A stretch of DNA of 59,223 nucleotides, filler included, from Asterionella formosa (lineage: Eukaryota): NCBI GenBank assembly GCA_002256025.1. It is 4 parts of 4 records of this genome, joined end to end, with 100 filler letters (N's around TTAATTAATTAA, not from the genome) between each part and the next. Parts side by side here need not be neighbours in the genome. Positions count along the whole stretch, not along the records: positions 1 to 14,735 come from NKIB01005782.1; 3 more parts are not named here. One strand, written 5' to 3'. Shown piece after piece: positions 1 through 59,223 of this stretch (positions are counted from its first letter, which is position 1; every line of letters starts with the position of its first letter). The notes below the pieces were generated by a model that saw nothing but the letters and a program-made list of their open reading frames with translations, was not told the DNA's origin and ran no database searches. The position numbers and the translations under genes are program-made.

Positions 1-877
1 ATTTATTTATCAGTTGCTGTTCCTCCAGGCACAATCTCACATTTCTGACATTTCAATTCGACGACAACAAAAAATGTGTAGTCAGAGGTTAAGGTCGCTA
101 AGCATCAGTATTCAAAGACTTATTGTTCGATTTGGCATTTATGTTCAATTCTCGACACCATGGTATCTAGCTTCAAACGAGCATTACTGTTTTTGCAGTT
201 GCTATAACAGGGCACTAGGTTATGTTGAATAGTCTATCATACTATACCTGTTGCAACTGTTCGAAACAATCATGTGTGATACATCGACAATACCCAGTAC
301 TCCCATCAGTTATGTTTATAGATAATAAATAGAGCTAGGCTATTATAGCAGCTTCTAGAGCAGCCAGTTTTTTGCTTGTTTGATGCTTGTTTTTATTTTT
401 GCTTGGTGAGTAAGCAGCCCAAGAAGTCAGCATCGGGTTATATAAAGTAAGTCTAGTTCATACTCACATTGTCAAACTAAACACTGTCTATTATGCCATC
501 CAGCGGCTTCCAAATGGCACCACTCTGGACTCATTTGGGAGTGTGTTGTAAGTAGACCACCTCGCTATGATGGTCATGTTAGCTAAAACAAGACTTTTTA
601 CATGATACAACTGGTACACTCCATGAAGAATGCTAGAGTGTTAATGGCGCTTGTCAAATAGTCCAGTACAACGAAGGAATGCATGTCCCCCGCCAAGACA
701 ATGACTTAAGTGTTTATGTCAAGGTGATGTCATTTCTCGTACTAAGCCACCATGCGGTTTGTCTAGCACTAGAGGTACCAGGCAAAAAAATCCCTCTTGA
801 ATCAGTAAGTATTCTATCGAACTCATTTGTTTGCGATAAGTACCTATGTTGGTGATAGCGTTATGTATTGCTTCAAT

Positions 878-1830
878 TTACAAGCCACTCGAGATCCCAA
901 CATTTGCATATTCTTGATGGATCCACCACTTCTTGATAATCGGGTGAAAGAGATCATATGTCCATTTCAGATTCAAAATACATAAAAAGCCGTGGACAGG
1001 TAGGAAGATAATGGGCCAGTGCAAACAAGTTCCAGTATCGATCACGATATCTCGAGCCATGCTCAAGAAAACCATTAAAATACCCGGATAGATAATGCAT
1101 CGAATGAGAATCCAGCTGCCGTAAAAGCAGACTGAAATTAGTTCCGTAATTTGCTGGGAGACGGTGTCAGAACGTTTGTAAGCAGCTCTGCGTGCAATAA
1201 GGAACCAAGTATTGATTTCCACAGATAGACATGCTCCCATGAACCAGCGATATTGTGGCCATATCAGAGGAGCCGTTAGATAGAAGATGGCAATGAAATG
1301 ATGCTTATTAAAACACACATGTGGTAAAGAACAATGGTGAGGGTGAATACAGATGGGAACAACACAGGAAGTTGGAAAGATGTACATACCTTGATGATTG
1401 TGTCAGGACTCTTGACGCATGTAGGCACATTTGCGACCCACAGAAGATCCACAACAAAATACAACTGTGTGGCAAACCAGTACTCGATAAAAAGATCACC
1501 CGTCCAAGATTCTTCAAGCCCGTGGCCACTTTGTATTTTCCTCCAATCCCAGTTTAATATAGTTAAAAAAATGATCGGAAGCTGAATCATTCAGAGTGTG
1601 AGTCCATAGTCAAACGTACATGTGTTGTATTTGTGCCGAGCGAGACCATCAAACTGATCAATACTTACCAATGCTACAAGATTGAAGAGATCATGACGAT
1701 CCCTGGAACTGTCGGCCTCGACCGATGTTGAAGCTCCGCTATCTTCCCTTTCTACAGTCTTTCTCGGCAAAACAGGGGAAAGCGACCTGTCCTCCGGAGG
1801 CGGCGGTGATAGTCGTTGCCTAGGGGTCAT
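878..1830 (-). CDS. TLC (TRAM/LAG1/CLN8)-like multi-pass membrane protein, 3 exons (1830-1669, 1581-1390, 1303-878)
   Basis: Three overlapping minus-strand ORFs join in frame through introns with donors GTAAGT (1668) and GTATGT (1389) and acceptors CAG (1584-1582) and AAG (1306-1304). The spliced product reads ...YFVVDL...TIIK|HHFIA...VEINTWFLIARR...LNLKW, a TLC-like pattern. Confidence 0.7.
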
Positions 1831-2170
1831 TGAGTAGCTGCCGATGGTAAAGTCTTGATTCTTTGTTTCTACCTAGATCGTGTTTGAATCCCGTTCTCTT
1901 GCAGCAAACTCTTCTCTTCTCTTGTATAACGGTCTTGGGAGTTAATTCTCGAAGCAACCAAAGGAAAGCTAAGCTTATTGAGTGGCAACAACAGTGTCTT
2001 CGCGATAAGAACAATGACTATTTCCAAAAGTTTGTCTTGGCCATGTCCAAGGGTTGGTTTGATTGTGATCCCTTACGATGAAAAATATATGCCGGCATTA
2101 TATGTACCAGGGTAGTAGTATACGGGTCAATGTGTATGCCATAACTCGCCGACTAGCACTGGGCTGGTTG

Positions 2171-2270
2171 GTACCAGGTACCAGGTACCTGGCACTCCAG
2201 GTACCAGTACCACACCGGAAAAAGAAGGACCTGGTACCTGGTACAAGGTACCAGGGTACCAGTACCAGGC
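2171..2270. repeat. GGTACC(A/T) heptamer array
   Basis: Imperfect tandem GTACCAG/GGTACCT units. The same repeat occurs at about 10856-10879, 26335-26366, 32344-32365, 39930-39955, 45371-45470 and 56206-56346. Confidence 0.85.
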
Positions 2271-4807
2271 ACCCCCGGTGACCTCTCCCCCGTGGTGTGA
2301 AGAAAACTTCACACACGCATGCTCCATGTTTGTGGAGGTTTTTTGTAGTACTACCATACATGGCATACCCGGTAGGCAATTTTGCTTACCGGTTACCAGT
2401 AAATAGCCCGTTTTTAGTATGTGTGCCACAAGCATGATTCGAACACCGGTACCTATTACCGGTTGTGCTGTAAATCATGACAAAAACAAGCGAGCACGAA
2501 AATGCCTGTACTTGCTGTTGTACGTCACTTATGTAGGACCTACATCAGCTTTTGTAACACGAAAAGTGCGCACCGCCCTGTGTGTGTGCAATTGGAAAAA
2601 AGAAAGAGGAAGCATGCTGACGTACCAGGTACCTCCTGGTACCAGGCAATGTACGCACCACCACGCTCTACATACTAGCTCGACACCTCCAATCACCTCA
2701 CTCCCCCAGCTCCCTCTTGCCAATATGGCAAAAGTCGATTCACCCAAAATAGCTCTCTCCAAGATAGAGAAAACCAGCCAGCACTGCACAACTCTACTAG
2801 CTACTTTGTGGTCACTTATTTCAAGTGCTCCGACCCCCACCACACCTGCCAACATCTCCACGGTCAGTTCAGGGTGGCTCGTCCCCCCACAACAACACAA
2901 AAAAGCAACCCTGCTGATCCCCCATCCCCCTCCCCAATACAGATGGGCCAGATTTCACCCACTCTTCCGCTGCAACGAAAATCAACATCTCCTGCAACTG
3001 CTCTACTCTCAGCCTTATGAAACCACAACCCCAATCAAATTGCTTGACCTCCCTGAACCAAACACCACCATGCTCCTCCTGCAAGCTCCTTCTTCTGACT
3101 GGCTCCTCCTCTTTAGACTTTCTATGAAACAAAATATTTTGTTTCAGCCTCCATGAAATGACAGACATTGGCCACCAACATTAGATGCACTCATATTACA
3201 GCTCACATATCCTGAAACCAATCCAGTAAACTAAACCAGCCAGAGTTGGTGACAACAAGAAAATCTTTCACCACCACTCACAATCCAATTTTCGAGCTGA
3301 CACAAGAGGTGCAATCATAGAGAATTGAACCAGGAATGAAGCAACCAAAAAATTACCACTAGTATTTCCACATGAATGAGGAAGTGAGCAACAACCACCA
3401 AAACATTCCACCACCCTATATCCTTTCTGTGCCACGGAGCAAAACAACTGCAACTCTAGAAAAAGACTAATAAGAATACACTTTAAAAACGATTAAAATA
3501 TCACTGTCATGGCTATTTAATTTTTAGTTTTTTAGCTTATCAGCAGGCCGAGAACCTGGTACCCTGCTGGGACCAGTAAAAAACTGCTGGGACCATTGAG
3601 CTTTCCTATTTACTTGTTTAGTTCAACTAAACTAATTCAATGCTTCGGGAGAAACAAACTTCCAGGTCTTGTTTATCAAATGTGTCCACAGGTTTCGACC
3701 TGTTGAAGTCCTAAGATATGGACATTTTTAGATGGGCACAATTTTCTGGAAATGGGTCACAGTAGTATTTGCTTTTTTAATCTATAGTTGTATATAAGTT
3801 TATATACCATCTTGATCACGAGTTGTCCCATTTGATTTAGGCAATAACAGGAAACAGATGAAATAGTTATATGATATGAATAATATACCAAATAAATCGA
3901 ATGTGTATATAGCTACTAGCTACATATATGATATGACAAGAATAAAATCAAAACATGGGGTAATTCGTGTTCTTGCCAAATTTTCGTTGATAGAACTTTT
4001 CAACAAATATTTTACGACAAACCAATGGATAAAAACTTAAATCTAATGGCGTAGCCTGAAAGCGTACATGCTCGGGATTGGGGTCACTGTTTCAAAATTA
4101 ACAAATCGGCATTTGGCAGGATGAAACGTTTTTTCTCCCTGTCAGTGGGTCGCAGCAGTTACAATTTTTTTGGGGTCACAGCCGCAGCTTTAATGGGACC
4201 AACCACCAGGTATCTGGTATGCATATGGTACCAGGTACCGCAGGTTGCGGTCTTTTTTCTGCAACGGACAGCATGATGCCGGAGAGGCTTTTTATCATCA
4301 TAAATAAAGACCATCATCAATTCATCATTGTTTGAAATCGACTGTTTTTATCATGAATTAATGATGTAGAACTTATGCTTTACTTTCTTCCATATAAGAA
4401 AACATCAAAACATTGATAAATGGCAAAAAAGAAAATGACAATGTCCATAAGCAAAATAATTCAAAACAAAATTTCCCTGATTGTCAGGATAAAAGTAAGT
4501 GCTTGTTTTTATTGTGAATTTAAAAAACAGTGAATTGTAAGTTATGAGCTTAAAGATGCATAAGTTCATCTATATTGGCTCATGGTTATTAAGAATCACT
4601 GGGGACTCACAAAGATCATAATGGGAAGGTTCCCATCACATACTAGGTGTCAAGAGTACTAGTAGGAATTTCTTGAAGCAGTCTGGGTCCGTGAGCTCTA
4701 TACTTAGTAATAGAATTTAGCCTAGAATTTTTGTTGTTTAATCTACAGGTAGTACATATGCAACAATAGTTATGACTTAGTCATATTTAGGTTGTTTGCA
4801 CTTGAAT

Positions 4808-5560
4808 CATGTGTTCCCTCCGCCTCTGTTCTGGTATAGTTGCAATGTGCTCGTCAGCAACTAATCCAGTTCGATCCAAGTACTTTCAAGAACCCCGCTG
4901 TAGAAGCAATATGCATTTTCTACACGAAAAGATGCAGGCGACAGGGCCTCAATTAGATTTGTATATTTTGGCGAGTAAAACGCGAAATAGCAATACATGT
5001 GGATCACTTAGGGCTACGGATTTTTGTTGGCCAGCTTATTTACTTGTTTTGGCCTGTGCCCTATCGACCATTAATACCAAAGAGAAATGGCTACTAAATA
5101 AGTTAACGAGCACGCGTTTCTGGACAAGAAAAAATTTTGTTCTATAGACGTCAAAATACTATAGTTTAGTTTTGTGCACGCCTGGCTGGATTTATGACAT
5201 GCTGGCCATCTGCCCATGTCGACAGTCTCATCAGCCTCGCTTTTGAGGTTGCGAAGCAAGCAATCAATAAAGTATTGTAGCTGTTCTGGTGTTAAATCCA
5301 TCATCAACTGACTGTTGGTTAGCGAAGGCAGGGTCAACAAAAAGGGGGTCTGGAGCATTACGAGAAATGCGCAAAAAAATCGAGGTCAGTCCCCTATTTC
5401 CTCTAGAATGCGTGGGAAATATTTTTACCATTCCATTTGGAATAAATTTTTATTATGAAGGGCTGTTAGCCTGAGAATGGTTGGAACTTTTGCTTCATGA
5501 AAGCTCACATTATCAAAGTTGGTAGATTCTATACCAGAACAGAGGTAGTATGTACTAGTT
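4808..5560. repeat. Dispersed repeat family copy A (probable decayed transposable element)
   Basis: Shares colinear blocks with 22559-23360 and 10365-10545, e.g. CTGTAGAAGCAA..TGCATTT.CTAC, GGGTCAAC..AAAAGGGGG.TCTGGAG and CCATTC..TTTGGAATAA. Confidence 0.7.
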
Positions 5561-6038
5561 ATGAATTGCATGCAAACCTGGAGATTTCTGGAATAAGGAA
5601 TCTTGACACTCAGAACTACAATTGGGGGGGAACCCCATCCCCCCCCCATTGTAGAAAGGTTCCTCAGGATATCGTTTTTCAGATCATTTTTCTTTGAACT
5701 TGATTTTGATTTATGTATTGAAATTAATTGGGCAGGCACAGATTTTAAAGATATTCCTAATGTTGTTCTAATTTTACCATTGAAGTTGAATTTGAGTGTC
5801 TGTCTGGCACCACATTGTACTGCAAGTAAAATGCAGAAAGTTGAAGCAACAACAGGCAGGCCACATCGTCCCCCATCACAAGCAAAGTAGACTATGAAGG
5901 TAAGCACACAACTACAAGAACAAAGACATTAAGGAAGGAGCCTAAGGTGCAAATGCTTCCTATGAATACGAGTTCAAATCTCAAATGTGTACTTTGTTGT
6001 CCATCGAAAAGGGCGGGATATAGTTAAGCAAATCACCG

Positions 6039-8231
6039 TTATAAAAACTCAGAAAACTGGTGTTCGAGATGTTTGCATAAAGCCTCCCTGTTACCGTCTG
6101 GATGCGCGGTCATCCAGTCCTCTTGCTCATCCATCACTTCTCTGAAGACTGGCCCGCGTGGAAGTTTTGGTAAAATATTCTTCTTGATTTCCTCACCGTC
6201 CAGCAACGGTTTTCTGTCCCAAATACCTATTAGGCCAAGTTTCTGAAGAGCACAAGCAAAAACATCATATCTGTCGACCACTCCTTGATGAAGCTCCTCT
6301 TGACTTTCACTGTAGAAGTCCCCTTCGATCGCATAATCTGCCAGTGTCTCGCAAGATTGAAGCTGCTCACACAGCGAGAGGACAAGTGCTGGGCGCCAAA
6401 GCGAACCTATTCGCTGCAGCACTTTGGATGTCAGAAGGCGGAACTCCATCGCGTGTTCCCACAATGGGTCGTCTTCTGACTCGCAATTGACAAGTTTACC
6501 TTGCATCTTGCATATCAATTGCTGGCTTAACGCATCGTGATTTGCATCCTTTGTGTGACACACTTCTATCCCTGATAAAAGAATAGATTGGGCGGACAGG
6601 TCGCACCCACTGTTGAGAAGTTGGGTAAAGTCATCTGCTGCCTTCATAATTTTGCAAACAGACTCAGCGTCACGAGTTGGTCGTTTTAAAGCCTCCACGA
6701 GAAGCTTCGAAACTAGAGATCGATTCGCTTTCTTTCCCTTATTGGGACTGCTCATATTTTCATCAAAAAGTTTCGCATTATCCATGAGCGGCTTCAAGAA
6801 TGCGGAATACCATAACAGTCGCCTCGATTCTTCATTATTTAAAAGAGTGTCTTCCTCAAAGCCATGGGTCGTGCGAGCTAACTTGGACTCACACCAAATG
6901 GGCGGGTCAACCTTGCAATCACACAAATGATCATGGGTCGTGGATATTAGATCAAGTCCCTTAGTGAACAATGAGCGTTCAGCTGGACTTTTGTTGGGTA
7001 AAACATTGCCGACGGCAAACACAGTCTCGACCAAATTGAGATTTATAAGAAGTCGCATAGCTCCGACAGGGTCAGGCGATCTGAGCATCAAATCCACTTC
7101 TCCTCCAACTCGTTCTCGCGAAACCTTTTGGGCCAATGCGTCGCGCACTCGGTCATCCATGGCAGCCTTGACAAGCGCTTCATCCATAGTAAATCGCAAG
7201 CGCGACGCAAAACGTACTGATCTCAAAACACGCAAGGGATCATCCATGAAGGTGGTCAGCGGAGCCAATGGCGTTGATATGACACCTCGTCGAAGGTCAT
7301 GGAACCCTCGTCCCGTGAAATCTTCTACTTGATGAGTATTGATATTGTAGAAAAGTGCGTTAATGGTGAGATCTCTTCGATATGCATCTTCAGCCGCAGT
7401 GCCAATTCTCATGAGATCGGGAATACGGCTATCTTGCGTATACTCTTCTGCGCGCAAGTTGACAAAATCAATCCAGAAACTTCCAACCTTCATTGTAGCT
7501 GTTTCCAAGTGCTTAGATTTTTCTGGGTTCTTCAGCACAACCCCGACAGAGACAGTCTTTTGACCCTGCCTAGTGAGATAATCATTGAGATGGTCGGCAA
7601 ACTCTCTTCCAAGCATATCATCCAATGCAATATCAATGTCCACTGGTTGGTTAATGTCTTCAACGACTACTTTGGTGCCCTGGCGCCCCATGGATGCTTG
7701 TGTTGATTTCTTGAACTTGGACGTCAGCCGCTGTTCAGCTGTGGAAAGATTCCTCTGAAACTCCGGTGATGCCAAGAGCTTGTCTCGGACCCATCCACCG
7801 GCCACCCGAAGCGTTGATTTGAGTCCTGTCTTGCCTGTAACTTGTCGTAGTAGTTCAAATAGTTCTGCTTCATCCTCTGTCAGGTTTATTCGAGGGCCAG
7901 TCGACTTGTTTACGTTGATTGAATCGTCATTGTTCCCATCCGATGAATCGTGTCCTTTTAGTGGCATGGATCCTATCAAGGTAGATGTTCCAATAATGTC
8001 AGAGCTACAAGAAAAGAATCTGAGTTCTCTGGAATCTGTTGCCATCATGGAAGGCATCAGCATTCTTCGTCTGGACAAGGCTCTTTGTGCCACTGAAAGC
8101 CTTGCAGATGGGATTGGTAAAAGACCACGAACCAAGGCACCATTGCCAGTAAAGAGGACGGAAGCCAGCATGATTCTACCACTCAGTTGCTTTCTCTGAT
8201 AGGTAGCGTCGATTCTTCGCCGCTGCGACAT
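6039..8231 (-). CDS. CCA1: CCA tRNA nucleotidyltransferase (class II CCA-adding enzyme / poly(A) polymerase family)
   Basis: Motifs LRVAGGWVRDKLL, DIDIALD, DFVNLRAEEY..DSRIP, DAYRRDLTINALFYN, DDPLRVLR and VSRERVG. First in-frame ATG is at 8231, with alternatives at 8171 and 8063-8045. Confidence 0.92.
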   Translation of the reverse strand: MSQRRRIDATYQRKQLSGRIMLASVLFTGNGALVRGLLPIPSARLSVAQRALSRRRMLMPSMMATDSRELRFFSCSSDIIGTSTLIGSMPLKGHDSSDGNNDDSINVNKSTGPRINLTEDEAELFELLRQVTGKTGLKSTLRVAGGWVRDKLLASPEFQRNLSTAEQRLTSKFKKSTQASMGRQGTKVVVEDINQPVDIDIALDDMLGREFADHLNDYLTRQGQKTVSVGVVLKNPEKSKHLETATMKVGSFWIDFVNLRAEEYTQDSRIPDLMRIGTAAEDAYRRDLTINALFYNINTHQVEDFTGRGFHDLRRGVISTPLAPLTTFMDDPLRVLRSVRFASRLRFTMDEALVKAAMDDRVRDALAQKVSRERVGGEVDLMLRSPDPVGAMRLLINLNLVETVFAVGNVLPNKSPAERSLFTKGLDLISTTHDHLCDCKVDPPIWCESKLARTTHGFEEDTLLNNEESRRLLWYSAFLKPLMDNAKLFDENMSSPNKGKKANRSLVSKLLVEALKRPTRDAESVCKIMKAADDFTQLLNSGCDLSAQSILLSGIEVCHTKDANHDALSQQLICKMQGKLVNCESEDDPLWEHAMEFRLLTSKVLQRIGSLWRPALVLSLCEQLQSCETLADYAIEGDFYSESQEELHQGVVDRYDVFACALQKLGLIGIWDRKPLLDGEEIKKNILPKLPRGPVFREVMDEQEDWMTAHPDGNREALCKHLEHQFSEFL

Positions 8232-8993
8232 GAGTATTTGTCTCGATAGCAATAGCAGCGCACAACTTGGAAGGTATTGATCGTTGCTGTTTGCAAGCAG
8301 TCCGGGTTCAGAGTTAATCTTTTGTCGTTGAAAGTAATTGTGGCACACGGAATGTACTCTTTGATTCCACAACGATGTCGTTGATTGAAAATGCTGCAGG
8401 CGTTTTTGTTGCAGTTGCTCGCGATGTTTCTACCTTTGAGCAGATTGTAGTCTGCAAATGCCTCGGTCCGAATGAAGTCAACACGATTATTACTCACAGT
8501 GCAGAAGAGGCCAAACTAAAAAGTAACTCCGTGCGATCTGTTCGCTTGCCGTATTTCTTACTCCACCATGAGAAATGGAGCTACAATTACTTCAATTATG
8601 CGTACGTTGTGATCGATGAGTACGCCGTCAAAACGAATCCCCTGCAGGNNNNNNNNNNNNNNNNNNNNNNNNNNNNNNNNNNNNNNNNNNNNNNNNNNNN
8701 NNNNNNNNNNNNNNNNNNNNNNNNNNNNNNNNNNNNNNNNNNNNNNNNNNNNNNNNNNNNNNNNNNNNNNNNNNNNNNNNNNNNNNNNNNNNNNNNNNNN
8801 NNNNNNNNNNNNNNNNNNNNNNNNNNNNNNNNNNNNNNNNNNNNNNNNNNNNNNNNNNNNNNNNNNNNNNNNNNNGGGTACACACAAATACCGGTAACAA
8901 TATTCTTACGCATGCATCTGAGGGAGAGATACTGTACTGTCAGCGACGATGGTGGTAGGTTGGAAAAGTTCTGTGATGAGACCTTTGATAGAC

Positions 8994-9000
8994 TATAAAT
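8994..9000 (+). promoter_or_regulatory. TATA-like box upstream of the candidate permuted tRNA
   Basis: TATAAAT lies about 25-30 nt before the inferred leader (about 9025). Function is inferred only. Confidence 0.4.
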
Positions 9001-9041
9001 AATTAGAAATCACCAGGTTTGGATGACGTGTCTATAAAGAC

Positions 9042-9129
9042 AGCCCAAGGTCGAGGGTTCAAACCCCTCCTCGAGCATGCTTCTCCTACGCTGCTCTTGT
9101 AACTCAGTGGTCAGAGTGTGGGTCTTATG
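9042..9129 (+). tRNA. Candidate circularly permuted tRNA-Ile(UAU): 3' half 9042-9077, 15-nt spacer, 5' half 9093-9129
   Basis: The rejoined halves give a 73-nt cloverleaf. D stem ACTC/GAGT, anticodon stem TGGGT/GCCCA, loop CT-TAT-GA, T arm GAGGG-TTCAAAC-CCCTC, acceptor GCTCTTG/CTCGAGC (5 of 7 paired), discriminator A. Confidence 0.75.
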
Positions 9130-9131
9130 AA

Positions 9132-9232
9132 AGCACGGCGAGAAATGTTTTTTACTTTTTTCCCACAATTTTTTCCAGATATTTTTAGCACGGCGAGAAA
9201 TGTTTTTTACTTTTTTCCCACAATTTTTTCCA
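9132..9232 (+). repeat. 55-nt-period tandem duplication containing oligo-T runs
   Basis: AGCACGGCGAGAAATGTTTTTTACTTTTTTCCCACAATTTTTTCCA occurs at 9132 and 9187, with a degenerate third unit near 9280-9317. Confidence 0.85.
9148..9153 (+). terminator. Pol III oligo-T terminator
   Basis: TTTTTT 18 nt after the tRNA 5' half, followed by further T runs. Confidence 0.55.
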
Positions 9233-10364
9233 TGTATTTTCTCCGGCGGTCTCTGCATATGGGTACAACATCATGGCATGCAGCACTTTTTACTATTTTC
9301 ACACAATTTTTTTCCAATATTTCCAAGCGTCTCTTCGTAACTTCAAGTATTGGTAGAGGGATGGTGGGTGGGTCATTTTATTTCTCAATTTTGCTTGATG
9401 GGGGACAGTAGCCTACCTTGTACCTGGTACACAGAAATTTCCTCAGGTGTTTTTCCACATTGCTTGAGTGTTGCATCATATGTGTGGAAAAGAAGCCAAA
9501 TGCAATTAGTTTACACTTTCTGTTAACTACCACTAATAGCCAACTTCAAGTAAATCAATAGTACAGTAAGGAAGCTATGAATAAGCTGCATGCACATTAT
9601 GCATCATTATTCACTAGTAGCTTGCTCGTTGCTACTACAAAAACTTAGCAAAGATTTATACTTGACATGATTTCCATTTGTTTGACTGACAAGCACAAAG
9701 GAGAACTAGAATGAATGATTGCAGTTGCTTCAATCTCAACAACATGCTTCCATGAACAACAATTACTGCGTATGCAGAAGCCTGCTGCTCTTACTATACT
9801 GATCTGTAAATGGATAGTCTCAACCATATAAACCAATAATTATGAGTGAGAAACACTACTGCTGGTAACCTATTATACTCATACAGGAATTACTGCACAA
9901 AGTCTGCAGAAGTCGTCAAATTCCAATTATGTACTGCAGCATTTACATTTTTATTTTTTGCTACTATGGAAGCATCCTCTATGTATCATTCTCTCATTTG
10001 TATCAAGCAATTATGAGAAATAACTAGTCTATTCTGGAGAATTTCTCCAGTTATGAATGTTTCCAATGTAAATGTTGGATAATCCTTTCTCACCCTCTAG
10101 AACTACTTGTTGCTACATAGAATATCCTCACCTGCAAGTTTGACTTGAAATGTATCAGTTGTAGTGGGTTAGTCTCAGATCTCCTGCAGACCCTATTGTC
10201 ATGAATTTTTCTTCTCTACTTCTTAGCTTGTCAGGCTCAGGCTGCCTACACCAAAACCCAATTCATGTGAATAGACTCCTCCTAGAAGCCAGAGTTATAA
10301 TGATTACTGAAACATAGTAAGCAAGTGTTCAAGTAAGTACTTGTAGCTATACCAGTAGTCGAAC

Positions 10365-10545
10365 ATGATGTACTCCCTCTGTTCATGTGTAGTTGCAACC
10401 AGCTAAGCAACTAATCTGGCTCATTTATCTTCCTTAAAGAATCCACTGTAGAAGCAATGTGCATTTTCTACGTGAGACAATGCATGCGACTGGTGCATCA
10501 GCTAGGTAGGTATATTTAGGCAAGTTATAATGCTAAATATAATTA
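10365..10545. repeat. Dispersed repeat family copy B (short fragment)
   Basis: ATGATGTACTCCCTCTGTTCA matches 22560. CTGTAGAAGCAA at 10446 matches 4898 and 22654. Confidence 0.7.
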
Positions 10546-11023
10546 GCAAATCAGAGCTTTTCTCGCTTCATGATAGCTCCTGCCAAAACAATTTTTGTTG
10601 CAACTAATACTGTTCGTCTATTCATATACTACCTTTACACAAAAATGAACGGAGGGAGTGTTGGGAGTAGATGATAGATTTACCGGTACACTACCGGCAC
10701 CGTTACACGGCTCTACCAGGTAGTCTTCCAATAAAATAAATAGGACAATGAAAAATATATGCAACTCCTACATCAAATAAACTGATACTCTTCTATGTTA
10801 ATAATCTATTTACACCACTCCTGCAAAGTACAGCACCATTCCGTTACCAGGCATGGTACCGGTACCTGGTACCTGGTACTATACCATCTTAATAACATAT
10901 GGCGGATACTGGTAGATACCGACATTTTCGATGGTGCAGCCCCACGCATTCAAGCAACTCGCTCCGGTATTAATCTGGACATGATACATTGACAAAGTTG
11001 TTTACGCTCACTTCTTTTTCTTA

Positions 11024-11481
11024 ATGGTAAGTTGTAACAATAAAGAATGCAGTGTGAAGATCTGCAATCGAAATTGAAAGGACTGAAGCGCAGAGGGGAT
11101 TGTCAATTGCATGAACAGAATCCCGGAATCGTTCACATTGCTGGTATCTGCAACCGTGTGTCATGCCCTCACATACACTCCCGGATTTCCTTGTCTCAGA
11201 TTTTTTATTCATTCTTCAAGACTCTGGTTGGAAAGGAGATTGCCGTGGAACTGAAAAATGATGTTGTCTTGACAGGGACTTTACACAGTGTAGATCAATA
11301 CCTAAATATCAAATTGTTGAATATCAAGGTCGTCACCCCAGAGAAATATCCACAGCTTTGTGCACTGCAGAACTGCTTTGTCCGAGGATCTGTCGTAAGG
11401 TACATTCAAATTCCACCAGAGTACGTTGACACAGAGCTGTTGCAAGATGCAGCGAGGAAGGAAAATGCTGCAAAAAAGTAA
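11024..11481 (+). CDS. LSM2: U6 snRNA-associated Sm-like protein LSm2 (coding exon 1 = ATG 11024-11026; exon 2 = 11200-11481)
   Basis: M|IFYSFFKTLVGKEIAVELKND...GTLHSVDQYLNIKL...NCFVRGSVVRYI...LLQDAARKE. Intron GTAAGT...TCTCAG at 11027-11199. Confidence 0.93.
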
Positions 11482-11969
11482 CTAGGGCGAATATTTGAGA
11501 TTGACGACGCGCGGGTTTTGATATGGGCGTACCATATCGTCTTGCAGCACTTGCAGTCGACATCATTTGGTTGTTGGCGAGGAGGATGAAGAATGGGCTT
11601 AAGCTTGACTTTGGAAGGTGATGATACTGATTTGTTTCAACCATTAACAAAAATGAACGTGATGACTTCTATGCCTCCAAGTCCTCAAAGCGTAGTTCCG
11701 CACTCTATAGATACGTACGAAACAAGCGCTTTCACAGTTATGCGTAGGAGTACAAAAGATTTGCTCGTTTGTTGCAGTTATGTAGTGTCCTCGAATGAGT
11801 TGGTTCTCAACCTCCTTCGTAACTACACTTTTCAAGCATGAAAAATTACTCCACATCGTGCGTGCACCTTCTTTTGAGAAGATGTTGTTTTCATGGAATC
11901 TATTGTGTTATTAATTTGTGGGTGATCTATGCATGCTGTATTTACCGATAATAGTGGCCAATACTTGTT

Positions 11970-14609
11970 TCAAGGTAATGTCAATACTTCAACTGTGAGC
12001 ACCCAGAAAATTGTCCCGACATATAGCCCAAATGGATTTGTGCCAGTGCCCATTTCGCCCGCGGTTTGTTGCTCCTGATAGACAATTCTTCCGAGTACGT
12101 AGTCTGGGGTCCCTTCAATGTTATCCGTGCACAGATAACGATGCGGACAGTTCGTATGGAAGGCAAGATAAGTGCGCTTGCCTCCAGAACCACGCCCGGT
12201 AGGCATGAAAAGACCAACATCCCCGGTGACGAAACTGGAGTGACTTATTTTGTCACTGAGTGTCGTTTCTGTCTGCTTCACCAGCATCGCCTGCGCAAGC
12301 TTCTCCCGCTGCTTCGCATCCTCCAACTCCTTGCGCAATCTCAATAATTCTTTTCCTCTTGGATCGTTCTCGTCTTTGGTCTGCGCTTCCTCAATATAGG
12401 TGCGGGGAGTCTTCTGGCCCATCTTCTCAAGCGTTTGTCGAAGCACCGCGTTCTCATAAGCAAGAGTTTTGCGTTCTGCATCAGCAGCCGCCCCACCAGA
12501 TGGTTCAATGATCAAATCCTCCCCGGTTTGATCATCAGCGCTTACAATTAATTGCTCCTGGATGTGGAGATTATCCGGGCACATATTATCATCAGCCGGT
12601 GAATGGCTAGCTGCTGTCAATGATGACGCAGTACTTATCCCACCACCCTGCATATGAGCGTCTGACGATGAACCTCCAACAGTATCAGCAGGACCCACAT
12701 CCGGAAGTGTATCCATCTCAACCATTGCAGGCAGCTGCGGAGTGAATAAAGGCGGAGGGGTCGTCAAAGTAGGCGCGAAAATCTCGAAAAAAGGAGGCAT
12801 TAAGTGCCTACCAGAACCACGCAAAAACTTCTCTCTTGCTTTAAGTTCGTCTCCCCTCATTGAGGCCAAACGTTCCATCATGGCAGTTGACGATGAAGTC
12901 ACGGCAGCACCATACGCCCTTCGTCGACGAATTTCAGATAAAAAGTCTCGATAAGAATCAGGAAGTTCTGCAACATGTTCTAAATGTCCCATATTCTCCG
13001 AATGCTGATTGAGCGCCTCGCGCAGAACTGTCACACTGGAAGTCACCCGTTGGATTGCTGATTGTGACACGCTAACTTCGCGCAGGCGGACTTTCATTCT
13101 CTTCATGGCTTCTGTCTTTGACGTTGCTACTTTCTGCATCAACTGAGCAAGGTCTTCGTCGTCTTTCAGCATCGCGGGCAAAATTTCGTGTGATGACTTT
13201 GACATGTCCTCGAGCGTGGCAAACGCGGCTTGAGCACCCGCTCCTGTGATCGCATCCATGACAACCTTCACTACTTGACTATGATCCGAGGTAAGTTTGT
13301 CTAGTCGTTGTGCCTGAAGATCGCGAATGTGTTGTCCTATCGTTTCGACTTCGTTCCATAGACTCTTTATAGCGGATTCACCTTGCAAATCCATTCTTGC
13401 TTCTTCTTCGCGAGTCGCTGTGGTACCTAGAACACTGAATGACGAGTCCAAATCTGCAAACATTGCCAATAAACGCTGGTGAGACGTCTGGCACTGACTC
13501 GCCCATGCACGCTCCCGCTCGACAGGTACTGTGTCTAGGAGCGTTTCCATGACTCTTCCGGATGCCCGGGCTATTGATACCAGCGATGAATGAAGCATTA
13601 TACTGGACAACGAAGTCAAAATAGACTCAAATCTTTGCAATAATGATCCATGTGCGGACATTTTGGTTTGAAACTCCGTTGAAAATTCAGATCGTAACCT
13701 CAAAGTACTGTTGAAATGAACAGAAAGATTGGACACAGCTGCTCGGAGAGCCCTTGCCATTATGGCTTGTTCTGAAACACAGGTCTGACAAGCTGAGAGT
13801 CTTAAATCAGCTCCATCTGCTAGGACGCGACCACTGTCCAAGTTTAACATAAAGCGTCGTTCATAAACTTGAAGCGCCTGGTGCAAGGGTGAATTAGATG
13901 GTTCACCAAATTGCAGTGGACTAGGTCCTGGTTCTGCAGGCAACCTCAAAATCAAAGGTTCGAGAATACACGCAGGTGGATCAGGTGCTTGTTCTGACAA
14001 GGCTCTCTTCGAAAAAAGAAAGAGCCGACGTGCCCCTGAGCCCTCAGTCGTGGACAATGTTCCCTCTGCATCACTGTCCTCAATATCACCCAAGTGCAGC
14101 GAATTCAGAACGTCATCCGACTGAAACGTGGAATCTTTTGGTACTTTGTACGGCGGTCCTAGCAACAGAATTTGATCAGGTATTGGAATAGCTGCAGCTA
14201 AATGGCGCCGAATATTGGAAATACTGTAAATTGAGAGAAGCAGATTCAAAACGAGTCAGCAGAGACGTTAACAGTATCTTTTTTGCAAAGAATTCCATAT
14301 CATTTTGTTCGAAGGGGCGCTCCAAACAACTAAAAAACCGAAAATGGCGCTGTGCTCAGTCATAAAAGAGCGTTGCTTCACAATGAAGTAAAGTCCTCGT
14401 CGTAATCACCACCATCTGCAGTAGCTACCGTTGACTCAACCCGAAAGCGATCACAGGTGATGGAAGAACCCGGAATTAAAGAACATGAAGAAAACTCACC
14501 TCAATTCAGACGAATGCAAAGCAATGTGGTAACAAACTCCAGTACTCGCTGAGAGCACACGTATGTGCTTGATCTGGCCGCTGGACGCCGCCATCATGGT
14601 CGATGACAT
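11970..14609 (-). CDS. ATG11: Autophagy protein ATG11 / RB1CC1(FIP200)-like, 2 exons (14609-14500, 14223-11970)
   Basis: N-terminal ubiquitin-like segment (HIRVLSASTG...IPIPDQILL...LFLFSK), long coiled coil with SEIRRRR, and C-terminal claw-type motif KISHSSF..GDVGLF...NCPHRYL...YVLGRIV...NPFGL. The GTGAGT...TTACAG intron restores frame. Confidence 0.82.
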
Positions 14610-14735
14610 CAGGAAAGGCAGAGTTCGGAATAGAAGAGTTTGTTTTGTTGAGGCTTTCGTGTTTTGCTTGACAGTCTGGGCTGGCTAAAGCACAACGGTT
14701 TTTAGGGTTTCGAGATATGGAAGTTCAGCCAATTC

Positions 14736-14835
14736 NNNNNNNNNNNNNNNNNNNNNNNNNNNNNNNNNNNNNNNNNNNNTTAATTAATTAANNNNNNNNN
14801 NNNNNNNNNNNNNNNNNNNNNNNNNNNNNNNNNNN
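14736..14835. other. Artificial 100-nt scaffold linker (N44-TTAATTAATTAA-N44)
   Basis: All-frame stop linker flanked by Ns, identical at three sites. Confidence 0.97.
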
Positions 14836-15763
14836 TCAGGTTACTAGCCCATTTCATGACCCACTTCAAACCCAACATGATTTTCGATGCCTTTTGACAT
14901 CTAGACCATCAGGTTAGCCCCTCCATGGTAGACATTGAAACCGACTTGATTGTTGATGCCAGTAACTAGTCTCACACCATCTTGGTTGACATCTAGACCA
15001 ACAAATGAGTCCATGTTGTGGCCAAACTAAAACTGACATTTATGCCAACAGCTGATCCCACCCCTTGGCTGAAGATCAAGAATTGGTAGAAAGGCTTAAA
15101 CCCTAATTCTAACACCAACAATAAATAACAATTTGGAAACGCAATTGGTAGAAAAACTAAAAATGGATTCCAATTTGGATCCAAATTGGCATTTCTGTGT
15201 AGCTACAATATACCTACTGGTATGTATCTTCTTTTAGCTTAACCAGATCACACCAAATTGGTTTCCATAATACCATTTCGGCAAACAAAAAGGATTTGGG
15301 ATACAGCCATGGAAAAAGAAACGAAAACCCCTTGAAATCCAAATTTGGAAACCCAATTGGGTACTTTTTCCCTCGAAATTGGGTACCGGTATACTTCTCG
15401 GCTTCGTTACCTGGTACCAGTAAAGATTATGCTACATATGTAACAAACCGTTATGTGTCGTACTAATTATGCGCACCTCACCATCTCTTTCGGGACAGAA
15501 CAACAAGATGAGATTGCCGTCTGCTGTGCATTAAATCTCCCTACCGTCACTGTTTATTGGTGGTTGCAAATTAAAAAGACTTTGGGAACTTGGAGCGTTG
15601 CATTCCTAGCACAACGATAGCGGGATACATTGAAGAAAGAACTAGCGCTTCGTCATCAACAATTATTACTTCGGTTGAAATATATTTACCTGATTTTGTT
15701 TCCATCGTGTGGTGATCAACTATTTGCCTGGAAAGAAGCCGAGCAATTCAGGGAATAATTATC

Positions 15764-16996
15764 ATGTCCTTCTCAAATGCTCGACTTGTCATTCGAAATT
15801 TGCCGTTTCATCAATCTTGCAATGTTGTAAACATTCGCCATTCGGGCAAGGATATTTGGACAATGGCCAATTTATTGAGGGAAGATTGGTTCCACGTCTT
15901 GTTACGACGTCCTACATTGTTGATCTTTTTCTCCTTGTGGGTTATTTGGACAGCGGCTATCTTAATTTTTGCTGCAATCTATCAGGCGGTAGACAACGCG
16001 TACGAGTTTACAGACTGCGGCCTATCCAGTAACTTTGGGAAGCTCAGCTTTGGGGGCTTCTTTGCCTTTAGTTTACAAACCTGCACGACCGTGGGATATG
16101 GTCTCCCTGGAAGCACGCAAGCCTTTTTTGAAAGTTGCCCTCTTATCCAAGTCGTCATTTTTTGCCAAATGACGTACAGTATGCTGTTTCATGCCTTTGC
16201 TGTTGCTCTCCTCTTTGTGCGATATGCCAGGAGTGAATCACGAGGAAATCAGGTCATTATGAGTCAAACATGTTGCATCCGAATAGAAGAAAACAGATGG
16301 ATTTTGGAAGTTCGGGTGCATGACATGGACGCAATGCACCCAATTGTCGAATCCCATGTGCGTCTCTATGCTCGAACCAAGACAAATGAGCTTGTCCTGC
16401 TTCGCACATTAAGTCCCAATGACGAAACTGGAGGAATGCTGTTCTTGGGTTGCCCATCACTGATTCGACATGAAATTGATGCCTATTCGCCATTGCACCC
16501 AACCATGTTGCACAAATTTCGATTGCCTGGAACTGGGTTGTTCCTTCGTGATGCAGATTCAAGGACAGGGAGTATTGAACAATTGGTATGTCCAATATGT
16601 TCAGAATCATATGGTGATATGGATCGGTTGCGAGCGCATGTACAATTCTTTCAAATAACTGAAGGCAAAACAGGATATCCTGTCAAAGGTTCGCATCAAT
16701 CACTAAAAGTCACTGATTTCCATGTTTCCAATCCTCCCACCCATAAGGAGATGAAAGACTCTTTTCCAGAAGAGATTCTTGTGGTGGTTGAAGGGATTGA
16801 GCCACTCCAGTCTGGAACTTTTCAATCTTTGCAGTCTTACAAAATGGAGGATGTTTCATGGGGTGGCCGCTTTGCAGATTGTGTATTTACTGGAGAGACT
16901 ACTGGAAGTACTGTTGTGGTGAATTTAAAAGCATTTCATCAAGTACACATGGATGAGGGGGCATTGGGAATTGTCCATGTTGACAAGCAGGATTGA
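15764..16996 (+). CDS. Inward-rectifier (Kir-like) K+ channel, paralog A, with zinc-finger-like insertion
   Basis: Slide helix DWFHVLL, M1, TDCG, pore FAFSLQTCTTVGYG, CP, M2 and cytoplasmic EILVVVEGIEPLQSGTFQSLQSY....WG.RF. Confidence 0.88.
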   Translation: MSFSNARLVIRNLPFHQSCNVVNIRHSGKDIWTMANLLREDWFHVLLRRPTLLIFFSLWVIWTAAILIFAAIYQAVDNAYEFTDCGLSSNFGKLSFGGFFAFSLQTCTTVGYGLPGSTQAFFESCPLIQVVIFCQMTYSMLFHAFAVALLFVRYARSESRGNQVIMSQTCCIRIEENRWILEVRVHDMDAMHPIVESHVRLYARTKTNELVLLRTLSPNDETGGMLFLGCPSLIRHEIDAYSPLHPTMLHKFRLPGTGLFLRDADSRTGSIEQLVCPICSESYGDMDRLRAHVQFFQITEGKTGYPVKGSHQSLKVTDFHVSNPPTHKEMKDSFPEEILVVVEGIEPLQSGTFQSLQSYKMEDVSWGGRFADCVFTGETTGSTVVVNLKAFHQVHMDEGALGIVHVDKQD

Positions 16997-17842
16997 GGGC
17001 ATTTTTCCTGAATTATTTGAAATGTTGATTGATGATGATTGTACTTGATAATTGCATGGTGGAACAATTGATATGCAGGCCACCCCTTCTTGATAACAGT
17101 ACATAAAGCATGAAGTCAAATTTCGCACATGTCTTTGTTTCGTGTTTGAGGCTAAATGGAACTATCATAAAACACATCACTATATCTGGTAAAATATCAT
17201 TTATGGTTTTTAAAAGAACCTATCTTTTGGTCTTTATGTACCGGGTAGGAGAAACCCAGGGAAAAAGGCACTATAGGGGGGCGGATGTGCAGTTTAACAC
17301 CATGCAATAAATATATACCAGTAGTATGTACCTGCATTCGTCTACCATTATCATTTCTAAATTTACATCAGCATTTTTTATATATATATATATTTGTAAT
17401 AAAGGGGCTTTCTTGTGGAGGGTATCAATCAAATATGTGCTTTCGCAAAGAGAATTCTGTTACCCCTCTGATAAATTCAAATGATATAAGGAATATATTC
17501 CTATATACTGGCATACAATATATCAAAAATAGAAGTGAAAATTTAGCAGCAGTAAAATACCAGAAAGCGTCTGATGCTTCCAAGAGGCACATGGATGGAC
17601 AACATCAGTTCAGCTGGCTGTTATTAGACTACCGGCACCAGCAGTCTACATCTTGATAGAGGAAGGAGGGATCGGGTAATACTTCTGGTACCACATTCTC
17701 ATCGCTCAACGAAAGATCAAATCGTCCTCAACGACCGCACGAAACATCATTTTAACGATTAAAAGTGAAGTGTTAAATGCAGAAGAATTTGTGAAAAGAA
17801 GAACTCTATTTATCGAAAAAGTGATAAACTGGATCAATCATC

Positions 17843-19072
17843 ATGGCTTCATCGAGCGCTCGACTGATCCTGCGAAATTTGCCATTTCATCAATCTCGCA
17901 ATGTTGTAAGCATCCGTCATTCAGGAAAGGATGCCTTGCAGATGGCTAGTTTATTGAAGGAAGATTGGCTTCACGTCATGTTGCGACTTCCCACTGCGGT
18001 AACCATGTTCGGCTTGTTAACCATTTGGGCTGCATCCATTTTCGTATTTGCTGCCATTTATCAGGCGGTAGACAATGCATACGAGTTTACAGACTGCGGC
18101 CTATCCAGTAGCTTTGGGAAGCTCAGCTTTGGGGGCTTCTTTGCCTTTAGTTTGCAAACCTGCACGACTGTGGGGTACACGTTGCCTGGCAGTACACAGG
18201 CTTTCTTTAAGAACTGCCCCGCCGTACAGATTGTCATTTACTTCCAAATGTTGTTTAGCCTTAGTCTAAATGCCTTTCTATTTTCTTTCTTTTTTGCAAG
18301 ATTGGCCAGGAGTGAAGCGAGAGGAGCTCAAGTCATTATGGGTCGCAATTGTTGCATCCGAACAGAAGGAAATAAATGGGTTTTGGAAATTCGGGTACAT
18401 GATACAGACGCTATGCATCCCATTGTCGAATCACATGTAAGACTCTATGCCCGAACCAAGACAAACGAACTTATTCGTTTGCGTACCATTAGTCCAAACG
18501 ACGAGACTGGAGCCATGTTGTTTTTTTCTTGGCCGTCCATTGTTCGGCACGAGATCGACGCGTATTCAGCGTTACATCCAAACATGCTGCACAAGTTTCG
18601 ATTGCCTGGAACTGGGTTGTTCCTTCGTGAAGCCGATTCTAGAACAGGTAATGTTGAACAAATAATATGTCCAATCTGTTCTGAATCGTATGGTGAAATT
18701 GATCGCCTGAGAGCGCACGTGCAATACAACCAATTGGTTGAAACATTTGACAATATTCCTGTCCAAGGTTCGCATCAATCTCTCAAAGTCGAAGATTTTT
18801 TAAATCCTCGCCCTCCTACCCTTCAAGAAATGAAAGAATCTTTTCCAGAGGAGATTCTGGTAATTGTGGAAGGCATTGAGCCGCTCATGTCGGGGACGTT
18901 TCAATCAATGCAGTCCTACAAATTTGAGGACGTTTCATGGGGTGGCCGCTTTGCCGATTGCATTATTACTGAGGAAGGATCCACAGTTTTTGTGAATCTT
19001 GAAACGTTTCATAAAATAGATGTTGATGAGGAGACACAAGGAAAGGTTCATGATGAGGAGAAAAACGATTGA
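17843..19072 (+). CDS. Inward-rectifier (Kir-like) channel, paralog B (filter TVGYT)
   Basis: Tandem paralog of 15764-16996 with the same architecture. Pore reads FAFSLQTCTTVGYT. Confidence 0.88.
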   Translation: MASSSARLILRNLPFHQSRNVVSIRHSGKDALQMASLLKEDWLHVMLRLPTAVTMFGLLTIWAASIFVFAAIYQAVDNAYEFTDCGLSSSFGKLSFGGFFAFSLQTCTTVGYTLPGSTQAFFKNCPAVQIVIYFQMLFSLSLNAFLFSFFFARLARSEARGAQVIMGRNCCIRTEGNKWVLEIRVHDTDAMHPIVESHVRLYARTKTNELIRLRTISPNDETGAMLFFSWPSIVRHEIDAYSALHPNMLHKFRLPGTGLFLREADSRTGNVEQIICPICSESYGEIDRLRAHVQYNQLVETFDNIPVQGSHQSLKVEDFLNPRPPTLQEMKESFPEEILVIVEGIEPLMSGTFQSMQSYKFEDVSWGGRFADCIITEEGSTVFVNLETFHKIDVDEETQGKVHDEEKND

Positions 19073-19760
19073 AGGTTCACCACTAGCTTGAAAGACAGTT
19101 GTTAACGGAGCGAATAGGCAAATGAAGTTTGCTTACTTGCAATGGATGGATGGATGGAGTTCCCCCTTGTCCTTGTACAATTAACTTTAATATCCCACGT
19201 TCGACCTATAGAAACAACAGTGAACACGGAAATAGGAATTCTACGTAAATGTTCTCAAATTTGGATTCCTTGTAAATTGTCAAACCATGGTCGATTATTA
19301 CATAAAGAGTAAACAGAGCAATAATTGACAACAATATATGCAACGGTGGTCACCAAACAGGTATTTTGGTCGATATCTCGTGGAAATCTCGGTTTAGGGC
19401 ACATTCTGGAAAAGTACCTACCTGCAGTCTGCGAAATAAGATACCGGTATTGTTGTACAAGTACCATGATTTGTCATGGAAATTTTTTGAGTAATAAGTA
19501 AATCAAATGGATGTGCTTCTCATCCTCATATGGGAGGTTGTGAAATTCACCTTCGCTGTCTATTTACAACAACAATACTTCAGGCAAACAAATTTCCAAC
19601 ATGCTCATTTATTGTAAATAACTTTATAACTTTATTCAGGAAATGATCTAAAGGTCTATTAAATACTAAATTGGATTTATGTATTCCCAGTTTGGACAAC
19701 GAGAACTAGCAAACATGGGCAGATGGTTGGTCAAAACAAATGTATCATTGAGAGTTATTT

Positions 19761-21266
19761 TCAAGCTGCTGGAGCAGTGGGGTGAAATCCTTGGAACTCT
19801 CGAATCATTTCGGGGCTCAACAAATATTTCCCGTCCATTCTCCTTGAGGTCTGAAGTTGTTCGTAAATTTCCCTGGCTTCGCACATGTAGACTTCGGCAT
19901 CGTGAAAAGAGCCCTGGTCCAGGAGCACCCTACCAATGGTGGAGAGTATCTCAACAATACATTCGGGTTGGGTATCGAAATCGTTCCGAACGTTATGCAG
20001 AGCCTCCTTATAGTACACTAGGGCTTGATTGAGGTCACCCAAGGCGTAGTAGAATAAGTGTCCAATGTGGCAGCAGACCGCAGCCAAGTATTGGCCAGGC
20101 AACAAAATCTGGTACACTTCTTGAAACATGTGTAGAGCATCATCAAACTTTCCACAAGCAAAGTAGGCAAGGCCAAGGTGCGTGATTGTCTCTGCAACAA
20201 GAAAGTGTTTGGGACCATGTAGGACCTTGCTCATGGTTAGGGAATGCGTCAAATACTCAATGGCTGTGGAGGTTGAATCCATGTGCAGATGAATTGAGCC
20301 ACATGTGAAGTATGCAAGTGCGAATTGCGGCATCCACTCAGGTGGGTGGTCTATAAGATTATTAGCTGAAGCTTTCAAAAGGAAGGGGGTCATGTACCGA
20401 AGAGCTTCGCTAAAACGACCCTCTGCCCGAAAGGTGAGACCAACGTTGTATTGCAAAATGGCTACTTCAAAACTTTTTTTGTCGTGCCTTTCTAGAAGAA
20501 GTTGAAGAGCCTGAATACAAAAGTAACGAGCCTTTTTCAAGTTTCCGTTTAGGTACTTGATTTGACCGATCAAGGCGAGAGTCTTGGTGACACATTTGTC
20601 CACTTCGGCCGAAAAGAATGTATGGAGAGCTTCGTACTCCAAAGATTTTATAAACGTTTGTTCGAGATGGAGCGCTTTCCTAAGAAACTGCATCGCATCA
20701 GAGGGAAGTGCCTTTGACATTTGCACTTGCGCCATGCAATTTAGTGCCATGGCTTGCGAGAGGGGATCCGATCCAATGTCGATTACCATCTGGAACAGGT
20801 TCATAGCCATGCTTAGTTTGTTCCTCTCAAGGTGTAGTAGCCCCATGTTGTGAAGTGTCAGGACGGAACCGTTCGCATCTTTTACAAACAATGGTGACAT
20901 TCTGGGCTCGACGAAAATGGTCCTGCGTTGTTGGACACCAAGGAGAGCTGGGTCGTCCGTCGTGTGAAACAGATCGAGATAGTAGGTTTTGTATTCTCCT
21001 GACGTCCCTTGAACAGCAGCTTCTTTCTGCAGAGTTATTGCACTTCGAATCGCTTGATCAAATCTTCCTTGCAAGTCTCCAGAAGGATCAAATCCACCAG
21101 ATTCAGCCTTCTTAGCATGCACATGGGTAGTCAGGGCTTCCACATACAACTTATGTGCCTCGTCATGCCGACCGAGTTTGTGATGGCAGGTTCCATTGTT
21201 GTTGAGCAACGAAGCCAACTGTCGAAATCGATCCTCGATCGAATGATTTGTTTGTGGTGACGACAT
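19761..21266 (-). CDS. Tetratricopeptide-repeat protein
   Basis: 501-aa ORF with repeated TPR units, e.g. LHNMGLLHL, VAETITHLGLAYFACGKFDDALHMFQE and GDLNQALVYYKEAL. Confidence 0.85.
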   Translation of the reverse strand: MSSPQTNHSIEDRFRQLASLLNNNGTCHHKLGRHDEAHKLYVEALTTHVHAKKAESGGFDPSGDLQGRFDQAIRSAITLQKEAAVQGTSGEYKTYYLDLFHTTDDPALLGVQQRRTIFVEPRMSPLFVKDANGSVLTLHNMGLLHLERNKLSMAMNLFQMVIDIGSDPLSQAMALNCMAQVQMSKALPSDAMQFLRKALHLEQTFIKSLEYEALHTFFSAEVDKCVTKTLALIGQIKYLNGNLKKARYFCIQALQLLLERHDKKSFEVAILQYNVGLTFRAEGRFSEALRYMTPFLLKASANNLIDHPPEWMPQFALAYFTCGSIHLHMDSTSTAIEYLTHSLTMSKVLHGPKHFLVAETITHLGLAYFACGKFDDALHMFQEVYQILLPGQYLAAVCCHIGHLFYYALGDLNQALVYYKEALHNVRNDFDTQPECIVEILSTIGRVLLDQGSFHDAEVYMCEAREIYEQLQTSRRMDGKYLLSPEMIREFQGFHPTAPAA

Positions 21267-22558
21267 GTTATAAACACTTTCGTTCTGCTGTTTGTAAATT
21301 TTGACTGAAAAGTGAGAACGAACATGAACTATGCAGCAGAAAATATTTTTTTTCGAGGCTCAGTTGGACGAACGGATCAACTGTACCGGTACTTTTATGT
21401 TCTGAGGTGGCTGATGATGAATTCAACCATGACAACTCGTTTGGAAAACTATGCTTACATAAAGCTATGCCGACCTAGAAATGACACTCTACCTAATTGG
21501 GAGAATCAATATTTTCATTCGTAAGGATATTTTCGTAATCTCGAATGACTTCTTCATGAGTGTGACATTGTCACAGGATGGTCGTTGATTTTAGCAAGCA
21601 ATAAACTATGAAAACCGATCTAAGTCATTGTTCTCTGTTTTTCGTGTAGACTTCGCGGCTGTGGTGTCTTATTTACAGGCGATATACGACATTTAACTTG
21701 GACATCCCTCTTGGCACGACTCTGTGCTTTCGACAAAGTTAGACTATGTACTATTTATTATGTAGGCAAAACTATTTAGATCCTTGTCGTCAGCTTTTCG
21801 ATCTCAACTTCGTACCGGTAGTCCTGTTGCCTACAAATAAATCATATTTTGTCGCGGCTGTGGTGTCCGTACTGACCGAACAACGATGTCACATGCGACA
21901 TCAAAATTCGTCATCATTACTGCCAAGAAGTTCATCGAAAAATGATGCAGGTGATGGAGAAGGTTCATTAACAAGAATCACACCAGGACATACCATGAGT
22001 CATCAAGGAATACCAGGTTACTACCGGTACCGAGTATCGTAGCCAACGCGTTACTGATCAGGTGAATCGTCCACTGATGGTCCTTTTCCGGTACCAGTAT
22101 GGCGATATACGGTCCATGTAAGTTTAGTGTTGTCATAGTGGTAGTCTACTACATGTTGAAAACCACTTGTTCGTATTGCAACACATCTGTGTCCATCAAA
22201 TTCTAAACCAGAGAAATTAAAAAAATAGCATAAGCTTTTCATGCTTTTGTGTGCTACTAGTCGTAATTTTGTTGACACCAGTCTTGTTTGTGATTCTGGA
22301 GACATCATTCTTCTGCTTTTTTTTAAGTGTGATCTGTTCATCATTGCTTCCAAATTCTTTTGTCTCATTGTCTAATTCTTTCGATTTGGCATCTGATTTG
22401 TTTATCTTGCCATCTGATTCTTTTGTCTTGCCATCTGCCTATATCCAACACTATACCTGAATTCATTTGATGTTCAGCAGCAATAACTGCAGTTCATTTC
22501 CTTTTAAGGCTGAGAAGATAATGAGTTTGTGATGGAATTTCTGTTAATATTAATATGC

Positions 22559-23360
22559 TATGATGTACTCCCTCTGTTCAACTATACATAACCAGTTGCA
22601 ACAATTCTTTTTATTGGCCTGCTCAATCTGCATCCTTAGCCAAAAGAAGCCCTCTGTAGAAGCAAAATGCATTTCTACATTAGACAAATGCTGGCAATGG
22701 GTCATCCGTTAGATTAGTATATTTAGGCATGTACAATGCTAAATAGCGCTACATGTGGATTGTTTGGGCAATTGATTTTTTGGCCAGCATACTGATCTGT
22801 CGTCCATGTGTTTCTAATAACTGCTATTGCTACCAAAGTGATCTAGCTAAAAAGACTAGTAACAAGCATGCATTTTTGGATAACAAATATTTTGTTCATA
22901 GCTAAGTTTGTTGCATGCCCAAACTAATGATGAGTTGGAAATCCATGTCAACAGTCTCATCAGCCTAGTACCTTTTAGGGTTGCAAAACGAGCAATTGGC
23001 AATGTATTGTCGCAGTCCTGGTGTCAAATCCTTCTTCTAAAGTCTATTGGCGGATTAATAAAGGGTTATCGAAAAAGGGAGATTTATGTCAATTGGCTGA
23101 TTTATGAAGCGAGGGTCAACGGAAAAGGGGGGGTCTGGAGTGTGCGATTCTACAAGAAACGCGCAAAGAAATTGAGGTCAGGATCACCTAATTCTAGACG
23201 ATTTAGAACATAAATTATACGCACCATTCGGTTTGGAATAATTTTGAAATAGGAAGAGTTGCTGGGTTGCTGGTCGGAGAATTATCAAAACTTGCGCTTA
23301 ATGATCGGCCAAGCCGTAAAGTTTGGTTGCAACTATAGCTGAACAGAGAAAGTATGCTAG
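22559..23360. repeat. Dispersed repeat family copy C
   Basis: Colinear similarity with 4808-5560 across about 750 nt. Confidence 0.7.
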
Positions 23361-25101
23361 ATGTTTTATCACAATATTCTGCAGTTTCTTCCCTCAGCTA
23401 GGGCGCCCGTTTTTAATTTATCATGAATTTGTTAAAAATCCGTGAAAGAATCAGCATGATTTTTGCAGTAATTTCATGCAATTTAATTGGATGTTGGGTT
23501 GTTGCTCCCGACAGTTCAACAGTCGTATTCTGTGATATATGGCAGGAGTGATTCATGCTCAAATGTATCGATTTGATTATGAATTACTCAGAAGAAGCAA
23601 ACCTTGATCATTGGTCCTTGGCTTGCTTCAAAACTGGATAAACAGAGGAATGAACTTGATAAAAGAACTAAACAGAACAGACAGGAGCTTTCCATAGATG
23701 AAATCATGTGCTTGTCACTTTGCATTTTGGTAGGTTCAACAACGTTGCTGCTACATCTGGAGTTTCTAATATGGGCTCTACTTCCTGTCGCGTCCTTTGA
23801 ATTTCTATGGAATTGCATAGTAGTACACTTGATCTAACTGCATATAACTGAACAAACTGTCACATGTTTGGTTATTTAAAGGTTGGCAGGTGATGAAGCG
23901 AATGGGTCTTATTCAGCACACATGGAGACTTGTGATGTAAAAATTCACTCCTACTAGTACTACACATTTCCATACCCAACATACCAGAGGAAATCTTCAT
24001 TTTGTACATGTCAAGTGCTCAATGTTAATGATTAGTTTCACCGTGGCCTGGTCAGTTTTTCTTATGTCAAGAGCTTCATGCAAAGATTCATTTAATCAAT
24101 TTTTTGGGTTGGGGGAGGGAGTAATAATATTTGAAAGGTTTTCAGCTAAGTGTATACAAGATGGGGAATATTGTTGAGGCCACTTACATTCAAGTTTGAC
24201 ATGATACAGATAATCATGTTTTGCATTTGCCATTGCTCTCCACAATTTTCTACTTGAGGCAGATGACATGGCCAACATCCTGCTTTCTTGGGCCATGAAG
24301 TTACACATGGAATTTCATAGCATGGCCTTCCAATCAACAATTCTGCGTGCTTCCATAGTTTGTTAGCATAGTTGAGTCCCCAACAATCTTTTGTTAAAGG
24401 TGATTGCCTCAGCTAGCTGCAGAATTAGGGGAAACTCCAACTGCCTACTAGGAAGGTGGCACACTGCTTGTAGGGGGGCTACCCAATTTTCTTGAGCACC
24501 AGGCAAGACCGCGCGAGACAGTGAGGAGTGTGGGAGTCAAATGCAACAATTCCTTCTCAAAAAAAATAGCGTGAATTGAACTCCACAACTTCAAATCAAA
24601 GGCAATGTGCCCAACCAACTGAGTCATTCCCCAATTTGACCCATGAAACTGGGGTCCTGCCATCACTTTGAATATGAAAATCAAACATGACAACTTATCA
24701 CAAAAAGCAGGAAAAAGGTCTGGTCCATTTTTCCAGATTGGCTCCATTTTGAATATCTCAAAGAAAATCCAACCTCATGGTTGCCCATTGTGATTTACAG
24801 GAGTCTGCACCTTGCTTTGAAATTTGATCAGATTTGGGATCGAATTCCTCTAAATAAACATTGTCTGGGAATCTATATGGAGGCTTGTAGCCAGTGAAAT
24901 CATTGAAACAAGATGAAATTACAGCACTCCATGGGTATCATTGATGGGCCACCACCTTGAAGCATTGTTTTAACAAGTCAATTAAACAAATAAATTTAAA
25001 ATTAAGTATTGAGAGTAACTCCTTCATTACTGACCAAAAAATGGCTCAACATTAGTTACATACTCAAAAGCGTGGTATGTGGAACTCCTATAAATATCGC
25101 A

Positions 25102-26192
25102 TCAAATACCAGGTGGAAGGACTATGCCTTGAGCCAGCAGTGATCCCGCAAGCCAGCTATCATAGTCAAACTCCAATTTTCCTCCAAACTCGCATGGAAC
25201 ACATTCTGCCATGATTCCAAAATCAGATGCTAGTTGTGTTATAGTCACATCGTGTGATCCAAAGTGGGAAATGAGCTTCCGTCGCGCTTCCTTTCCCATT
25301 GCCCACAGAATAAAGGGCATGACGATTTCAAAGATTCTACTGTGGGCTATACAATGCACTGCCGGGATTCGCATAGGTAGCGAATACCATGTGCTGCGTA
25401 TCATGATATTCGAAATTTTTCTGTCGAAATGAGCGAAAGTGTATTTTTGACTTGTACCGGCAAGCATGACGAAACCCTTTTTTTGAGTTTCGACATCCTG
25501 CAGTGCCTGATGAATAGTGAACCAATAAGCTCGAGCAAACGACGTTCGATGGGCCGCGGATGGGTTCATTGCCCATTTGGAGCGATCAATAAACAGTAAA
25601 GCTCTACCTGCCTTGTCCTTTCCGGGCAAGACAATAAGTCCACCTAACTGGAGGCATCCAATGTCTTGAGCAGACAAGTCATGAGCCGAAAGAGGGTGAA
25701 ATGCATTGTCTCCAAAGAGCTCAATCTTGGTCTTCCAATACTGGCGAATGCGTGTCAATGCCAACTTTAGCAGTTTATTAGAGAAATCGAATTGGTTTAG
25801 CTAATGTTTCAGTCCACTACATGCAAAATGATCACAACATAACCTAGGTGGCAACGAAGATTCATTCAGGCCAAAGTTCTTACCTCCACATCGAATCGCT
25901 CCGCCCTCAGAAACATTAGCAGAAATTCTTGACTCATAAGATATTCCGGACAACGCTGCATTGCTTGCTGCACGGGTGTCGAAGTCGTAGTTTGCTGGGC
26001 TTCCGAGACCACCCTTTCCAAAACCTGCTGCAGGGTCTCTGATATCATCTCGTCCGTTTCGTCAATCTCAGCCGTTTCAAGTCCGAGCATGTCCGCCTGA
26101 TCAAGCTGCATCTGTTCCTGGGATAGTAGGGCTCTCTCAGCATTCAATTCTTCCTCAGTGGTGCGAGGAGCAGTAATGGAAAGGGATACCAT
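25102..26192 (-). CDS. CRAL-TRIO (Sec14-like) lipid-binding protein, 2 exons (26192-25884, 25764-25102)
   Basis: FLLMFLRAERFDVE|LALTRIRQYW, LPGKDKAGRALL, QKKGFVML, LPMRIPAVH and VPCEFGG. GTAAGA donor at 25883. Confidence 0.85.
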
Positions 26193-27166
26193 GATGATCG
26201 TTGAGAAGGATGGAAGCGATGTGAAATGACTGCCTGATACTGCATAGGTGGTAATGAAGGGAAATGTTATACTACTGGTAAAGGTATGTATACATACGAT
26301 GTACCGGTATGCCTTCATGAACATACGACGGTCCTGGTACCAGGGTACCTGGTACTTGGTACCAGGTTCCTTGTACTCCTACTGTATACCGGTATATGGA
26401 TATTGAGGTACGAGTTCCCGGTACATATTTCACACAACTCTATTTTATCATGATTCTTAAATAAACAATTTAATATGGGATAAAGAAGCTAAAGTTTTAA
26501 TTCCAGCACAATTATGTACCGCAACTTGCTGTTAGTCTCAATCCAGATATATTTATAAAATGCGGCAGTCTGTACCGGCATATATGGTACTATAAAGGAG
26601 TGCTACGTCCTGGTTCCATCATAAGGAATCAAATACTGGAATAAGATTCTGTATCAGTTTATGAGTCTTCTGTATTGAATATTGTGTTCTGATCCATGAT
26701 TCTTGGGAATGGACAACTCACATAACATTCATGAATCTCTCATGATTGTAGTAGGTGGCATTTCTAGCAAGATGCAGGTGGAATTTTCATGTTGGATTTG
26801 AACCAAGTGATTTTATTGAGATGGTATGTAAAGCATTTGGCCATTTACATAAATAGCTCTGCCAAACAGGTGGTGGATGTCTTGAAGTCATAGAGTTGTG
26901 GTATGTATGGACCTCCAACTATTTATTGAACTACCTATACTATGCTGCAGTCCATTTTGCAATCACCATGCATGACTCCAAACTACACTGACCACTGTTG
27001 TTCCTAGGTAGTTCTTGCTATATGATATTGCAACGGAAATGTATTCTAAAAACCACAAGAAGAAACACAAATAGATTAAACTCACTCTTGTACACAAGTT
27101 TGTTCTCAAGAGGCTGTCACTTTTTAACAAGAAATTTCCAACAATTTCCACCATGCTCTTTTTCCC

Positions 27167-29566
27167 CTAAAAACTTGCAAATATCTTATTTTCTTTGGGC
27201 GTAATAGGTGGATCAACCTTTGTAGTCTTGTCCACCAAATGATCCCAATTCTCAAAATTTGCGGTATCCAAAGGATCCTTAATCTTTGGAACCCATGGAG
27301 CTCTATATTCCCTTTCCTTCAAACGTTCAAAACNNNNNNNNNNNNNNNNNNNNNNNNNNNNNNNNNNNNNNNNNNNNNNNNNNNNNNNNNNNNNNNNNNN
27401 NNNNNNNNNNNNNNNNNNNNNNNNNNNNNNNNNNNNNNNNNNNNNNNNNNNNNNNNNNNNNNNNNNNNNNNNNNNNNNNNNNNNNNNNNNNNNNNNNNNN
27501 NNNNNNNNNNNNNNNNNNNNNNNNNNNNNNNNNNNNNNNNNNNNNNNNNNNNNNNNNNNNNNNNNNNNNNNNNNNNNNNNNNNNNNNNNNNNNNNNNNNN
27601 NNNNNNNNNNNNNNNNNNNNNNNNNNNNNNNNNNNNNNNNNNNNNNNNNNNNNNNNNNNNNNNNNNNNNNNNNNNNNNNNNNNNNNNNNNNNNNNNNNNN
27701 NNNNNNNNNNNNNNNNNNNNNNNNNNNNNNNNNNNNNNNNNNNNNNNNNNNNNNNNNNNNNNNNNNNNNNNNNNNNNNNNNNNNNNNNNNNNNNNNNNNN
27801 NNNNNNNNNNNNNNNNNNNNNNNNNNNNNNNNNNNNNNNNNNNNNNNNNNNNNNNNNNNNNNNNNNNNNNNNNNNNNNNNNNNNNNNNNNNNNNNNNNNN
27901 NNNNNNNNNNNNNNNNNNNNNNNNNNNNNNNNNNNNNNNNNNNNNNNNNNNNNNNNNNNNNNNNNNNNNNNNNNNTGTGGCGGCGATGCATGAAGGATAG
28001 GCCCTCGAGAATACCAGCTCCATAAAATTTGGCACTCTTTTCTGGCACACCATCGAACGTGGACTTGTGCAATACAGAGTATAGTTCTCCTCCTTGAACC
28101 AACCCCAACAGCATATAGACACGTTGACTGTCCTGGTATGTATGGACCAATCGAATGATGAAGGGACTCTTTAGTTGGGCCATGATATCCTTCTCTTGTA
28201 CGACACCTGAAGCTTGATTATTTTGAATTAATTCGTACTTGGACTGAACTTTGAGTGCATATGGAACTTTGATTCCGTCTCGGTTGGAGCGTGAGACCAA
28301 CCAAACTTGTCCAAAAGTTCCAGCTCCCAAAATCTTATGGCGCTGCAAATCGGACATTTTGATGTCTGCATCCCCTCCAATTAAGGATGCAGTCATTTTA
28401 GTCTTGCCCTTTCCAACCAATGTGGTATCAATCATAGTACGACATTCTTCCAATGAAAGGCATCCCAATGTACAGTTTTCCAAAACAGTCACTGTGTATG
28501 CTGGGGTGCACACAGGATCACGATTGGAACCTAACTTTGCATCCTCAGCCAACATGTCTTCACCAAAATATCCACCTTCGCCAATGTCCTTGTCAATTTT
28601 CCCATCAGCAGACTTTATGTGTACACGACCTTTTCGGACTAAGTAAAATGCGGCATCCACTTGTTCTCCCTGAGTAAAAATGACATACCCAGTGCGGTAA
28701 ACATCATCGACAATCAGGTCGGCCAAGGCGGCCAGATCAGATGGGTCCAAGTGAGTATGTTGAATAATCTTGAGAGCGGCCTGTAGAAGAATTGAATGGA
28801 AATGTGGAAAATTAGTCATCATTAGTAAATTTGTGAATAAAGAAAGTCTTGACAAGGAAAACAGGGACTTACCAAGGTTCTTTTGTCAGTTGCCTTTATC
28901 ACTAATTGACTCAAATTGCCCATAACCTTGGAAAAGGTGTCACTATCAATGCTCAATGCAATCCCCTTTGTCACACCAATACAATTTGCCGCTCTTGGCT
29001 CCTTTGTCACCAAAGCTCGTTCACCAAAGAAATCCCCCGGTCCCAACACTTGATCTTCAAATGGTTGACCTCCAACTTCAATATTTGTCGCCTTGACTTT
29101 TCCTTCTTGAATGACATAAAATGCATCACCTACTTCTCCTTTTTTGAAAATATATTCTGCTTCATTAAATGGACGCACTCTCATGGTTCCAACCAACTTG
29201 TTCAAATCAGTAGGATCCAAATCCTTCAAAAAGGAAATGTTTCTCAACAAATCAATTTTGGCCTTGTCGGCTTGTTGAGTTTGAGTTTGAAGGATATACC
29301 GAAAGGTGGTCTGATCGACTCGAAACAAAGTGCAATTGGTAATTGCAATGGCCGACGCAGCTCTAGGACAAGTGTACAACAAACTCAATTCTCCAAAGCA
29401 ATGTCCCCGCTTTGCCGTCCCCACCTCCTTGCCATTAACTTCGAATCTAACTTGACCGTGAAGCAGTACATAAAAGTAGTCTCCTTGATCACCTTGTTGA
29501 ATAATAACATCATCGTTAGGTACATGAACTTTTTCAAAAGCAGCAATCATGGTTTTCATTTCCCGA
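27167..29566 (-). CDS. cGMP-dependent protein kinase-like (at least 3 cNMP-binding domains + kinase); 5'-truncated by scaffold end, internal N gap 27334-27975, intron 28872-28781
   Basis: cNMP motifs FGELSLLYTCPRAAS, FFGERALVTKEPRAA and YFGEDML. Kinase motifs LGAGTFGQVWLV, YALK and GGELY. AGC tail APWVPKIKDPLDTANF...F..F. Confidence 0.9.
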
Positions 29567-29666
29567 NNNNNNNNNNNNNNNNNNNNNNNNNNNNNNNNNN
29601 NNNNNNNNNNTTAATTAATTAANNNNNNNNNNNNNNNNNNNNNNNNNNNNNNNNNNNNNNNNNNNN
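29567..29666. other. Artificial 100-nt scaffold linker
   Basis: N44-TTAATTAATTAA-N44. Confidence 0.97.
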
Positions 29667-31724
29667 CACTGTAACAAAACCACGTTCCACAACACCGTCG
29701 TGCTGCGGAGTCGTACGAGGTGCCGTAAATTCCATCTTGACACCTTGGTTTTCACATACTTTGCTTCTTTAGTTGCTTGGAGTTCTCACCTGCGTCATCA
29801 CATCGGACAAATTAAGTCTTATGTCCTGCACCTGCAAGTTTTGTGAGTAACACTCCAATGACAGTTCCGATGTCACTTTTCTTCTTGATAAAATAACTCC
29901 AGCGTTTCCTTGTCTAATCGTCCACGGCCATCACCCAATACTGATTTCCCACAGCGGATTTTGCATAGGATCCGCTAATATCAATAAACAGTCTTTCTCC
30001 TGATGTCGTAGCATTCTCTTGCGTCATCTGGGGTACTGCGCATGCTTTCGCCTTGGCTGCTGCGCATCCTATCCTGCGCACACCTTTAAATTTCCCACAA
30101 GTTTCCACCCAAATAATTTCGATGTCTCACGAAGACATTTTCCCCCACATGTTCAAGCATTTCATGTGCTTCATTTATTTCAACAATCACATCATTATTT
30201 TCGTTCGCGTTTCTTTTCTCGATCGTTTCACCTATCGCTTTCGTCGTTTTCTTCTTTTCGTCTACTTTCGTCCATTCATTCTCTTCTTCTTTGGTATCAT
30301 AGTCGATAGATTGTTGTGCTGGCTTCTCGCTTTCTTGTTCAACCTCCAACACCGTTTCCTTTAGAATAGGCGTTCCTTGCTTGCACATGGTACATTGCAC
30401 CAATAGTCCTCGTTTCATCACGTTTGCAGATCAAAAATCCGTTGTTGTTTCTGATCGTCATCTTATCATCGTCAAACATAACTTTATTTCCCTTATCAAT
30501 AATTCTCGAAATGCTGATGATGTTCTGCTTGAACTCCGGTGCATAGAGCACATTGGTGAGTTTCAACACTTTTCCTTTGTCTGTCGTCGTAAGGGTCACC
30601 GTGCCTGATACAGTCGCAACAATTGCTGCGCCGTTTCCCACAAGAACAGTTTCACACACTGCGCGCTTGTCCTCCATGATGCGCTCATCATTGCATATAT
30701 GTACCGTAGCACCACTATCTAGTAGCCAACGGTCCTTATGCACGCACGTATAATTTACCTCTTCGTTGTACCTTGCCTCAATACACGTCACCACGAACAT
30801 TCCTTGCGTAGTGGTGTTGGCGTCTTCTCCCTTCTGTTTGATTGGTGCATTTTGTTGATTGTTGCACTCACTGGCATAGTGCCCCATCTTCTGGCAATTA
30901 TAACACTTCACATTCTTTCTCTTATTTCGTTGCTCGGGAGTTAATTCTCTTTTTTCTGTAGTATTGCCCTTGCTTCGGCAATCAACTGCCTTGTGGCCAT
31001 ACTTGCCACACTTCCTGCAGTCTCCCTTGAACTTGCTTTTTGAAAAGAAGGCCTGCTCGCCATTCTTACTTGTCTTGGTTTCGTCGCGCACATACAAATC
31101 GTAATAGTCGCGTACATTCTTCTTGACCTCTTGGATCGTGAGCTCGGAGCTCGCGAGAGCAAATTTTCCAACCACCAAACTCTTGTAGACTTCCGGTAGG
31201 TTGTTGATAACATGCGCCACATAGGCACCATCCGATATTGCGGAGCTCGTACAGCTCAATCGTTCTCGAATTCTATCCAACTCCACAAACCAAATGTCAG
31301 GGTTCTCATTCTCGTTAATCGTGCATTTTGTCCACTGACCTGACAAGGCAATCACATTTGCCATATTACTTGACTCGTACGTAGACACTAACTTGTCCCA
31401 CGCTTCCTTCGTATTTCCATTGGGGAACTCTTCACTTCTGGCACCATTTACGTATCCAAATGGTCCACTCTGACATGCCATAATCAAACTTGCATAGGCA
31501 ACCGTATTATTTCGTTTCGCACGCTTCTCATCGTTGTCGCTTGGAACAATCTTCACTCCAGCTGAATCTCTCTCACCTGGTGATACTTCATCTCCATTTA
31601 GGATTCCTTCAAAACCTTTGTAGCAGGTGTAGGCCACAAACTTCGCTTTCCAAACATGCCACTTGGCATCGGTACCATCAAATGTTGGCAACCGCACTCC
31701 TGATGATTCGCCGTCAATTCCCAT
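29667..31724 (-). mobile_element. Ty1/Copia LTR retrotransposon, degenerate gag-protease-integrase portion (RT/RNase H cut off by scaffold end)
   Basis: Gag LPTFDG...WKAKF, two CCHC knuckles and protease WLLDSGATVH. Frameshifted integrase follows (AHEMLEH, C..AKA, GERLFIDISG, AVDD*TR, RCDDAGEN, TPQHDGVVER), so integrase comes directly after protease as in Copia. No LTR or PBS confidently located. Confidence 0.9.
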
Positions 31725-32648
31725 CTTGAGTACCCTTTCAAACCTATCGCTTTAAAGCGTGTTGAAATGGTCTGTACTCCTTCCCGCGGGTTGGGTCTCT
31801 CTTCACGTAGACTCTTACGTGATCGTAGTACTACCTAGTACCATTTACTTTCTTTGCTGTCAATTAACACACTGTTTCCTCGGTTGATAATCTAAAACTC
31901 AAATTAAATTATAAGCTAAACTAACTGTTTCCTTTCCATGCATCTTTGCTTCCTGCAAAGTCATTCTAAGACTCTCTTCGATTTTCCACTTAACATTTCC
32001 TTAGAAATCTTCAATCTCTGATCTCGTTAGACAGCTGATTGACGTGGCAATGCAATATTCGACTCGTTCGATTACAATCGAGTCCACAATCCTTGTGACT
32101 CGGGCTAATATTCTTGACATAGCTATAGCTGCTCCGCCCTTCAACGTATTATCAGTACTTTCTGTATTAGGTATGGATGGGTGTGGTCCGCCCGAGGTAG
32201 AAGTCGTTCTCGCGTTTACATTTGTACCAACCATTTCTTAGGTGTCGGTTTGACCTAAAATTCAGGGTGGCTGTGAATGAGAACGCCTGTTTCCCTCTCT
32301 TTCAATGCGCGCTTCGTGCACATCCCATGTTTCCCCAATGTAAAGTACCTGGTGGTACCAGGTACAAGAGTACCGGAGCGTCGTAAATAGTACGACATAC
32401 AACGTGGTGGGGGACAAGCAGACAACACTATGGCTATACAGAAAGTACAGTAGAGTTTACATAGCTACCAGTATGTACGATCATTCGGCTTGCTTCTTTC
32501 TTCGAATATTTGCTTTCACCCTCAGTCTGGCAGCATGGCTGGTTCGGACAATGATCATGGCATTTTCGAAATCTTCACCCTTTGAATTTTGGTTTGATTG
32601 CCTTCCATCGACATTCTTTCCACCATTCGGCCACTTCCAATTTTCATC

Positions 32649-33380
32649 ATGATGCTCTCTGCCATTGCTAGTGCCTCCAAGGAACGCACATCGCATCCCA
32701 TTGTGACTGGAACTTCCGTTTTGGGATTGAAGTATTCTGGTGGTGTCATGATGGCTGCTGATACGCTTTGTAGCTACGGATCCATGGCCAAATACAAGAA
32801 CGTTCGTCGTTTAGTGGAGGTCGATAAGGTTTTGTTGGGTGGAGGAGGAGAATACAGTGATTTCCAAGCAATTGAAGACATGCTTAAGGCTGATGCCTTG
32901 GAAGAAGAATGCACCTCAGGGCTCTACGATTCGCACAGATCGAATGCTCGCGAGACTTGGAATTATTTGCGAGCTGTCATGTACAACAGACGCAATAAGA
33001 TGAATCCTCTTTGGAATGACTTGGTCGTTGCTGGAAAGGATGCGGACGGCAAGGCTTTTTTGGGATGGGTTGACAAGATTGGAACAACGTTTGAGGAGAA
33101 CATTGTTGCAACCGGCTTTGGAAGTTATTTGGCTATCCCCTTGTTGCGCGAAAAGTATAGGCCTGATCTAGATGAAGGTGAAGCCCGAGCATTATTGGAG
33201 GACTGCATGCGCATCTTATTTTACAGAGATTGTAGGGCCTCAAACCGCATTCAAATTGCCAAGGTAGAGGAAGAATCCGGCGACGTGTTGATTAGTGAAC
33301 CATACGAGTTAGATACTCACTGGGACTCGGCAGCGTTTGTTTCTCCAGTTGCTGACCTTGATGGAGATGGTGGCTGGTAA
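32649..33380 (+). CDS. PSMB4: 20S proteasome beta-7 subunit (PSMB4/Pre4)
   Basis: RTSHPIVTGTSVLGLKY..GVMMAADTL.SYGS, GEYSDFQ, MYNRRNKMNPLWN, ATGFGSYLAIPLLR and CMRILFYRD. Confidence 0.95.
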   Translation: MMLSAIASASKERTSHPIVTGTSVLGLKYSGGVMMAADTLCSYGSMAKYKNVRRLVEVDKVLLGGGGEYSDFQAIEDMLKADALEEECTSGLYDSHRSNARETWNYLRAVMYNRRNKMNPLWNDLVVAGKDADGKAFLGWVDKIGTTFEENIVATGFGSYLAIPLLREKYRPDLDEGEARALLEDCMRILFYRDCRASNRIQIAKVEEESGDVLISEPYELDTHWDSAAFVSPVADLDGDGGW

Positions 33381-33921
33381 TTAAGAATAATTTCTCAGCA
33401 TTTGATGGAATCGAAGCACGATTCTTTAGCACTGTTTCATTACACTAGTCTACCACATGTTCTCATAATTCATCGGACTGTACACATCTTGATATTACCA
33501 CTCTGATGGTCGCAGATATTATTGAGGACCATTGGTGTAACAATTGTGGCTTCTCGAACTCACATGCGAATAAGAATATGATGGTTACCTTCACTACAAC
33601 TAAAGAACTACTCCGTACAACTGTTGGCATGCATACTGAAGGGTTTCCAGAATTAACGCATCGAACCGAAGTTCATTTTCTTCGCACACCTGCTTGACAA
33701 ATATTATAAAACAAAGCTCGACTTGAGTCCAGATGTGCACCCCCTGCGGCAATCGAATGATTCCCATAGCTGCGGAATTCCTCGAAGAAAGAAGGCATAT
33801 ACACCTCCTGAAATGTGCAATGTCTTTCGTGACGTTTCTTACAGCTGCGAGCGGAATTTATGCCTCTTGTTGCAAAAATACTGTGTTTCATGTACGCAAT
33901 GCCAGCTGTCCAGTCTCCTGT

Positions 33922-34428
33922 TTAAACAATGGTTGTAGTGGACCCCAACGTGCTCATCGATTTGAAATTTAAGTAACTTATTGGCCCCAGAGAATTACTT
34001 TGCACTCGTAACTCCACTTTATACCCTTCTACGATAGAAGGTATTGCAGCATCCACCCGTTTATTCAAAATGCGGTGCAGATTCGAGTTTAAGGTAAAAA
34101 TGGGTCCAATCCACAAAAAAAGACACAATCCAATGATCCACACCTTTTTCTGAGTGTCCATCCCTTTCATGAACCCAATAGTGGTTACGTTCATGATAAG
34201 TCCCACAAGTAGCATGCCTCTCAAAAGGATCCGCTTTTCGTTGATTTCCTGCGAGATCACTTTGAGAGCCTGAACAATGCCTCTCCAAAATATATCCGAA
34301 ATTTGAAGAGAATCTGGCTTGCCATGAGTGAAATGTGGATACGGATCTCGGGTCAGGATGCGGCCATTGAGGACCAGTACGTTGATGCTCTCCAAAGGCG
34401 AGGCATCTTGGTAAGGATGATCCGACAT
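33922..34428 (-). CDS. Hypothetical small membrane protein (2 predicted TM segments)
   Basis: About 168-aa ORF from ATG 34428 with two hydrophobic stretches. No family recognised. Confidence 0.45.
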   Translation of the reverse strand: MSDHPYQDASPLESINVLVLNGRILTRDPYPHFTHGKPDSLQISDIFWRGIVQALKVISQEINEKRILLRGMLLVGLIMNVTTIGFMKGMDTQKKVWIIGLCLFLWIGPIFTLNSNLHRILNKRVDAAIPSIVEGYKVELRVQSNSLGPISYLNFKSMSTLGSTTTIV

Positions 34429-35574
34429 GAGGTCGGTGCTTGTTGTGAATGTATGATTATATACTACCCCGGCCGAGTAGTTCAATCCTCAAAATCATCA
34501 GAAACAAATGGTGAGAAAATTGTTATCATGTAGCGTAAATGTTTTGGCAGTTTTTGTTGTGCATATGTGGCAGGAATATTTGATGCTGATACCTTGCTCA
34601 CCGGTAAGCATATCATCTAAGTACAAAGATAACAAATACATCGCATTTGACATATTCATATTGCCCGATGCATTTGTACAGGTATACCGGTACCTGTATC
34701 CTCAGGGTGAGCCACGTATTTGTACACTACCAACATGACCTGACAAGTCATGTTTTGTACATACATATAAACCTGGCAATATGTGCAGTATACCGTTAGT
34801 ATATTTATTCTTCGGCGGAATCAATCATGTGATTGAATTGTCACTAACAAAAGGTATAAAACACAAGCATCATTATATACACCGGTTAATCGACCGGTAA
34901 CAGGTTATATACACTCACGACACATATAAGGTACCGTATATGACGAAGATTTCAGATTGTGAATGGCCGGCTCGTTGAAATTCGGCATCGTATGTACAGG
35001 TATATGAATCATTTCATAAAAGCAAAAAACACGACATGCAACCTGGTACGGTATTCATCAATGACACCATGCACCATGATTGATTTTCGTATCTCCCACC
35101 CGTTTGGAAATACTCAGTACCAGGTACCCTGGAACCAGGTACTCAGTACAACACAGTCCCTCCCTTCGCTTTTGCAAAATGAATCCGTTGTTTTTGCTCA
35201 ACGGTTCTATAAAGAGTAATTCATAGTCTAGCTAAAATACGGGTAAGAGGCGAACGCATGACAGAGGGAAGAACAAAGGCATCCTACCGGTACATTGCTT
35301 CACCTGTAATGGAGGAAATAGGAACCTGCTACAAAACAACTGAAGGTAATACACGACCGAGGGTGGAGACTGCCTGCGAGTATTCTTGTGTTCGAGCGAG
35401 CTCTCAAGCTGAGTACAAAAGATTTCGAGTAGGTAGACTCCACCCGAGTACCGGCAGGCTATTACCTAGGCAATTCACAAACTAGCTATCGGCGCGCTTT
35501 TCGCCACTAAATTGCCATTTCAGTAAACATTGAAAACCTATTTTACATAGTTTGCATGTTGGATGCGAACCAGC

Positions 35575-35699
35575 CAATTGCCCATCATATAAACATATCT
35601 TGTAGATTTCATATGTACAGTGTTTTTGGATTACTCAATCCTGCAATTGCTCATCATATAAAACATATTTTGTATATTTCATATGTTCCGTTTTTTGAG
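35575..35699. repeat. Imperfect tandem duplication (about 70-nt period)
   Basis: CAATTGC.CATCATATAAA(A)CATAT.TTGTA.ATTTCATATGT occurs twice. Confidence 0.7.
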
Positions 35700-36741
35700 T
35701 GCCAATCTACCTTCAATATTTTCAATAGCCCCTAGATTAAATTGCCGAAATCGACTGCCGTTTATTTAGGGGAATTTGATTACTGATATCTATAGCCCCT
35801 CAATTGACTGCCGTTTACTTAAGGAAAATCGACTCCCGAAATTGGACGAGAGTAGGAGGAGCTACATGAAGGCACGAAATGATGGTTTTCTTTTAAGTGT
35901 CGATGGCAATTCCACTATTTACATCCCTGCTATCTTCCAGCATGCTCGAATGTATACAAAATCTGGTCATTGATGTCTCAAATACTGACTCTTCATCAAA
36001 TGGGTCTGGCTGGTTGTTGGATAATTCGATTTCTTATGAGATTCATATCGTTGCATCGTGCTTGCTTCGTCACAGTGGCGCCAAAATTTCGGTTCCCCTT
36101 TCTGTTGATTTCCGATAGCCTTTCCGGTCAACTTTTTCGCTAGATTTGATATGTAGTGATAAATAAGTTAATGATTGGTGTTCAAAAGCGACCTCAATCA
36201 GTTGTTGAGTATCAAAACTCAAAACGTTATGGTAGGTCAAAGTTAGGCTTCCATCTCGTCATAGAACCGGTATTTTCGTCAGATATGATCAGCCGTTAAA
36301 TTTTAACTATTATTTTGTAGTATGTTTTCTACGTGTCCTACACTATCTCAAATCAGATCTCGGCAGCAAGTTTTAGTGCTCACGGTGTCGGCTTTTTTCT
36401 GCTGCCCTACAATAGCATTGTTTCATTGCTTTCTAATCACAATATTACTTTTGTTACCGGTACTTCCTTTCTGCTCAAACATAAAATTGACTGCCGAAAA
36501 ATCCAATGTGCCCCATATTGCCCCTAAATAAAAAAATTACTTATAGAAGCCATAAATTACTTAGACACCCACAGTTCTCATCGAAAAGCAAGACGATAGC
36601 TAGGGTGGGGATTGCCGCTATCCCATTAGTAGCGATCGCGGGACATCTTACTAGCTGCTGTCAACCATCACCCACCATTCTACCCTCCCTAATTCACTTC
36701 TCCTCTACCTACTCTATTCCACCTAATGCAATAACGCCATC

Positions 36742-37254
36742 ATGTCAACGTCTATCGAAACAGATACCGTCATGAAGGACGTCGCTGTTGCCGTTAGTAA
36801 CCAGCAGTCTCTCCCTGAAAACCGGTTCGAACTAGAACTCGAGTTTATTCAATGCCTGGCGTCGCCGGCATATCTGCACCATCTCGCCACTATCGGGGTC
36901 CTTGCCGATCGAGACTTTCTTGACTTTTTGGAATACTTGCAATACTGGAAGCAACCAGAATACGTCAAGTACTTGAATTACCCGCACTGTCTATATTTCT
37001 TGGACCTGCTCTTGAACAATCCCATCTTTCGACGAGAATTGGCAAACGTATCTTTTAGAAACTTTGTGCACGAGCAACAGTTCTATTCCTGGCAGCATCG
37101 AGCGAGAACTCTGTATGGACAGGGATTGCCAACAGAAATTACCGAGGAAAAGGAGGAAGAGCCGACTGCAAATGATATCGACCAAGGAATGGATAAAGAT
37201 GACGAGGAGGACGATGATGATGATGATGATAATGATGACGACGAGGAAGAATAG
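36742..37254 (+). CDS. MED31: Mediator subunit 31 (Soh1)
   Basis: RFELELEFIQCLASPAYLHHLA...FLEYLQYWKQPEYVKYLNYPHCLYFLDLL, followed by an acidic tail. Confidence 0.95.
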   Translation: MSTSIETDTVMKDVAVAVSNQQSLPENRFELELEFIQCLASPAYLHHLATIGVLADRDFLDFLEYLQYWKQPEYVKYLNYPHCLYFLDLLLNNPIFRRELANVSFRNFVHEQQFYSWQHRARTLYGQGLPTEITEEKEEEPTANDIDQGMDKDDEEDDDDDDDNDDDEEE

Positions 37255-37663
37255 CCAGCCTCGTACAATATAGTGGCATCATGGCGCTTCCATGTGCACG
37301 CCTTATTCATCCGATGAACTGAATTTACCGGAACGGCTATTAGAACAGGTTTCCTTTGAGACCATGATGAAAACGGGTTCATGAAACAACATCCGCTCCA
37401 CTATGCCAAACTTGTTTCCCTTCTAATAATCCTGAAAGGCCTATTGCGCTGGAGCGATGATTCCAATTAATTTTCAAAAAATTCCCTCACAACATCGAAT
37501 CAAAATTATTCCTTAATTAACGACGTTGATAGATTACTATTTCTTTAACTTATGGATATTTACCCTTGTCCCGCTCTTGTCGAGAGTTATCTCCGCCCCT
37601 CTGGATGAGTATGACAAGTGAACGTGCAACTATTCCTCTGCTACCACATCCGCATGAAGCTAT

Positions 37664-39811
37664 CTAAATGGATACTGCTTCCTTCTTGTCTGACTGCATT
37701 TTTTCGATCAAAACATCGACAATGCCGGGATCGGCCAATGTACTCGTATCACCCAAGCTGTCAGTCTCACCAGCTACAATTTTTCGTAAAATACGACGCA
37801 TAATCTTGCCGCTTCGAGTCATGGGCAAGCTTGGTGTCACAATGATCACGTCAGGCGATGCAAAGGGTCCAATGTCCTTCCTCACGGCGTTACGAAGCTC
37901 TTTGATGAGTTGCTCACTCTCTTCGTGCTCGACATCGAGCATAACAAAACAGCAAATGGATTGACCCTTAATGGGGTGAAATTGTCCAACGACTGCCGCT
38001 TGAGCCACAGCTGGATGCGCAACTAGAGCACTCTCCACTTCGGCTGTTCCAATTCTGTGTCCACTTACATTCAGCACATCATCGACACGTCCAGTAATGA
38101 AAAGAAAGCCATCCTTGTCTCGTGTGACGGAGTCACCTGTGAAGTAATAACCATCATATGGCTTGAGATAGACAGTCAAGTATCGCTCGTGATCATCCAA
38201 GCATGACCGAGCCATCCCAGGCCAAGGTTGCCGGACAGCCAACACTCCTGAGACATTGTTTCCTTCGAGAACGTGACCATTCACCGGATCAAGAATGACA
38301 GCATCGATTCCATAGAATGGTAGAGTGCAGCTTCCTGGCTTCATTGGTGTCGTGCCAGGAATGTTGGTGACCAGATGCCCTCCTGTTTCTGTTTGCCAGT
38401 ATGTGTCGACAACTGTGCACTTGGAATTTCCAACGACTTCGTAATACCATCGCCAAGCCTCGGGATTGATGGGCTCCCCCACACTCCCTAGAATCTTCAA
38501 CGAGCTCAAATCGTACTTGGCAGGAAAGGCATCTCCATATCTCATGAGAGATCGAATAGCTGTTGGGGCGGTGTAAAACTGAGTAATCTTGTGGCGTTGA
38601 ATCATATCCCAGTAGCGTCCAGCGTCAGGATACATGGGAGTACTTTCAAACATAAAGGTCGTTCCGCCATTCAATAGGGGCCCATAGACAACGTATGTAT
38701 GTCCCGTGATCCACCCACAGTCAGCTACGCACGCAAAAAGATCACCTGGAACCAAATCAAATGTGGTTGCGGTGGTAATGGCAGCATACAAGGCATATCC
38801 TCCTGTAGTGTGAACAATACCCTTGGGCATGCCTGTTGAACCAGATGTGTATAGAATAAATAGATTGTCTTCAGCATCCATTATTTCTGGCACACAGTAA
38901 GGGCGTTGTTTGGATACAAGTTTGTCCATTCGCACGTCCTTCTGTTTCATTTCATATGGTGCTACCTCTGACTCTGGGTCATGAAAACGCTCATAAGTCA
39001 ACACCTTTTCGACAATCTTTTCACAGTCGGCCCGTGATATAGCCTCATTAACAATATCTTTCAATAAAATCTTTTTGGTGCCTCGAAGTCCAATGTCAGC
39101 AGTAACAACGACCTTTGACTGAGCTGCACTGATACGAGAGGCAAGGGCTTCACTGCTGAAACCAGCAAATACAACCGAATGAACAGCACCAATACGAGCA
39201 CATGCTAACATGGTCATTGCAAGTTCTGGCACCATTGGCATGTAGATTGTGACAACATCTCCCTTTTTGACCCCCTGAGACTTCAAGGCGTTCGCAATCT
39301 GAGAAGTCTTGCGCAATACATCCACGTAAGTCAATGAACGAATGTCATCAGGCTCGTCACCTTCCCAAAGAATCGCAACTTCATTAGCATCCTTGGAATT
39401 GACGTGGCGATCAATGGCGTTGTAGCAGACATTTAGCTTGCCTCCCGAGAACCATGCCACATCTCCATCCTTCAGTGAACCCCGCAGGACAGAATGCGCA
39501 TCAAAGGGCGAGTCCCACGTAAGGCGTTCTTTGGCTTCCTTGGCCCAAAACTTGGCGGGTTTTTTGATGGATTCTGCATGTTTGCGTTTGTACCTATCAA
39601 AGGCACTGGTCGTCTTGGCTTCGTAGACCTCGTTCAGGTGGTGTTCGCTATCCGAAGAACCGGCGAGTTGAGTGATGGCACTCGGATGAGTAATGTCGAG
39701 TGGAATTCTCTTGGTGAAAGCAAGCGATGGTTGAAAGGCTGACGAATACGGCGTAGTACTGACAGAGCCCGTTGTTAGGGTCAGAGCGGCAAGAGCAGTT
39801 GCGAACCTCAT
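37664..39811 (-). CDS. ACS: Acetyl-CoA synthetase (AMP-forming) with probable bipartite plastid-targeting presequence
   Basis: LYTSGSTGMPKG, WQTETGG, GRVDDVLNVSGHRIGTAEVESAL and TRSGKIMRRILR. N-terminus is MRFATALAAL...SSAFQP. Confidence 0.95.
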   Translation of the reverse strand: MRFATALAALTLTTGSVSTTPYSSAFQPSLAFTKRIPLDITHPSAITQLAGSSDSEHHLNEVYEAKTTSAFDRYKRKHAESIKKPAKFWAKEAKERLTWDSPFDAHSVLRGSLKDGDVAWFSGGKLNVCYNAIDRHVNSKDANEVAILWEGDEPDDIRSLTYVDVLRKTSQIANALKSQGVKKGDVVTIYMPMVPELAMTMLACARIGAVHSVVFAGFSSEALASRISAAQSKVVVTADIGLRGTKKILLKDIVNEAISRADCEKIVEKVLTYERFHDPESEVAPYEMKQKDVRMDKLVSKQRPYCVPEIMDAEDNLFILYTSGSTGMPKGIVHTTGGYALYAAITTATTFDLVPGDLFACVADCGWITGHTYVVYGPLLNGGTTFMFESTPMYPDAGRYWDMIQRHKITQFYTAPTAIRSLMRYGDAFPAKYDLSSLKILGSVGEPINPEAWRWYYEVVGNSKCTVVDTYWQTETGGHLVTNIPGTTPMKPGSCTLPFYGIDAVILDPVNGHVLEGNNVSGVLAVRQPWPGMARSCLDDHERYLTVYLKPYDGYYFTGDSVTRDKDGFLFITGRVDDVLNVSGHRIGTAEVESALVAHPAVAQAAVVGQFHPIKGQSICCFVMLDVEHEESEQLIKELRNAVRKDIGPFASPDVIIVTPSLPMTRSGKIMRRILRKIVAGETDSLGDTSTLADPGIVDVLIEKMQSDKKEAVSI

Positions 39812-41124
39812 GCTGGCATCAGTTTATAAAGAATGAATCCTTTAATTAATTGTGACATCAAGATAATAGCTAGCTAGGACATGCATATGGGAAATTGTGT
39901 GTTCGTATTTGTGTATTCTTTGTGGTTGCAGGTACCAGGTACCGGTACCAGGTACTACGACCACTATCATACCCGCCTATTGGCTGGCGGATAGTCCAAT
40001 GTACCCAATATACCCGCGGGCAGACTTCTTAAGCTTACTTGCTGCATGCAGTTGCGGTAATTTTGCTTTAAATAAAAATTTTGCTACCTTTATCCTAGAT
40101 TACAATGTTAGTTCAAGGAAAATGACCGCAACTTGCTGGTACCAGGTACGTCTGATCGTACTGGTATCCTAACTACCAATAGTAAGTATGCGATCATGGC
40201 GGGAAAATTGCACAGGACCTTGGCTGCTGCCCTGCACTGTCATCCAAAACTTGACAACACTTGACGTCACGAAGTTGAAATTGCGTTGTTGGCCCAAGAT
40301 GGCAAAACGATGACCATCTCATCATCATCACATCTATCAAGGCAGCAGTATGCATGTAGAATAAACGACCACCAGGTACCTGGTACCGTCACACATCAAT
40401 CACTGGTACCTGGGTAACACTGCTACCAGGTACGGAGTAGCTTCACGGTAGAACACCAACCTTGCACTATCGGGTAAATGGTACTGGTACCGTACCAGAC
40501 CTGGTATCAGACCAGATAGCCAGGTATAGCCACTATGATACTGTACTCAGAGTATCTATTACCGGTATGTGTTGTGCAGTTACCAGTACAAGAAATAAAC
40601 ACTTTTACCTGGACAACCCACAGGAGTACCGGTAGACTACTCTAGGATGTTGTCTATGTATCTAGGTGGGATGTTTCCGGTTCGGGATGGTGGATCAGCA
40701 ACCCTGTATAAACAGAATACCCCGGTAGCTAAAACAACAAGGGACAGATTACTGCTGTGTGCAGAGCGCAAATACGGCACCTCACTAGGAGCATAGCAAA
40801 CATACCGGTCGTGCCACAACTACCGGTACTACCGGGTAGCGAGACAGTATGGCGAGACTCAGTGACAGCAATTTTCAACATGGAATTCTTACCATCGCCG
40901 TAATACAAAAACAATATATGTACGTATTTTTCATTTCCACTCCAGAAAGCGTAGAATCCCGAAACAAAATAATAGACGTGGAACATTTGGTCTATGTATT
41001 GTCTTGTCATCAATCCTAGTCCACGACTCAAGATTTGACAATTCTAACATACCTATAAAACGAAAGAACTGAAAATACTATCGACATTTCAATTCCCTCT
41101 AGCTCGGATTCAGTGTCGCATTCC

Positions 41125-41749
41125 ATGGGTGCGTTCTTGTCTACGCTGTGGATTCGATTGTTCAATTCGAACAAGGAGTATCGACTTTAGATGCTAGGGC
41201 TGGATGCGGCTGGAAAAACAACGTTACTTTATATCCTCAAGCTTGGAGAAATTCAGACAATCATCCCCACCATTGGTTTCAATGTTGAAACTGTCGAATT
41301 CCGAAACCTAAAATTCACCGTCTGGGATGTTGGAGGACAGACGAAGATTCGCCATCTCCGGCGACACTATTATACAGGTAAATGGAATGAAGTATTCATG
41401 GTGTCGTGCTCTTGATTGACACTTACAACATTCGTGATGCGATCTATCAAGGTACATAGGCTCTCATCTTTGTCGTTGACTCAAACGATACTGAACTAGA
41501 CCGCATTGAGTTTGCAAAGACAGCACTATATCACTTATTAGAAGCCGACGAACTGCGCGAATCAATCGTCTTGGTTTAGCCAACAAACAAGATCTGCCCG
41601 ACGCAATGCCCGCATCCGTGCTCAAGGAAAAGCTGATGTTAACGGGCCGTCGAAACGAGTGGCACATTCAGCCATGCTGCGCCACCAATGGACATGGCCT
41701 CGTTGAAGGGTTAGATTGGCTTGCTAATACTCTAAGCAAGCGCCATTAA
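41125..41749 (+). pseudogene. ADP-ribosylation factor (ARF) pseudogene, intron 41378-41451
   Basis: MG...[32 protein letters not shown] and ANKQDL are present. In-frame TAG at 41188-41190 and 41457-41459, plus a 1-nt frameshift near 41575. Confidence 0.85.
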
Positions 41750-41849
41750 AGCCAAATCCAAGGTCTTTCGTGTGCGATGGTCCTTGTTCGAAACCGTATC
41801 ATCGAAGTAATCTAGAAGATAAAAAGTAGGCAAACAAAAATCCATTGAT

Positions 41850-43607
41850 TCAAAATCCAGCCGGTGCAAAGATTCCATCTTTCTTTCTGCCGATTGCCAG
41901 CACTTTGTAGCGATGACCCATGTAATCTGGAGATATAAGACGCTCGAGCGCATCGTGTAGTTCGGATGCTTGCTGATCCGTTGTCTTGACATCGTCGATA
42001 ATATGCATCGCACGTTCGGCAGCACCCATTGAAACTAGAAACTTCCCTTGTTGAATAGGACCGAACGCAAAAGGGGCATCGTTTTTTAAATTGTCTGCTC
42101 CTCTAAGTGAATTAACGGCGTGCTTCAACGCAGAGAAGTCAACGTCAGCGGTGACATCAACTTGCCCAGGACGACTCAAGAACGAGACTTGTTTATGCTT
42201 CGAGAAACCACGAATGGAATCAGAGCTACCCTCTTCCCCGTAATCAATAATCAATGCAGCACCGCCATTCTTATTGATGAACTTGTAAATGTCTTGCGCC
42301 AGGAAAATTCCTTCTGGGCAAACTTCTATGATGGCCCCGACTTCGGCAACATCGTCATCAATCTGACCGTCATCCCCCACGTTCAGGAGAGTCTTCAACG
42401 CTGGAGTCACTTCTGGAGCTACTACAATACGAAGACGCGGAAGCTTTTTCATGCTCTCATCCTCGGTCTTGTTGTCCGAGGTATCGTTCACTTCTGTCGT
42501 CGTATTTGCTGATGGTGCTTGTTCTTCTTGTTCGCCATCGTCATCTGGTTTTACCGCGACATCAACCATTCGTTCCCTCCATCCATTTTCTGTTTTTTGA
42601 AATGCATAAATGGGAAGTGCATCCAGCAGCTCTTGACAAATAAAAAAGGTCGGTATTTCAAGTGCATGCGCATGAAAGGACGCAAAACAATCATGCCATT
42701 GCACTCGAATAATCTGTTTCAAGTCGGCAGGTATCGCTTCAGTTCTTTCTAAAGACTCTGCTGAGTTAGCTTCTTCAAAAACAAATTTTACATCAACATT
42801 CAATTCCTCTAGCTTTCGCCGTTGTTCTGCTCGCATTGCAGGACTTGCCTCAACCAAATGCACTGTTCGCAAGGATTCACCGCAGTGATCTTTGAATGAT
42901 TTCAAAAATGTCATGAGAACATCGCATATCAAAGTCCCCTTCCCTGGTCCAACTTCAACGATCTGTATGTCCTTTGGTTTTCCAATAGTTTGCCACTGTA
43001 TCATGAACCAAACCGCAATTGATTCCCCAAAAATTTCTGAAATTTCGGGTGCGGTGACAAAATCTCCTTTGGCTCCAATTATGTAGTTTCCGGGAGTAAC
43101 ATTTTCATCAAACTCATCCAGTTGCTCCCATTGGTCATCCTTTTCTGGACTCGTGTAGTACCCATAAAGGGGATGTGTCAGGGCTTGTCGCATGTACTCA
43201 GCAACAGTGATCGGCTTGCCGGTCGCACCAATGAGGGCAATCAAATCGTCAGTGAGAGGAGTGCTTGCTTCATAGCCATCCTTATCCCAGTTGGGGGCAG
43301 TAGCCAAATGAATCCTCGGATCGTACATATCTTTGAGATCGAACATGCTTTTTGTCAGATCATGCTTGACAACGCCAGATGGGTCAGCAAAAAGGGGAGG
43401 CTCTCGATTCGTTTCAAACGACGGTTTTTGGCTTTCGAGCCACTGAAGGTGAGCTTGAAGGTCCGTTTTTATCAATTTCGATGGATCGGGAGTGTTGACT
43501 AGAATGCCATTCCTCAAGGCTTCTCGCTGCTGGGGTGTCGTTGCCAAACTTCGAACTCGGCGTGTGGCTCCTGCTCGAACTCGTGGAAGCAAGGCATGGA
43601 AGATCAT
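41850..43607 (-). CDS. NDUFAF7: Mitochondrial arginine methyltransferase NDUFAF7/MidA
   Basis: AEYMRQALTHPLYGYY, GAKGDFVTAPEISEIFGE, VEVGPGKGTL, ELLDALP, LIIDYG and PGQVDVTADVDF. Basic N-terminal presequence. Confidence 0.93.
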   Translation of the reverse strand: MIFHALLPRVRAGATRRVRSLATTPQQREALRNGILVNTPDPSKLIKTDLQAHLQWLESQKPSFETNREPPLFADPSGVVKHDLTKSMFDLKDMYDPRIHLATAPNWDKDGYEASTPLTDDLIALIGATGKPITVAEYMRQALTHPLYGYYTSPEKDDQWEQLDEFDENVTPGNYIIGAKGDFVTAPEISEIFGESIAVWFMIQWQTIGKPKDIQIVEVGPGKGTLICDVLMTFLKSFKDHCGESLRTVHLVEASPAMRAEQRRKLEELNVDVKFVFEEANSAESLERTEAIPADLKQIIRVQWHDCFASFHAHALEIPTFFICQELLDALPIYAFQKTENGWRERMVDVAVKPDDDGEQEEQAPSANTTTEVNDTSDNKTEDESMKKLPRLRIVVAPEVTPALKTLLNVGDDGQIDDDVAEVGAIIEVCPEGIFLAQDIYKFINKNGGAALIIDYGEEGSSDSIRGFSKHKQVSFLSRPGQVDVTADVDFSALKHAVNSLRGADNLKNDAPFAFGPIQQGKFLVSMGAAERAMHIIDDVKTTDQQASELHDALERLISPDYMGHRYKVLAIGRKKDGIFAPAGF

Positions 43608-44258
43608 CGTTTCGTGATTGCTGATTCGTCTGAATAGAATTTAAGGAACTGTCTTCAATAACAGCTTGGTACTCTGCAGAACAACCAAGACCTAAGATAC
43701 GGCAAGAATGTTGTGAAGGATGAGCTCAATTATATTTTTAGGCGGCGGCGGCGGCGGCAGGATAATAACAATTCGATCTGATTAGTTCTGAATGAATCAT
43801 CAGAAAGGTGCCCATCTCGTCCATCCGTCAGCCGAAATTCTCCTTTCGAAAAAAGGTCGTGTGCATGGCCAACTACCGGTATAGCTGCATGGCCAAATAG
43901 TTATCGGTACTTGGCTACCGGTATCTTATGTACCGGTAATGATGACTCCACAACTGTGAAACGAATTGAAAGATAATCTAACCACGTGAATATACACATT
44001 TAAATCAACAGGGAAGCTAACATAACGCACTCTATAGCTAACTCATAGGGGATCATAATCCCAGGATAAAACAGAGGGAGAAAAAGTTGGGCCATGCAGA
44101 GAATCTATTTTTATCATGTACGGTTGCTTCACTTCTTATTTGGTCCGCATGGACACCTAAAGATGCAAGGATGCAAGAAATTTGAACGCAGGTGATGAGG
44201 GCGCAGCAAGATAACCCCCTACCATGCCAGTCACTGAACTATTGACACGCCCATGTGC

Positions 44259-44395
44259 TTAGTTAAGAACATTGACGCAGTTCAGATCCTCAGCAGCCTG
44301 ACACAAACGCGCGGCCATGGCTTCCTCACCAGAACGGAGAGCCATACGAGGATCGTAATACTTCTTGTTGGGAACCTCAGGACCAGAGGGGTTTC
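44259..44395 (-). CDS. Class II fructose-bisphosphate aldolase, C-terminal fragment
   Basis: Manual translation NPSGPEVPNKKYYDPRMALRSGEEAMAARLCQAAEDLNCVNVLN* contains the class IIA PNKKYYDPR motif. The rest of the gene lies beyond the scaffold end. Confidence 0.88.
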
Positions 44396-44495
44396 NNNNN
44401 NNNNNNNNNNNNNNNNNNNNNNNNNNNNNNNNNNNNNNNTTAATTAATTAANNNNNNNNNNNNNNNNNNNNNNNNNNNNNNNNNNNNNNNNNNNN
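44396..44495. other. Artificial 100-nt scaffold linker
   Basis: N44-TTAATTAATTAA-N44. Confidence 0.97.
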
Positions 44496-44629
44496 GTTGG
44501 ATCAGCAGTAGACAACTCAACAATATCTTCGACGTCCTCATCAGCTACAACGCATTGCTTCTCTTCCGAATCAATGCGAATAGAGGCAGCATCAGAAGTT
44601 TCAGCCGTACCCACTACTTTGCTGCTCAT
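44496..44629 (-). CDS. N-terminal fragment of an unidentified gene truncated by the scaffold end
   Basis: ATG-initiated open frame MSSKVVGTAETSDAAS... running into the linker. Confidence 0.4.
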
Positions 44630-45671
44630 TGCGCCAATTAATCGAGATATAGTCGATGTTGGAAGATTGGTATAGAGATGAGCGGACTACTGATTCTTGT
44701 ATGACTCACGAAGCTGAAAGGTAATGTATACAGAGTACCGTAGTATATATATAACAAAAAATAGTTGGCGCAATATTTAATAGTGTTGTGCTTGCGTATT
44801 TACAGTTATTTTATCAGTGGCAACGGACGTGATACACAGTGATCAATGGCTTGATCAGTGATACAGCATTGGTCAGGGGTCCAAAAACTGTATCAGTGAT
44901 ACACCCATGATACACCGGTGATCAGACCAAAAAAACCGTTGGTGATACACAAAAAAAAACCAAACCGCCATTTTTGTATCATATTTCGGCGATGATACAC
45001 CAATGACAACAAATAACAGAATGATAAGAACGACCCTTAGGGAAGGCTGTTACGGTAAAAGAAATTGCGAAACTAGCGGTATGTATGGTCCTTTGATTGA
45101 TTTTGTTGGCTTTGGTCACAAAATTACAATAAAGAAATATGGATTCTACATTTTGTTTTATTTATATATTCCGGACCCATATAATTTATTGATTACCGGT
45201 ATAGCAGTCCGAGGATTGGCTGTTTTCATTACTTACCTACGGATATTATTCAGTACAAGGGTACTACCGTATACATACCAGTACATATGATATGCATGTA
45301 GACATGTACATATAGCCGGAACGAAATCCGATCTATTTATTTAGTGTAACTATATAGTCGTTAACTACTCCGGTACCAGGTACCGGTATACAGTATGATA
45401 CATATCGTCTTAGAGTTTGCTGTCCGATCGTCTATACGGTACCTGGTACCTGGTAGTCTACCAGGTACCCGCCATGTCGGGTCGGAGATGAATTGATATT
45501 ATCTCATGGCGAAAACGCATCCCTCCTCCTTCCACCCGGAAACACTTCCAAGAAAAAACAATAACTGAACCACAACAAAAGCTTAACGCACAAAACAGTA
45601 CCCATCATCTATACAAAACAGAATCACAACAACAACAACAACTACTACTGCTATACCACTCGTTCACAATC

Positions 45672-47183
45672 ATGTCATCATCCAAACACATCAAAACATC
45701 CGGAGTCCTCTCGTACATAAAATCGAATCGCTCCATGTTGCCCGCGTTGTACAGCGATACCTCGCGAGGGAAATTTGTATGCCGTGCCGTGATGGAAGAA
45801 TTGTCCGAAGTCGGAGCACAAGTAGTCATGAGATTATTAGCAAGCGGTGGTTCCTTCCCTGTCAAGGGCAAGGCTGGAGTGCAGGATTGGCCGAGAGACA
45901 AGGACGGACTGGGGGGACTGCTCAAGGATCTGCACAAGTGGAACATGATTGAGGCCACGGCGGATGGAAGCATGATCCAGCTGACACCGCAATTCAAACA
46001 AGGGCTGCTATCCTCTATTTTGGAATTAGATTCGGTGCCATGGAACGAGTTGTCAGACGCACAACTGGATGAACTGTACCATGCCAATGGAAAACAACAA
46101 TACGCTCCCGTGACGCCGGAAGACTTGGAGAGGTACACACAATCGCAATGGGATGCTGTCTTGCACTACCTGGTTGGTACGCCCAACTTCGAAGAGCCAC
46201 CCAAGGCTATTATTTCGTTTTTGATGCAAACTAAACTGATGCAGCCAGATCCAGACTATAGAGGCACCAACATTGATGAAGCGCCACTCTGCATCACACA
46301 GTCAGGATACGATTTCATGCTGCAAGATAGCGCCGATCAAGTATGGCACTTTTGTTGGCAATACTTGCAAACCCTACAACAGCAAAAGAAGGCTACAGAA
46401 TTACTGCAAGAAGCCATGCTCTTTCTCATATCTCTTTCGTTTGCTAAAGTTGGACAGGCCTACTCGGAGAGTTCCTTGTCCAAGCGTGGGCGTGGGTTGA
46501 TGAAGGATTTGAGCCTCTTTGGATTGCTTCTCCGCAAGACAATTGGTGAAACGACCTACTTTTATCCTACTCGAGTTGCACTGCAACTGGTTCAGGGAAG
46601 CTCACAAACGTCGCAGCTGGCACTTTGGTCATTAACCACCAAAGCGCTCACGGAAGCACTGTCCCACCCCCGCCCTCACGACTCATCACATCTTGCCATT
46701 ATTGTGCAAACAAACTTTCAACTCTGTGCCTATACCACATCGGAGTTACATATATCCATGTTGGGTCTCTTTTGTGATGTCAATACCATTCGTCGCCTTC
46801 CTAATATCGTATTTATGGTCATTACTCGAGATAGTATCAAATACGCGTTTTCGTTGGGCATACAAGCCAAACAAATGCTGCGCTTTTTGGAAAAACATGC
46901 ACATCCGAAATTACGAGCCTTTGCCAAGTCACCCATTCCGGCCAATGTGGAAGATCAAATTCAATTATGGGATCGGGAACGTCGACGTGTGACGTTTCAG
47001 CAAGTATGGATGCACACATGCAGCAAATTAGGTGAATTCGAAATCACAAAAGAGTATTGTGACAAACACAAGTGTTTGGCGTGGTGTAGTGCTTCCAAGA
47101 ATAGTATTTTGGTCAATTATGAAATGGCAGAACAAGTGCAATCCTTTGTTCGGCAGTGGAGAGCCAAGCAAGAGGGGTTGTGA
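45672..47183 (+). CDS. TFB2: TFIIH subunit p52 (Tfb2/GTF2H4)
   Basis: QWDAVLHYLVG, ITQSGYDFMLQD...QVW, FYPTR.A, IIVQTNFQLCAYTTS.LH, ITRDSI..A...GI.A.Q...FL..HAHP and P.NV.DQIQLW..ER.R. Confidence 0.93.
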   Translation: MSSSKHIKTSGVLSYIKSNRSMLPALYSDTSRGKFVCRAVMEELSEVGAQVVMRLLASGGSFPVKGKAGVQDWPRDKDGLGGLLKDLHKWNMIEATADGSMIQLTPQFKQGLLSSILELDSVPWNELSDAQLDELYHANGKQQYAPVTPEDLERYTQSQWDAVLHYLVGTPNFEEPPKAIISFLMQTKLMQPDPDYRGTNIDEAPLCITQSGYDFMLQDSADQVWHFCWQYLQTLQQQKKATELLQEAMLFLISLSFAKVGQAYSESSLSKRGRGLMKDLSLFGLLLRKTIGETTYFYPTRVALQLVQGSSQTSQLALWSLTTKALTEALSHPRPHDSSHLAIIVQTNFQLCAYTTSELHISMLGLFCDVNTIRRLPNIVFMVITRDSIKYAFSLGIQAKQMLRFLEKHAHPKLRAFAKSPIPANVEDQIQLWDRERRRVTFQQVWMHTCSKLGEFEITKEYCDKHKCLAWCSASKNSILVNYEMAEQVQSFVRQWRAKQEGL

Positions 47184-47433
47184 GAAAATAACGTTATGAT
47201 GCCTGCATGCAGGACAGCGACAGGGAGGGAAAGTGAGCGATGTTTTTCCAATTTTCAGATTAATAATGTCATATTATAAACATGGTTATCTGATTCCTCC
47301 CCATGCAATCCATCATCAGTGTGTCGGTGAGATCAATATAGTAAGGGACTACGTCATATCTGTTGTTCTTGTGTCCGTTACGATTCGCTCTAATTGCGAA
47401 AAGCACAAGGCATGTTTCTAGTATTCCATTTCA

Positions 47434-48567
47434 CTATATTATTAGCGGGTCGCTCAGTATAGTAGCCGGACAGTCGATCGAAGTTGTCTGTAAATCCTCG
47501 TTCCGCCATTGTTTTCCTTCACGTTCATCGCCCGTGACAAAGAGACGATTCCCCACCATCACTCCCAATACAATACTCAATAATAATTCCAACGAAAATG
47601 ACATGGCAATCAGCATTAATAAATACCCCATAAACGATTGAACAACATAAATGAGCAGTAACAGTAGTTTCTTTTTCCGCCCCCTTGTCACATGACTTAC
47701 TACCACAGCTTGAACGGCCACGAGTCCCTGAGTCAGCAGTGCCAATAGGAAAGAATACACCATGGCACCCTTGAAGGATGACACATCTACCAAACCCCAC
47801 CTACCAAAGTAATAATTTAAGCAAGGTCGGACATTGCCTTGTTTCGTGATAGTAGACCAGTGAAAGCCACGCATATACATGACCATTCGCATCATGCCGG
47901 TGTCCTTACAAAATTCGTCCTTTGCGTCCATTGTTGTTATTGCTGTTGTTTTATATGATCTGACATAGTATAGTTTTGAATTGTGATTCATATCAATATT
48001 TGTCGCATCCTTAATAATAAAAACCGACGTTGGTTCCTCAAGGGGAATCAGAATACTCAACAAGGAATCAGTTGGCATGGATGATGCACCAGATACAACG
48101 TAATCAGTTTGTTCCACTGTCTCTGACCATGCTTGAGGAGTTGAGCATGGTGTAATTTTGTTGTCGTTGTGGATGATGAGTTTTGGCGTTGTTGCTGTTG
48201 CTCCAGTCCCCTCCATCGCCGTCAAGTCCAAGTCCAAAGCAATCCGATCCATCAACCTCCCAATAGGGTATGGAATATTGTATTTTACTCCACAACGAGG
48301 GACTGTACTTTTAGTCTTATGATCCGTTATTGCTATTGCTGGATCCTCCATGAAGACGATGGTCGAGTGTATGCATGATTGCGATGGAAGGAGATCCTTC
48401 TGATTATAACGTTGGACGACATGTTCCCTGTTCCACCCATCATTAGTAGCTGGTATTCCTGCTAGAATACTAATATCATCGGAGCATACTACGACGGAAC
48501 TTGTTACACCAGTTGTAGCTGTAGCGGCGGCGCACATAACAAAGAATACTCCCAGTAGCATCATCAT
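47434..48567 (-). CDS. Ctr (SLC31)-type copper transporter with signal peptide and long N-terminal ectodomain
   Basis: Met-rich MMRMVMYMRGF before TM1, TM2 GYLLMLIAM (MxxxM) and TM3 LGVMVG (GxxxG). Start is uncertain (first ATG 48567). Confidence 0.75.
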   Translation of the reverse strand: MMMLLGVFFVMCAAATATTGVTSSVVVCSDDISILAGIPATNDGWNREHVVQRYNQKDLLPSQSCIHSTIVFMEDPAIAITDHKTKSTVPRCGVKYNIPYPIGRLMDRIALDLDLTAMEGTGATATTPKLIIHNDNKITPCSTPQAWSETVEQTDYVVSGASSMPTDSLLSILIPLEEPTSVFIIKDATNIDMNHNSKLYYVRSYKTTAITTMDAKDEFCKDTGMMRMVMYMRGFHWSTITKQGNVRPCLNYYFGRWGLVDVSSFKGAMVYSFLLALLTQGLVAVQAVVVSHVTRGRKKKLLLLLIYVVQSFMGYLLMLIAMSFSLELLLSIVLGVMVGNRLFVTGDEREGKQWRNEDLQTTSIDCPATILSDPLII

Positions 48568-49922
48568 CGTCAGTACTTGTTTTGCGCTGGGAATAAATTG
48601 ATTCGACACCCTGCCTTATATACCGGTCGGTAGTACCGGTATGCTTGTTATCATTTTAGTCGGAGTTATTCTCATCTGAGCAGCATGCGACAAGCGTATA
48701 GGTATTAATTTTCATATACCGGTATATAGGCAAAAAAGGTGGGGTGGAGGAATTTTGGGTGGGTATACTGGTAGTCACTTCCTCATCCAGAAGTACTGGT
48801 AGGGGTAAAATGTTTGTGGTAGGTTTGATCTTGGATCGATTCTCATTGACTGCACTGTTCATATCAGCCGGAGAATTGGATTGCAAGTGTTGATTGGGTA
48901 AAGGATTTCCTTTGTATCCCAGCTCCTTGGTGCTGTTTCTCTTCCATCTGTTTGTTGTTCAATATGTAGTACTGTGTAGGTACAGTGGGATGGAAATGGT
49001 CTGTTTGGATTTGGATGCATGGACACCACTGTCAAAGCCTTACTCAATTTAATGATGCTGTTGGGTGGATTTCGGTCATTTTGGTCAATCAACATGAGTT
49101 TCTGGTCAATTCTTGTGATTCTTTCATCTGTTGGTTGTTCAATATGTACTATGTAGCTGCAGTGGCACTGTCATGGATTTCTTCTGTTAACGTTTGGTTG
49201 CATTTTTATTTTTCATCACAGTAACATACATACATTAAATTTTATTCTTGTGTCTTAATACGAAATAACGATTCTTGTCGATTATTTAGGACTATTCTTG
49301 ATTATATATATATTCCTTGCTTATGGATAGACTAGGTTCTCCTGAAACCCCTTTTGATAGCAGTGCCAGTTGCAATATCCATGTTGAGCATTGCCCTTGT
49401 AGGATTTATTACATGGCCACTCTGCCTTCTTTTGCAATTTAAATTCTTCCTTTTAATCATCAACTCTTCTCTGTATTTGGTCCACTAAAACCCATTTGTG
49501 TCAACCTTGGCTGTCATTACCAATCCTTCATAAATTTGTTTTCCTGATTTGTTGACTCTGCATGCTGGTATGACAATCACTGCCAATGATGCAGAATTCG
49601 ATGAACTGATACAGGTACTCAGGTTTATAAGAATGTATAGACTAGTAATCGGATGAGTCGGCAAGTCGAAACACAGCCATTCGATGAGTCGTATAGAACG
49701 ATTTTTAACAATGATGCTGTAACCCCAATCGGTTGTTCTCACAGACAACAGACACGACTTGAAGAACAGCAGTCGATCCATCAGCCAAGCAAGAAAGGAA
49801 CAATTTGGAAGCGCATCATAATAATTGCTCGCGAAAAGAGATCTTGCTTCTCACGGACGATCACACAAATAAAATTTCTCAGGCTTCATTCACTCTATAA
49901 CCGCCTGAGATCAGCTGCCACG

Positions 49923-50606
49923 ATGAAATACCTCCCCACCCTGCTACTCTCCCTAGTCCCAGGCGTTCTGTGTCATAAAGCTCCTTGCCACAAGAAGAGG
50001 ATTGGATCATCCTCTGATCCGAAACCGCCTTTTCCTTTCACTCCTCCTTCTGAGGCGTTCTGCAAGTCCAACATTCTTGGAGACGACGCGTACTTGAGCT
50101 TCTTCACACCATGTGACTTTGCCTTTTACAAGACGGACCTCGTTCCAGATCATTTCTCTTGCGATGAGGTTGACCCCTCCGTGCTGATCAAGACCGAGTC
50201 ACGAAAGGTCATGATGTGGCCCGAGTCTTGTGTTGCCGTCGGTCCACGATGCTACTCTTTGGTGGACTATCCAGACCTCTTCAAGTTTGCGATTAACAGC
50301 GACGAGGAGAATTACGCCATGGAATTTCCGTCTGATGCCACGGTCGTGTCCGTGGACTGCACTGCGGACTTTGCGAAAGTTGAGGTGTTTATGGAAAGTC
50401 TTGGCCCAGAGATTGAACATGTGGCTTCTTCGATTGCCTTTGCCTCTGGCGTTGTTCTATTTGCCGTGGTGGCTGCAATTGTGGCCTGCTTCTGCTGTTG
50501 CTTTGGAGCATGCAAGGCTCGTCCCAACTACACTCTTGTGCCAGGTTCTGTCATGAGTACTTCAACCCACTTTGAATCTCCCTCCAAAACAAAGGTACTT
50601 GTTTAA
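49923..50606 (+). CDS. Hypothetical type I membrane protein (signal peptide, Cys-containing ectodomain, TM with Cys cluster)
   Basis: MKYLPTLLLSLVPGVLC signal peptide and C-terminal TM IAFASGVVLFAVVAAIVACFCCCF. Composition is coding-like. Confidence 0.75.
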   Translation: MKYLPTLLLSLVPGVLCHKAPCHKKRIGSSSDPKPPFPFTPPSEAFCKSNILGDDAYLSFFTPCDFAFYKTDLVPDHFSCDEVDPSVLIKTESRKVMMWPESCVAVGPRCYSLVDYPDLFKFAINSDEENYAMEFPSDATVVSVDCTADFAKVEVFMESLGPEIEHVASSIAFASGVVLFAVVAAIVACFCCCFGACKARPNYTLVPGSVMSTSTHFESPSKTKVLV

Positions 50607-51176
50607 GAAGCTAAACACAACATGCTCATTATTGCGAACCCCTCAGTGTCAGCAACGAATAAAACTAGAACTGAGAAGGATGCAACGGAATTGAAGATAC
50701 TATTGATTTGGAGGTATCGTTAGATTCACATAATACTTATTAAATAGCCAAAACTTGAGCAAACTAGCATATTGTCGTTCCCTTTTTCAATGATGCTCAG
50801 TCTCCCTTTTCATAAGAATTTTGAATGACTGTGAAAACTGATGATTTCGCTTTATTTTAATAGCAGTAAGTTTGAGGAGGACAGGAATACTCTATTTTAA
50901 TTGAGGTTTGTGTGTACATCTTCGAGTTTTGCTCCAATCTCCACTCAACACACTATGACATGTATTTGTGCTTTTACCGAAAGAGTTCAGCTGTCCCAAA
51001 AGCCATGAAATCTTAGAGAATTGCTGATGGACAATATCGGGTAATTCAAAGGATTGTACTTCAGATAAATACGAAGCAGCATTTGAGGTGGTCCAATTTT
51101 AATTGGAAACACTAGTGCCATTTGATGGCTTACACGCCTTGTCATGCGGGAATGCACCGTCTCGTTCGAACTATCT

Positions 51177-54100
51177 TTAGGATTCTTCGAGAGAATTGCA
51201 AGTAGACGCATCCCGAAAGGAGAAACTTAAAACTTCTTCTGCTCTTTGAATCGCTCGCTTTGCAAAAAAGATTACATCACGATCTCCTCCATTCTCCTTC
51301 TTGATTTCGACATAAAGCTGATCTTGCAACATCGTCATAGCCAGTGTCACTTCATCTTCTTCTAACATACCCATGATTGTGCAAAACGAGCGTCCTACAT
51401 TCAACCGAACATTGGCAACTTTATCGGATACCAAAGAAAGTGACAATTCGACTAACTCTCGTTGAGGGGACTTCACCCCTACATCATACTTTGCTGGGGA
51501 CATTCCATTCATCAATATCATTTCTGTCATTTTCAAAGACAACATCCGTTGTTTCGAATCAGTACTCCGATTGCAAACCATGACATGAGGAATGACAATT
51601 GCACGCATCCACTCAATTGAGTCTTCGCCGTGGGATCCCAAACCACCACCGCCAAGGCAAAGACATTCTGCAGCTGTTCTACGAACAGCATCAACACGAT
51701 CAGACATAAGTCGAAAACAAAGTTGCGCAATATCAATCCTTGTTTCAAGTCTATGCGTGCATCCTAGCAGGGCAGGGACAATTTCCACTGCGCCTTGGCG
51801 AACGCGCCATTCTCGGCTAATCGCTAAGGCCGCCAAAGTTGGGAGCAACCGGAGAACTTGGGTTTCGGACAAAACAGGGATAAAGACTGGGTCCTTCTTT
51901 TCTAGACTCGTATGAGATTGAAAGGAAGAAAGCGAAATGTTGTCGTCCTCGGTGCTGGTGGATTTCTTGTGACCACGAATCTCGCGAACGTTTCCTCGAG
52001 AGGCATTAGTAACTGCACGAAGAGCAGCAGATGTGACTTCGGGAACAACATCATGAAGCAGCTGTTGCAGAAGTGGAATGAGAGTTTCGTCAACGTGTTT
52101 CTTGTAGCCTTTCAGGCTATAGTCGACAGATCCATGATCGGGTGAAGCAATCTCTTCCTGACTCTCAAGACCAACCAGAAGAGTCAACAATTCTCCTGCA
52201 GCGGTAGCCAAAGAAATGCGAACATCTATACTCAAGTCTCTCTGTAACTTGACTGTTACTGGAAGAAGGGCTTCTAAGACTCCAACATCGCTATTTACAC
52301 TTTTTTCTTGAGTTGAAATGAGAATTATCTCTGCCAGTCGAGGCACACAAAGAACCGCTTCACCTCGGACACGCTCATCTGTGTCGCCGAGGAGGGCTTG
52401 AAGCACGTCAATAATGATTCTGTACCAATGATCACCAAGTGCACTACATAGCCTATCACATTGAGCAGCGACAGCCAAACGTACTGCAGGTGATCGATCT
52501 TCTGCGAGTCGAGTAGCCACAGGTAGAAGCTTGCATTGAAGAAGATATACTTCTGCAAATGTAGGATCGTCACGAGGTGGAAGACGACGGACTGATCTGC
52601 TTCCTTGGCTAGCATCGCCAAGGAATGCATTGGGTAGATGTTCTGCCAAGTGCCAGGTGAGCGTCATTGCCGCAGATCGCAGCTGAGGTTCCGGGTCTGT
52701 CATCGCTCGTTCACACATCAGCACCAACCAAGGTACAGCCCGAGGATCAAACACGAGCTCGGCAATTTCATGAAGGATTGCCGCTGTCGATTTTCTCACC
52801 ATCACGTCAACATCATGCAGGGCCCTCGTTATAACGCCTCTCAGTTGGAGCTGGTGAGGGAACTCCAAATGTCCCCAGAGGACTGGTCCCAAGGAACAGG
52901 CTGTGATCCTGGCACTAATGCTTCTACTGGCAGCCAGTCTATGCACAACGGCGAGGAATCTATTTCCAGCGTGGAAACGATGAACATCGACGACCGACAG
53001 CTGCCTTTTCAGACCGAAATGTCGCCTCTGCTGTTCTGCTAGCTCTGCGTCTTCTTTCGATGATTGGCTTGCCTGCGTGGCACATTCCGGACTTCGCATC
53101 ATTGAGCAGTTGAGAATAATTAGTTTCAGAAGACTGCCAGCCGAGCCGAGATCATTTATGGAACCACCCGCTAAACCACCACCGCTAGCCAAAATAGCTT
53201 CTTCCTCAGACAATTCCATGTCACTGTCAATATCTAGCACATCACAAAGGAAAGCAATTACTTCACCACGTAACATGGCGGCTGGAGGGGATCCGGGATC
53301 TGCAAGAAATGTTCTCGTCCTGTGAAGTACGTCGCCAATTCGAAGTAGAGCTAGAGTCGCTGGACTCTTCACAGCAACTGCAATAGGCATTTTGACTCGA
53401 CCAGTAGGTGGAGGGGGAGGAATATTCTTTTTCTTTCTATTCATAGGTCCATTATCAAGCAGTGAATTAGTGGTATTCCTTGTCATGTCCTCATGCATTG
53501 TCAGAGACGAAAGCTTGATGAAATCGAAGAGAACCTTGGATACGCTCTTTGCCGAATCGGTGTACTCTTCAGCACTGTGCGATGTGTGTCTTTTAGAGGA
53601 AAACTCGTTGGAGCTCTCGAGGCTAGTTGGCAAGGCATTTGCAGCTTCTCTCTCGAGGCCAATAACTAGTAGCGTCAATATCCAAACGAGCTTCTCCCCG
53701 GCCAATATTAATGACTGTTCCTTATTGGTCAGTCTAGAAATTCCGTCGCTGTTCCATCTTTGATGCAGAATTTGGGAAAAGGCTTCCACTTTCGAAGTTT
53801 TTCGTGCTGAAGATTCCGCTCTCATATGTTCATGCACTTCATTGTCGACGGGGAGGCAAGTACCGAAGCCACTACCTCGAATCAGACGACCCATCTCTTC
53901 ACGTGCACATCGAAGTCCATCGCTACTTATCGGTCTTAGGCAAAGCTTTAGCGGACGTATGCTTTGGCGGAGTTCATCAATAGTTTCAAAGTGAGTCAAA
54001 TTCTTCGTTTCGACGTTGCCAACTTTGACAATGAGCGATCCAACTTTGACACCTGATTTCTTCGCTGCTCCTCCAGTAAGGACTGTCCTTACCACCGTAC

Positions 54101-55769
54101 GTTCCAGAACGTTTTCAACAGTTAACCCAAGCATTTCCCGATCAATGACTACGAAATAGTCACCGATTGATTGGTCTGAGGAGACTGTCGACTTGCTAGT
54201 ATCAGTTGCCTTCTCCTTCTTGTCCTTTTCCGATGAAGAAATTTGTTTCTTTAAACTAAAGACGCTAGAAAGGCCATAGTTCTTAGCTGGAGTGCCTTTT
54301 GATCGATTCATTCCCGCAAACATACTTTTGAATACTGAAGAAGAGCCCTTCGTAGACGGTGCAGTCTCCCCAGTCTCTGAGGAACCAGCGCTTGTCTGTG
54401 ATGATGTATCATCGTCCTTCACTTCTCTCTTGTTACTATTACCTGCTTCTCCGTTAGTTTTTTCTCCCAAGCAAGCCCAAAAGAACTGTGATGTTGCATC
54501 TCCATCGGCGCTTGTACACGGCGGCAGGAGATCAGGAACGACGTGCTGGCAATCAACGCCAAAAAATGGGTCACTACCTTCAGTATCGAGTCGTTCCCTT
54601 AGTGGCAGGCGAGGCAACAACGCCTCCATGGCATCATAAGCATCTTCCGCCATGAAAAGCATCGATCGAACCTTCTCCGATGCTACAATCGCAGTATCGT
54701 GTTCAATAGTATCGTCGGGGTCAAACAGAACCTCCTTTTTAGACCTTGCCTTGGCATTGTGCACTTTTGCATCAGATTCTTGCTGCAATTTGAGGGGACT
54801 TTTCGGTATTTCAGCTTCAGGATCTATTTCCGTAATGTAATATTCCAGCATGAGCAAGTGTCGTAAAAAGGCATCATTTTCACCCTTGGCAAGTCTCTGA
54901 TTGACGGTAACATGTGAAGTATGGTCTCTCGTCGCCCCATCAAAGTAATCACTCACGTGATCATGGCTTGTTTTCCGCGTTTGTTCCAGTCTAATTCTTA
55001 GACATTCCTTCACGGACATGAAGTTGACAAATTGAATTTCGCGCCTGCCTTGCTGTTCTCTTTTCATTGGTAACGTCGACGTCGCCGATTCTGGTACGAG
55101 CCCAGGAGCCAGTGCCCGGGCAGCCTCGGCAGCAGCGGAGGGGGAAACATTATTGGCTGTTGCAGCAGCAGCCACCGCTGCCAGAGCCATTGCCGCTCTT
55201 GAAGTAACGTCGCTGTTGTCGAGCGCTACTTTTGTCGGGTTCTTACTTTCATTAGGAGACAATTCAATGCCCGCAACAGCATTGCCACTGTCCGCTGGTA
55301 AGTGGCTCTCCACAAGGGAAGGAGACTGGCCTGAAAAGTTCTGTTCAGGCTCGACTGGATTTTTTTCGTCTATGAAAGCCCCATCACTCGTTGCGGACAT
55401 GTGGATATCTTCGTCTTGTAGCGAAGACTCGGCAGCATCACTTCTTGTGGTAACAGCTGCTGTCGCTGATTCCTTAGACTCTCCAGCATTTTTGTCAGCA
55501 GCAATAGCCAAAGTCTTCGTTTCCTCTGGAGATGTGATGTCAGTATTCATGGGTATACCTACCGGCTCGTTTTGCAGAGGTGGGTGCTGCGCTACTACGT
55601 TGTTCCTTCCTTCCGAAGGCGCTGTCACCGAAGAAACGTCCGGCTCACTCTGGGACTTGATTTCGGGTGCAACTTCCACTTCATCTTCGCTATTACTGAT
55701 GGGAACTTTGTTCGATGCATCCATCACCTGCAATTTAGAAGCTGGTACTCTTGTCGAGTCATCGGACAT
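51177..55769 (-). CDS. Large PDZ-domain + PP2A-scaffold-like HEAT-repeat protein
   Basis: PDZ: MLGLTV...VRTVLTGGAAKKSGVKVGSLIVKVG...RPLKL. HEAT repeats: LHDVDVMVRK, LAEDRSPAVRLAVA, EWRVRQ, MSDRVDAVRRTAA, SDKVANVRLNV and DRDVIFFA. Confidence 0.85.
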   Translation of the reverse strand: MSDDSTRVPASKLQVMDASNKVPISNSEDEVEVAPEIKSQSEPDVSSVTAPSEGRNNVVAQHPPLQNEPVGIPMNTDITSPEETKTLAIAADKNAGESKESATAAVTTRSDAAESSLQDEDIHMSATSDGAFIDEKNPVEPEQNFSGQSPSLVESHLPADSGNAVAGIELSPNESKNPTKVALDNSDVTSRAAMALAAVAAAATANNVSPSAAAEAARALAPGLVPESATSTLPMKREQQGRREIQFVNFMSVKECLRIRLEQTRKTSHDHVSDYFDGATRDHTSHVTVNQRLAKGENDAFLRHLLMLEYYITEIDPEAEIPKSPLKLQQESDAKVHNAKARSKKEVLFDPDDTIEHDTAIVASEKVRSMLFMAEDAYDAMEALLPRLPLRERLDTEGSDPFFGVDCQHVVPDLLPPCTSADGDATSQFFWACLGEKTNGEAGNSNKREVKDDDTSSQTSAGSSETGETAPSTKGSSSVFKSMFAGMNRSKGTPAKNYGLSSVFSLKKQISSSEKDKKEKATDTSKSTVSSDQSIGDYFVVIDREMLGLTVENVLERTVVRTVLTGGAAKKSGVKVGSLIVKVGNVETKNLTHFETIDELRQSIRPLKLCLRPISSDGLRCAREEMGRLIRGSGFGTCLPVDNEVHEHMRAESSARKTSKVEAFSQILHQRWNSDGISRLTNKEQSLILAGEKLVWILTLLVIGLEREAANALPTSLESSNEFSSKRHTSHSAEEYTDSAKSVSKVLFDFIKLSSLTMHEDMTRNTTNSLLDNGPMNRKKKNIPPPPPTGRVKMPIAVAVKSPATLALLRIGDVLHRTRTFLADPGSPPAAMLRGEVIAFLCDVLDIDSDMELSEEEAILASGGGLAGGSINDLGSAGSLLKLIILNCSMMRSPECATQASQSSKEDAELAEQQRRHFGLKRQLSVVDVHRFHAGNRFLAVVHRLAASRSISARITACSLGPVLWGHLEFPHQLQLRGVITRALHDVDVMVRKSTAAILHEIAELVFDPRAVPWLVLMCERAMTDPEPQLRSAAMTLTWHLAEHLPNAFLGDASQGSRSVRRLPPRDDPTFAEVYLLQCKLLPVATRLAEDRSPAVRLAVAAQCDRLCSALGDHWYRIIIDVLQALLGDTDERVRGEAVLCVPRLAEIILISTQEKSVNSDVGVLEALLPVTVKLQRDLSIDVRISLATAAGELLTLLVGLESQEEIASPDHGSVDYSLKGYKKHVDETLIPLLQQLLHDVVPEVTSAALRAVTNASRGNVREIRGHKKSTSTEDDNISLSSFQSHTSLEKKDPVFIPVLSETQVLRLLPTLAALAISREWRVRQGAVEIVPALLGCTHRLETRIDIAQLCFRLMSDRVDAVRRTAAECLCLGGGGLGSHGEDSIEWMRAIVIPHVMVCNRSTDSKQRMLSLKMTEMILMNGMSPAKYDVGVKSPQRELVELSLSLVSDKVANVRLNVGRSFCTIMGMLEEDEVTLAMTMLQDQLYVEIKKENGGDRDVIFFAKRAIQRAEEVLSFSFRDASTCNSLEES

Positions 55770-56205
55770 ATTGTGGGTGTGCAGAATGGAACGAGCAAAG
55801 GCAATGGGGTTTGACGTAGCGGAAGTACTTGTTGCTACGGAACAAACTCAAACACGTTGTCCGTTGTGTTCTTAGTTGAATAGATATCTCCCAGATTCGT
55901 ACAAGTAGCGGCAATCGAAACCCTTTCTGAGCAACCTGAAATAAGAACAAAGTGAATCAGATTACAACGATGCCTTCCATACCAACAATAATGTATATCA
56001 AAGCAATATGTATAATGCTGATACGAGCGACGATTTTATCGTGTCGAAACTCTCGCTCATGAAATAATACCACCACGCCGGAGCAAATGCTGGTACCAGG
56101 TCGTAGTATTTTGCGTGAGAAGTTTGGTATATCATACATACGATACGACAGGTCATTCATATAGTAGTAGGTATATCATGTACATACCGGTACTCTGGTA
56201 TTACT

Positions 56206-56346
56206 GGTACCAGGTACCTGGTACCGTATTTCATCGCGTACAGCATGAGGATTCATTTTTATGTGCAACAAAACTTTAACGGTCGTTCCCCTACATACCT
56301 GTATGCTGATTGGTACCTGGTACCTGGTACCTGGTACCTGGTACCA
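56206..56346. repeat. GGTACC(A/T) heptamer array, including (TGGTACC)5 at 56311-56345
   Basis: Read directly from the sequence. Confidence 0.9.
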
Positions 56347-58386
56347 TACCAGGGAGTTTGTATGAACTGCACACACAAGTTAACTATTTATATAAAATCT
56401 AAAATATTTTACTTGCTTTGTGGTACCAGCTACTCTGTACTCCGGAGTACCAGCGAACCTGGTATGGAGTCCAGTTAGAAATGGCTTTGAGTCACGGTCG
56501 AATAGCTTTGAGCAACTTACTAGGAAATGGTTTAAATGTTCCTCACAGAGTGTACTGGTACAAAGATGCATTTTTCTATTTTTCCAGTTATGACTAGTTT
56601 TAGTTTGACAAAATTGTTCCTGACATTGCGCTAGATACAATATATGTACCAGTATCTTGTTGTCGATTAGCTTCTCATAGTGTTTCAGATAATTAGTTGA
56701 ATGTGTCAGAAAGTAGCGATCGGCCCAAAAAGTGGCAAAAAAATATTATACCATTGTGCTGGCATCTCCCGAAAATACACATATACATTTGTGAAGAAAA
56801 CTTAATATCTGATATATATTTAGTTGCGTTTACTAACCGCCATCATGGATAATGTATGTACCATAGCAATAAATGAATCAATTGGTCACTCTTAGAAAAT
56901 ATATGCAATATTTCTTGAAGGCCAAAAAAGTCACTCCATATTTATATGTCAGAGACTGTAAATCACATTAGAAATTGCTTCCGACACACCAAAAATTATG
57001 CAAATCGCAATCACCTCATCAACAACGATGAAACCTAGTAGTACAGCAAGACGGAACCAGCCTCAAGCATCCAAAATGTACAAGGAGATACCTAATTCTT
57101 TGAATAAGACTGTAGTGTCATTTATTTTAAATAGTATATCCTTATGCAAAACTGTCATATGGTGCAATATCAAATATTGTTGCATCTACGGTGGCTACAC
57201 TGACTTGCTGGCTAACAAAACCTATGGTCCAGTACCATTTGTAGAACCTAATTCAGGCAGGAAAGGCAACTTATTCACTACTGCGATTACCTTCTATGCC
57301 ACTAAATGATTCACAGTCATTGGCAGTACATTCCTCATCAATTTCTACCCTAACTGCAAATTCAAGTATTAATATCCAACTCCTGGTGGTGGTGTATCAA
57401 CCAGTTGATACATTTATGAGTAGTGGTGCTGGTGCAAGTGGCTGGTGCAAGGGTGAGAAATAATGATGAGAAAGAAAAAGAAGCAAATAATGAACACGGA
57501 TTTACCTGTGGAAATGAAAGGGATAATCGTGGAAATGAAGATGACGATTCCACCTTTTATGGGCGTCCAAAGGGCAGCACCAAAGCCATGTCACGAGATT
57601 ATGAACAACGCATTGCACAAGCCAACCTACAGTATCGCAATTGTGAGGATGCTAGAAACGGAACAAATCTGGAAGAACTTGCCTGCCAACGAAAAGAAAA
57701 AGCACTATGGGCGATAGCAAGCAATGAACGATACACAGCCGGTCGTCATGTCGTTGCAGGCAGGCTGGTTCCTAAAGTGGTCGATGACCAGCCAGCTTTA
57801 AGAGGCATACAGAAGAAGAAGTGCAGAGTGAGCAAGAGAATAAGAAAATTATTGCACAAAAGGCACTTGCAAACAAGTTTTATGCAATCAGAACGCAAAA
57901 CAAACCGCTGGCAGAGAGGACAGAGGCGCAAACGAAAACAATGGCAACAAGCAAGCAGGCGATCTTCCATTGCCAACAACAAAGCAACTTCTACTTACCA
58001 GATACCATGACACCATGATGCGTGGCGACGCTGCAGTACCAGTTGCAACTGTAATGGAGCCACTTCCTCACCCTTCAGTCGCTCCTATTACACGACAAGA
58101 TATGATGGGAGGACCACCAGTCTGAGAAAAATGCAATGACTCTGCTGCGAAAAAAATGCGAGGAGTCTTTCATGGAACCAACAAGATAAATTGGGAATAA
58201 CACCAATCTAAGAACGATGCAAGTACTGCGGAAAAACATGCAAACAATAAAATATTTTCAAAAGGTCACCTATATATTTTCATCAATGGCTTTGAGCCAC
58301 TTCAACCGGATTTGTCACTTTTAAAATGGATAGATCTCAGTTAATATATGTTCAAGTAAAAATGATCTAATTCTCATGTAGCTAGG

Positions 58387-58627
58387 TTAACGAACTAACA
58401 AATAACGTGCTTAAGGGCAAAAGATGGGATCAATTGTAGCATGCATCTAGAATTAGTCGGAAAATGATATAATAACATGGCTCAAAGCCATTTATAACTG
58501 GTACCTTAACGAACTAGTAAGTAATAGCGTGCCAAATGGCGAAAGAGGGGATCGATTGTAGCATATATCTAGAATTAGTCGGAAAATGATAAAATAACAC
58601 TGCTCAAAACCATTTACAACTGGTACC
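58387..58627. repeat. Tandem duplication of about 120 nt
   Basis: TTAACGAACTA...ATCTAGAATTAGTCGGAAAATGATA...CCATTTA.AACTGGTACC at 58387-58505 and 58506-58627. Confidence 0.85.
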
Positions 58628-59223
58628 CAGTACCCTCTGGTATTATAGTATCATTCATAGCTACTTGTAATACATAGAGGAGTATTCCGTACTTCATGAT
58701 ACATGATACCAGGTACCATGCACTTACAGAAGTAGTCCGGTCCCGCTGGAAAGCCAGCATGCATTATGTCAATGCATGCATAGCCTTGGTTGTACATACC
58801 GGTACCAGGGTACCCATAATTGGCTTCCTGTACGCAGATACCAATGTAATTTGAGCATGATGCGTCTGCTGGCTCAAACCGGTTTTCATACTGTATGGCT
58901 GGAATCATGCTCAGAGTACATATAGTAGCCACCGTAGCCCTAGTATGATAGATAATTAGCATAGGGAATATTTTATGGATAAATATATTCATGCATGAGT
59001 TTACGTAATGTTGACAAGCATATAACAACATCAGCGATCGCTTTATTCATCTACATTCATTACAAACTTGTAATCGAAGTCCAAGGCACATCGATGTGTC
59101 TTCATCTTCTTTATAAGGTTGTCGATTTCGACAGGGCCATGCTTGGAGCGCTGCTGTTGCAGTTCTGGTTCAAATAAGCCAGAATCAAGAGCATGGTAAG
59201 CCAACATGTACTGGCGAGCTCGT

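Follow-up and report, generated by a model that had tools for sequence, protein, structure and literature searches.

The 59,223-nt stretch of DNA analysed here (the window) carries a tRNA-Ile(UAU) locus on its plus strand in which the two halves of the gene stand in inverted order. The 3' half (9042-9077, 36 nt) comes first and is followed by a spacer (9078-9092, 15 nt) and then by the 5' half (9093-9129, 37 nt). The 3' half comprises tRNA positions 38-73, namely the 3' strand of the anticodon stem, the variable loop, the T arm, the 3' strand of the acceptor stem and the discriminator A73, and CCA is not encoded. The 5' half comprises positions 1-37, namely the 5' strand of the acceptor stem, the D arm and the 5' strand of the anticodon stem, and ends with C32, U33, the anticodon U34, A35, U36 and finally G37. 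The spacer, which closes the acceptor stem in the precursor, contains no T4 run.

Several elements on the same strand frame these halves: (i) a TATA-like element, TATAAAT (8994-9000), is located 48 nt upstream of the 3' half and is presumed to act as a TFIIIB/RNA polymerase III promoter; (ii) a leader (9018-9041) contains the motif CGTGT (9027-9031), which pairs with GCACG (9133-9137) in (iii) a trailer (9130-9147); (iv) a run of six T (9148-9153), at +19, presumably serves as an RNA polymerase III terminator. Leader nucleotides A9037, A9038 and G9039 pair with U34, U33 and C32, respectively. G9039 lies 3 nt ahead of A9042 (A38), and its pair with C32 corresponds to the anticodon-intron pair, while A9040 and C9041 form, together with A38, a 3-nt bulge containing the predicted 3' cut site. 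The halves, the spacer, TATAAAT, the T6 run, the CGTGT/GCACG motifs and G9039 are all present in the sequence with the coordinates and letters given by the original prediction. Downstream of the trailer lies a 54-nt repeat; a match in one RNA run is limited to 9201-9233, within this repeat, with less than 95% likeness and unlike sequence on either side, and is uninformative as to expression.

When the halves are re-ordered in silico, ARAGORN identifies a 73-nt tRNA-Ile(tat), in agreement with the cloverleaf that had been proposed. The rejoined tRNA has the 73-nt class I geometry and the conserved elements U8, G18G19, U33, the T54-C56 loop and A73. The ARAGORN structure also contains the features singled out beforehand, i.e. 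an A10-U25 pair in the D stem and, as the only mismatches of the acceptor stem, U5·C68 and U6·U67. The anticodon loop of the window copy, CUUAUGA, has 7 nt with the anticodon UAU and U33, so that position 37 is a G. In the native, unrotated order, the locus received no tRNA call from ARAGORN (also in intron mode) and no Rfam match, as is expected of a permuted gene. The arrangement exceeds what chance would give: each half occurs once in the 59-kb window (0 of 100 shuffles match), and when the 72 T-arm-like motifs of the window were rotated in the same manner, a tRNA call was obtained from the 9042-9129 locus only.

Assembly support and purifying selection

The arrangement was found again in contigs of three public runs belonging to three studies, which span the junctions with 0 differences: X6 (8971-9160), X1 (9018-9130) and X9 (9016-9161). 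In X1 and X9, a second haplotype or strain is seen, with 9 SNPs and 1 indel in 8906-9017 and 4 SNPs and 2 indels in 9131-9186. Over 9018-9130, from the first nucleotide of the leader onwards, 0 of 113 positions differ, versus about 8% in both flanks; by simple arithmetic, the chance of 0 differences in 113 nt at about 0.077 per nt is about 1e-4. The locus is under purifying selection. Within the TATA element, the second haplotype carries one SNP (8998 A>G). Another permuted locus is seen as loose ends in X1 and X6, and its 3' acceptor strand would form three mismatches with the 5' acceptor strand of the window copy.

A family of permuted loci in diatoms

A pattern scan of metagenome contigs yielded 22 loci, 21 of which have the 3'-then-5' order; the remaining one (L005), a tRNA-Cys followed by unrelated sequence, was rejected as a family member. 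Seventeen of the 21 loci are distinct (L002, L020, L012 and L018 were left out as identical cores), and together with the window they make up the 18 sequences of the family alignment; L019, a near-duplicate of L006, was excluded only from the scoring of identity and of the register of the bulge-helix-bulge (BHB) motif, for which 17 loci were scored. The scan pattern imposed the anticodon loop and G37 on the 17 metagenome members and placed no constraint on the D stem, on the acceptor stem or on the 3' side of the anticodon stem. The defining pattern had 0 matches in 596 Gb of prokaryote genomes. As a control, a relaxed pattern (R at position 37) was run on viral contigs and gave 6 matches (L023-L028), all of them conventional tandem arrays with A37; 0 of 6 rejoin into a tRNA, and they were rejected as relatives. 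These phage and giant-virus arrays resemble the permuted loci in having a T arm and an acceptor 3' end, a 4-8-nt spacer and the start of a tRNA-Ile(UAU), but here each part comes from a separate, complete and conventional tRNA, with the Ile(UAU) gene running past A37 into its own 3' half.

All 18 distinct members, once rejoined, are called a 73-nt tRNA-Ile(tat) by ARAGORN, and the break lies exactly at 37/38 in the 21 loci. The spacers measure 5-29 nt, are unrelated in sequence and contain a T4 run in 0 of 18 cases. Within about 1 kb of the 21 permuted loci there is no conventional tRNA, nor is there a matching 3' half downstream or a 5' half upstream, so the tandem intact genes that the original prediction had asked about do not appear. 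At exon positions free of the pattern, identity between loci is 86-88%, versus 26% for the leader from -30 to -7 (17 loci). Given these unrelated flanks, and with single-copy halves in the 59-kb window, the locus is not a SINE-type or dispersed repeat, a doubt raised at the outset.

The cloverleaf is supported by covariation. Indeed, 93.4% of the cloverleaf cells of the family alignment pair, versus 28-53% with the partners slid, 8 pairs show compensatory (both-side) changes, and 0 of 500 shuffles reach any of these measures. Three stems show compensatory changes and the fourth, the D stem, is invariant in the family; RNAalifold independently predicts the permuted cloverleaf from the same alignment. 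The mismatch U6·U67 is present in 18 of 18 members and U5·C68 in 3 of 18 (the window, L004 and L022), and four members have a mismatch at 3:70. Single-sequence folds have no discriminating power: the minimum-energy structure of the window precursor with its flanks is not the cloverleaf, and its energy is ordinary (z = 0.23). The fold of the window core recovers 18 of 19 target pairs and those of the other members 0-15, so that for most members the cloverleaf is recovered only partly.

The leader and trailer sequences vary between loci while their complementarity is kept: the mean duplex energy is -8.77 kcal/mol for cognate and -5.00 kcal/mol for non-cognate combinations (0 of 5000 permutations as good; window cognate duplex, -6.9 kcal/mol). 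The leader-trailer pairing and the G at -3, both predicted from the window, are thus borne out by a covarying helix and by a G kept in all distinct sequences, with the 3-nt bulge at the 3' site and the G(-3)-C32 pair in 18 of 18. C32 with -3, U33 with -4 and U34 with -5 are all paired in 16 of the 17 scored loci, 3 of which also pair A35 with -6. The central helix of this BHB-like motif has 3 pairs in 13 of 17 loci, 4 pairs in 3 and 2 pairs in one. The outer helix keeps the strict BHB register in 7 of 17 loci and lies 1-4 nt further out in the rest, window included; none of the only three loci with the 4-pair central helix of a strict hBHBh' motif has the strict outer register. The remaining signals of the window recur in most of the family: of the 18 distinct members, 11 have a TATA word at -41 to -48 and 14 have one within 70 nt, 17 have a run of at least four T no further than 23 nt from G37, and the spacers lack a terminator.

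Host assignment was made for three loci, and the metagenome context was read to 1 kb per side. The best named relatives of Tfb2 encoded in the window are from Grammatophora (62%) and Fragilaria (60%), those of PsbU beside L004 from Chaetoceros (78%), and the named relatives of ATG11 beside L011 are all diatoms. Judged by these protein relatives, the host of the window is a pennate diatom, in line with the diatom-like genome first proposed, and one locus belongs to a Chaetoceros-like centric diatom. Two neighbouring genes serve as synteny anchors, for context only. An LSm-domain gene (11185-11478, plus strand) was located by tblastn with 82% identity to the LSm open reading frame of L011, in which Pfam LSM was found; an LSm gene stands next to the permuted tRNA at 10 distinct metagenome loci, and in the window the distance is 2 kb. 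An ATG11 gene (11970-14255, minus strand; Pfam ATG17_like and ATG11) is convergent with the permuted tRNA in the window and in L011, the 3' end of ATG11 of L011 sharing 43% identity over 283 aa with that of the window. By these sequence comparisons, the permuted gene is conserved with synteny across diatoms, from pennate to centric.

Proposed function and alternative explanations

Gene order, presence in independent data, a covarying cloverleaf with a covarying leader-trailer helix and conserved flanking signals together characterise this locus, which is most probably a functional, circularly permuted (type II, 37/38 junction) nuclear tRNA-Ile(UAU) gene of a pennate diatom. This agrees with the original prediction of a circularly permuted gene, which is now supported by the read sets, by constraint and by a family with a common order. 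RNA polymerase III would start downstream of the TATA element and stop at the T-run, giving one precursor made of leader, 3' half, 15-nt spacer, 5' half and trailer. The precursor would fold into a cloverleaf whose acceptor stem is closed by the spacer and whose anticodon stem is made up of the exon nucleotides at either end, while leader and trailer would pair mutually and with C32, U33 and U34, mimicking a canonical 37/38 intron. The tRNA splicing endonuclease would then cut after G37 and before A38, tRNA ligase would join the ends into a circular RNA, and the spacer would be removed by RNase P and RNase Z before CCA addition. Furthermore, the intron-like leader-trailer helix may keep intron-dependent pseudouridylation of U34 and U36 possible. 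The mature product would be charged with isoleucine and decode AUA, the anticodon being the sole basis of this putative isotype identity.

For a tRNA reading ANN codons, A37, the site of t6A, is expected as a near-universal property. The locus departs from this feature of eukaryotic tRNA-Ile(UAU): G37 is found, independently of the scan pattern, in the window and in two further loci that appear as loose ends of read-set contigs. G37 lowers the certainty on decoding, not on the product being a tRNA. It could also point to a conserved, expressed RNA whose product is not an ordinary Ile-decoding tRNA but could be a tRNA-like RNA serving a different purpose, a circular RNA that is stable and itself the end product, or a tRNA whose identity or decoding is altered by G37. 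The invariant U6·U67 and the further acceptor mismatches of some copies fit such a product as well; the same U6·U67, however, is presumably also a feature of yeast tRNA-Ile(UAU), which would argue for orthology. Moreover, the canonical tRNA elements are all present and conserved around an invariant anticodon loop (part of the scan pattern in the metagenome members), the four stems stay paired, three of them with compensatory changes, and the conserved G at -3 with its flanking helix is what a splicing substrate needs. We therefore consider this product unlikely.

A non-functional relic would be easier to reconcile with the two acceptor mismatches of the window copy and with the 54-nt repeat past the trailer, and tandem tRNA arrays do yield this very pattern of 3' end, short spacer and 5' start, as in 6 of the 6 viral-contig matches. 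Yet the halves end exactly at 37/38 in the 21 loci without a completing half on either side within about 1 kb, the 113 nt without a difference lie between flanks diverging by about 8%, and compensatory changes accompany the covarying leader-trailer helix. Synteny is kept across diatoms whose ATG11 is only 43% identical, and the unrelated flanks leave no dispersed repeat unit, so that a relic, already largely refuted, is very improbable. Even less probable is that the halves act as separate RNAs or are cut without ligation, in the manner of the split, non-covalent tRNA of Nanoarchaeum. Split tRNA genes of that type occupy separate loci with their own promoters, their halves being joined in trans; here, the halves are 5-29 nt apart on one strand, 0 of 18 spacers contain a T-run and no second TATA is found. 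The sequence data would be compatible with unligated halves, but the break falls within the anticodon loop, and decoding would be impossible for a tRNA left open at this point. An assembly artefact, finally, might be suspected beside the run of 227 N (8649-8875) that ends 166 nt upstream. Misassembly, one of the checks called for by the original prediction, has practically no probability left, being refuted by the read-set contigs that span both half boundaries, and the common order recurs in 21 independent metagenome contigs.

For the functional permuted gene, a broader proposal can be put forward only tentatively, namely that diatoms have no other nuclear gene for tRNA-Ile(UAU), and that this one was fixed before the pennate/centric split and has remained at one LSm-linked position ever since. 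If so, it would be the first permuted tRNA of stramenopiles and the first permuted isoacceptor conserved over a whole major lineage, and would explain an AUA decoder missed by standard tRNA finders in diatom genomes. G37 would then make it a cytosolic ANN-codon reader unable to carry t6A37, and the split 'pseudo-intron' (leader and trailer) would have been retained because anticodon pseudouridylation needs it. As ARAGORN and Rfam miss the gene, diatom annotations are probably without their AUA decoder. Permuted tRNA genes are rare, and a conserved diatom case extends their range to stramenopiles, which are major primary producers; it also suggests that a permuted gene can be stable through the history of a large lineage rather than a sporadic curiosity. 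Since tRNA-Ile(UAU) is a classic tRNA with a 37/38 intron, the locus bears on the origin of permutation from intron-containing genes. G37 is an oddity for an ANN decoder that lends itself to testing, and the circular-intermediate pathway could be examined directly in diatoms that are in culture and open to genetic work.

Comparison with known systems

Permuted tRNA genes were reportedly described in algae and in the Bigelowiella natans nucleomorph by Soma et al. in 2007 and Maruyama et al. in 2010. The permutation mechanism itself is of a known kind. According to a 2014 review (Soma 2014, PMC3978253), the permuted tRNA genes described until then share a TATA-like sequence upstream, a T-stretch downstream, a BHB-type junction and an intervening sequence of 1-74 nt without signal. 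Table 1 of this review comprises 34 permuted tRNA genes from red and green algae, one nucleomorph and one crenarchaeon; the type II hosts with a 37/38 junction are Ostreococcus, Micromonas, the Bigelowiella natans nucleomorph and Cyanidioschyzon merolae, and permuted isoacceptors are stated as not conserved among organisms (PMC3978253). A permuted Ile(UAU) is absent from that table, and the review text makes no mention of a diatom, stramenopile or heterokont (PMC3978253). Among the papers on permuted tRNA genes that were covered, none describes a permuted Ile(UAU) or an example from a diatom or other stramenopile. Permuted genes are also present in Auxenochlorella (PMC12636532, Plant Cell 2025) and in the prasinovirus BpV1 (PMC3673656), where they were found because the tRNA set of tRNAscan-SE was incomplete; unlike in the diatom case, the carriers are members of the green-algal lineage or viruses of it.

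Like the algal type II genes, the diatom locus has its 3' half upstream on one strand, a short spacer (15 nt; 5-29 nt in relatives), a junction at 37/38, a TATA-like element about 50 nt upstream, a downstream T-stretch, no signal in between and no encoded CCA; its leader and trailer may form a BHB-type motif in a relaxed form. It differs from them by its diatom host, its isoacceptor Ile(UAU) and its G37, by one permuted gene being kept with synteny from pennate to centric diatoms, and from a strict BHB by a relaxed motif with mostly a 3-pair central helix. Among conventional genes, the tRNA-Ile(UAU) of C. merolae has three introns (PMC9602550). In common with the conventional tRNA-Ile(UAU) of yeast and C. 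merolae, the diatom gene has the anticodon UAU, an interruption at 37/38 and an intron-like sequence pairing with C32, U33 and U34; an intron of this kind is needed by yeast Pus1 for pseudouridine at positions 34 and 36 (PMC4090602, PMC9602550). Unlike these conventional genes, the diatom gene has G37 instead of A37 and a reversed exon order, by which the 'intron' is split into leader and trailer and a circular intermediate is required.

Layout of the permuted gene and its support in independent contigs

In the Asterionella formosa window, the tRNA's 3' half (9042-9077) precedes a 15-nt spacer (9078-9092) and the 5' half (9093-9129), all on the plus strand. A TATAAAT word is located at 8994-9000, a T6 run at 9148-9153, the leader motif CGTGT (9027-9031) lies opposite the trailer motif GCACG (9133-9137), and G9039 stands three nt ahead of A9042 (all plus strand); the sequence bears out every one of these originally predicted coordinates. 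No tRNA was detected by ARAGORN or Rfam at the locus in its native order. Once the halves were joined by coordinates, a re-ordering proposed with the original prediction, ARAGORN called a 73-nt tRNA-Ile(tat) whose D, T and anticodon arms are regular and whose acceptor stem combines five pairs with U5·C68 and U6·U67. Each half is found a single time in the window (0 in 100 shuffles), and when 72 T-arm-like motifs of the window were rotated likewise, a tRNA was obtained from the permuted locus alone; the match of the halves is not due to chance. The anticodon loop reads CUUAUGA, so that position 37 is a G, a feature given no weight in the original prediction.

A run of 227 N (8649-8875) terminates 166 nt upstream of the locus; this run and a second long one at 27334-27975 could be scaffolding gaps or masking. 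Three alike patterns of 44 N, 12 bases and 44 N (14736-14835, 29567-29666 and 44396-44495) are the filler between the joined records. Parts of 8876-11000 are present in 20 DNA runs from 14 studies, mostly freshwater metagenomes, and contigs of four public runs were compared with the window. Contigs spanning 8971-9160 (run X6), 9018-9130 (X1) and 9016-9161 (X9) show zero differences to it, and the 3'-then-5' order, which had been proposed for confirmation in read data, is thus borne out by three data sets; the window itself may derive from one of them. In addition, X1 and X9 contain another haplotype or strain, with 9 differing positions and a 5-nt deletion in 8906-9017, 4 differing positions and two insertions in 9131-9186, and no difference in 9018-9130, where both forms collapse into one contig. 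Given the flank rate of ~0.077 differences per nt, the chance of 0 differences in these 113 nt is ~1e-4. This invariant block is under constraint; it starts 24 nt ahead of the 3' half, stops one nt past the 5' half, and equals the predicted precursor minus its distal trailer. Furthermore, loose ends of the X1/X6 and X9 contigs lead into additional loci (one in X1 and X6, another in X9), in which the T arm and acceptor 3' strand are followed by a different short spacer and then by the same 5' half. Their flanks differ from the window, whose G1-C72 and U5·C68 are replaced by A1-U72 and U5·G68 in the X9 locus.

A family of permuted loci sharing one cloverleaf

Metagenome contigs were scanned with a pattern of T-loop, D-loop and anticodon-arm motifs in permuted order. 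The full permuted architecture was found in 21 of 22 loci, 17 of them distinct; the remaining one (L005) was rejected, being a tRNA-Cys followed by unrelated DNA. Searched against 596 Gb of prokaryote genomes, the same pattern matched nothing. A variant allowing R at position 37 hit six viral contigs (L023-L028), which were all rejected as permuted relatives: each is a tandem array of conventional tRNA genes with A37, and rejoining yielded a tRNA in none of them. These phage or giant-virus contigs carry dense conventional tRNA arrays including tRNA-Ile(UAU) with A37. Such tandem arrays illustrate the trivial explanation for a 3' half preceding a 5' half. The diatom loci have a different appearance: in each of them a single 3' half motif is followed by a single 5' half motif, and the surrounding ~1 kb holds no conventional tRNA. 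When rejoined, each of the 18 distinct sequences (the window among them) gives a 73-nt tRNA-Ile(tat), and between-locus identity is 86-88% at exon positions outside the search pattern versus 26% in the leader from -30 to -7 (counted back from the 3' half). To our knowledge, t6A37 is near-universal in tRNAs reading ANN codons, and the G37 encoded here excludes it; since the pattern imposed G37 on the metagenome set, relatives with A37 could exist.

The 18 sequences were aligned in native order and then scored against the permuted cloverleaf. In this alignment, 93.4% of the cells pair, versus 28-53% with the 3' partners slid by 1-3 columns, two-sided changes are seen at 8 of 21 pairs, and none of 500 shuffles matched the score on any of five measures. 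Pair 27:43 is U-A, A-U or G·U, pair 50:64 is C-G, U-A or A-U, and the acceptor pairs 1:72, 2:71, 3:70, 4:69, 5:68 and 7:66 each show at least one double change, while pair 6:67 is U·U in 18/18 and pair 3:70 is unpaired in four loci. RNAalifold returned the same permuted cloverleaf from the alignment without being supplied a structure; single-sequence folding contributes little. The search pattern did not cover the anticodon-stem 3' strand, the acceptor stem or the D stem, whose fit is thus independent of the search. U5·C68 beside U6·U67 weakens the acceptor stem of the window copy; apart from the window, only L004 and L022 leave pair 5:68 unpaired, the U5·C68 state recurs in two Chaetoceros-type loci, and the window block is free of polymorphism. 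The spacers of L008:1001-1102 (-) and L014:1001-1088 (-), of 29 and 15 nt, hold small inverted repeats of their own, so the loop closing the acceptor can bear an extra hairpin. In the near-identical L006:536-617 (+) and L019:147-226 (-), the spacer starts with CCA right after A73, which in 2 of 18 sequences is probably chance and not an encoded CCA end.

Host, neighbouring genes and age of the permutation

The window is diatom nuclear DNA. The best named relatives of its TFIIH subunit are Grammatophora (62%) and Fragilaria (60%), then other pennate diatoms, those of the L004 PsbU are Chaetoceros (78%) and other centric diatoms, and the named relatives of the L011 ATG11 are exclusively diatoms. 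An LSm-domain gene adjoins and diverges from the tRNA in 10 distinct metagenome loci and lies 2 kb downstream of it in the window; ATG11 is convergent on the tRNA in both L011 and the window, the two proteins being only 43% identical; and a second neighbour is common to L013, L022 and L001/L002/L020. A third, an ORF without Pfam family (50-59% identity) diverging from the tRNA, is shared by L015 (1140-2066, +), L018 and L021 (460-1044, +), and may mark a second conserved genomic site of the permuted gene. These shared neighbours support orthology of the loci, and among the sampled loci the gene had therefore already been permuted in an ancestor common to distant diatoms. Beyond the N run upstream of the window tRNA, 6039-8429 (-) encodes a poly(A) polymerase / tRNA nucleotidyltransferase head domain (PF01743, E = 3.9e-25). 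A CCA-adding-family enzyme beside a tRNA gene is probably coincidence, and this neighbour was not seen at the other family loci. Elsewhere in the window, 15716-16996 (+) and 17828-19072 (+) are tandem inward-rectifier-type potassium channel genes (IRK, IRK_C domains).

Processing signals and comparison with known permuted tRNA genes

A G at -3 is present in 18/18 sequences and, with C32, is the predicted eukaryotic-type anticodon-intron pair with a 3-nt bulge at the 3' site. U33 and U34 pair with the next two leader bases in 16 of 17 scored loci, and a fourth leader pair, with A35, is formed in only 3 of 17. The outer leader and trailer are unrelated in sequence among loci and complementary inside each locus (mean duplex -8.77 kcal/mol for cognate versus -5.00 kcal/mol for non-cognate combinations; 0/5000 permutations as good). 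For 7 of 17 loci, the start of the outer helix matches the exact BHB register; in the rest, including the window, it is displaced outwards by 1-4 nt. Since central pairing and outer-helix register vary, the motif appears to be a relaxed BHB, which would fit the eukaryotic splicing endonuclease, described as measuring from the tRNA body and requiring the anticodon-intron pair (PMC4090602). In 11/18 sequences a TATA word is located between -48 and -41, in 17/18 a T-run of at least 4 lies no more than 23 nt past G37, and T4 is absent from all 18 spacers. Three direct copies of a 54-nt unit (9132-9185, 9187-9240 and 9270-9323; identity 100%, 96% and 72%) begin within the window trailer, and the trailer helix strand and T-run are thus duplicated downstream. 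In one X1 contig, 9186 is followed directly by 9329 and the 142 nt between them are missing, suggestive of copy-number variation between haplotypes.

The best-supported reading, by analogy with Cyanidioschyzon, where expression of permuted tRNA via a circular intermediate was shown experimentally (PMC3978253), would be a type II permuted tRNA gene (junction 37/38) expressed in this way. As tRNA-Ile(UAU) is a classic 37/38-intron tRNA, this isoacceptor is in keeping with descent from a gene that contained an intron. In yeast tRNA-Ile(UAU), pseudouridylation by Pus1 at 34 and 36 needs the intron (PMC4090602; PMC9602550), and pairing of leader and trailer with C32, U33 and U34 could keep a Pus1-type intron requirement. 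A Trl1-type tRNA ligase has been attributed to diatoms (PMC4090602).

The locus is thus, as far as sequence can tell, a real, conserved, permuted tRNA-Ile(UAU) gene. Permuted tRNA genes were known before; the diatom lineage and the Ile(UAU) isoacceptor are unreported in the freely accessible literature searched, where no diatom permuted tRNA was found. A 2014 review lists 34 permuted genes, from C. merolae, four prasinophytes, the B. natans nucleomorph and Thermofilum, with Ile(UAU) absent from the 34 and without the words diatom, stramenopile or heterokont (PMC3978253). Later additions, as far as the accessible sources go, are chlorarachniophyte nucleomorphs, Auxenochlorella and a prasinovirus. 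In the accessible portions, a 2026 review on the tRNA genes of photosynthetic eukaryotes brings up Phaeodactylum solely for having few of them, and the PlantRNA 2.0 preprint mentions permuted genes for C. merolae only. The anatomy of the diatom family, with TATA word, T-run and T4-free spacer, is like the one on record for permuted tRNA genes already known (PMC3978253).
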